A DNA stretch of 41,934 nt from a virus (taxonomy: Duplodnaviria; Heunggongvirae; Uroviricota; Caudoviricetes), in IMG/VR virus record IMGVR_UViG_2541047821_000007. One strand, 5' to 3'. Positions 1 through 41,934 of this stretch are shown piece after piece. Both the position numbers and the translations under genes were made by a program. The notes beneath the pieces are model-generated. The model did not search any database. It worked only from the letters and a program-made list of their open reading frames with translations, and was not told the origin of the DNA. Position 1 is the first letter of the stretch; the number at the start of each line of letters is the position of its first letter.

Positions 1-1284
1 TTACAGACTTCTTGAAGGTTGCGCAGCTGTTACAACACGCGGTTGATCTTCCGCGGCATCTTCCAGTGCACTTAAATCACGGTCTCTCACTTCTGGCATT
101 TTCAGCGCAGAGATTAAACCAATCACTGAATATGCCATGATCATAATGGCGATCGGATACCAGGATTCCGTCATGGTGCAGAAAATACCCGCCAGGATAG
201 GACCAAAACCGGAAGCGATAAGACCACCAATTTCTTTAGAAATCGCCATCCGGGTAAAGCGGTTTTTACAGCCGAACATTTCTGCCATGGTAATGTTTTC
301 CAGAGCAAATAATCCCAGCACCGCACAGTTATGAATCACAATCAGTGCAACCATAATGGTGCTCGGGGCATAGCTTTTATCTACGATGATAGAAAGCATT
401 GGCCACGCCAGCACAATCGCAGAGGTATTCATAATAATATACGGGATCCGGCGACCTATTTTATCGGATAACCAACCAAGGAACGGAATGGTCATAAAGC
501 CGAGAATCGAACTGATCATCAATGCATCTGTTGGAATTGCTTTGTTAAACAATAACGTCTGCACTAAATAGCCTGCAAGGAAAGTCTGAATTAAACCGGA
601 GTTACCAGCCTGACCAAAACGCAGCCCTGTTGCCAGCCAGAAGGATTTGCTCTGGAACATGCTACCAGCAGGTGCAGGTTTTGCTGTCGGTTGGTTGCTG
701 TCGTTAACCTTCTCAAAGACCGGGCTTTCTTTCAGATTCATACGCAACCAGATAGCAAAGACCATCACGACAACGCTCGCCAGGAACGGTATACGCCATC
801 CCCACGCAAGCAGTTCCTCTTTACTGAGAATGAAGAACATAAAGGCCCAGATTGCCGTTGCGCTCAAGGTTCCGCAGTTAGTCCCCATAGCAACAAATGA
901 GGAGATAATTCCGCGCTTACCTTTTGGTGCATATTCCGCCAGCATCGTGCCGGCACCGGAAATTTCCGCGCCTGCCCCCAGCCCCTGAATAATACGCAGC
1001 GTCACCAGCAAAATTGGCGCAAACACACCAATTTGTGCATAGGTCGGCAGCACACCAATTAAGGTAGTACAGATCCCCATCATAGTGATGGTAATAAAGA
1101 GCACTTTTTTACGCCCGATTCTGTCGCCCATTTTGCCGAAAATAAATGCTCCGACAATACGCGCCACATAACCTGCACCGTAGGTTCCCATTGCCAGAAT
1201 TAACGCCATTGCCGTTGATGATTCAGGAAAAAATATTTCATGAAACACTAACGCTGCGCCGAGCGAATATAACTGGAAATCCAT
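1..1284 (-). CDS. ydfJ: MFS transporter, 5'-truncated at the prophage junction (about 40 N-terminal residues of a normal MFS protein missing)
   Basis: 427-aa ORF reaching the window edge with stop at bases 1-3; the MFS loop 2-3 motif GKMGDRIGRKK appears after only one complete TM helix; multiple hydrophobic helices and a second DKIGRR loop. Confidence 0.75.
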   Translation of the reverse strand: MDFQLYSLGAALVFHEIFFPESSTAMALILAMGTYGAGYVARIVGAFIFGKMGDRIGRKKVLFITITMMGICTTLIGVLPTYAQIGVFAPILLVTLRIIQGLGAGAEISGAGTMLAEYAPKGKRGIISSFVAMGTNCGTLSATAIWAFMFFILSKEELLAWGWRIPFLASVVVMVFAIWLRMNLKESPVFEKVNDSNQPTAKPAPAGSMFQSKSFWLATGLRFGQAGNSGLIQTFLAGYLVQTLLFNKAIPTDALMISSILGFMTIPFLGWLSDKIGRRIPYIIMNTSAIVLAWPMLSIIVDKSYAPSTIMVALIVIHNCAVLGLFALENITMAEMFGCKNRFTRMAISKEIGGLIASGFGPILAGIFCTMTESWYPIAIMIMAYSVIGLISALKMPEVRDRDLSALEDAAEDQPRVVTAAQPSRSL

Positions 1285-1887
1285 AATTCACAGGTGTTTT
1301 TTCCCATCCTGTGGTTTCCTTGGCGTTTTCTAGGTTTTTTCAGATAGTTGCATTTTTTAAAAAGCATCCTAAGTTCGATCTCAGTGTCTATCTGGGGCCT
1401 ATTTCTGTCCCATATATGCCCCAAAAAAACTCCCCAACAGATAAGTAGTTTTTTCATGGATTTATGCGTAAAATCAAGAACGGCTGGAAATCATTCAATA
1501 CTCACACTATCGAAAAATTTACCAGCCAACCGCAGCACGTTCTTGCATAAGGCGTGTCTGCGGTTTTTCAACTATTCAGATACATCACTCCCATCACATT
1601 CATTCCTCCGCATCAAAGGCATATAGGCTATATCACCTTGATATTTTTCTTCTTCAGATAAAAACTGTTATCTATGTATACTTTTAAACCCAATCCGTGT
1701 AGAGTCTCTGCATAAGATAGTTTGCAGTTGCCGCTTCAGCTTGCGCCATAAACCGCCTGATTTTTGCTGCCACCTGTTAGCATTCCTGTATACCTGAAAC
1801 GACAATGTTTATCTACGAACTTTAAGAACACCCAAGATAAAAATTGTCAACTATATCATATATAACACATTACTAATTCGAGGCTAT

Positions 1888-2001
1888 ATGAACAGCATAC
1901 TGATAATCACTTCTCTCCTTATCATATTCAGCATTTTTAGTCATGCCCTAATAAAATTAGGGATTGGCATATCCAATAACCCAGACAAAACCGATGTATA
2001 A
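1888..2001 (+). CDS. small hydrophobic 37-aa ORF, putative single-TM membrane peptide
   Basis: ATG at 1888 preceded by GAGG (4-nt spacing); translation [37 protein letters not shown]; below the 60-aa cut-off of the ORF track. Confidence 0.25.
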
Positions 2002-2069
2002 GCCAACATATCCTGAATCAGACATACAATATCGCAATGAAAATCAATAATATTTTAAGGAATATCTTC

Positions 2070-2303
2070 ATGAAATCAAAAGACACCCTAAAGTGGTTCC
2101 CTGCGCAGCTTCCTGAAGTAAGAATTATCCTAGGGGATGCTGTAGTGGAAGTAGCAAAACAGGGAAGACCTATCAATACCAGAACATTGCTTGATTACAT
2201 TGAAGGAAACATAAAGAAAAAATCATGGCTGGATAACAAAGAATTATTACAAACAGCGATATCAGTTCTTAAAGACAACCAAAATTTAAATGGTAAAATG
2301 TAA
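2070..2303 (+). CDS. ydfK: YdfK/YnaE-family cold-shock-associated prophage protein (77 aa)
   Basis: Internal ATG at 2070 with AAGGA 8 nt upstream; MKSKDTLKWFPAQLPEV... recognised as YdfK-like; sits beside pin as in Qin/Rac. Confidence 0.65.
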   Translation: MKSKDTLKWFPAQLPEVRIILGDAVVEVAKQGRPINTRTLLDYIEGNIKKKSWLDNKELLQTAISVLKDNQNLNGKM

Positions 2304-2619
2304 TATAATAAACTTACTTTTTTATCATTTTTCCACTTTAACAACATTTTGCTCCACTTTTCCACGACCAAACAACTTGAAATCTGGTTAAAATAACACG
2401 CAACACTATTCTTCTTCCTTGAGTCCGCCCGGAACTCGAAAAACAAACCGAGTTAAAGCCATTTTTCACAAAATCGATTTTGGGTCTCACCAAAATTACG
2501 GGGTTGCATACGCATTCGTTTATTTTCGAACGTGTACATACAAATATGTACAAAAATAATCAAAATTATTTTCTGAGATGCATTATGATATGAACACCAA
2601 TTTCGTATAGAATCTCACT

Positions 2620-3210
2620 ATGTCTCGAATTTTTGCTTACTGTCGGATATCAACGCTGGATCAGACCACCGAAAATCAACGCCGGGAAATCGAAAGTGCA
2701 GGTTTTAAAATCAAACCTCAGCAAATAATCGAAGAACACATTAGCGGCTCAGCAGCAACCAGTGAGCGTCCTGGTTTTAACCGGTTGCTTGCTCGCCTGA
2801 AATGTGGTGATCAATTGATTGTGACAAAACTGGATCGCCTTGGTTGTAATGCAATGGATATCAGGAAAACAGTGGAACAACTGACCGAAACAGGTATCAG
2901 AGTGCATTGCTTAGCATTGGGGGGCATTGACCTGACCAGTCCAACAGGAAAAATGATGATGCAAGTAATTTCAGCAGTCGCTGAATTTGAACGAGACCTT
3001 TTACTTGAACGCACTCATTCCGGGATAGTAAGAGCCCGCGGCGCAGGGAAACGTTTTGGTCGACCACCTGTGTTAAATGAAGAACAGAAACAGGTGGTAT
3101 TCGAACGAATTAAGTCAGGTGTAAGTATAAGTGCCATTGCCCGGGAATTCAAAACCTCGCGGCAAACCATTTTAAGAGCCAAAGCAAAACTTCAGACACC
3201 TGACATATAA
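2620..3210 (+). CDS. pinQ: serine recombinase, DNA invertase (Pin/Gin/Hin family)
   Basis: 196 aa; N-terminal catalytic region with Ser in [10 protein letters not shown]-terminal HTH ([15 protein letters not shown]); adjacent to tfa/stf as in Qin and Rac. Confidence 0.85.
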
Positions 3211-3307
3211 AAAATAATCTCGGTGTGAGATGCTTTACGTCTTCCAAGCCCCCTTCCTTGCCGTAAATGGAAAGATACATCTAATTATAGAATTTATATG
3301 TTTTACC

Positions 3308-3883
3308 CTACGGCAGTGCTGGCCATTCAATATCCTGTGCAGTTGACGTATCAACACGGTTCAGCAATACCCGATACTTTTTCCATGCTTCCAGCAACGA
3401 GATTTCTTCCTCCGTTGCAATTTCCAGATCTGCAGCATCCTGAAGCGGCGCAATATGCTCACTGGCTACCTGCATCAGGTTGTTTTTTGTTTCTTCCGCC
3501 TCCCGGATCCGGAACAGTTTTTCTGCTTCCGTATCCTTCACCCAGGCTGTGCCGTTCCACTTCTGAAACTCCCCTTCCGGGGATAACCAGGTGACATTTT
3601 CCGGTAATGGGCCAAGTTCAGAAATAAATAACGCGTCGCCGGAAGCCACGTCATAGACGGTTTTACCCCGATGATCTTCAACGAGATGCCACGATGCCTC
3701 ATCACTGTTGAAAACAGCCACGAAGCCAGCCGGAATATCTGGCGGTGCAATATCGGTACTGTTTGCTGGCAGACCTGTATGAGGCGGAATATATGCGTCA
3801 CCTTCACCAATAAATTCATTAGTTCCTGCCAGCAGATTATAAATTTTTATGGTCCGTGGTTGTTCACTCATTCTGAATGCCAT
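3308..3883 (-). CDS. tfaQ: tail fibre assembly protein (Tfa)
   Basis: 191 aa, [26 protein letters not shown]...; start overlaps stf stop; conserved Tfa C-terminus. Confidence 0.85.
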
Positions 3884-6798
3884 TATGCAAGCCTCACAAT
3901 GTAGTTAAATGCGATGTTTTTGACAGTGTTTTCCGCGTTACCAGCAGCGTTAACGGTGATGGTGTGTCCATGTGAGCCAATCGCAACAGAGTGCGTATGA
4001 GCACCAATACCGACAGTATGTGCGTGAGCACCTGCAGATGCAGCTGTGCCGCTGACACTATGAGTGTGCGCTCCTGCAGCACTTGTATTCACACTGGCCG
4101 CAGACACTACCTTATGTACTGACCCATTTTGTGACCACTGGCTGACTGCTGATGCGCCTGTGACACTATGAGTATGGTTTCCGGCACTTGCGGCTGTACC
4201 GCTCACACTGTGCGTATGCGCCCCGGTGTTATTCGTGGATTTAGTGCCGTAATCAAACGACGATGTGGTTTTCGTCCCCAAATCCGTACTGGATGCACTG
4301 GCGCTGTGGGTGTGCGATTTAATGCCGTCCTGTTCCTGAGACAATACGGCCCGACCACTGGCAGGTTTGCCCTTAATCGTCCAGCCACGCATATCAGGGA
4401 TCACGCCTGACGGATAAGCGGTTGCAAGTTTCGGGTAAGCGGATTTGTCAAAAGTCTGCCCCTGCATCAGGGCATAACCAGACGGAACGGTATCTGATGG
4501 CCACGGGATTGGTGCGCCAGGCGGATAAAACTGCTCTGATGGCGTATAGAGTGAATAAACTGTACCGTCCGTTAACCCTTCCGGCTTATTAGCAGAATAT
4601 GCTGGTGACGTATGAATAGTCACGCTGGCATTACTGGTATAATCCCATTGAATATTTACACCAGTCGCATAATTTCCGATTGCAACGTAAATATCGTAAG
4701 TATCACCAGATGTATTGACCCAGGCAAAATTTGTAAACCCTGTCGATGTGCGCTGCCATAAAGCACCAGTAATCCCCTTCGGATTACCATTACCTGCACG
4801 CAAAACAAGTTCAGATATACCTGCCTGTTGAGGTGACCCCACGTTAAATCCCGCGCCACCAATCAACGTAATTGAAACAACAGAACTCGCCTGTGGCATG
4901 GTTACCGTTGCTAATTTGAACCAACCAGCACCACCGCTGAATGACATTGTTGTTGAGTTAAGCGTACCAATATCTTTCGGCGTCAGTGTTATATCCGCTG
5001 AAAGCGCCTTACCATTCACCTTACGGGCAGAAGGTACCCGACCATTCGCATTATCATTAGCTGCTTTCACTGCTTTCGGTGTCGCGGCAAGCGTTTCAGA
5101 TGCGCTGTTGGTTGCACTACTGAGCTGGACAATTCCTTTTTGTGCTGTCGTAGCGTCCTGAGCAGTATATTTCCCGTTAGCAAGGTCATAGGCTGCCTTT
5201 ACCGACTTTGGCGTTGCCGCCAGCATTTCAGATGTGCTGTTGGTCGCGCTGCTGAGCTGAACTATCCCTTTTTGTGCTGTCGTTGCATCCTGTGCGGTGT
5301 ATTTCCCGTTAGCCAGCTCATACGCGGCCTTAACGGCTTTTGGCGTTGCCGCCAGTGACTCGGAAGTGCTGTTAGTCGCACTGCTGAGCTGTACTATCCC
5401 CTTTTTCGTCGTGCTCGCATCCTCAAGCGCCACGGCGGATGCAATATCCTCTGCCCGTTTTGCCGCTGTCTCGGCGCGCGTTGCCGCGGATTCCGCCGTA
5501 CTTTTGCTCTGAGCTGCCGCCGTCGCACTGCCAGCTGCCTCTGTCGCCTTCGTGGATGCCGTCGTGGCGCTGCCCTTTGCTGCTGACGCCTGTCTGGTCG
5601 CCTCATCTTTTGAAGCAGACGCAGATGATGCCGATGACGCCGCCGAACTGGCGGACGATGCGGCAGCCGTTTTTGAGGATTCTGCGCTGGTTTCCGACGC
5701 TTTCGCGTTCGTCTCGGATGTCTTCGCTGCGGAAGCAGACCTCGCTGCTGCGCTGGCCTGTTCAGTGGCTTCGCCAGCCTTCGTTGTGGCTGTTGAAGCG
5801 GACGATGCGGCGCTTTCTGCCGATTTTCCGGCAGCGGTGGCACTGGCTGAGGCCTGCCCGGCACTTGTTGACGCGGCACTGGCAGACGACGCAGCCGCTG
5901 TTTTTGAGCCTGCCGCAGCTGAGGCGCTCTGTCCCGCTGCCGTCTCAGAAGACCTGGCGTTCGTCTCGGACGTTTTTGCCGCCTTCGCGGAATTTGCTGC
6001 CGCCGTTGCCGAGGAAGCTGCGCTACTGGCGCTCGAGGATGCGTTCGTTTCTGATGATTTTGCCGCCTCTTTTGAAGCCGACGCATCCCGGGCTGAGGTG
6101 GCAGCTTCTGACGCTTTCGTGGTCGCGGTGGATGCAGAAGTGGCGGCTGATTGTTGTGACGCTGCAGCATTCGTTTCTGACGTTTTCGCGGCAGCGGCAC
6201 TGGTAGCTGCCGCGCTTTTTGAGGACTCTGCAGCGGCAGCACTTTTTTCCGCTTCAGTGGCCTTTGTTGATGCCGTTCCTGCGCTGGAAGACGCTGACTG
6301 AGCCGACGAAGCGGCCTGTCCGGCTGACGTGCTGGCTGCACGTGCTGAATCTGCAGCATCAGTCGCATGGGTTGCCGCCTCACGGGCAGATGTGCCGGCA
6401 TCACTGGCTGACTTCTTCGCGGCTGCCGTGTTCTGTGCCACCACGGACGCGTTACGCGCCACCTCTTCCACCATCTGTTCAAAACGGCGCAGTGCCTCCG
6501 GACGGGCATCATCCTCCGTCATGGCACCGAGAAAATCATTCAGCGTACCGGGTTGAGAATCTTCATACACGGTGATGGTCCCGGCATGTGACGGCGGGAA
6601 TCCTTCCACCAACAGAATAACGCTGTACTGCCCGTACTCAACGTCCATGCTGTAACGCCCGGCTTCATCCGGATTTTCTGAGGCCAGCGTGTTCACCACC
6701 ACCGTGGTGCTGTTACGTTTTGCTTTCAGCTGGATTGTGCAGTTCTGTACCGGTTTTCCTGTGCCGTCTTTCAGTACACCTGAAATCTTTACTGCCAT
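3883..6798 (-). CDS. stf: side tail fibre protein (Stf) with Ala/Ser-rich low-complexity stalk, three 44-aa tandem repeats and His-rich C-terminal domain
   Basis: Track ORF begins at GTG 6804; ATG at 6798 preceded by GGGGTG; N-terminus [27 protein letters not shown] is lambda Stf-like; follows lom and precedes tfa. Confidence 0.85.
5037..5410 (-). repeat. three tandem ~132-bp in-frame repeats inside stf
   Basis: Protein repeats [15 protein letters not shown](S/M/T)LAATPK(A/S)[18 protein letters not shown] at residues 468, 512 and 556; matching DNA repeat visible directly. Confidence 0.8.
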
Positions 6799-6807
6799 AT
6801 TCACCCC

Positions 6808-6836
6808 ACAAAAAAGCCCGCCTGAACCGGCGGGCT
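6808..6836 (-). terminator. intrinsic terminator downstream of lom, abutting the stf RBS
   Basis: Minus-strand hairpin AGCCCGCC-GGTTCA-GGCGGGCT followed by TTTTTTGTGG. Confidence 0.6.
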
Positions 6837-6862
6837 GTCATAACACTGTGTTACCTGGCTAA

Positions 6863-7462
6863 TCAGAACTTATAACCGACACCCACGATGAAACCGTCAG
6901 TGCGCCAGTCGCCACTGCCGGAGCCTTCATAAGCAATATCAATGGCCACGGATTCGGTCGGGTTAAACTGCACGCCAGCTCCCCACGCCAGAGACGTGTT
7001 GCTGTGGCGACCGTCATCACTTCCGGTCAGCACGTCGTGCGTTTTCCCCTTGTTGTCAGTTACGCGGAGATAATCCCCGGAGAAAGTCGACACACGGCTG
7101 TAAGCCATACCCGCCATCGCATACGCGCTGAACCATTCATTCACGCGCACAGACGGCCCCACCATCACGCTGAACCAGCGGTTACGCACGGAATCTTCAT
7201 GCCAGCGGGTATCGCTGTAACGGGTAAGCTGGCGATTCTTGTCTCCTGCATAGCTGAATGACGTCACCAGCCCCAGTGTGTCCGTAAACTCATAACGGTA
7301 TTTCACGTTAATCCCGTTCAGATCATCACTGCCGGGAACGTTCGTCCGGGCATGAAGATACCCCGCGCTCAGCGTGGACTGATGTTCAGACGCCCATGCA
7401 GGCGCACCGGATACGGCCAGACAAATGGCTGCGGACAAAATGGCGGCATAAAGTTTACGCAT
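6863..7462 (-). CDS. lom: Lom/Ail/OmpX-family outer-membrane beta-barrel protein (moron)
   Basis: 199 aa; signal peptide [24 protein letters not shown]; C-terminal aromatic residue (…GVGYKF); between J and stf as in lambda. Confidence 0.85.
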
Positions 7463-7485
7463 AATTACCTCTCGCTTTTCTGCAA

Positions 7486-7510
7486 TAAAAAAGGCGTCAT
7501 TTCTGACGCC
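7486..7510 (-). terminator. intrinsic terminator between J and lom
   Basis: Minus-strand hairpin GGCGTCA-GAAA-TGACGCC followed by TTTTTTATT, about 20 nt after the J stop. Confidence 0.6.
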
Positions 7511-7528
7511 CGTTCTGGGTTATAAAAT

Positions 7529-10930
<3,402 letters not shown>

Positions 10931-10987
10931 TCACGCTCCATAAACGATAAAACCGCCCGGAGGCGGTTTCACATAAAACATTTTGCA

Positions 10988-11635
10988 TCAGCGACCAATC
11001 ACCACAACCTGACCACCATCCCCTTCGTCTGCCGTGCTGATCTCCTGAGAAACCACACGTGACCCCACGCGCATTTCACCGTACAGAACAGGCAGAACAT
11101 TGCCCTGGGCAACCATGTTATCCAGTGAGGAGAAATAGGTGTTCTGTTTGCCGTTATCTGTACTGGCTGCCGTGGGCGTCCTGGCTTTCGGTGCCAGCAT
11201 CTGCGCCACTCCGCCCAGGATCATACTGGCCCCTGCCGCATACATGCCCGATACAGCCGCGGCCCCCAGCCAGCCCACAGGGTTCCACCATGCCACCGCA
11301 ATCAGCGCCGCCCCAAGCACCACCTGAAACACACCGCCACTTTTAGCTCCCGCCAGACGCGGCACGATGTGGATCACGGCACCATTTGCCAGCGGCTCAT
11401 TAAGACGGGCAGATAATTCATTTTCGCCTGCATCACGCCCGGCAATGCGCACCTGATACCAGCCCTCATTCAGTTTCTGACGAAACACCGGGAGCTGTGT
11501 GGCCAGTGCCCGGATGGCTTCAGCCCCCGTTTTCACACGAAGGTCGATACGGCGACCAAATCGTTGCAAATCCCCGTAAAGGCAGATGCGTGCCATGCCC
11601 GGTGACGCCAGAGGGAGTGTGTGCGTCGCTGCCAT
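10988..11635 (-). CDS. I: tail assembly protein I
   Basis: 215 aa, MAATHTLPLASPGMARICLYGDLQRFGRRIDLRV...; C-terminus SRVVSQEISTADEGDGGQVVVIGR; start overlaps K by ~100 bp. Confidence 0.85.
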   Translation of the reverse strand: MAATHTLPLASPGMARICLYGDLQRFGRRIDLRVKTGAEAIRALATQLPVFRQKLNEGWYQVRIAGRDAGENELSARLNEPLANGAVIHIVPRLAGAKSGGVFQVVLGAALIAVAWWNPVGWLGAAAVSGMYAAGASMILGGVAQMLAPKARTPTAASTDNGKQNTYFSSLDNMVAQGNVLPVLYGEMRVGSRVVSQEISTADEGDGGQVVVIGR

Positions 11636-12285
11636 TTGTCGGTGTACCTCTCTCGTTTACTCAGTTGTTCAGGAATATGGTGCAGCAGCTCGCCGTCGCC
11701 ACAGTAAATGGCGGCATGATTCGGCACCGATGAACCAAAACAGCACAGCAGCACATCGCCCGGCTGGGCCGCTGACAACGGCACCTGATACAACCCCGTT
11801 GCCTCCATATTATCCAGATAGAGATTCTGGCCGTGACGCCACCAGTCATCCCCGCGATGAAAATCCGGCATCTCAATTCCCGCCAGATGGTAAGCGTCCC
11901 GGAACAGCGTGTAACAGTCCGTCACCCCGTGCTCAAAGCGCCGCCCGGTGAGATGCGGCACACAGCGGAATTTATGAATCGCCCCCCGGCAGACCAGCCA
12001 CCACGGCAAATCACTCTGCACCTGCAGCCGCCGGTCGGCCTCACTCAGCCAGGGCAGACCACCGGGGTGGCTGTGGACCAGCGCCACAATCTCTCCCTGC
12101 ATTTCTGCACTCAGCCAGTCCTCCGGCGACATCCGGAAATACGCCTCCGGCTCACCAGAGATATTCACGCAGGGAAAATATCTTTCCCCCTCCGGTGTTC
12201 TCACCACGAAGCCGCACGACTCCGCTGGCGCACATCGCCGGGCGTGCGCCAGAATCGCTGATTCTGTCTCTGTCATGGGATTCAC
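11533..12285 (-). CDS. K: tail assembly protein K (JAB/MPN and NlpC/P60-like)
   Basis: 250 aa; HSHPGG metal-binding motif (…VALVHSHPGGLPWLSEADR); start overlaps L stop by 4 nt. Confidence 0.85.
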   Translation of the reverse strand: MNPMTETESAILAHARRCAPAESCGFVVRTPEGERYFPCVNISGEPEAYFRMSPEDWLSAEMQGEIVALVHSHPGGLPWLSEADRRLQVQSDLPWWLVCRGAIHKFRCVPHLTGRRFEHGVTDCYTLFRDAYHLAGIEMPDFHRGDDWWRHGQNLYLDNMEATGLYQVPLSAAQPGDVLLCCFGSSVPNHAAIYCGDGELLHHIPEQLSKRERYTDKWQRRTHSLWRHRAWHASAFTGICNDLVAVSTFV

Positions 12286-12980
12286 TGCGAAAGTTTGTTA
12301 ATGGAAAGGAAGCCGCCAAAGTTGCCGACGTTATTGCGAAACTTACAGCCGCTCAGGCATTTGCTGCATTTATCCTTCGTGATATCGGACGTCGGCTGAT
12401 CATATTCATCCGCGACCGCCGGACCGTGATAACCGCACTCGTCACCGCGATAGGTCCAGGTGCAGGTGTTGGCCAGCATGATGCGCCCCGGAAAAACGGC
12501 ACCGTCCGTTTCCGTCGGCGTGGACAGTACAAAAGAGGCACTCACCGCGCTCAGTTCGCTGCACTGCTCGATGCGCCAGCGGCTGATCACCTCCTGCTCA
12601 GGATCGGCGTCACTGTTTCCGTTGACGAAGTTCACCGCATCCAGAAAACGGGCGTAAACCTTACGCCTGACCACCGTTCCGCCGACCAGACTCTGCAGAT
12701 CTTCCGCCATCCCGGTGACCATGCCGTGCAGGTTAGAAACCGTCAGTGTCGGACGGGCAGCACTGCCCTTGCCATTCAGTTCAAATCCCGTCCCCTGAAT
12801 GGGGTATGCCTGATACTGCCGCCCCTGCCAGGTAACCGGCTCACCTTTTTCGTTCTGCTCATTACAGAAAAAATAACGTTCACCACCGACCTCTGTCAGA
12901 TCGATTTCCCAGAGCACCACCTGGGCTGACTGAGTGAGGCGTGTCGTCTCATGATGTGTTTCCTGTGGAATATCCTGCAT
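12282..12980 (-). CDS. L: minor tail protein L
   Basis: 232 aa, lambda L length; C-terminal Cys cluster (CSKCLSGCKF). Confidence 0.85.
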   Translation of the reverse strand: MQDIPQETHHETTRLTQSAQVVLWEIDLTEVGGERYFFCNEQNEKGEPVTWQGRQYQAYPIQGTGFELNGKGSAARPTLTVSNLHGMVTGMAEDLQSLVGGTVVRRKVYARFLDAVNFVNGNSDADPEQEVISRWRIEQCSELSAVSASFVLSTPTETDGAVFPGRIMLANTCTWTYRGDECGYHGPAVADEYDQPTSDITKDKCSKCLSGCKFRNNVGNFGGFLSINKLSQ

Positions 12981-12989
12981 CAGAGCCTC

Positions 12990-13319
12990 CTATGCCACGA
13001 CCTGTTCAAAATCTGCCGTTATGGTTACCCACAACGCCCCCACGCTTGCCGACCATTTACGACAAACCACCCTGATCGGCTTCCAGTCATAAGGTGGCGT
13101 CCACTGAAATGCGCGGACGCCACCGTGCCGTTCCAGAAAGGCTTTTAAAGATGGGTGTTCACATTTACGAACACGTATCGTCACGCTGTAAGTCGACAAC
13201 TGGTTATTCAGTCCCGCCGCACGACGCTGTTCATAACCATCGCCAAGCTTCACTGTCACCACTTTCGGCTCTGATACCACATTCATATCCGGGCGCACTT
13301 TCCAGTGAAACGTCTCCAT
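12990..13319 (-). CDS. M: minor tail protein M
   Basis: 109 aa, lambda M length; start overlaps H stop. Confidence 0.85.
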   Translation of the reverse strand: METFHWKVRPDMNVVSEPKVVTVKLGDGYEQRRAAGLNNQLSTYSVTIRVRKCEHPSLKAFLERHGGVRAFQWTPPYDWKPIRVVCRKWSASVGALWVTITADFEQVVA

Positions 13320-16300
13320 TACCGATATGCTCCACTTAACCGACCACCATCACGGGCCTGCTGTTGCATAAAGTCCGCTGCCGCTTTTTTCCCGAGGTCA
13401 TAAACCGCCTTCAGGGCAGCCGGACCTATCTGCCCGTTCGTGCCATCGTTATTGATCTCGATGTTGTACTGCGGGGAAAACATCGCCATACCTGAACCCC
13501 CAATATCCGCCACAACCCCCAGCTTACCGTCAGCACCACGACGCAATGGCAGAATGGCTTCAGGTCCCGCTTCCCCCATCACACCCGCGCCTTTTGCAAA
13601 AGCAAAAAACGTCGGACGGTTAACCACCGTGCCACTGTAACGACTCAAATCAGCAGACTGATAAATCCCCCCATTGGCATTCAGGGAAAGGCTGCTGAGA
13701 TCAAATCCCAGCACACTGCCAATCCCTTTTATCGATTTCATCATGGTTGCCTGCGCCAGGATTTTCGCCATATCTGACAGCACAGAAGAGGTGAAGGATT
13801 TGAAATTGAGTTTGCCGGTAGTGACAAAAGTTGCCAGGCCATTTCCCATGTTGCTGAAGGCTGACGAGAACACCTGTTCTGCTGTTCCTGCCGTATTATC
13901 TGCATCCACGGTAAAATCCTGAAATGCACGCAGGACTCCGTTTTTCCAGTTACCCTGCACAACTTCAAGCTGTTGCCAGTAACGGCGATTCTCATTCAGT
14001 TGTCGGTTCAGGCTCTCCGTCAGCGCCTGCTCGGCCTTTCTGTAGTCATCCGTGTTATATGTTCCTTTCTGCTCACTATCCCGCCTCAACTGCTCCAGCT
14101 GTTGCTGGTATTTCTGGCGAAGACTCAGTTGTACCTGATATCGCTGCCGCTGCTGATCACCCATACCCACCGTGGCGATATCCAGGTCATGTTGCTGACG
14201 CTGAGCGCGCTCTTCTTCAGCCAGTTGACTGGTCAGCTGAATTGTTTTTTTCTTCAGCTCGTTGAGTGCCGTCTGTTTCTGAAGCTCCTGCTGTTTTACA
14301 TCCAGCAGCGTCAGTGCCTGAATCAGTTCATCTTTACGGGCCAGCACACTCTTTTCATCTGCCGTCAGTTTTTTCCCGTCCAGGTCGCTGATGCGCTGCT
14401 GCAGAGCCAGAAGCTGTTTATGCGCTTCTGTCATCCTTTCCGTGGCAATGCCTGCTGACTGTCTGGCAGCAGCAATCTGTCCTTCCACCTGTGCCTGTTG
14501 CTGACTGTACTGCAGCAATAACCGGGTGGCCTCATCATTACGGGGTTCGCGTGTTTTTTTCTTACCGGATGCCAGGGCTTTCTCGTAACGTTCATTTTCA
14601 CGTTGTATCGCTGCATCCCTGACAGCCTGATCGGCGTACTGCATGGAATTAATACGCGCAATTTCACGCTGATGTCGTGCTGCTTCCGTTTCATTCATCC
14701 GGTTCAGTGCAGCATTTTCAGCATTACGTCGTTTCTGTTGCTCCTGATAATTCCGCTCTGCCTGCTCTTTTGCATCCTGCAAATCCTTCTGGCGTTTTTT
14801 CTCCTGAAGATCGTTAAGACGCTGCTGATCGTATTCAACCTGAGAAGATGATGCCGTCCAGGGGAGTCTTTTCGCCCGCGACACTTTCTCCTGTAAAGCG
14901 GCAATCTGTTCATCCAGCGAGTCTTCACGACCAATATTCATGGCCGCATCCCAGAAACGACTCCACAAATCAGACAGATACTTCAGCGTACTGCCAAGCG
15001 CATTGAGGTTATTATCAATATCCGCAGTACGCCGACCGGTTTCCTCTGCCAGTGCAGACATGGCTATCCGTGCAGCATCACTGGACCGTCCCTGATCCCC
15101 AAGGACACGTATCTGCTCAAGCTGAGTGGCAGTAAGAAAATGCAGCTCATTGTCCAGAGCCTTCGCGGCATTTACAGGATCATCCTTCAGCCGCTTAAAC
15201 TGATTTATGGTATCGCTGACCGACTGGCCAACCGATCGCTCCATCTGTGCGGCAGCTCTCGCCACCATACCGATATCGTTTCCACGAAATGCACCACTCC
15301 CCACCACCTGAGCCAGCGCACCGGCTGCAGCATGTTGCGTGATACCATTCCCGGAAATAGCACGACTGAGCGTCCACAGCTGCCCGGCAGTGACTCCGGC
15401 ATAATGCCCCGTCAGCGACAACTGGCGGTTAAATTCTTCCCCCTCCTTCTGACCGTCATACCAGGCTTTACCCAGACCATAGACGGACGCGGCAATACCG
15501 CCAATAACCCCGCCAAGCATCATGCCTTTCGGTGACATCAGAGTGTCTATCCATCCGGCACGGTTAGCCAGCGTTATCCCGGATCCCCTCAGCGCCCCTA
15601 AATTGCCGCGGGCCAGTTCACCTATCAGAACGCCAATCTCCTGGCGGGCCGCTGCACTTTTCAGACCCAGCGAATGCGTGGCTTTTCCTGCCTGCTCCAT
15701 TTTGCGGATATACACTTCTGCAGCACTGCTTACCCCCAGCTGGGCAGCCTTAGCACGAAGCAACTCAGAAGAAGAAAGATTCTGGCGGGTTGCCTGCTCT
15801 TTAAGCTGACGGATAAACGCCACTTTCTGTCGGGTAGCCTCTTCCTCAGCCTGCGTAAGAACACGGGTTTTCGCCGTAACCTCAGAAATCAGCGCCAGAT
15901 AATCCTGCTGACCAATCCCGCCACTGTTTCTGGCCTGTCGGATCTGCTGCTGAATACGCTGTAATTCCTGCAGCCCCGCACTGGCCTGTTTCACACTGTC
16001 AATCTGACGATAAAACGCGGCAGCCGCTTTATCCTGAGCCTCCGCCAGAGCCATGGCCTGCGCCTGTTCCTCGCGCATTTTCTGGCTCAGTGCCTCCATA
16101 CGCTGGCGGGTTTGCTCCACCTCGCGGGCCATGCGTTCATGAGCCTGTGCGCTCTTCTCCACCGTCTGCGCATGGACGGATGCGGCTGTTGCAGCCGAAG
16201 AAGCCGCCTGCATTGTCTGCCGGGCGGCCTGAGTCTGACGCTCCATAAAACGCTGCATACGGGCAGAAGACCGTTCTGCATCGCTGGCTGCACCATTCAG

Positions 16301-16384
16301 AAGGTTTTTGATACGGGGAATTTCATTTTTAAACTCTGCCGCATCAATCCCCAAATCAATGACCAGGTTGGCTATCTGGTCCAT
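13319..16384 (-). CDS. H: tail tape measure protein H
   Basis: Over 1000 aa, coiled-coil rich, C-terminal NNDGTNGQIGPAALKAVYD motif shared with lambda H; start ambiguous (track first start 16414, internal ATG 16384). Confidence 0.85.
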   Translation of the reverse strand: MDQIANLVIDLGIDAAEFKNEIPRIKNLLNGAASDAERSSARMQRFMERQTQAARQTMQAASSAATAASVHAQTVEKSAQAHERMAREVEQTRQRMEALSQKMREEQAQAMALAEAQDKAAAAFYRQIDSVKQASAGLQELQRIQQQIRQARNSGGIGQQDYLALISEVTAKTRVLTQAEEEATRQKVAFIRQLKEQATRQNLSSSELLRAKAAQLGVSSAAEVYIRKMEQAGKATHSLGLKSAAARQEIGVLIGELARGNLGALRGSGITLANRAGWIDTLMSPKGMMLGGVIGGIAASVYGLGKAWYDGQKEGEEFNRQLSLTGHYAGVTAGQLWTLSRAISGNGITQHAAAGALAQVVGSGAFRGNDIGMVARAAAQMERSVGQSVSDTINQFKRLKDDPVNAAKALDNELHFLTATQLEQIRVLGDQGRSSDAARIAMSALAEETGRRTADIDNNLNALGSTLKYLSDLWSRFWDAAMNIGREDSLDEQIAALQEKVSRAKRLPWTASSSQVEYDQQRLNDLQEKKRQKDLQDAKEQAERNYQEQQKRRNAENAALNRMNETEAARHQREIARINSMQYADQAVRDAAIQRENERYEKALASGKKKTREPRNDEATRLLLQYSQQQAQVEGQIAAARQSAGIATERMTEAHKQLLALQQRISDLDGKKLTADEKSVLARKDELIQALTLLDVKQQELQKQTALNELKKKTIQLTSQLAEEERAQRQQHDLDIATVGMGDQQRQRYQVQLSLRQKYQQQLEQLRRDSEQKGTYNTDDYRKAEQALTESLNRQLNENRRYWQQLEVVQGNWKNGVLRAFQDFTVDADNTAGTAEQVFSSAFSNMGNGLATFVTTGKLNFKSFTSSVLSDMAKILAQATMMKSIKGIGSVLGFDLSSLSLNANGGIYQSADLSRYSGTVVNRPTFFAFAKGAGVMGEAGPEAILPLRRGADGKLGVVADIGGSGMAMFSPQYNIEINNDGTNGQIGPAALKAVYDLGKKAAADFMQQQARDGGRLSGAYR

Positions 16385-16706
16385 AACGCACACCTCCGGA
16401 AATACCTTCCCCAAGATGCATCAGTTCTTCGTCCGTTCGCTCCGGTATCCCGTTCTCTTCCGGTAAAAGGCTGAAATCAGCCACCGCAGCATCACTGCTA
16501 CCGGACACCATTCTCACGATCAATGCCTTCAGCGAGGCAAACTGCGCATCCATCCACACATCACTGAAGCTCTGCATCCGGAAATAATCGCCCCACTCAC
16601 CAAGCTCAGTGGCCGACATTTCCGACAGCATCCGCCGCCAGTCTGCCCGCCGGAACTCCCGGGCAAGCCGCATGACAAACTGCATTTCCCGCGTCAGGAC
16701 TTTTCC
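16356..16706 (-). CDS. T: T portion of the G-T tail assembly chaperone, reached by -1 frameshift from G
   Basis: -1 frame stays open from 16718 through a ~22-nt overlap with the G 3' end (16697..16718); position between G and H as in lambda. Confidence 0.7.
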   Translation of the reverse strand, partial: GKVLTREMQFVMRLAREFRRADWRRMLSEMSATELGEWGDYFRMQSFSDVWMDAQFASLKALIVRMVSGSSDAAVADFSLLPEENGIPERTDEELMHLGEGISGGVRYGPDSQPGH

Positions 16707-17083
16707 GGCGTCAGCACCTCATGCTCCAAATCCCCGGCATTCTCAATGACTCCCATACCGCTCAGCGACAGAACCATCTCCGCCCCCGCTCCCAGGGCAT
16801 CATACGACCATGTTGTAATAACGGATGCGCAAAGCGTCTCAACATCCTGAGACTGTTCCGCATTCCACAGTGAGCGGGAAACCAGCCAGGCATTGATATC
16901 CATCCCCATCCGCAGAAAAGCAATCTGTCGTTCAGCCTCCGGCAGTTCTCCCTCTTCGGCATCAAACTTTGCCGTTCGCTGCTGAACAAACGCCAGATAT
17001 TCAATTCTCTGCAGCCCGGACAGCTCACTGAGCACCACGGACTGCTTTTCATAATTAAACGTGCCCTGTTTCAGAAACATCAT
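16694..17083 (-). CDS. G: tail assembly chaperone G
   Basis: MMFLKQGTFNYEKQSVVLSELSGLQRIEYLAF resembles lambda G N-terminus; GGTGGAG SD before the ATG pair at 17083/17080. Confidence 0.8.
   Translation of the reverse strand: MMFLKQGTFNYEKQSVVLSELSGLQRIEYLAFVQQRTAKFDAEEGELPEAERQIAFLRMGMDINAWLVSRSLWNAEQSQDVETLCASVITTWSYDALGAGAEMVLSLSGMGVIENAGDLEHEVLTPEKS
16700..16707 (-). promoter_or_regulatory. candidate -1 programmed frameshift site for G-T
   Basis: mRNA CCG GAA AAG UCC UGA; an A_AAG lysine slip 2 codons before the G stop enters the T frame. Confidence 0.5.
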
Positions 17084-17096
17084 GTTCTCCACCTGC

Positions 17097-17120
17097 AAAA
17101 AAGCCCCGGATAACCGGGGC
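17097..17120 (-). terminator. terminator-like hairpin in the V-G intergenic region
   Basis: Minus-strand GCCCCGG-TTAT-CCGGGGC followed by TTTTTT, directly before the G RBS. Confidence 0.55.
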
Positions 17121-17140
17121 AAATGATGAGTATCGTCCTG

Positions 17141-17890
17141 TTAACCTGCGGCGCTGACAGCCACCGCAGCCACTGCCACAAAATCGCCGTCAGAAGTCAT
17201 GCCCACAATGCTGACACTGCCCTGCTTCACGCCTTTCACCGTGGCCACAAGCCCGTTCAGGGTCACCGTGGCAGTCTGTGGATCTGTCGAATGCACACTG
17301 ATCGCTTTGTCACTGGCTCCGTCAGGTTTTACTGTAAAGGTCAGCGTGGTGGTTGCTCCCACTTTTACACTGGCAGATGCCGGTGCCACCGTCAGCCCGG
17401 TAACGCTCACTGTTTCAGTGCCTTCCTCTGCCAGATACGGACGCCCCACACCGCTGATTTTCACTGTGCGGGTCATCACGTCTTTTGAGGCAATGGTTTT
17501 ACCCAGTGAGCTCAGCCAGCCACGGAAAACATCAACAGTGCCGTTGGGATATTTGATACGAAACGCGCAGACTTCACCGGAGTCGAACAACTGAACCAGT
17601 TTTTTCTGCCCGCTGTCACCCGGACGCCAGGCCAGCGTCGCCGAAGTATCACCGACGGATTTCTGCCCCTGGGTTGTCGTTTTCCAGTCTGCATCTTCAT
17701 CATCGAGATAAGTGTCATCTTCTGCATCAGCGGTCATTTCGCCAGGTTGCAGATCCTTCACCATCGCAAGACGCAGCCAGTCAGTGTCCGATAAAGGGTT
17801 CGCAAACGCATCGCCCTTGCCGGTGTACATCCAGAACGTCGTTCCCGCACCTTTCGTTTTTGCCAGTGGATTTGGTGTGGTCATTGCCAC
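17141..17890 (-). CDS. V: major tail protein V with C-terminal Ig-like domain
   Basis: 249 aa; KGAGTTFWMYTGKGDAFANPLSD and YLDDEDADW match the lambda V pattern. Confidence 0.9.
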   Translation of the reverse strand: MAMTTPNPLAKTKGAGTTFWMYTGKGDAFANPLSDTDWLRLAMVKDLQPGEMTADAEDDTYLDDEDADWKTTTQGQKSVGDTSATLAWRPGDSGQKKLVQLFDSGEVCAFRIKYPNGTVDVFRGWLSSLGKTIASKDVMTRTVKISGVGRPYLAEEGTETVSVTGLTVAPASASVKVGATTTLTFTVKPDGASDKAISVHSTDPQTATVTLNGLVATVKGVKQGSVSIVGMTSDGDFVAVAAVAVSAAG

Positions 17891-17895
17891 CTCCT

Positions 17896-18297
17896 TTAAT
17901 TCGTGTACGTGATCTGGTACGTGATTTCCGCCATCGCCCAGGTGGCCATCTCATTATCACGTTGATAGTTAAAACCGAGAGGGATCAGGGTGTCGATGAG
18001 TCCGGAAAGTGCCGGTATATCATTCAGGGCCGGGAAAATGGTGCTCTCCATCCACATATCCAGCTCTGAATCCGGTGCCTGTGCCCGGATGAAGACAGCA
18101 ATATGCAGAACAGCCTGCCAGTCATCTTCATCCGTCATTTTTCCGGTGTACTGAGCATCACTCAGCCACACCGCCACGGCAGGCAGTTCCTGCGCATCAA
18201 TAAATGCCGGAAGCCCGTCAAAAAACGTGGCGCTGTCTCCACACTGTTCCCGAAGGCGTGCCAGTACGGCCTGGCGGATTTGTGTATGTCGGTTCAT
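17896..18297 (-). CDS. U: tail terminator protein U
   Basis: ATGA start/stop overlap with Z; ATFFDG and PDSELDMWMES motifs as in lambda U. Confidence 0.85.
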   Translation of the reverse strand: MNRHTQIRQAVLARLREQCGDSATFFDGLPAFIDAQELPAVAVWLSDAQYTGKMTDEDDWQAVLHIAVFIRAQAPDSELDMWMESTIFPALNDIPALSGLIDTLIPLGFNYQRDNEMATWAMAEITYQITYTN

Positions 18298-18872
18298 CGG
18301 GTCAGCCATAACCTCAGTTGTTGTTTCAGTGCATACCCCAGCTGTTTCGGCATTTCCGCAGCAATAATGCGGTCGCGGGCATCTTCAAATGCCTGTGTCA
18401 GCGGTCCGGACAGCGGGACTTTCACCACATCAATGGGGTAACGATTTTTGCCATCAATACGCCGCATCACATGCCAGCGACCATTCGCCAGTTGCTGAAT
18501 AAACGCATCCCGGAAAAGATATTTACCCACCTTCAGCACACTGCCACGGTACTGCAGTTTTCCACCACGCCGGGCCAGTCTGACCCGGGCTGTCCCCAGC
18601 TTAATAGCGGGCAGATTGCCCCGGTTAACGCGGATCCTGGCCGTCATTTTTCCTGACGGACTGGCTTTAAACACCCGGACACGCTGACGTACCAGTTTCA
18701 GGGGGATCCCTTTCACCTGGTTATCTCCCGCAACGGTATTCCCGGCAACCTGCCGGGTGGCGACCGAGACCGCTTTCTGTGCCACACGGTTTATCGCCCA
18801 TGCGCTGGCCTGTGGCACCATACGGGTATCAAGGCTGTTCAGATTACGGATGGCATTCTCAAGCCCCTTCAT
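18294..18872 (-). CDS. Z: tail completion protein Z
   Basis: 192 aa, lambda Z length; GRWHVMRRIDGKNRYPIDVVK motif. Confidence 0.85.
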   Translation of the reverse strand: MKGLENAIRNLNSLDTRMVPQASAWAINRVAQKAVSVATRQVAGNTVAGDNQVKGIPLKLVRQRVRVFKASPSGKMTARIRVNRGNLPAIKLGTARVRLARRGGKLQYRGSVLKVGKYLFRDAFIQQLANGRWHVMRRIDGKNRYPIDVVKVPLSGPLTQAFEDARDRIIAAEMPKQLGYALKQQLRLWLTR

Positions 18873-18883
18873 CCCACACCTCT

Positions 18884-19159
18884 TTACTCAATAAAGATCA
18901 TTGGCTTACCGTTAAAACGTTCATGCCGTGTGACCGTCCATTGTTGTCCGTCATAAACAACGCGATCCCCGCGCCGTGGGCGGTATCCCGAAGAAAACAC
19001 CACCAGAGAGACCGCAGGTCCGGACAGAGCATTCAGCTCTGCCAGTGTTTCTCCCGGGATCACAGTCATATCGACATCATTAATCGAGGCTGTCTTTCCC
19101 ATCTTTCTGACCGTGATAGCATCCATACGCGCTGCCAGCCGGGAAAAGGGATCAGACAT
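18884..19159 (-). CDS. head-tail joining protein, FII-like
   Basis: 91 aa at the FII position between FI-like and Z. Confidence 0.6.
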   Translation of the reverse strand: MSDPFSRLAARMDAITVRKMGKTASINDVDMTVIPGETLAELNALSGPAVSLVVFSSGYRPRRGDRVVYDGQQWTVTRHERFNGKPMIFIE

Positions 19160-19475
19160 TGAGTTTTACCGGCACTTCTTCTGCACTGGTTCCGGCATCT
19201 GCCCAGACAACCCCGACCAGCGGATCAGAGCCGCTGTTAGTCAGCTGAACTTTTCCGGACTTCAGATAAACCTTCTTACCCGTTTTCATGTCATCCGTTT
19301 TCAGCTTAGGCAGCATAAACACACCTTCGGTCATGCCGTCGCCTGTTTCACCCTGTGGAATATCGGTCAGCGCCACCGCAAAAACATCGCCCACCTGCAC
19401 CAGATCTCCGCTGCTGATGGCTGCACTGGCAACAATCGCCACCGTTTTTCCTTCTTCTACAAAATTCTTTGCCAT
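19152..19475 (-). CDS. small head protein at the FI position (decoration or packaging accessory)
   Basis: Internal ATG 19475 with GGAG 6 nt upstream; follows the capsid gene. Confidence 0.5.
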   Translation of the reverse strand: MAKNFVEEGKTVAIVASAAISSGDLVQVGDVFAVALTDIPQGETGDGMTEGVFMLPKLKTDDMKTGKKVYLKSGKVQLTNSGSDPLVGVVWADAGTSAEEVPVKLNV

Positions 19476-19561
19476 AACTGTCTCCGCACAGCCCCGTTCA
19501 GGGGCTGATTTCAGGTACAAAAAAAGCCCTTACGGGCCATCAGAGTTGTTGTCTGCGACGT

Positions 19562-21520
19562 TTACGCCGTACATTTCACCAGACCGCGGTGATCAACTGG
19601 CGCGACACCGGCGTCAATACGCACTTTCGTTGTCACGCCATCCACACTGAAGCCCTCCATCTGATCAATATATGGCGTATCCACACCGTTGAGATAAGCC
19701 ACTTCAATCGTATCGGAGCCTTTTGACGCAGCCAGGTAGAAGGTGGTCTGGCTGTTATCATCAAGACGAGGCTCTGCAATAACGGTCGCAAAATCTTTCA
19801 CCGGGTTAATAATACCGGCGTTAATGTCAGCCCCCTTGACACTTGAGGAGCGAATGACCTGGTTAGCAACAGACTCCATCGCCGTCGGTACCAGTACGAA
19901 CGCAGGACGAATATTCAGATGACGCTCCCCCTCTTTCTGAACGCGCATCAACTGGCGGGCTTTATCCAGCGATGCCACGTCCATTGCAGCGCTCTCCAGT
20001 ACGTTTGCATGTTTCGCTTTATCGAACAGACTTACATTATCTGTGGAGATTTTCGGGTTAGACGTCAGAATGGCATAAACCAGATCGGCAATAGTGGATT
20101 TCGCCGCACGGCCCAGTTTCATCGGGACATCGGTCAGCATATTCAGATCATCATTGATAATGGCCTGACGGGTGATACTGAACAGCTCGCCATAGGTCGC
20201 CAGTGCAATAGTGGCCTGTTTATCTCCGGTGGTGACGTATTTATATTCCGCCCCTTCACGCACCTGACGTAGAGCACTGAAGCCCCCCATACCCACACGA
20301 TGGGCAATTTTAAAATCAGACAACTGACCTTTCCGCGTCCACTGTTCATAGGTTTCAGGGGCATCTTCCCAGCCCTGCAGAATGGCTTTGTTCGCAACAT
20401 CCAGCAGAATATTACCGAAGTCAGACGTACTGTGTGTGAACGCCGCACCGACCATCTGCATCGGGTTATAACCGGAAACCCCAATACCCCGTTCAGTTAG
20501 TGACATACGGGCATATTCACGCAGGGTCATCCCGTTGTAGACATTATCACGTTCGGTTTTTTCAAATCCGGCACGCGCCATCAGCGCCTGGCGAATCCCG
20601 TCCCCCACAAAATTACCGTTACCGGCATAAATATGAGCCGGGGTATTTTTATTGGATGGCGTGGACTCGCGCCCCATCTCGTTCAACAGCTTTTCACGGG
20701 CCTGCTCCAGCGAACATTCAGGATCGGCAAGACACTGGGCCTGCAGCGTCTGATAACGCCCGCCAAACATGGCAAACAGATCATTAATACCGTTTACACG
20801 CGCTTTTTGCTCTGCCAGTACCTGCGCACGGATACTGTTTTCATCCACCACGGGTGCTGCTGCCTGCACTGGCGTCCGGGAGGCTGCAGGTTCATCATCC
20901 TGTACGCGTGGAGCACTGTTGCGTGGCGGAGTAATCATGTTTCGAATGGATTCCGGCATCTTTTTAAATTCCTCTGTACGTTTTGACTGAATACATGCCA
21001 TTGCCTTAACGGCTGGTGTCACCTGATCAGCAAATCCCTGTGCCAGACATTCGGCACCGGACATCCAGGTCTCATCCGCCAGCATGGCAGCAATTTCATC
21101 GGTGGTTTTCCCGGTTTTCTGTGCATAAGCGGGTAACAGAACCGCCTCAACTTTATCGAGCAGGTCGGCATAGGTGCGCATGTCCTCCGCATCACCGCCC
21201 GTAAAGCCAAATGGTTTATGAATCATCATGAAGGAGTTTTCCGGCATAATGACCGGGTTTCCCACCATCGCAATGACCGACGCCATTGACGCCGCCACAC
21301 CGTCGACATAAACGGTAATGGACGCACCATGTGTTTTCAGTGCATTAAAAATGGCGATGCCTTCAAAGACATCGCCACCCGGTGAATTAATATGGAGATT
21401 AATGTGGGTGATATCGCCCAGTGCATTCAGATCACTGATAAACTGCTTCGCTGTAACACCCCAGAAACCAATCTCGTCATAAATATAAATATCCGCGTCA
21501 CTCTGGTGACCTGCCTGCAT
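19562..21520 (-). CDS. prohead protease (ClpP-like) / scaffold / major capsid fusion protein
   Basis: Trimmed to ATG 21520 (MQAGHQSDADIYIYDEIGFWG) so it no longer overlaps portal; N-terminal ClpP-type fold motifs, C-terminal ~300 aa capsid-like. Confidence 0.75.
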   Translation of the reverse strand: MQAGHQSDADIYIYDEIGFWGVTAKQFISDLNALGDITHINLHINSPGGDVFEGIAIFNALKTHGASITVYVDGVAASMASVIAMVGNPVIMPENSFMMIHKPFGFTGGDAEDMRTYADLLDKVEAVLLPAYAQKTGKTTDEIAAMLADETWMSGAECLAQGFADQVTPAVKAMACIQSKRTEEFKKMPESIRNMITPPRNSAPRVQDDEPAASRTPVQAAAPVVDENSIRAQVLAEQKARVNGINDLFAMFGGRYQTLQAQCLADPECSLEQAREKLLNEMGRESTPSNKNTPAHIYAGNGNFVGDGIRQALMARAGFEKTERDNVYNGMTLREYARMSLTERGIGVSGYNPMQMVGAAFTHSTSDFGNILLDVANKAILQGWEDAPETYEQWTRKGQLSDFKIAHRVGMGGFSALRQVREGAEYKYVTTGDKQATIALATYGELFSITRQAIINDDLNMLTDVPMKLGRAAKSTIADLVYAILTSNPKISTDNVSLFDKAKHANVLESAAMDVASLDKARQLMRVQKEGERHLNIRPAFVLVPTAMESVANQVIRSSSVKGADINAGIINPVKDFATVIAEPRLDDNSQTTFYLAASKGSDTIEVAYLNGVDTPYIDQMEGFSVDGVTTKVRIDAGVAPVDHRGLVKCTA

Positions 21521-21533
21521 CCTGAACCAGGAA

Positions 21534-23042
21534 TTATTCTTCGGACTGGTCGTCGGTGTGCTGCGGCTCCTGTCGTTTCGTTGCGGCACTGCTGCCTCCT
21601 TTATCACTGGCCGGATCGGTATCAAATACCAGATCCAGCTTGCGGTTTTCATCAATTTCGGCCTTGCGCCGACGTTTGACATCATCCGGATTACGACCAC
21701 CTGCACGTACCCAGTCTGATTCTGTCGCCGCTCCACCACGAATCTGAATTTTCCAGGCCTCAGCCTCCTTAACAGGGTCAATCCACGGCATCACCGGTCC
21801 GGAATACACCGCGGTATACAGTGAAGAACGATCAAGATCGCGGGGTAGCCTGATAACACCGGATGCCACAGCCTGTTTCAGCCAGGCACGATACATCGGG
21901 CGGGTGACGGCACCAATAAACCAGTCCTGCAGGATCAGGTAGCCATCAGTGGATTCAACCAGCTCCTGACGCTGGGCGCTGTAAGTGCCGTTATAGTTGC
22001 GTGCCGTACTGGAAAAACTCAGACGACTGCCCGCCGCCACGGCACGCAACTGACCATTACGAAAAGTTTCAAGGTTAGGATTGGGACGATCCGACTTCAC
22101 CATTCCGATTTCTTCGCCGGGTTTCAGATCGTCGTAAATAATGCCTGGCTGAATGGTAAGCTCGCGTTCATTCTCCTTGCTGCCATTACCATCCGGTTCA
22201 TAGCTCTGCCCGTCGCCTTTCCGGATGTACATCCCCAGAGCAGCGGCGATCCTTGCTGCAGTCAGCTCAGAATCTTCATACTCTTTCAGGGCACTGAGGC
22301 GGATCAGCACACCGGACAACAAAGACGTCCCGCGCATCTGGTGCAGACGGCGAACAAATTTAAGATGCAGCATTCGCTCTGCATCCACTTCTTTGGTTTC
22401 CATCTGCCGCCCGGATACGGGACGGCTTTTATACACCAGATATTTTTCGGGACGCCCCCAGTCATCAACAAACACGCCCTGATTCAGCCTGTTGCTCTCA
22501 TCACTGGTCATGGGAATAAAGTCCGGCTCGAGCGCCTCCAGCCAGAAATGAACACCGGCAGAAGGCGTCAGGCTGTTTATGCGCCCGGAAACCATCTGGG
22601 CAAACACCTCACCATCGCGCAGCCAGGTACGCAGCATCAGACGTTCCAGCATCGGACGGGTAAACTGCCCGGTGACTTCCGGACTGACAGACCATTCACT
22701 CCATCGGGTGCGTATCTCCGCTGCCAGATCACGGGCAATGGCCCCATTGCGTAATACCGGATGTGGCTCGACAATAATCCCGTTTTTCCCCACCACCCGT
22801 TCTTCCAGCTTGTCAAATACACCAATAACCAGATCGTGGTTGTTATCAAGGTAACGGGCCTGCTCACGTAACGACACGGCCCCGTACTGGCTTAACTGGT
22901 CGGCAGTTCGGTTTTCCCGCCGGGCTTTGTGTGTCCGTGTCGTTTTTACGGCCTCATAAGCCTGGATCACCGCACGGGAACGCAGCCTTGCCGCTTTCCA
23001 TCCTGGTGAAAAAACGCCAATCACATCATCAAGAATTGCCAT
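21534..23042 (-). CDS. portal protein
   Basis: Start MAILDD at 23042 overlaps the W-like stop (TGATG); ~500 aa, between W-like gene and protease/capsid. Confidence 0.85.
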   Translation of the reverse strand: MAILDDVIGVFSPGWKAARLRSRAVIQAYEAVKTTRTHKARRENRTADQLSQYGAVSLREQARYLDNNHDLVIGVFDKLEERVVGKNGIIVEPHPVLRNGAIARDLAAEIRTRWSEWSVSPEVTGQFTRPMLERLMLRTWLRDGEVFAQMVSGRINSLTPSAGVHFWLEALEPDFIPMTSDESNRLNQGVFVDDWGRPEKYLVYKSRPVSGRQMETKEVDAERMLHLKFVRRLHQMRGTSLLSGVLIRLSALKEYEDSELTAARIAAALGMYIRKGDGQSYEPDGNGSKENERELTIQPGIIYDDLKPGEEIGMVKSDRPNPNLETFRNGQLRAVAAGSRLSFSSTARNYNGTYSAQRQELVESTDGYLILQDWFIGAVTRPMYRAWLKQAVASGVIRLPRDLDRSSLYTAVYSGPVMPWIDPVKEAEAWKIQIRGGAATESDWVRAGGRNPDDVKRRRKAEIDENRKLDLVFDTDPASDKGGSSAATKRQEPQHTDDQSEE

Positions 23043-23260
23043 CAGAACCTCGCCAGCCGGTACCCGGGATGCCCCCGTCGTCGTGTAATCAGAGCCGCAA
23101 GGCGGCGCTCCCACTCCTGCCGTCCCTGCCGGATCTCAGATAAGTTTTCCATGGTCATCTGCTGACCATTAAAGGTGACGGATTTTCCGTCCAGCACCGC
23201 CATTTCAGCTTCCGTATAACGCTGAATCATGGCTTCGATATCATTCTGGTTCATAACCAT
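23042..23260 (-). CDS. head-tail connector, gpW-like
   Basis: 72 aa between terminase large subunit and portal; C-terminal RRRGHPGY resembles lambda W. Confidence 0.6.
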   Translation of the reverse strand: MVMNQNDIEAMIQRYTEAEMAVLDGKSVTFNGQQMTMENLSEIRQGRQEWERRLAALITRRRGHPGYRLARF

Positions 23261-25353
23261 CCTCCGGAAGTCAGCCAGGGGTTAACATCGTCAGTTACTG
23301 TTTTCTTCCGTTTTTGTTTTTTAACAGGCGTGGATACCGGTTCCGGTGTGGGTGACGGTTCGGTACTGTCCGGGACACACTCCAGCCAGGTTTCCCGGCT
23401 CGCCCACTCCGGTGCATCCGGCCAGCGGATCTTTTCGTATCCATGCAGAATGACCAGAGCCTCGGCATACACCATCAGGTCAAAAGCTTCGTTGGCACCG
23501 CGACCCGGCTTACTCCATTTCCCGTCACTGCTCCGCTCTTCATACGTCAGTTCGTCGTAAAACCAGCTCCCCAGCCAGTCAGGGAAATGCACATAGCCGG
23601 GACCTGGCGAGTCACGCCATAACGCGTTATTCACCCGGTCTTTCAGGGCATCCGTCTGAAGAAGCCAGAGCGGCACATCACCTGCGGCCTGCGCCCGGCG
23701 GCCCGTTCGTCCGGTGTTATCAGGGAATGTACGGCTGATCAGTTTTGCGCGCCGGATGCTGTCACCCTTAAACAGGTAAATACGTTTACCAAGGCCATCA
23801 CGACGGCAACGACGCCAGAATTTATAGGCATTATCAGTGACCCCGTCTTCACCGCCGGAGTCCACCGCCATTGCCATCAGTCGCATTTGTTGAGAAGGAT
23901 CGGAGGCCAGCGGCCAGCTTTTATGAAAAACATCCGTCAGCAGGACATCCCAGTCTTCCGGATAGCTGGCCGGATCAATTCGCTGGCTCTCCCCGTCGCT
24001 GTCACCGCGCAATGACTGCGTGATGTTGTAACGATCAATAATCCAGCGTTCGCCACGGCTGCCATAGCCCGTTACCTGAACCACAAAACGGCGATGACGT
24101 CCCGCCTGCACATCCACTGTCGCCACAAGGAAATTAACGCCATCCGGCACACTGCGGGAAGGAACTGGCTCTGCCCGCTGCTCAAGCAATTCACTTTTTC
24201 GTTGCTCCATGCTGGCGCGGGGAAGATAAGGTAATCCCCAGTCGGTATTGATAACCGTCTTGAGTGTCTCTTCACTTCCGGTTGTCTCGTATTCCTGTTC
24301 TGCAGTAAGCAGTTTGTAAACGAGTTGCGAGAGTGTCTGATAAGCAGCTGCCGGACCCTCCATCCAGAATGACGCAATACGTGAACGCCGGGGATCACCA
24401 TAACGACTGCCATCTGCATTGATGGATTCACCATCCCGTAACCAGACCCCACGTCCGTTCAGCTCGCGTTTTTGTTCAGGCAAAATCCGTCCTGAACAGG
24501 AAGGACACTGAATATAAGCCGCCTCACTTGCCAGCACAGGATCGGCAATATCACGGAAACCAGCAACCACATCGCCGCAGGGCTGAAAATACTCACCACA
24601 GTGTGGACAGGGCCAGTACCAGCGACGGCGATCGCCACGGTTATAGAGCGACAGGATCCCCGTGGTTGGTGGAGCCTCATGCGGTGAAGTCCGTCGCCAT
24701 TTCACATCCTTCACATCCCTGCCGGGGGAACTCTCCACCAGCGTCATACCACTGGACATAAATGTGGTGGTACGTTTTGAGGCAAGAGAGAAGGCATCCC
24801 CCTCACCATCAATATCTTCCGGAAAACGGTCATAATCCGTCAGCGCCACGCATTTATAATCTGATGAAGACATGATATTGACTGACGGCCAGCCGATTTT
24901 CAGGTAGTTGCCAGCAAGGAATGTTCTGTCATAAACGTTGTTGTCATTTTTGTTCGGACTCAGGCGACTGACCACTTCCGGGCTGACGCGAAACGTTCTG
25001 GCGAGTCGTTTTTTGGAGTGTTCGCGGGCTTTTTCCTCCGTCATCTGAATGATCAGCATATCAGCAGGATCGCAAATCACGTTGTAAATCACCCAGCCGT
25101 CAATCAGGCCGATAGTCTTGCCGGTTCGTGCCGGGCCAACAAATATCACTGCGTCGTATTCACGCGAGGCCAGGCAGTTCATAGGCTCAATAACATACGG
25201 TGCCACCAGCGGATCCCACGGGACTGAGTTCCCTGCCCCCATAGGCACCCGCATATACTGAGCAACGGCATCAGCAACCCGCATTCGTCTCGGTGCGCGA
25301 AGGATATAACCTGAATCGGTTCGTGCTGCCTTTGCGGTTTCCTGATTCAGCAT
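23251..25353 (-). CDS. terminase large subunit (lambda gpA-like)
   Basis: 700 aa; Walker A-like VGPARTGKT; start overlaps small-subunit stop. Confidence 0.9.
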   Translation of the reverse strand: MLNQETAKAARTDSGYILRAPRRMRVADAVAQYMRVPMGAGNSVPWDPLVAPYVIEPMNCLASREYDAVIFVGPARTGKTIGLIDGWVIYNVICDPADMLIIQMTEEKAREHSKKRLARTFRVSPEVVSRLSPNKNDNNVYDRTFLAGNYLKIGWPSVNIMSSSDYKCVALTDYDRFPEDIDGEGDAFSLASKRTTTFMSSGMTLVESSPGRDVKDVKWRRTSPHEAPPTTGILSLYNRGDRRRWYWPCPHCGEYFQPCGDVVAGFRDIADPVLASEAAYIQCPSCSGRILPEQKRELNGRGVWLRDGESINADGSRYGDPRRSRIASFWMEGPAAAYQTLSQLVYKLLTAEQEYETTGSEETLKTVINTDWGLPYLPRASMEQRKSELLEQRAEPVPSRSVPDGVNFLVATVDVQAGRHRRFVVQVTGYGSRGERWIIDRYNITQSLRGDSDGESQRIDPASYPEDWDVLLTDVFHKSWPLASDPSQQMRLMAMAVDSGGEDGVTDNAYKFWRRCRRDGLGKRIYLFKGDSIRRAKLISRTFPDNTGRTGRRAQAAGDVPLWLLQTDALKDRVNNALWRDSPGPGYVHFPDWLGSWFYDELTYEERSSDGKWSKPGRGANEAFDLMVYAEALVILHGYEKIRWPDAPEWASRETWLECVPDSTEPSPTPEPVSTPVKKQKRKKTVTDDVNPWLTSGGWL

Positions 25354-25847
25354 TACTCCTCCTGCTGTAATTCCTCCTCATCATCCGCACCTGCTTCAGT
25401 CACCCGCAGGGCTATCTGATCGCGCAGATCATCAATAATGGACTGAACACGGCTCACAGCGGCAGGCTGCAGACCGCAGTCACGTTCAAGAATATCCGGT
25501 AATGTCTCCAGCACCTGCACGACCGCTTTTGCCCAGATGGCAAACTCCCGTCTGACATCACTGGCCGGAATGAGTTGTGCCGTTTCCTGTTCGAACTTAA
25601 GACGCTCACGTTCAGACTGATACCAGGCTTTGCGCTCATGCGCGTCCATTTCGCCTTCTGCAACCGGCGGTGGTAATGCCAGAAATGCCGACACAATATC
25701 AACCACCCGATAAAGCTTGAGGTTGCTTTCATGCCCCCCTGCAACGGGTAGATTTTGCAGCCTTGCCGCAGCAGTCTGGCGATGTACACCTGACAATGCC
25801 GCCAGTTGACTGATATTCAGCGTCAGATTTTTTAACTCTCGATCCAT
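25353..25847 (-). CDS. terminase small subunit (Nu1/Noh family, N-terminal HTH)
   Basis: 164 aa; HTH LNISQLAALSGVHRQTAAARLQNL; acidic C-terminus; directly upstream of terminase large. Confidence 0.8.
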   Translation of the reverse strand: MDRELKNLTLNISQLAALSGVHRQTAAARLQNLPVAGGHESNLKLYRVVDIVSAFLALPPPVAEGEMDAHERKAWYQSERERLKFEQETAQLIPASDVRREFAIWAKAVVQVLETLPDILERDCGLQPAAVSRVQSIIDDLRDQIALRVTEAGADDEEELQQEE

Positions 25848-26065
25848 ACCCGCTCCAGAATGTTTTAAACATGCATCTTGCGAACAACTTTAGGCAAACG
25901 GTGTTAGTGATGAACAAAAAACAATCAGAATCGACACCATAAAAATAAATCCACTGTAATATCAATCAATTACAGTAGTGGTGATGACGAATAAAATTTC
26001 AAAAACTAGCCTTTTTCCGCGACGCTCCCGCCCCGTGGCAGGGGCCCCCACCGGGAGGACCCGAC

Positions 26066-26092
26066 AGCCTGACAGCCTGACAGCCGTGACGA
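26066..26092. repeat. three tandem copies of GACAGCC(T/G) in a GC-rich block upstream of the terminase genes (candidate cos/terminase-binding region)
   Basis: cgacagcctgacagcctgacagccgtgac; nearby palindrome CCACTGTAAT-8 bp-ATTACAGTAGTGG at ~25950-25980. Confidence 0.4.
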
Positions 26093-26221
26093 GCATCTGA
26101 TACAGCGCTTTACATAATGGCATAGGAATAATTCAGAAGGACATCACAGCATGCCCACACAAATTAGTGTGAGTGTCCTGTTTCTTCCTACGCACAGGAC
26201 TGACGAGCATGAGGGGAAAAT

Positions 26222-26389
26222 ATGCGAACCATAAATGCCTCATCTTCAGCAATGCAGCCGGCATCCGAACAGGACGATATTGTAAATTCACCTAATTACG
26301 AGGACATTGCAGTAGTTGAATTGCAGCTCTGTATTAGCCTGACAGTGACAGAATGCGATATTGACTCTGTCACAGGTGAAATAGTTTGA
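26222..26389 (+). CDS. hypothetical 55-aa acidic protein
   Basis: ATG 26222 preceded by GAGGGG at 5-nt spacing; not in track (<60 aa). Confidence 0.25.
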   Translation: MRTINASSSAMQPASEQDDIVNSPNYEDIAVVELQLCISLTVTECDIDSVTGEIV

Positions 26390-26409
26390 ATGATTAGCAG
26401 TTATGGTGC

Positions 26410-26616
26410 TCAGTCAACCACCAGGGAATAATCCTTCGAATTCTTATCGTGCTTCACCAACGCTGCCTCAATTGCCCTGAATGCTTCCAGAGACACCTGA
26501 TGTTCTATACATGCAATTACAACATCCGGGTAACTCATAGAAATGGTGCTATTAAGCATATTTTTTACACGAATCAGATCCAACGAGAGTTCATCAGCAG
26601 ATTGTTCTTTATTCAT
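26410..26616 (-). CDS. hypothetical 68-aa protein
   Basis: Track ORF; convergent with the 26222 ORF; position suggests a Qin-type moron. Confidence 0.35.
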
Positions 26617-26916
26617 TTTGTCGCTCCATGCGTTTGCTCGTCATCTAGCGGTTAAAATATTACTTCAAATCTTACTGCATAAAAGAGGAAAAGTATGAAA
26701 GTTTGAGTACATCGACCTTACATACATCTGTCGGTTGCATATCCCTCCTGGATGCCAGCAAGGCTCAATTTTGTTACGCAATCAACACTATTCATTAAAA
26801 ACAGGCTTAATATTTGACATAAATCATCAACAAAACACAAAGAGGTCAGACCAGATTAAAACAATAAACACGATAATGCAAACTACGCGCCATCGTATCA
26901 CATGGAAGGTTTACCA

Positions 26917-27327
26917 ATGGCTCAGGCTGCCATTTTTAAAGAAATATTCGATCAAGTGCGTAAAGATTTAAACTGTGAATTATTTTATTCTGAGCTAAAA
27001 CGTCACAATATCTCACTTTATATTTACTATTTAGCCACAGATAATATTCACATTGTGTTAGAAAACGACAACATAGTGTTAGTAAAAGGACTCAAAAAGG
27101 TTGTAAATGTTAAATTCTCCAGAAACAAACATCTTATAGAGACCTCCTATAATAAGTTGAAATCAAAAGAAATCACATTTCAACAATACAGGGAAAATCT
27201 TGCTAAAGCAGGAGTTTTCCGATGGGTTACAAATATCCAGGAACACCAAAGATATTACTATGCCTTTGATAACTCATTACTATTTACTGAAAGCATCCAG
27301 AAAACTACACAGATCTTACCACGCTAA
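26917..27327 (+). CDS. ydfO: DUF1398-family prophage protein YdfO
   Basis: [33 protein letters not shown] recognised as YdfO-like; internal ATG 26917. Confidence 0.7.
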
Positions 27328-27478
27328 ACCATAACGTCCGGCTTCTCTCACTCCTGAGCCGGACTGCATTGGTTTAATAAAAACCATCAACAATTGTGAT
27401 TTAGATATTCGGAACCATTCAAATATAACAAAACCCCGTAAAAACGAGGTTTATGGATAAATTTTATTATTGAATACA

Positions 27479-27655
27479 TCAGATTAAATTAATCTTGACA
27501 TCATAGCTTTCAAGACCCGTCATTTTTTCCCGTGCGGTAAACTGAATACTGGTAACTTCTTTCCCGGTCTTTTTCTTAAGTTCAATAATTTTTTTTGTTA
27601 TATATTCAGAAATATCTGCTTCTGCTTTTGTTTTTAAGTTTTCAATATTCATCAT
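27479..27655 (-). CDS. gnsB: GnsA/GnsB-family small protein
   Basis: 58-aa ORF (not in track): MMNIENLKTKAEADISEYITKKIIELKKKTGKEVTSIQFTAREKMTGLESYDVKINLI; AGGA SD. Confidence 0.7.
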   Translation of the reverse strand: MMNIENLKTKAEADISEYITKKIIELKKKTGKEVTSIQFTAREKMTGLESYDVKINLI

Positions 27656-27823
27656 TTCCTCTTTTAGTCTGTTATGACTTTCCAGTTACACAGTAAGTCG
27701 ATTATATGGTGCAAACGTGTAAAAGATAAGATGAAACATCGCAATAATCAACATACGATAGTCTAAATTTTACACAAACAGACAAAGAGAATTTTCCTGA
27801 ATTATCAATACAATAGCATCAAA

Positions 27824-28054
27824 TCAACTCAAGAGCCTTATTGCTGCTTCCAGAATTTCTTCTGAAGTAACATGTCGATCCGCGGCTACATAAATGACTT
27901 TATGATCTCCGGTCAGAGATGGAAACCCTGCGGCCATTACAGTAAGGTGTGTTTTTTCGCCATTTGGATATTCACGCATGATGGTGTTAACTCCAGTCAT
28001 CGCTGGCACTACCACTGCTGGTTCAGAGTTAAAAAAAACTATGATTTTTTTCAT
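27824..28054 (-). CDS. small prophage protein, possibly YnfN-like
   Basis: Track ORF trimmed to internal ATG 28054 (MKKIIVFFNSEPAVV...); between gnsB and cspI as in Qin. Confidence 0.45.
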   Translation of the reverse strand: MKKIIVFFNSEPAVVVPAMTGVNTIMREYPNGEKTHLTVMAAGFPSLTGDHKVIYVAADRHVTSEEILEAAIRLLS

Positions 28055-28325
28055 GATGTTACCGTAGTATGTGAGTATCCATCGAATAGATACCAAGCAA
28101 AAAAGCTCCCGAAGGAGCCTTCATTTTCACTTTTTTAAATCCAACGACAGACGGCTGGCATTTAAGTATTGTGAAATATTATCAAATGTAATCATCATTG
28201 ATTTACAAAAGATACATTTTGCCCCGAAAGGATTCATGTCAGAAACATCAAAAGATGATGTTCTATACTGGGAACCATGACAACACGGGCATCTAAAGTG
28301 AATATGGTTTGTAATATTGTCTACC

Positions 28326-28538
28326 TCAAAGCGCCACTACATGAACAGCGGCAGGACCTTTAGGTCCGTTCTCAATACCAAATTCAACTTCCTGATTCTC
28401 AGTTAATGTTTTGAAATCGTTGCTCTGAATTGCTGAGAAATGGACAAACACATCTTTGCTGCCATCTTTCGGCGTGATGAAACCAAAACCTTTTTCAGGG
28501 TTAAACCATTTCACTAAACCAGTCATTTTGTTAGACAT
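28326..28538 (-). CDS. cspI: cold-shock protein CspI
   Basis: 70 aa; KGFGFI and VFVHF RNA-binding motifs. Confidence 0.9.
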
Positions 28539-28901
28539 AATTATTACCTTTTGAAGAAATTAGCCCTTGGGCAGAATGGTCCGAAAAAAAATATCAGAGA
28601 GAAAAACCAACAAGGAAATCTCAAGAGGTACAAATAATAAAATTATAACAATGACTGCTTCAGATAAATTTGTAACAAACCAGAACACCATTAACGCATG
28701 ATTAACCACCCATAGCAAGGATTACTTTTGTAAAGAAAAACACAGCAATGAAAGAATAGCTTTATTTATTAATAATAACGTGTCATTCTGATTAAGACCT
28801 TTTATCTTACCCTTAAGATTTCAGGAATTTTGGCTCATGGAAGAGTCCTTTTTATTTAAATTTTACATTCCGCGATGTAAATGTTCCGATTTAATATTAC
28901 C

Positions 28902-29925
<1,024 letters not shown>

Positions 29926-29929
<4 letters not shown>

Positions 29930-30213
29930 ATATATTTATGATGAGGACGCTCGTGCTTATTGGCAGGATTTTCAATCTTAAAGGAGTACTGATGCTGCAG
30001 ATAAGACTCAACTTTTTCTGACAATTTTTCTGCTACTTCCAGGAAGACTTGCCGGACGCTCCTTCTGGCTGCTGCCTCATAAAACTCCAGCGCAGCTCCT
30101 TCAACACGGTCCATGGCGACATCCAGGTCAAAAATTTCACCGTCAAAGCGTTCTTTGTCCTGTAAGGCTACAGTTACCGTAACTTTATTCTCAAAATTAC
30201 GGACTCCTTTCAC
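29926..30213 (-). CDS. ydfR: YdfR-like protein between holin and endolysin
   Basis: 95 aa; ATGA overlap with endolysin start. Confidence 0.55.
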
Positions 30214-30241
30214 AACCAGTTCATAGTCTTGAGTCGTTGGA

Positions 30242-30457
30242 TTACTCTCCTCTCGCAGCCTTACGCCTGTCTTCTTTAATCTTGAAATAAAGATTTGTCA
30301 GATACGTCAGCAGGCCAAAAACCAGGCTACCCAGCACACCGATTGCAGCCCACTGTGACGGAGTTACTTTATCGAGTAACTGCAATGCCCAGAAACCAGC
30401 ATTACCCGCCGATGTGCCATAGGCAACACCTGTTGTTAACTTATCCATTGATTTCAT
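30242..30457 (-). CDS. essQ: pinholin (phage 21 S-like), dual-start motif
   Basis: 71 aa from MKSMDK (Met1 and Met4); two TM helices; C-terminal [11 protein letters not shown]. Confidence 0.85.
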
Positions 30458-30676
30458 ATCCTCACCCCGATGTACACGGATGGTGCAATATGTTTGAAAA
30501 GATCGGAGTCTACGGGGTAGTTTTGACAGCACACGTTGTTCTCAACGGCGCTAAAAAAACATACACATTAAAAATGTGGGTAATTATTTTGAAAGAAAGT
30601 CATATATAAAATAATAATACGAGAAATGTTTTCATATTTAGTGTACTGTATACGGCCATTTATACAGGAAAAGCCT

Positions 30677-30847
30677 ATGTCAGAACGTAAAAACTCAAAA
30701 TCACGCCGTAATTATCTCGTTAAATGTTCCTGCCCAAACTGCACCCAAGAGTCAGAACACAGTTTTTCAAGAGTACAAAAAGGTGCCCTTTTGATCTGCC
30801 CTCATTGCAACAAAGTATTCCAGACAAATCTTAAAGCTGTAGCCTGA
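30677..30847 (+). CDS. small zinc-ribbon protein (C4)
   Basis: 56 aa from ATG 30677 (GGAAAA SD); CSCPNC and CPHC pairs. Confidence 0.5.
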   Translation: MSERKNSKSRRNYLVKCSCPNCTQESEHSFSRVQKGALLICPHCNKVFQTNLKAVA

Positions 30848-30904
30848 TTGATTTTATTAGTAACAAGTATTTTTTATATTTTAATAATATATTTAAAGCA
30901 GATA

Positions 30905-30930
30905 ATAAAAAACCCGCCTGAGCGGGTTTG
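30905..30930 (-). terminator. intrinsic terminator, strongest on minus strand
   Basis: AAACCCGC-TCAG-GCGGGTTT followed by TTTTTTATT on the minus strand. Confidence 0.6.
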
Positions 30931-31210
30931 AGATTGTGGTGCTTTTTGTGGGAGTCATCCACTTACGCACTTTGTTTTGCCATGCCAGCAGTTAGCTTCT
31001 GCTGTAAAACTATTCATGCAGCAAACCTGCACTTCACCACAATGGTTAGCATACTTTTCCTGATTAAGATTTTGCCAAATATGCTAGCCATTGTTTCATG
31101 TATTGGACCTCCTTACTTTTTATTAAAGAGATCCAATATTCACTACTCTGTCCGTATCTCTACTCAGGCATCAGCCTTCTTCGTTATCGTATACAGACGA
31201 GCGATGAATT

Positions 31211-31426
31211 TTAATCAGTAATGATGACATTTGCTGCTGCAGGACCTTTAGCACCACTCTCTATAGAGAAGGTAACCTTTTGACCTTCAAATAAGGTTCG
31301 ATAATTATCATTCTGAATCGCAGAAAAATGCACAAACACATCTTTACTACCATCAACAGGAGAAATAAAGCCGAAACCTTTATCAGCGTTAAACCATTTT
31401 ACTAAACCAGTCATTTTATTTGACAT
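31211..31426 (-). CDS. cspB: cold-shock protein CspB
   Basis: 71 aa; [23 protein letters not shown]... Confidence 0.9.
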
Positions 31427-31726
31427 TCTACATTCCTTAACTTGAGCCTTTCGGCATAAATGGTTTGCATAACAGAAACGACTTCGTACTTAATTGGAGA
31501 GACTCAAAGAAGGAATAAGTGAATAACACCTGAAATGAGAACTGCTTTAGTAAACTACTTCGTATATCGTCTGTTCTTCAAACCGACGCAATCATTAACG
31601 CATAGTTGAACATATGAAGCAATGTTTATTTTAGACATCCAGCCATCTTCAACCCCATCAAAAAACTATAGCTTTCTTCAGGAACGTGTGTATAGTGCGC
31701 CAAGTTATCAGTATTAAGGAATTTTT

Positions 31727-31939
31727 TTGTCCCGTAAAATGACAGGAATTGTCAAAACCTTTGACGGCAAAAGCGGCAAGGGTCTTATCACCCCATCCGA
31801 TGGTCGTATCGATGTCCAGCTTCATGTTTCAGCGCTCAATCTCCGCGATGCAGAAGAAATTACCACCGGATTACGCGTGGAATTTTGCCGGATAAATGGT
31901 CTGCGTGGCCCTTCAGCTGCCAATGTTTACCTTTCATGA
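31727..31939 (+). CDS. cspF: cold-shock protein-like CspF
   Basis: 70 aa; [23 protein letters not shown]... Confidence 0.85.
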
Positions 31940-32227
31940 GCTATATTAAAGCTTTAATTTCAGGCCCCATCGGATCACACATGGAGAGTTTTTATGAATA
32001 ACCCCGTCTGTCTTGATGACTGGTTGATTGGCTTTAAAAGCTTATGCTGTACTTTGGCCGTAATAGCTCTGCTAATAATATAATAAGCAGACTCATTGTG
32101 TTTAGGGACATTGTACTGGAAGAAAATATTTTAAACATCAGGCAAATAACCAAGTCACCAGCTAAATAATAAGTTAACAGACATGAGTCCCGGGATGAGA
32201 TTCAACATTACCATTGCCCCATTTAAA

Positions 32228-32255
32228 GCACAAAACCCGCTCATCAGCGGGTTTT
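32228..32255 (-). terminator. tR'-like intrinsic terminator after the late promoter
   Basis: AAAACCCGCTGATGAGCGGGTTTT then GTGCTTT on the minus strand, about 40-60 nt after the predicted start site. Confidence 0.6.
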
Positions 32256-32300
32256 CTACTTTTTCTTAACGTCGGGTATACAAAGCCCATCGTTGAAAAA

Positions 32301-32329
32301 ATTTTATCCATATTTTTTGAAAAATGCAA
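32301..32329 (-). promoter_or_regulatory. pR'-like late promoter
   Basis: Minus-strand -35 TTGCAT (32329..32324), 17-nt spacer, -10 TAAAAT (32306..32301), immediately after the Q stop. Confidence 0.6.
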
Positions 32330-32360
32330 ACATCATGTCGCCATCTTCAGCAAAAATCAT

Positions 32361-33113
32361 TTATCTCGTCACCTTCCTCAATTGCGCTTCCGCGTATGCT
32401 TCTTCCTGCCAGCACTTTGTTACCAGTTTATCAATGACGTCCGCATACCCCTTATACCACTGATAATCGGTCAGGTCTGGTACCAGCTTCTGGACATGAC
32501 GTCGTGCCAGCGTGGTCGGTAAACGACTAAATCGGTTTCCATTACAACGCCCACAAATCTTATATACCGGTACGCCATGAAACCGGGTTCTTTTTTCATC
32601 CAGAACAATCCCTTTACCCTTACACCCTCTGCACGCTGTGCTGACTTCGCCCTTACCATGGCAATGCTGACATAGTTCCTTCACCCATTCTTCCTTGATT
32701 ACAGATTCCCCGCGTCTGTAGTGTTTCACCACTTCGCGCAATACATTATAAAATCCCGTACCTGAACAATGCTCACAGCGAGCCTTACTTGCCGCAGACC
32801 TGGAGTAATCAGCAAAGGCAAAATTCACAAGGTAAGGAATAATCTGTAACCGGATTTCTTCACTCAATTTGTTCAATGTCGGGTTATCCAGTGCCATCGC
32901 GTAATTTAGCAGGCCTTCAATCGCAAACTGAGGGTCCTGAACACCAACTTTTGCCAGAAATAAGGCCAACCCAAGTGGTGCTTTCGACTGCACCATCCCC
33001 TGCGCTGCCATTACATCCGTAATTGTTAAACAACCGGTGCCTGTCGCTGGAGCGTCATCGCTCAATTTTGGAGATTTTGGGGAGTAATATTTTGGTAAGG
33101 CTTCAAGGTTCAT
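32361..33113 (-). CDS. quuQ: late-gene antiterminator Q (phage 21/82 type)
   Basis: 250 aa; Cys/His clusters (CEHCSGTG, CQHCHGKGE, CRGCKGKG, CGRCNG). Confidence 0.8.
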   Translation of the reverse strand: MNLEALPKYYSPKSPKLSDDAPATGTGCLTITDVMAAQGMVQSKAPLGLALFLAKVGVQDPQFAIEGLLNYAMALDNPTLNKLSEEIRLQIIPYLVNFAFADYSRSAASKARCEHCSGTGFYNVLREVVKHYRRGESVIKEEWVKELCQHCHGKGEVSTACRGCKGKGIVLDEKRTRFHGVPVYKICGRCNGNRFSRLPTTLARRHVQKLVPDLTDYQWYKGYADVIDKLVTKCWQEEAYAEAQLRKVTR

Positions 33114-33126
33114 GCTCGTTCTCCAC

Positions 33127-34215
33127 TTACGCCAGTACGCCAGTTGCCAGCGCGCGATCGATAAAACGAAATATCAGCTCCAGTTGGGAGCCATACTTCT
33201 CTTCAAATGCCACTGTATCCGTATGCAGCTCGTTGTGATGCTTTCTGCACAAAGGCAACACAAAGAGATCATGTGCTTTTGTTCCCATTCCGCCCTGCCC
33301 GTGACCAATCAGATGATGCGGATCGTCGGCTGGCATACCGCAGCAAGCACACGGCTGTGTCTTAACCCAACGAGTGTATTTCTCCTTAACCCAGCGGCGA
33401 CGTTTAGGCAGCTTCATGAAAGATTCCGGAGACTCTGGATCAACGGTGATGCTTACCACCGTCTTTTCCTGTGGTGGTTTTTGTTGCTGGTGGGCGTAAG
33501 GCAACGGTGCAAGATTTTCTGTGCGTTGTTTCAATATGCTGGTGGCGGTCTGCTCTCCCTGTACGATGTCGCTTTCGCGGTACACCGAGCAGATTTTTTC
33601 CGCTGGTAATCCCAGCGAACGACGCGATACAGCCTCAGGTAGTGCATCCACCACCTGATTGCAGACCGCCCACCAGGATAATTCAGCCAAAGATAATTCC
33701 CGCTCCTGCGTACCGCTTATTGCGTGACGGATGACGTCAATCACCCATGCTGTCAGATTTTGTTGAGCAAGCAGCTCCAGTGATTCCGATGTCTGGTCAC
33801 GCAGTTGGTTGTCGCAGTGCCAGCACAACACCATTGCGCCGGTACCATAACGGTGAATGACTGTTTCAGTGTGATGGTAATCGCCATTAGGCCACTGGCA
33901 GGATGTAACATGACGTAATAGCCAGTCAGACAATGCGCCAACGCCGCCAGTAGCACGAATCACCCGTTCGTTACTAAAAAACGGCAGCAATGTTTTGTCT
34001 TCTGCCAGCGGCTGGCGAACGGCAGGAACGACTCCGGATGGCAGATTTCGCATGCTTTTTGGTTCCGGTTCCACCAGCACTCGAGGATTATGAAATATCT
34101 GTATGGATTCACGGCCCGGCTTAAGGACCACCAGCCCAAGCTCAGGCACCAGAACAGGTCTAAGTAATACCCGCACGTTACCTCCAGATCCGTTGCTGGA
34201 AAGTGCGGGACGCAC
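33127..34215 (-). CDS. ydfU: DUF968-type prophage protein YdfU with C-terminal HNH-like Cys/His motif
   Basis: 362-aa ORF; C-terminus PCACCG...HHLIGHGQGG...CRKHHNELH; real start may be an internal Met. Confidence 0.65.
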   Translation of the reverse strand: MRPALSSNGSGGNVRVLLRPVLVPELGLVVLKPGRESIQIFHNPRVLVEPEPKSMRNLPSGVVPAVRQPLAEDKTLLPFFSNERVIRATGGVGALSDWLLRHVTSCQWPNGDYHHTETVIHRYGTGAMVLCWHCDNQLRDQTSESLELLAQQNLTAWVIDVIRHAISGTQERELSLAELSWWAVCNQVVDALPEAVSRRSLGLPAEKICSVYRESDIVQGEQTATSILKQRTENLAPLPYAHQQQKPPQEKTVVSITVDPESPESFMKLPKRRRWVKEKYTRWVKTQPCACCGMPADDPHHLIGHGQGGMGTKAHDLFVLPLCRKHHNELHTDTVAFEEKYGSQLELIFRFIDRALATGVLA

Positions 34216-34456
34216 GTGGTGGGCGTTCGGAATAAGGCAGCCTGACAGAGATTATCCAGTGCCGATAGTCGAGACTGAGAGCTTTCTTAACCTCGAACCC
34301 GCGCCTGCGGTAAGAATGAATCAGCCATTCGGCCTGTTCTGCAGTGCATGGAGGGTGCTGGAACCATTCAGACTTGAATGCGTGAGAATACCGCCCGTGC
34401 GTGCAGGCAAGAACGGGCGAATTATCAGAATTGTAATATTTTACGTTGCGTGCCAT
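34178..34456 (-). CDS. rem: Rem-like small prophage protein
   Basis: 92-aa ORF between ydfU and the hok region; 3' end overlaps the ydfU 5' extension. Confidence 0.5.
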   Translation of the reverse strand: MARNVKYYNSDNSPVLACTHGRYSHAFKSEWFQHPPCTAEQAEWLIHSYRRRGFEVKKALSLDYRHWIISVRLPYSERPPRASRTFQQRIWR

Positions 34457-34522
34457 CGGTTTTCTCCGGTGGCACGGTGTTACTCAGCGGGAGTTCAGCC
34501 CCGCGCAAGATTGTAGATGAGT

Positions 34523-34774
34523 TTATTCTTCTGCAAAAGCAGAAAAGCCAGCTTTTATTCCGATCTCTTTCAATGCCTGTAATGAAGTGACAAACTCACC
34601 TTCGCGCAAGATAAATCCGTCCGTCACTCGGGCATCCACAAAATTAATTAACGCAGCCCCATTCTTTCGCAAACACATAATGCGGTAATGACTAACAAGA
34701 TTTCCATTTTCAACGCACACAGCATAGAGGCCATCTTCACAAAAAATTTTACGCAGTTCTTCGATGTTCATCAT
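34523..34774 (-). CDS. hypothetical 83-aa protein
   Basis: Double ATG with AAGGA 5 nt upstream; no recognised motif. Confidence 0.45.
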   Translation of the reverse strand: MMNIEELRKIFCEDGLYAVCVENGNLVSHYRIMCLRKNGAALINFVDARVTDGFILREGEFVTSLQALKEIGIKAGFSAFAEE

Positions 34775-34890
34775 CAGAATCCTTCCGGATAATTAGCTCT
34801 CCCCTTTAAGGGACCATCCCTCTTATCCCTGCGCGCTACTTAAGTATTTTTGATTCTATTCCGGCACCGTCCAGATCTTCAAACGCGTTG

Positions 34891-34922
34891 AAAATAAAAA
34901 CAAAAACCCGCCGAAGCGGGTT
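34891..34922 (-). terminator. intrinsic terminator downstream of hok
   Basis: AACCCGC-TTCG-GCGGGTT followed by TTTTGTTTTTATTTT on the minus strand. Confidence 0.65.
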
Positions 34923-34961
34923 AAGTGCGGGTGCGTTGAGGATGCCTGCCACATCAGAGGT

Positions 34962-34983
34962 GGCGAGGGATTTCTCCCTCGCC
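34962..34983 (-). promoter_or_regulatory. perfect palindrome stem-loop just after the hok stop
   Basis: GGCGAGGGA-TTTC-TCCCTCGCC. Confidence 0.5.
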
Positions 34984-34990
34984 GGGTCTC

Positions 34991-35146
34991 TTACTCCTCA
35001 GGTTCGTAAGCTGTGAAGACAGCGACCTCCGTCTGGCCGGTTCGGATTCGTACCTCGCAGAGGTCTTTCCTCGTTACCAGTGCCGTCACTATGACGGTTA
35101 AACAGATGACGATCAGGGCGATTAACATCGCCTTTTGCTGCTTCAT
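34991..35146 (-). CDS. hokD: Hok-family type I toxin
   Basis: 51 aa: MKQQKAMLIALIVICLTVIVTALVTRKDLCEVRIRTGQTEVAVFTAYEPEE; GGAG 9 nt upstream. Confidence 0.85.
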   Translation of the reverse strand: MKQQKAMLIALIVICLTVIVTALVTRKDLCEVRIRTGQTEVAVFTAYEPEE

Positions 35147-35361
35147 AGCCTGCTTCTCCTTGCCTTTCGGCTCGTAAGAGGCTAACCTACATGTGTCTAG
35201 CATGAAATTGGCCTCAGATTAATGTTAAGCGTCTTGCAGGACGCGTAATGTTAACTGGGGCTTTTCTCTATCTGCCTTTGGTGTTCATGCCCGAGGCAGA
35301 TAGCCTCAAGCACCCGCAGCCATTCTACTTAACTACCGTTACCTCGCCAATATGAAATCAG

Positions 35362-35565
35362 TCAGAAAGGCGATCCATAAGAACAATAGCAAGACAATAA
35401 ATCGCCATTACAGCCGTAATAGCCAGCGCACATTTGAGAACCAGCACCACAACCTCCTGTATTGGACGTAGACCAGTCCTGATGAATATGAGGCTGTCTC
35501 GTCAGTGATTCAATACAACTATTGGGTATAGTTTCTCTGATTTTTTCTGTGGAAATGGGGCACAA
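35362..35565 (-). CDS. hypothetical Cys/Gly-rich 67-aa ORF
   Basis: Track ORF only; 7 Cys and Gly-rich tail; no clear RBS. Confidence 0.2.
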   Translation of the reverse strand: MCPISTEKIRETIPNSCIESLTRQPHIHQDWSTSNTGGCGAGSQMCAGYYGCNGDLLSCYCSYGSPF

Positions 35566-35879
35566 CCACTAGTCACCACCAGCACTTCTTTTAATACGCA
35601 AAGTCCGACACAAGCTAACCTTCTAGTCCGCTTTGAGCGAAAAACAGCCATAATTTAGTGCCACGTATATAATGATAGAGCTATTCAAGCTAGCAATTCA
35701 CATGTAAAAATTCAGAGGGTAGAAGCACATAGTTATAAATGTTGGCTCCATCGACAAATTGCGGTCTCAAGTACATTTATTAATGTTGCCCCCGCATTAA
35801 CAAATCATCAAGGTGACGACATGGGGTGATGCTGCCAACTTACTGATTTAGTGTATGATGGTGTTTTTGAGGTGCTCCA

Positions 35880-36155
35880 GTGGCTTCTGTTTCTATCAGC
35901 TGTCCCTCCTGTTCAGCTACTGACGGGGTGGTGCGTAACGGCAAAAGCACCGCCGGACATCAGCGCTATCTCTGCTCTCACTGCCGTAAAACATGGCAAC
36001 TGCAGTTCACTTACACCGCTTCTCAACCCGGTACGCACCAGAAAATCATTGATATGGCCATGAATGGCGTTGGATGCCGGGCAACCGCCCGCATTATGGG
36101 CGTTGGCCTCAACACGATTTTCCGCCATTTAAAAAACTCAGGCCGCAGTCGGTAA
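35880..36155 (+). CDS. insA: IS1 InsA
   Basis: 91 aa, [46 protein letters not shown]... Confidence 0.95.
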
Positions 36156-36577
36156 CCTCGCGCATACAGCCGGGCAGTGACGTCATCGTCTGCGCGGAAA
36201 TGGACGAACAGTGGGGATACGTCGGGGCTAAATCGCGCCAGCGCTGGCTGTTTTACGCGTATGACAGGCTCCGGAAGACGGTTGTTGCGCACGTATTCGG
36301 TGAACGCACTATGGCGACGCTGGGGCGTCTTATGAGCCTGCTGTCACCCTTTGACGTGGTGATATGGATGACGGATGGCTGGCCGCTGTATGAATCCCGC
36401 CTGAAGGGAAAGCTGCACGTAATCAGCAAGCGATATACGCAGCGAATTGAGCGGCATAACCTGAATCTGAGGCAGCACCTGGCACGGCTGGGACGGAAGT
36501 CGCTGTCGTTCTCAAAATCGGTGGAGCTGCATGACAAAGTCATCGGGCATTATCTGAACATAAAACACTATCAATAA
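36074..36577 (+). CDS. insB: IS1 InsB (made as InsAB' by -1 frameshift at the A6C motif)
   Basis: 167-aa ORF overlapping insA; slippery TTAAAAAACTC at ~36124-36135. Confidence 0.9.
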
Positions 36578-36596
36578 GTTGGAGTCATTACCCGAC

Positions 36597-38384
36597 ATGG
36601 ACGATATTAATATCAGCCTCGACGAACTTAACACTATTGATTTATCCCCCTTAATCCAGAGTAAGCTGCCAGTTACCTGCTTTGATATCACAAAGTATCT
36701 TTCTAGCCTAGGTGATGGAAGAGCGGAGATAAGACTGCTAACCCATATTTGCGGTTTTCACTTTCGTCCCGAAAATCCACAGGTACCATTTGGTCCGTGC
36801 TTTCAAAGCAGCCAAGGTAGATCTGCAATTCCGGATGACATTAACGGGTTGTCGCTGGAGGTACTTTCTCAATTTTGCCCGACGATAGAGCTACCCGAAC
36901 TTCAAGCTCGTATTGCTGATACACTTTGGGTTCGTAAAATTGGTGGAATCCGTTTTCCTTTGCTGGCAGTCCGTGCTTATTATGCGTCCAGTATAGCTAT
37001 TATGACATCGCAAGGGACGTGGGTTAGTGCTTTAGAACGCCTAGAGCGTGCGCTTAGGCTGTGTTGTTTTTTTCGAAAGAATACTGATTTCAGGGATGAA
37101 TTTGATCAGCTTTCGGCACATCTACTAGCAGAGTATGAACGTACCAGAGAACAAGGCGATTCACCTTATCCGCTGCGACTCCTGCAACTCGATATCGACT
37201 GTAAAGTGAGTGAGCCATCTTTTATTGCCCAGGAACTCCTGTTTCTGACAAAAAACTATCTGGCTCAAAAATTATTTTCATTTGCCGTCGATGCCTGTAA
37301 AACCGCAATCACGATTGCGAATAGGTGCTGTGACAGAGATACACAGTTTGAATTCTGGCGGCTTCTTGCCGATACACATCTGGAAGAGTCAAAATTCCAA
37401 GATGGCGGTATGATTTCGGCAGCCTGCATGCAGAATGCTATTGAAGCACTGGCTAATATTCCAGGAACCCGAATAGAACGTCTTGCGCTGTATGAAGAAA
37501 TGCGTGATTACCAAATCGAATCCCGTCACCAGATGTCTATCCTTCAGTCTCCCCCTCAAGATATTAGTGAGATTGTCCATCAAGCCAAGAGTCGGGTAGT
37601 CGGAAGAGATATGTTTGATATGGTTTTCAGACTTGCGATGCTGGTCTGTCGGCCAACCAGCATTGAGAGACTTAAGGCTCAAGCAATAGAACAAAAGGCC
37701 AACAGCATAGCTTGGATGTTTGGATCAACACATATTGATCATGAGGGAATGACACTTGCTCGCATACCCGCAGGATTGGGGATTGATGATGCAAATGGGG
37801 CAGTTATTTGGCCCATAATGATGACGAGAATGCGTATCGACCATGAGTTGGCAGTAGCTGGGCAAATTATTCCTGCTACAGATGAGATCACAATGAAATA
37901 TCCAATCTCGGAGGCGTTTTTTCGCGATATGTTCATCAATCATCCCTTCATCCCGTTTGGGCATGAAGAGTTTTTCATCAAGGGTATGGTTTGCGGTTTC
38001 AATGGAGATTTTATGACGGCATGCCACGTGTTGATTCCCCAGATCGAAAATAGTCTGAGATATGTGGCTAAAATTAAAGGTGAGGAACCATCGCAGCTTC
38101 ACGGGGACGGTTCGCAAGAGCGAAATGGACTCAAGGGATTACTAGATAATCCACTGATTATTGAAGCTTTCGGCGTAGACATAATTGGCAATCTTCAGGC
38201 CTTACTGGTAGATAAAATCTATGGTGATTTACGAAATCAACTAGCTCACGGATATGTGCCTGCCGGTTACTACAATCAACCTCCCTGCATTTTTGCATGG
38301 TGGCTTGTATTGCACATTCTAATGAACCCTACGGCGAGATACTGGCAAGCCACTTATGGCCAAGAGAGTGAGGCTCAGACTTAA
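36597..38384 (+). CDS. 595-aa protein of unknown function with C-terminal HEPN-like R-x4-H motif; candidate abortive-infection/defence protein
   Basis: ATG 36597 lies inside the IS1 target duplication (track start is a TTG inside IS1); LRNQLAHG at 38232-38249; mostly helical composition, no Walker A; opposite strand to the early operon. Confidence 0.6.
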   Translation: MDDINISLDELNTIDLSPLIQSKLPVTCFDITKYLSSLGDGRAEIRLLTHICGFHFRPENPQVPFGPCFQSSQGRSAIPDDINGLSLEVLSQFCPTIELPELQARIADTLWVRKIGGIRFPLLAVRAYYASSIAIMTSQGTWVSALERLERALRLCCFFRKNTDFRDEFDQLSAHLLAEYERTREQGDSPYPLRLLQLDIDCKVSEPSFIAQELLFLTKNYLAQKLFSFAVDACKTAITIANRCCDRDTQFEFWRLLADTHLEESKFQDGGMISAACMQNAIEALANIPGTRIERLALYEEMRDYQIESRHQMSILQSPPQDISEIVHQAKSRVVGRDMFDMVFRLAMLVCRPTSIERLKAQAIEQKANSIAWMFGSTHIDHEGMTLARIPAGLGIDDANGAVIWPIMMTRMRIDHELAVAGQIIPATDEITMKYPISEAFFRDMFINHPFIPFGHEEFFIKGMVCGFNGDFMTACHVLIPQIENSLRYVAKIKGEEPSQLHGDGSQERNGLKGLLDNPLIIEAFGVDIIGNLQALLVDKIYGDLRNQLAHGYVPAGYYNQPPCIFAWWLVLHILMNPTARYWQATYGQESEAQT

Positions 38385-38602
38385 AGTGAATAAGTTTACG
38401 AAGTTGGCACTTCCGGATGCATGTCCATATGAGTTGAGGCGATTTGGTTAATAAGGTTGAGTGCTGCTGAAATTATTCGATGTCCGCTTTTGGCACAAAG
38501 CGGACAACCACGCCAGATCTACCCTGTGCCATGAAAAATGAGAATGTCAATTCACTCCTGAACTAATGCTTTTTAATCTAGTAACGTCTAAAATACCTAA
38601 CA

Positions 38603-39004
38603 TTATCCCTGATAAAATGCCAGTATGCGCTGCATAACTTCACTCATCCGGCACTCGCGACAGATTATGTTTAGGCGACTGTCGTAGCGACGTATTTCTC
38701 CATCAGGTAACGACCAGATAAGGTCCGGATCAACCACAGCTGTTTTCTTCACCTTTGCCCTCGAGAGTTTTTTGCGGGCGTTTTGCCAGTCCTTACGCGC
38801 CTGTTCAGACGGGAATAACCCGTAGCCGGAGTTGTATACATCGCCACTGGCTACCAGCTCTCTGGCAAGAACGCTCATCAGATATCTAGTCGCACCTGTT
38901 TTAGCTTCCAGTTGCCGTAACGTCTCACGACCGCTCTGGCGCACGAGTTCCACCACCTGCCCTTTAATTTTTTCCCGCTCTTCTTGTGTAAAAACTTTTG
39001 CCAC
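38603..39004 (-). CDS. hypothetical 133-aa protein downstream of the replication initiator
   Basis: Track ORF; basic central region; convergent with the 595-aa gene. Confidence 0.45.
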   Translation of the reverse strand: MAKVFTQEEREKIKGQVVELVRQSGRETLRQLEAKTGATRYLMSVLARELVASGDVYNSGYGLFPSEQARKDWQNARKKLSRAKVKKTAVVDPDLIWSLPDGEIRRYDSRLNIICRECRMSEVMQRILAFYQG

Positions 39005-39044
39005 AAGTCCCCCTTAAAATTACCTCATGACCTGAAATCAAAAC

Positions 39045-40010
39045 TTATCCTCTGAAACCAGGCGGAATTTCTGTATCCGGTTCAGAAATATGATTAACAC
39101 AACGCTGTACAGGTGAACGCCCCAGGCGGATGACCAGTTCGTCCCATTTTTCGCGGAGCTTTGACGGGCTCATGATGTTTTTTACCCAGAATGGATCCCG
39201 CTGTACCCGACCAAACATTTCACAAATTTGTCTGTGGCTTCTGCCATCCAGCATCCGCATTGTGCGCACATCATTGGCCCAGACAGTCCAGTTAGGCTCT
39301 TTTGGTCGCATGATCTCGCCATCATCACTGGCGGCCTGTTCGTAGAGACCCACGATCCGCCCCCATATCCACTGCGCACACGCCAGATCCTCCTGGCTAC
39401 CCCACTGGCGTTTTTTCGCACTAAACACAACTGCGCCAGGGTGCCGGATTAAAAAATCCTGTTCAGCCGTCTGCGGGTCCGGTTGCGAAGCTTCCGGACG
39501 AAAAGTGTTTTTATTCTCTGTAGTAATCTCTGTTGTATTCTCTGTAGGATCATCGGGCCATTTTGACCCGATGACATTGGGTCGTTTTGAACCAATGGAG
39601 CGTTTCATTTTGACCTCTTCCATCGTGTCATTTTGACCTGATGGAGCGGCGCATTTTGAACCGATGGATTCGCTCAATTTGCCATCATCTAAAAGCTCGC
39701 TTCCATAGTTAATCGTGTAGAAATTGGTCATATCGCGCTTTGATTTATTGAGCTTTTCACAACGCAAAAGCCCCAGCGTTTTCAGACTTGCAAACGCGCG
39801 CTTTAACGTTGACTCTGACCAGAATGGGAACTGTTCCAGCCATTGTTCCGTTGTGTTGTAAATCCAGCGAACACCATCACATTCCATGCCGGAATTGGTA
39901 TCTCTCAACCAGTAATGCAACTGCTGCAACACAATGGCTTCATTTAAGCCAATCTTCATCGCAAGCTGTGTGTTTATAACCAGTGGGCGTTCAGCAAAAA
40001 GAAGGCTCAT
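39045..40010 (-). CDS. replication initiator, phage O/DnaD-like, with internal origin iterons
   Basis: N-terminus MSLLFAERPLVINTQLAMKIGLNEAIVLQQLHYW typical of phage replication proteins; iterons inside the coding region; track start 40064 is TTG, ATG at 40010. Confidence 0.7.
   Translation of the reverse strand: MSLLFAERPLVINTQLAMKIGLNEAIVLQQLHYWLRDTNSGMECDGVRWIYNTTEQWLEQFPFWSESTLKRAFASLKTLGLLRCEKLNKSKRDMTNFYTINYGSELLDDGKLSESIGSKCAAPSGQNDTMEEVKMKRSIGSKRPNVIGSKWPDDPTENTTEITTENKNTFRPEASQPDPQTAEQDFLIRHPGAVVFSAKKRQWGSQEDLACAQWIWGRIVGLYEQAASDDGEIMRPKEPNWTVWANDVRTMRMLDGRSHRQICEMFGRVQRDPFWVKNIMSPSKLREKWDELVIRLGRSPVQRCVNHISEPDTEIPPGFRG
39559..39672. repeat. five iterons, consensus CATTTTGA(A/C)C(C/T)GATGG, 22-24 bp period (candidate ori)
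   Basis: Copies at 39560, 39584, 39608, 39630, 39653; encode repeated (S)IGSK in the protein; three TCTCTGT(A/T)G repeats at ~39514-39546. Confidence 0.7.
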
Positions 40011-40512
40011 AATTCCATCCAGCTTTTTGTTGGTATTGCTGTCGATACGCAAGTTTGAAAGCAATTGCTTTTTCTATAAGTTCGTCAGTTTCACGATCCA
40101 CTACGGCAGGATCAGCAAAAAGCAGTCCGGACTCCACCACATCGCCATATTCTTTGTTTAACCCGGCGATCATGTACGTGATGCTTTTTCCGTCACTAAT
40201 TTCACGATACAACCTGAAATCATTAATCCGGATAGCCTCCATAATTGCAGGCACTAGCGCCGTGAACTTTTCACGCTTATCCCTGGTGTCGATAGCCTTC
40301 CAGCGTTCGAATATCTTCACTCGATTAACGCCAAGCGCTCGCTGATCAACCGCGCCACCTTCATCTGTGACACGCTGAACATCGATGTTCGGGCGCTCTT
40401 TCAAAGCCCAGAATGCTTCAGTGATTAATATCGTCGCCTGCTCCTGTGTCATTCCTGGTCGACATATCCAGGCATCCAGAGCCTCACGAGCCTGTTCAGG
40501 AGTGATTTTCAT
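39991..40512 (-). CDS. YdaT-like early protein
   Basis: 173 aa; KIFERW...ALVPAI pattern resembles Rac YdaT; follows the Cro-like gene. Confidence 0.5.
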   Translation of the reverse strand: MKITPEQAREALDAWICRPGMTQEQATILITEAFWALKERPNIDVQRVTDEGGAVDQRALGVNRVKIFERWKAIDTRDKREKFTALVPAIMEAIRINDFRLYREISDGKSITYMIAGLNKEYGDVVESGLLFADPAVVDRETDELIEKAIAFKLAYRQQYQQKAGWNYEPSFC

Positions 40513-40723
40513 TGTTCAACCGCCCCGCCCGCTTCGTCTTACGATATTCGTCATAAACCTTGGGATCATACAGAAGCTCGCCGCCAGATGCCTCCTGTAG
40601 ACGCATCGCGCGACCTTCAGGAACCAGCTCTTGCCATTGAGAAACAGCAGATGGGTCAACGCCAGCAGCTTTCGCTACTTTGGCTTTCGTACCGTAAAAA
40701 TTAATTACGTCTGATTTAAACAT
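40496..40723 (-). CDS. dicC: DicC/YdaS-like Cro-type regulator
   Basis: ~75 aa from ATG 40723 (GGAGGTG SD); divergent from the repressor. Confidence 0.7.
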   Translation of the reverse strand: MFKSDVINFYGTKAKVAKAAGVDPSAVSQWQELVPEGRAMRLQEASGGELLYDPKVYDEYRKTKRAGRLNNENHS

Positions 40724-40735
40724 CGCACCTCCAGT

Positions 40736-40751
40736 ATTGAGTTTTCTCAAT
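40736..40751. promoter_or_regulatory. operator-like inverted repeat in the dicC-dicA intergenic region
   Basis: ATTGAG-TTTT-CTCAAT; the 11-mer AGTTTTCTCA(T) recurs at 41273-41285 and inverted at 41309-41319. Confidence 0.5.
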
Positions 40752-40800
40752 GCTAATCACTCAAGGAATCTCAAGTCAAGGGTTATTAAGATATCTAAAT

Positions 40801-41208
40801 ATGAACGAGAAAACTTTAGGTCAACGCATTAGAGAAAGACGTAAGCAGGTAGGTTTAAGTCAAAACGGTTTAAGCAAAGCTGCTGGCGTATCTGGCTCAT
40901 CAATTTCATTATGGGAAAGTGACCATACAGCCCCGCGCGGGCAAAATTTGCATCGCCTCGCCGAGGTATTGCAATGTTCACCAACCTGGATACTGTTTGG
41001 CGACGAGGACAAAACACCAGCTCCCCCTGTTTCACTCGATAGTGCCTTAGACTTATCGGAAGATGAGTTAGAGATGCTGCGTTTGTATCGCGCACTTCCT
41101 AAATCAGAGCAACAAGCACAACTCAGCGAACTCCGCGCCCGCGTTGAGAATTTTAATCGCCTGTTCACCGAGCTATTAGAGGCTCGCAAACGCAACAAGC
41201 ATCAATAA
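40801..41208 (+). CDS. dicA: DicA-like XRE-family repressor
   Basis: 135 aa from ATG 40801; HTH LSQNGLSKAAGVSGSSISLWE; VLQCSPTWILFGDEDK motif. Confidence 0.8.
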   Translation: MNEKTLGQRIRERRKQVGLSQNGLSKAAGVSGSSISLWESDHTAPRGQNLHRLAEVLQCSPTWILFGDEDKTPAPPVSLDSALDLSEDELEMLRLYRALPKSEQQAQLSELRARVENFNRLFTELLEARKRNKHQ

Positions 41209-41272
41209 TCATCCCTTCACAAAATTTTAAAGCCTTACATTTCAATGTATTGGCTTTATCTTGCGCCAATAC

Positions 41273-41324
41273 TTGAGTTTTCTCATCAAAAAGCCTTGAC
41301 GAAAAATAATGAGAAAACTAAATT
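41273..41324 (+). promoter_or_regulatory. candidate promoter with flanking operator half-sites for the ydfA-ydfB-ydfC operon
   Basis: TTGAGTTTTCTCA (41273-41285), -35 TTGACG (41296-41301), 17-nt spacer holding inverted copy ATGAGAAAACT (41309-41319), -10 TAAATT (41319-41324). Confidence 0.5.
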
Positions 41325-41400
41325 ACCTCCATCAACACACCGCACGGTGTTCTCAGCAAACAGTTCCGCTACCCCGGCGTTAAGGGGAAATGAGGTCAGC

Positions 41401-41556
41401 ATGGATACTATCGATCTTGGCAACAACGAATCTCTGGTGTACGGCGTGTTTCCAAACCAGGACGGCACGTTCACCGCAATGACGTATACCAAAAGCAAAA
41501 CGTTTAAAACCGAAAATGGTGCCCGTCGCTGGCTGGAAAGAAACTCAGGTGAGTGA
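41401..41556 (+). CDS. ydfA: YdfA-like small protein (51 aa)
   Basis: ATG 41401 with GAGGT SD. Confidence 0.6.
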   Translation: MDTIDLGNNESLVYGVFPNQDGTFTAMTYTKSKTFKTENGARRWLERNSGE

Positions 41557-41557
41557 T

Positions 41558-41686
41558 ATGGATTTCGACACAATCATGAAAAAGGCTTACGAAGAATACT
41601 TCGAAGGCCTTACCGAAGGCGAAGAAGCTCTCAGCTTCAGTGAGTTTAAACAGGCGCTTTCCAGCTCGGCAAAATCTAACGGCTGA
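41558..41686 (+). CDS. ydfB: YdfB-like small protein (42 aa)
   Basis: ATG 1 nt after the ydfA stop; not in track (<60 aa). Confidence 0.5.
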   Translation: MDFDTIMKKAYEEYFEGLTEGEEALSFSEFKQALSSSAKSNG

Positions 41687-41715
41687 TAAGCGAAGCAGCA
41701 CCGCGAGGAATCAGT

Positions 41716-41934
41716 ATGCAGAAACGAGAACCCGTCATCATCGCGCCAGACTATACCGATGATGAACTTTATGAGTGGATGCGCCAGAAAATTAATGCAG
41801 CGCAGGATCTGAAATGGGCCAATGAAGCCAGGGCTAAGCAGGCTGAAAATCTGTCCGCTCTGGAGCAGGATATCACCAGGCTGGAAAAAGCAGCGGCATT
41901 AAGCATTGCCAGAATGATTACATACCAGCGTTAA
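41716..41934 (+). CDS. ydfC: YdfC-like protein (72 aa)
   Basis: Complete ORF ending at the window edge with TAA; coiled-coil C-terminal half. Confidence 0.55.
   Translation: MQKREPVIIAPDYTDDELYEWMRQKINAAQDLKWANEARAKQAENLSALEQDITRLEKAAALSIARMITYQR

Follow-up and report, generated by a model that had tools for sequence, protein, structure and literature searches.

The window (i.e. the whole 41,934-bp stretch of DNA analyzed here) is an E. coli lambdoid prophage. Toward one end it carries a leftward gene of 75 aa and a rightward gene of 135 aa separated by a 77-bp spacer, and a further spacer of 192 bp leads from the latter to ydfA, ydfB, and ydfC. These genes, together with an antirepressor gene located farther to the left, are as follows:

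40496-40723, minus strand, dicC/cro-like gene, 75 aa (Pfam P22_Cro, E = 3e-16; Cro/CI family regulator in RefSeq)
40801-41208, plus strand, dicA-like repressor gene, 135 aa (Pfam HTH_3, E = 2e-15; P22 C2-type HTH N-terminal domain and DicA-type C-terminal half)
41401-41556, plus strand, ydfA (Pfam DUF1391)
41558-41686, plus strand, ydfB, among the first genes of the operon downstream of the PL-like promoter
41716-41934, plus strand, ydfC, within which the window ends
34523-34774, minus strand, rem (antirepressor), whose product is identical to K-12 Rem at 81 of 83 residues (98%)

The names dicA, dicC, and ydfA-ydfB-ydfC, which had been assigned in the initial annotation, are backed by comparison with E. 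coli K-12 and by Pfam. The dicC-like product is 71% identical to K-12 DicC, with divergence found only in residues 1-32, and the SD of its gene (GGAGG) is the complement of 40729-40733. The DicA-like protein and K-12 DicA share 56% identity; the N-terminal HTH half has diverged, most of the C-terminal half is conserved, and residues 56-76 are fully identical. Among solved structures, the one nearest to the DicA-like protein is the P22 C2 repressor N-terminal domain (E = 8e-16), after which the alignment stops, and a Pfam search of the protein returned HTH families only, i.e. no S24 peptidase/LexA-like domain. The ydfABC DNA is 96-100% identical to that of K-12, and in a chromosomal locus that is 100% identical, DicF (Rfam, 72.5 bits) comes next after the ydf genes, with dicB, ydfD, and an exonuclease gene behind it.

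This 1-kb region is 99% identical to the isolated functional temperate phages mEp460_ev081 and HannyBb, the former of which is known to carry dicAC, dicB, dicF, and rem (PMC10448788). It also has 100% identity to many E. coli chromosomes, and in a collection of 5426 complete genomes, at least 80% of its length is found in 796.

The dicC-dicA spacer (the OR region) and the dicA-ydfA spacer (the OL region) have a short word in common. The 10-mer AGTTTTCTCA is found exactly at 40740-40749 (plus), 41276-41285 (plus), and 41310-41319 (minus), i.e. three times within 580 bp; the remainder of the 41,934-bp window has no copy, while base composition predicts 0.08 exact copies per window and 0.001 per 600 bp. 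An 11-mer had been proposed initially; its first 10 letters hold at all three places, but the trailing T occurs only in the two OL copies, and an A follows the OR copy. The longest exact word common to the two spacers is TTGAGTTTTCTCA (13 nt), a length reached in none of 5000 shuffles and by a single pair among 2949 pairs of regions drawn at random from the window. When the 14-mer TTGAGTTTTCTCAA is searched at up to 2 mismatches, the window yields three matches (0, 1, and 2 mismatches), all at the same three places, against a shuffle expectation of 0.35, and 0 of 100 shuffles reach this number; at 3 mismatches there are 7 matches versus 4.4 expected, i.e. no enrichment. The functional unit is most likely the 14-bp dyad TTGAG-TTTT-CTCAA, and all three sites (OR1, OL2, and OL1) have TTTT at their center.

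The features identified in and next to the dicC-dicA spacer are the following:

40737-40750, unstranded, OR1, perfect dyad TTGAG-TTTT-CTCAA within the palindrome ATTGAGTTTTCTCAAT (40736-40751), positional equivalent of K-12 Oc and P22 OR1
40750-40779, minus strand, PR-like leftward promoter from a consensus scan, -35 TTGACT (40779-40774), 18 bp, -10 TAGCAT (40755-40750)
40759-40776, unstranded, OR2-equivalent, ACTCAAG-GAAT-CTCAAGT, which aligns with P22 OR2 and is centered 24 bp from the center of OR1
40764-40792, plus strand, putative PRM-like maintenance promoter of dicA, AGGAAT/17 bp/TAAGAT, hexamers and spacing as in P22
40784-40801, unstranded, OR3-equivalent near-palindrome TATTAAGATATCTAAATA with a P22-like TTAAG half-site, taken from an inverted-repeat listing and aligned with P22 OR3
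40804-40817, minus strand, degenerate copy TAAAGTTTTCTCGT, in dicA codons 2-6, with the 9-mer AGTTTTCTC exact at 40807-40815

The palindrome previously placed between dicC and dicA is indeed present inside the 77-bp intergenic region. The PR-like promoter faces dicC and, beyond it, ydaT/cII-like and replication genes. OR1 overlaps the last two bases of its -10, and the predicted transcription start near 40743 would also be overlapped by OR1. The OR2-equivalent has a window-type half-site on the right only and is not recovered by the 14-mer search at up to 3 mismatches; its function is uncertain. The OR3-equivalent was considered as a P22-type operator and rejected, as it matches the consensus only at 3 mismatches, a level at which the window holds 19 matches versus 16 expected, i.e. 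chance level. It is kept in alleles with different operators and is more plausibly the PRM -10 region, retained through common descent. OR thus holds one full-strength site next to degenerate OR2- and OR3-equivalents, so cooperative OR1-OR2 binding in the style of lambda or P22 may not apply.

Homology with P22 suggests that 40764-40792 is the maintenance promoter of dicA; in the P22 annotation, the corresponding promoter transcribes c2 in the lysogen, with the 5' nucleotide of the RM transcript placed 4 nt ahead of the ATG. The dicA mRNA would probably be near-leaderless, because no SD precedes its ATG at 40801.

The exact 10-mer is present three times, as first counted, but a fourth copy of the 9-mer AGTTTTCTC at 40807-40815 (minus), in dicA codons 2-5, had been overlooked. 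This 9-mer is statistically unexpected. We nevertheless reject the fourth copy as a true operator, given its 3-4 half-site mismatches and its loss from both Buttiauxella loci, which keep the other three sites, and on the sequences compared it is probably dispensable. An operator reading of the repeat leaves this intragenic copy without explanation.

In the dicA-ydfA spacer, we find the following:

41273-41286, plus strand, OL2, TTGAG-TTTT-CTCAT, one mismatch to OR1, ending 9 bp upstream of the -35
41296-41324, plus strand, PL-like rightward promoter of ydfABC-dicF-dicB, TTGACG/17 bp/TAAATT, from the consensus scan
41309-41322, minus strand, OL1, TTTAG-TTTT-CTCAT on that strand, two mismatches to OR1, in the promoter spacer and overlapping the -10

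The near-consensus ydfA promoter described initially (TTGACG at 41296-41301, 17 bp, TAAATT at 41319-41324) is also picked by the scan. The two OL copies had been said to bracket it; both are near it, but one is located 9 bp upstream of the -35 and the other in the spacer, where it overlaps the -10. A PL-like transcript is predicted to start near 41331, because the P22 annotation puts the 5' nucleotide 7 nt after the -10. OL1 aligns with P22 OL1 and OL2 with P22 OL2 (ATTTAAG-TTTT-CTTCAAA). Their centers are 36 bp apart, or about 3.4 helical turns, whereas a count on the sequences of K-12, P22, and Buttiauxella gives 35 bp; with this nonintegral number of turns, the dimers would sit on different helix faces, and cooperativity between them is not obvious. 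No third OL site is found upstream of OL2 at up to 3 mismatches, and the stretch equivalent to P22 OL3 has at most one half-site. A terminator was looked for between dicA and PL and was not found. The conserved PL leader (41326-41400) was considered as a structured RNA, and this was rejected: it has two small predicted hairpins with no compensatory changes, and it gives no Rfam match at E values up to 1.

The region is closely related to immC of phage P22. In an alignment with the annotated P22 genome, OR and OL run in parallel with it base by base, the Cro protein belongs to the P22_Cro family, and the N-terminal domain of the repressor is nearest to that of C2. The PR -35 (TTGACT) is identical in both and has the same geometry, the PRM hexamers and spacing (AGGAAT/17/TAAGAT) are also identical, and PL reads TTGACG/17/TAAATT in the window and TTGACC/17/TAAATT in P22. 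The dyads share the geometry xAG-N4-CTx with a 4-bp center. By contrast, the half-site is TTGAG in the window and TTAAG in P22 (G for A at P22 operator position 5), and OR2 of P22 reads ACTAAAG-GAAT-CTTTAGT, compared with ACTCAAG-GAAT-CTCAAGT for its equivalent in the window (40759-40776). The recognition helices differ at residues 32, 33, 34, and 37, which are G, S, S, and L in the window and N, V, A, and Q in P22; residue 46 is R rather than the N of P22, and the window protein also has A44 and H42. Three further differences concern the C-terminal half of the repressor (short and of the DicA type in the window, LexA/S24-like and cleavable in P22), the number of well-formed operators (one OR and two OL in the window, three and three in P22), and the downstream operon (ydfABC-dicF-dicB in the window, gene 24, the N analog, in P22).

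For the TTTT center, the P22 repressor is informative. Its contacts on an 18-bp site are to positions 2-7 and 12-17, with the central four uncontacted, and it binds sites with A-tract centers tightest, an N46A mutant binding the A-tract site only (PMC4267663).

The window also resembles the Qin prophage of K-12. The gene order is the same (dicC leftward and dicA rightward, then ydfA, ydfB, and ydfC, with dicF and dicB), the repressor likewise has 135 aa and no autocleavage domain, the Rem antirepressor is the same, and the dyads are similarly placed, i.e. one by dicC, one upstream of the -35 of the ydfA promoter, and one between its -35 and -10. In K-12, Oc (TTGTTAGTCATAACTAACAA) is a 20-bp inverted repeat that abuts dicC, and two operator-like copies are found 35 bp apart at dicBp, the promoter upstream of ydfA, which reads TTGACC/17/TAATCT compared with TTGACG/17/TAAATT for the PL-like promoter of the window. 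Qin is a cryptic remnant, whereas the element in the window is essentially identical to functional temperate phages. Protein and site also differ: the recognition helix is SGSSISLWES in the window and SHVSVSQWER in K-12, and the operator is TTGAG-TTTT-CTCAA in the window and TTGTTAGT-CATA-ACTAACAA in K-12. Even with 3 mismatches allowed, the window contains no dyad of the K-12 Oc type. Because it lacks a K-12-type operator and has a different recognition helix, the window is, as far as sequence can tell, a heteroimmune allele of the DicA/DicC system.

When the window and K-12 Qin are aligned, identity is 93-100% outside a central block and 30-80% inside it. This block is:

about 40620-41325 (~700 bp), unstranded, heteroimmune immunity cassette, comprising the HTH-coding part of dicC, OR, dicA, and OL

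Its left edge lies in the HTH-coding part of dicC and its right edge directly after the PL -10, and it contains both recognition domains and all operators, and nothing else.

Footprinting on 50 unique E. coli-type sequences reveals that the site cores are conserved between variable flanks. The 14 core positions of OR1 have no variants in any of the 50 sequences, while up to 8 sequences differ at the neighboring positions 40734-40736 and 40751-40753. The OL2 core is nearly invariant, with a hypervariable stretch just upstream (41265-41272) that reaches up to 9 minority sequences at single positions; likewise, the block 41309-41325 is nearly invariant and 41301-41308 is variable. Expressed as minority sequences per column, OL2 has 0.29, OL1 has 0.19, and the 22 bp between them have 3.23.

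The arrangement of sites is also conserved. Within 90 bp upstream of dicA, every locus with a window-type recognition helix (86/86) has a single site, and within 130 bp downstream it has exactly two, in the same orientations throughout. Among these loci are those of two Buttiauxella species, whose DicA proteins are 74-76% identical to that of the window and which retain all three sites despite diverged flanking DNA. A scan of a genome collection gave 8 loci and one of viral contigs gave 80 near-identical alleles, a sample that suits footprinting and is poor for allele diversity; other immunity alleles were for this reason taken from phage records.

Among these alleles, K-12/Citrobacter NCU1, PPompW/Klebsiella phi1.2, Cronobacter phiES15, and P22 each have their own dyad common to OR and OL, at the same positions, and the DicA recognition helix covaries with the operator. 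Half-site mismatches to an allele's own OL (best and second site) are 1 and 2 for the window, 0 and 2 for Buttiauxella, 0 and 1 for PPompW, 1 and 1 for P22, and 1 and 4 for K-12. In a cross-scan, mismatches between alleles are typically 3-4, and most alleles match their own OL best. The exceptions are C. braakii, which fits its own OL poorly, and the window dyad, which has 2-3 mismatches to the OL of P22 and C. braakii. The half-sites of the window, C. braakii, and P22 are partly similar.

Much of what is known about the function of such loci comes from K-12. There, DicA acts as a repressor of dicC and an activator of dicA; in vivo it binds Oc, and it was found to bind Oc only, not the sequence-predicted Om or Oa (PMC3441716). 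Deletion of dicA raises dicBp 22-fold, deletion of dicC leaves basal dicBp unaffected, and Rem derepresses dicBp 165-fold; DicC nonetheless influences dicBp switching (PMC10448788). The same study views the dicA/dicC locus as an analog of lambda OR/PR and OL/PL and defines the DicA subtype by a repressor without a cleavable C-terminal domain. The O157:H7 (PPompW-type) allele behaves genetically like K-12 (PMC6915034).

Taken with the positions of the sites, these comparisons suggest that the three copies are operators of the prophage immunity repressor and that the region represents the DicA form of a P22-type immC switch, a reading to which we assign a probability of roughly 0.85. The sites stand at the K-12 and P22 operator positions and travel with the recognition helix, so that one repressor controlling both promoters is the best reading; the initial annotation, which had put the divergent region and the ydfA operon under a single repressor, is borne out to this extent by the K-12 evidence, the site positions, and the co-occurrence of helix and site.

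The sites, the promoters, the homologies, the cassette edges, and the joint inheritance of sites and recognition helix are seen directly; for the mechanism, we infer binding, stoichiometry, PRM activation, the role of the T-tract, and the transcription starts. The DicA-like protein would act as a dimer on the 14-bp dyad, with each HTH reading one TTGAG half-site. The central T-tract is probably not contacted and would favor binding through its narrow minor groove, which by comparison with P22 points to indirect readout of a preformed narrow groove at the TTTT center. Repressor on OR1 would turn off the PR-like promoter and keep dicC/cro and the ydaT/cII-like and replication genes silent, and by analogy with K-12 and P22, repressor at OR would also stimulate the weak PRM-like promoter of dicA. 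Repressor on OL2 and OL1 would turn off the PL-like promoter and silence ydfABC-dicF-dicB and the recombination genes behind them. DicC, whose HTH has codiverged with that of DicA, presumably shuts down dicA from the same sites. Because the repressor has no autocleavage domain, induction is expected to proceed via the antirepressor Rem (34523-34774).

A variant of this scheme appears unlikely. It would be a switch with a reduced operator set, i.e. one strong OR and two T-tract-dependent OL sites, whose center is perhaps read by Arg46 where P22 has Asn46. Such a switch would have no OR1-OR2-OR3 cooperativity in the style of lambda or P22, and its autoregulation, or its communication between OR and OL over 536 bp, would run via the conserved C-terminal half of DicA; the fourth copy (40804-40817) could be an allele-specific negative autoregulatory site.

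P22 and lambda Cro proteins bind the same operators as their repressors, and the sites could conceivably be used by the Cro-like DicC alone, which would couple both promoters in place of the DicA-like repressor. The DicC HTH half has diverged from K-12 alongside the operators, in the same cassette, and DicC affects dicBp switching (PMC10448788). We consider exclusive use by DicC very unlikely, however, since in K-12 it is the loss of dicA that derepresses dicBp (22-fold), with no basal effect of losing dicC (PMC10448788), since K-12 DicA occupies Oc in vivo (PMC3441716), and since the DicA recognition helix covaries with the operator. Use of the sites by both the DicA-like protein and DicC is expected, and use by DicC exclusively is not.

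It is comparably improbable that the repeat is a relic of a P22-like ancestor, or an A/T-rich element linked to promoters, that is conserved by linkage and has no present operator function. Collinearity with P22 immC means that the similarity between OR and OL could be ancestral, P22 OL2 is also centered on TTTT, and many of the E. coli copies are prophages that are possibly cryptic. Against this, mEp460_ev081 and HannyBb, which carry the same cassette, are functional phages (PMC10448788), invariant cores lie between hypervariable flanks and are retained in Buttiauxella despite divergence of the flanks, and the half-site has changed from that of P22 in step with the recognition helix.

We give still less credence to the motif being a site for a host factor, e.g. 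a nucleoid-associated protein acting on prophage promoters. The sites are A/T-rich, and in K-12, Fis and Hfq are reported to repress dicBF and H-NS/Cnu to act antagonistically (PMC10448788, PMC3441716). A host-factor site should not change with the repressor allele, yet within one host species the dyad at these positions differs from one immunity allele to the next, and operators of the K-12 type are absent from the window. Lastly, three copies arising by chance in A/T-rich intergenic DNA, to which the lack of 14-mer enrichment at 3 mismatches (7 versus 4.4) might be taken to point, are effectively refuted by statistics and conservation, i.e. by three exact 10-mers where 0.08 are expected, three matches at up to 2 mismatches where 0.35 are expected (0/100 shuffles), a shared 13-nt word unmatched in 5000 shuffles, and a pattern kept in 86/86 loci.

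With the three copies read as operators of the DicA-like repressor, the region has the expected arrangement and changes no concept: its architecture, its regulatory logic, and the presence of dicAC and rem in mEp460_ev081 are already published. The exact operator word has no match in the searchable literature. Among DicA-type immunity alleles of E. coli, this is one of the commonest, and the analysis provides a precise, testable operator (TTGAG-TTTT-CTCAA) for it and maps its promoters. Under the control of this allele are DicF and DicB, both with effects on cell division of the host and on phage resistance. Knowledge of the operator may help to predict superinfection immunity groups and to design reporters that follow prophage induction in E. 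coli of gut or urinary origin. It also bears on how specificity differs between P22 C2 and the DicA-type repressor, as a single half-site position (A to G) changes along with four helix residues.

Mosaic junctions with the cryptic E. coli K-12 prophage Qin are sharp on both sides, the left one falling within the cro-like gene dicC at approximately codon 34 (40620) and the right one immediately 3' of the -10 hexamer of the rightward ydfA (PL-like) promoter (41325). These boundaries illustrate the exchange of immunity specificity as a unit of ~700 bp. Features in and around this unit are as follows.

34523-34774, minus strand: rem antirepressor gene
39045-40064, minus strand: replication-initiator-like gene, downstream of dicC
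39991-40512, minus strand: YdaT_toxin-family gene in the cII position, downstream of dicC
within 40764-40801: PRM-like promoter of dicA, AGGAAT/17/TAAGAT
40804-40817, minus strand: fourth operator-core copy, AGTTTTCTC (exact 9-mer at 40807-40815), within dicA codons 2-5
41326-41400: 5' leader of the PL-like transcript, CATCAACACACCGCACGGTGT...GTTCCGCTACCCCGGCGTTAAGGGG

Compared with Qin, Rem is nearly unchanged (81/83 residues identical to K-12 Rem), whereas the helix-turn-helix halves of the repressor DicA differ strongly between the two prophages. Because Rem is preserved despite this divergence, the comparison suggests that the conserved C-terminal half of DicA is the part recognized by Rem.

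The PRM-like promoter is identical in hexamers and spacing to the annotated PRM of phage P22. No Shine-Dalgarno sequence precedes the dicA ATG in 40764-40801, and the repressor mRNA, like its counterparts in P22 and lambda, is therefore probably near-leaderless. The fourth operator-core copy is present in all E. coli-type loci compared and absent from both Buttiauxella loci, where the predicted operators OR1, OL1, and OL2 remain; this copy may serve in autoregulation as a weak site, or may simply have arisen by chance.

Both listed genes beyond dicC belong to the PR-like operon, and the one at 39991-40512 is labeled "toxin YdaT family protein" in RefSeq but cII-like in phage records.

The PL-like leader is conserved across all DicA-type alleles compared, including those of Klebsiella and Cronobacter phages. 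Its predicted structure consists of two small hairpins, neither of which shows compensatory covariation, and the leader has no Rfam match; it is possibly an antitermination or processing signal.

A few natural variants, found in viral contigs L086, L087, L089, and L091, carry single substitutions within the OL cores (e.g. TTGAGCTTTCTCAT and TTGAGTTTTATCAT, plus a copy reading ATGATAAAACT), which may be mutations that weaken the operators of prophages in decay or escape.
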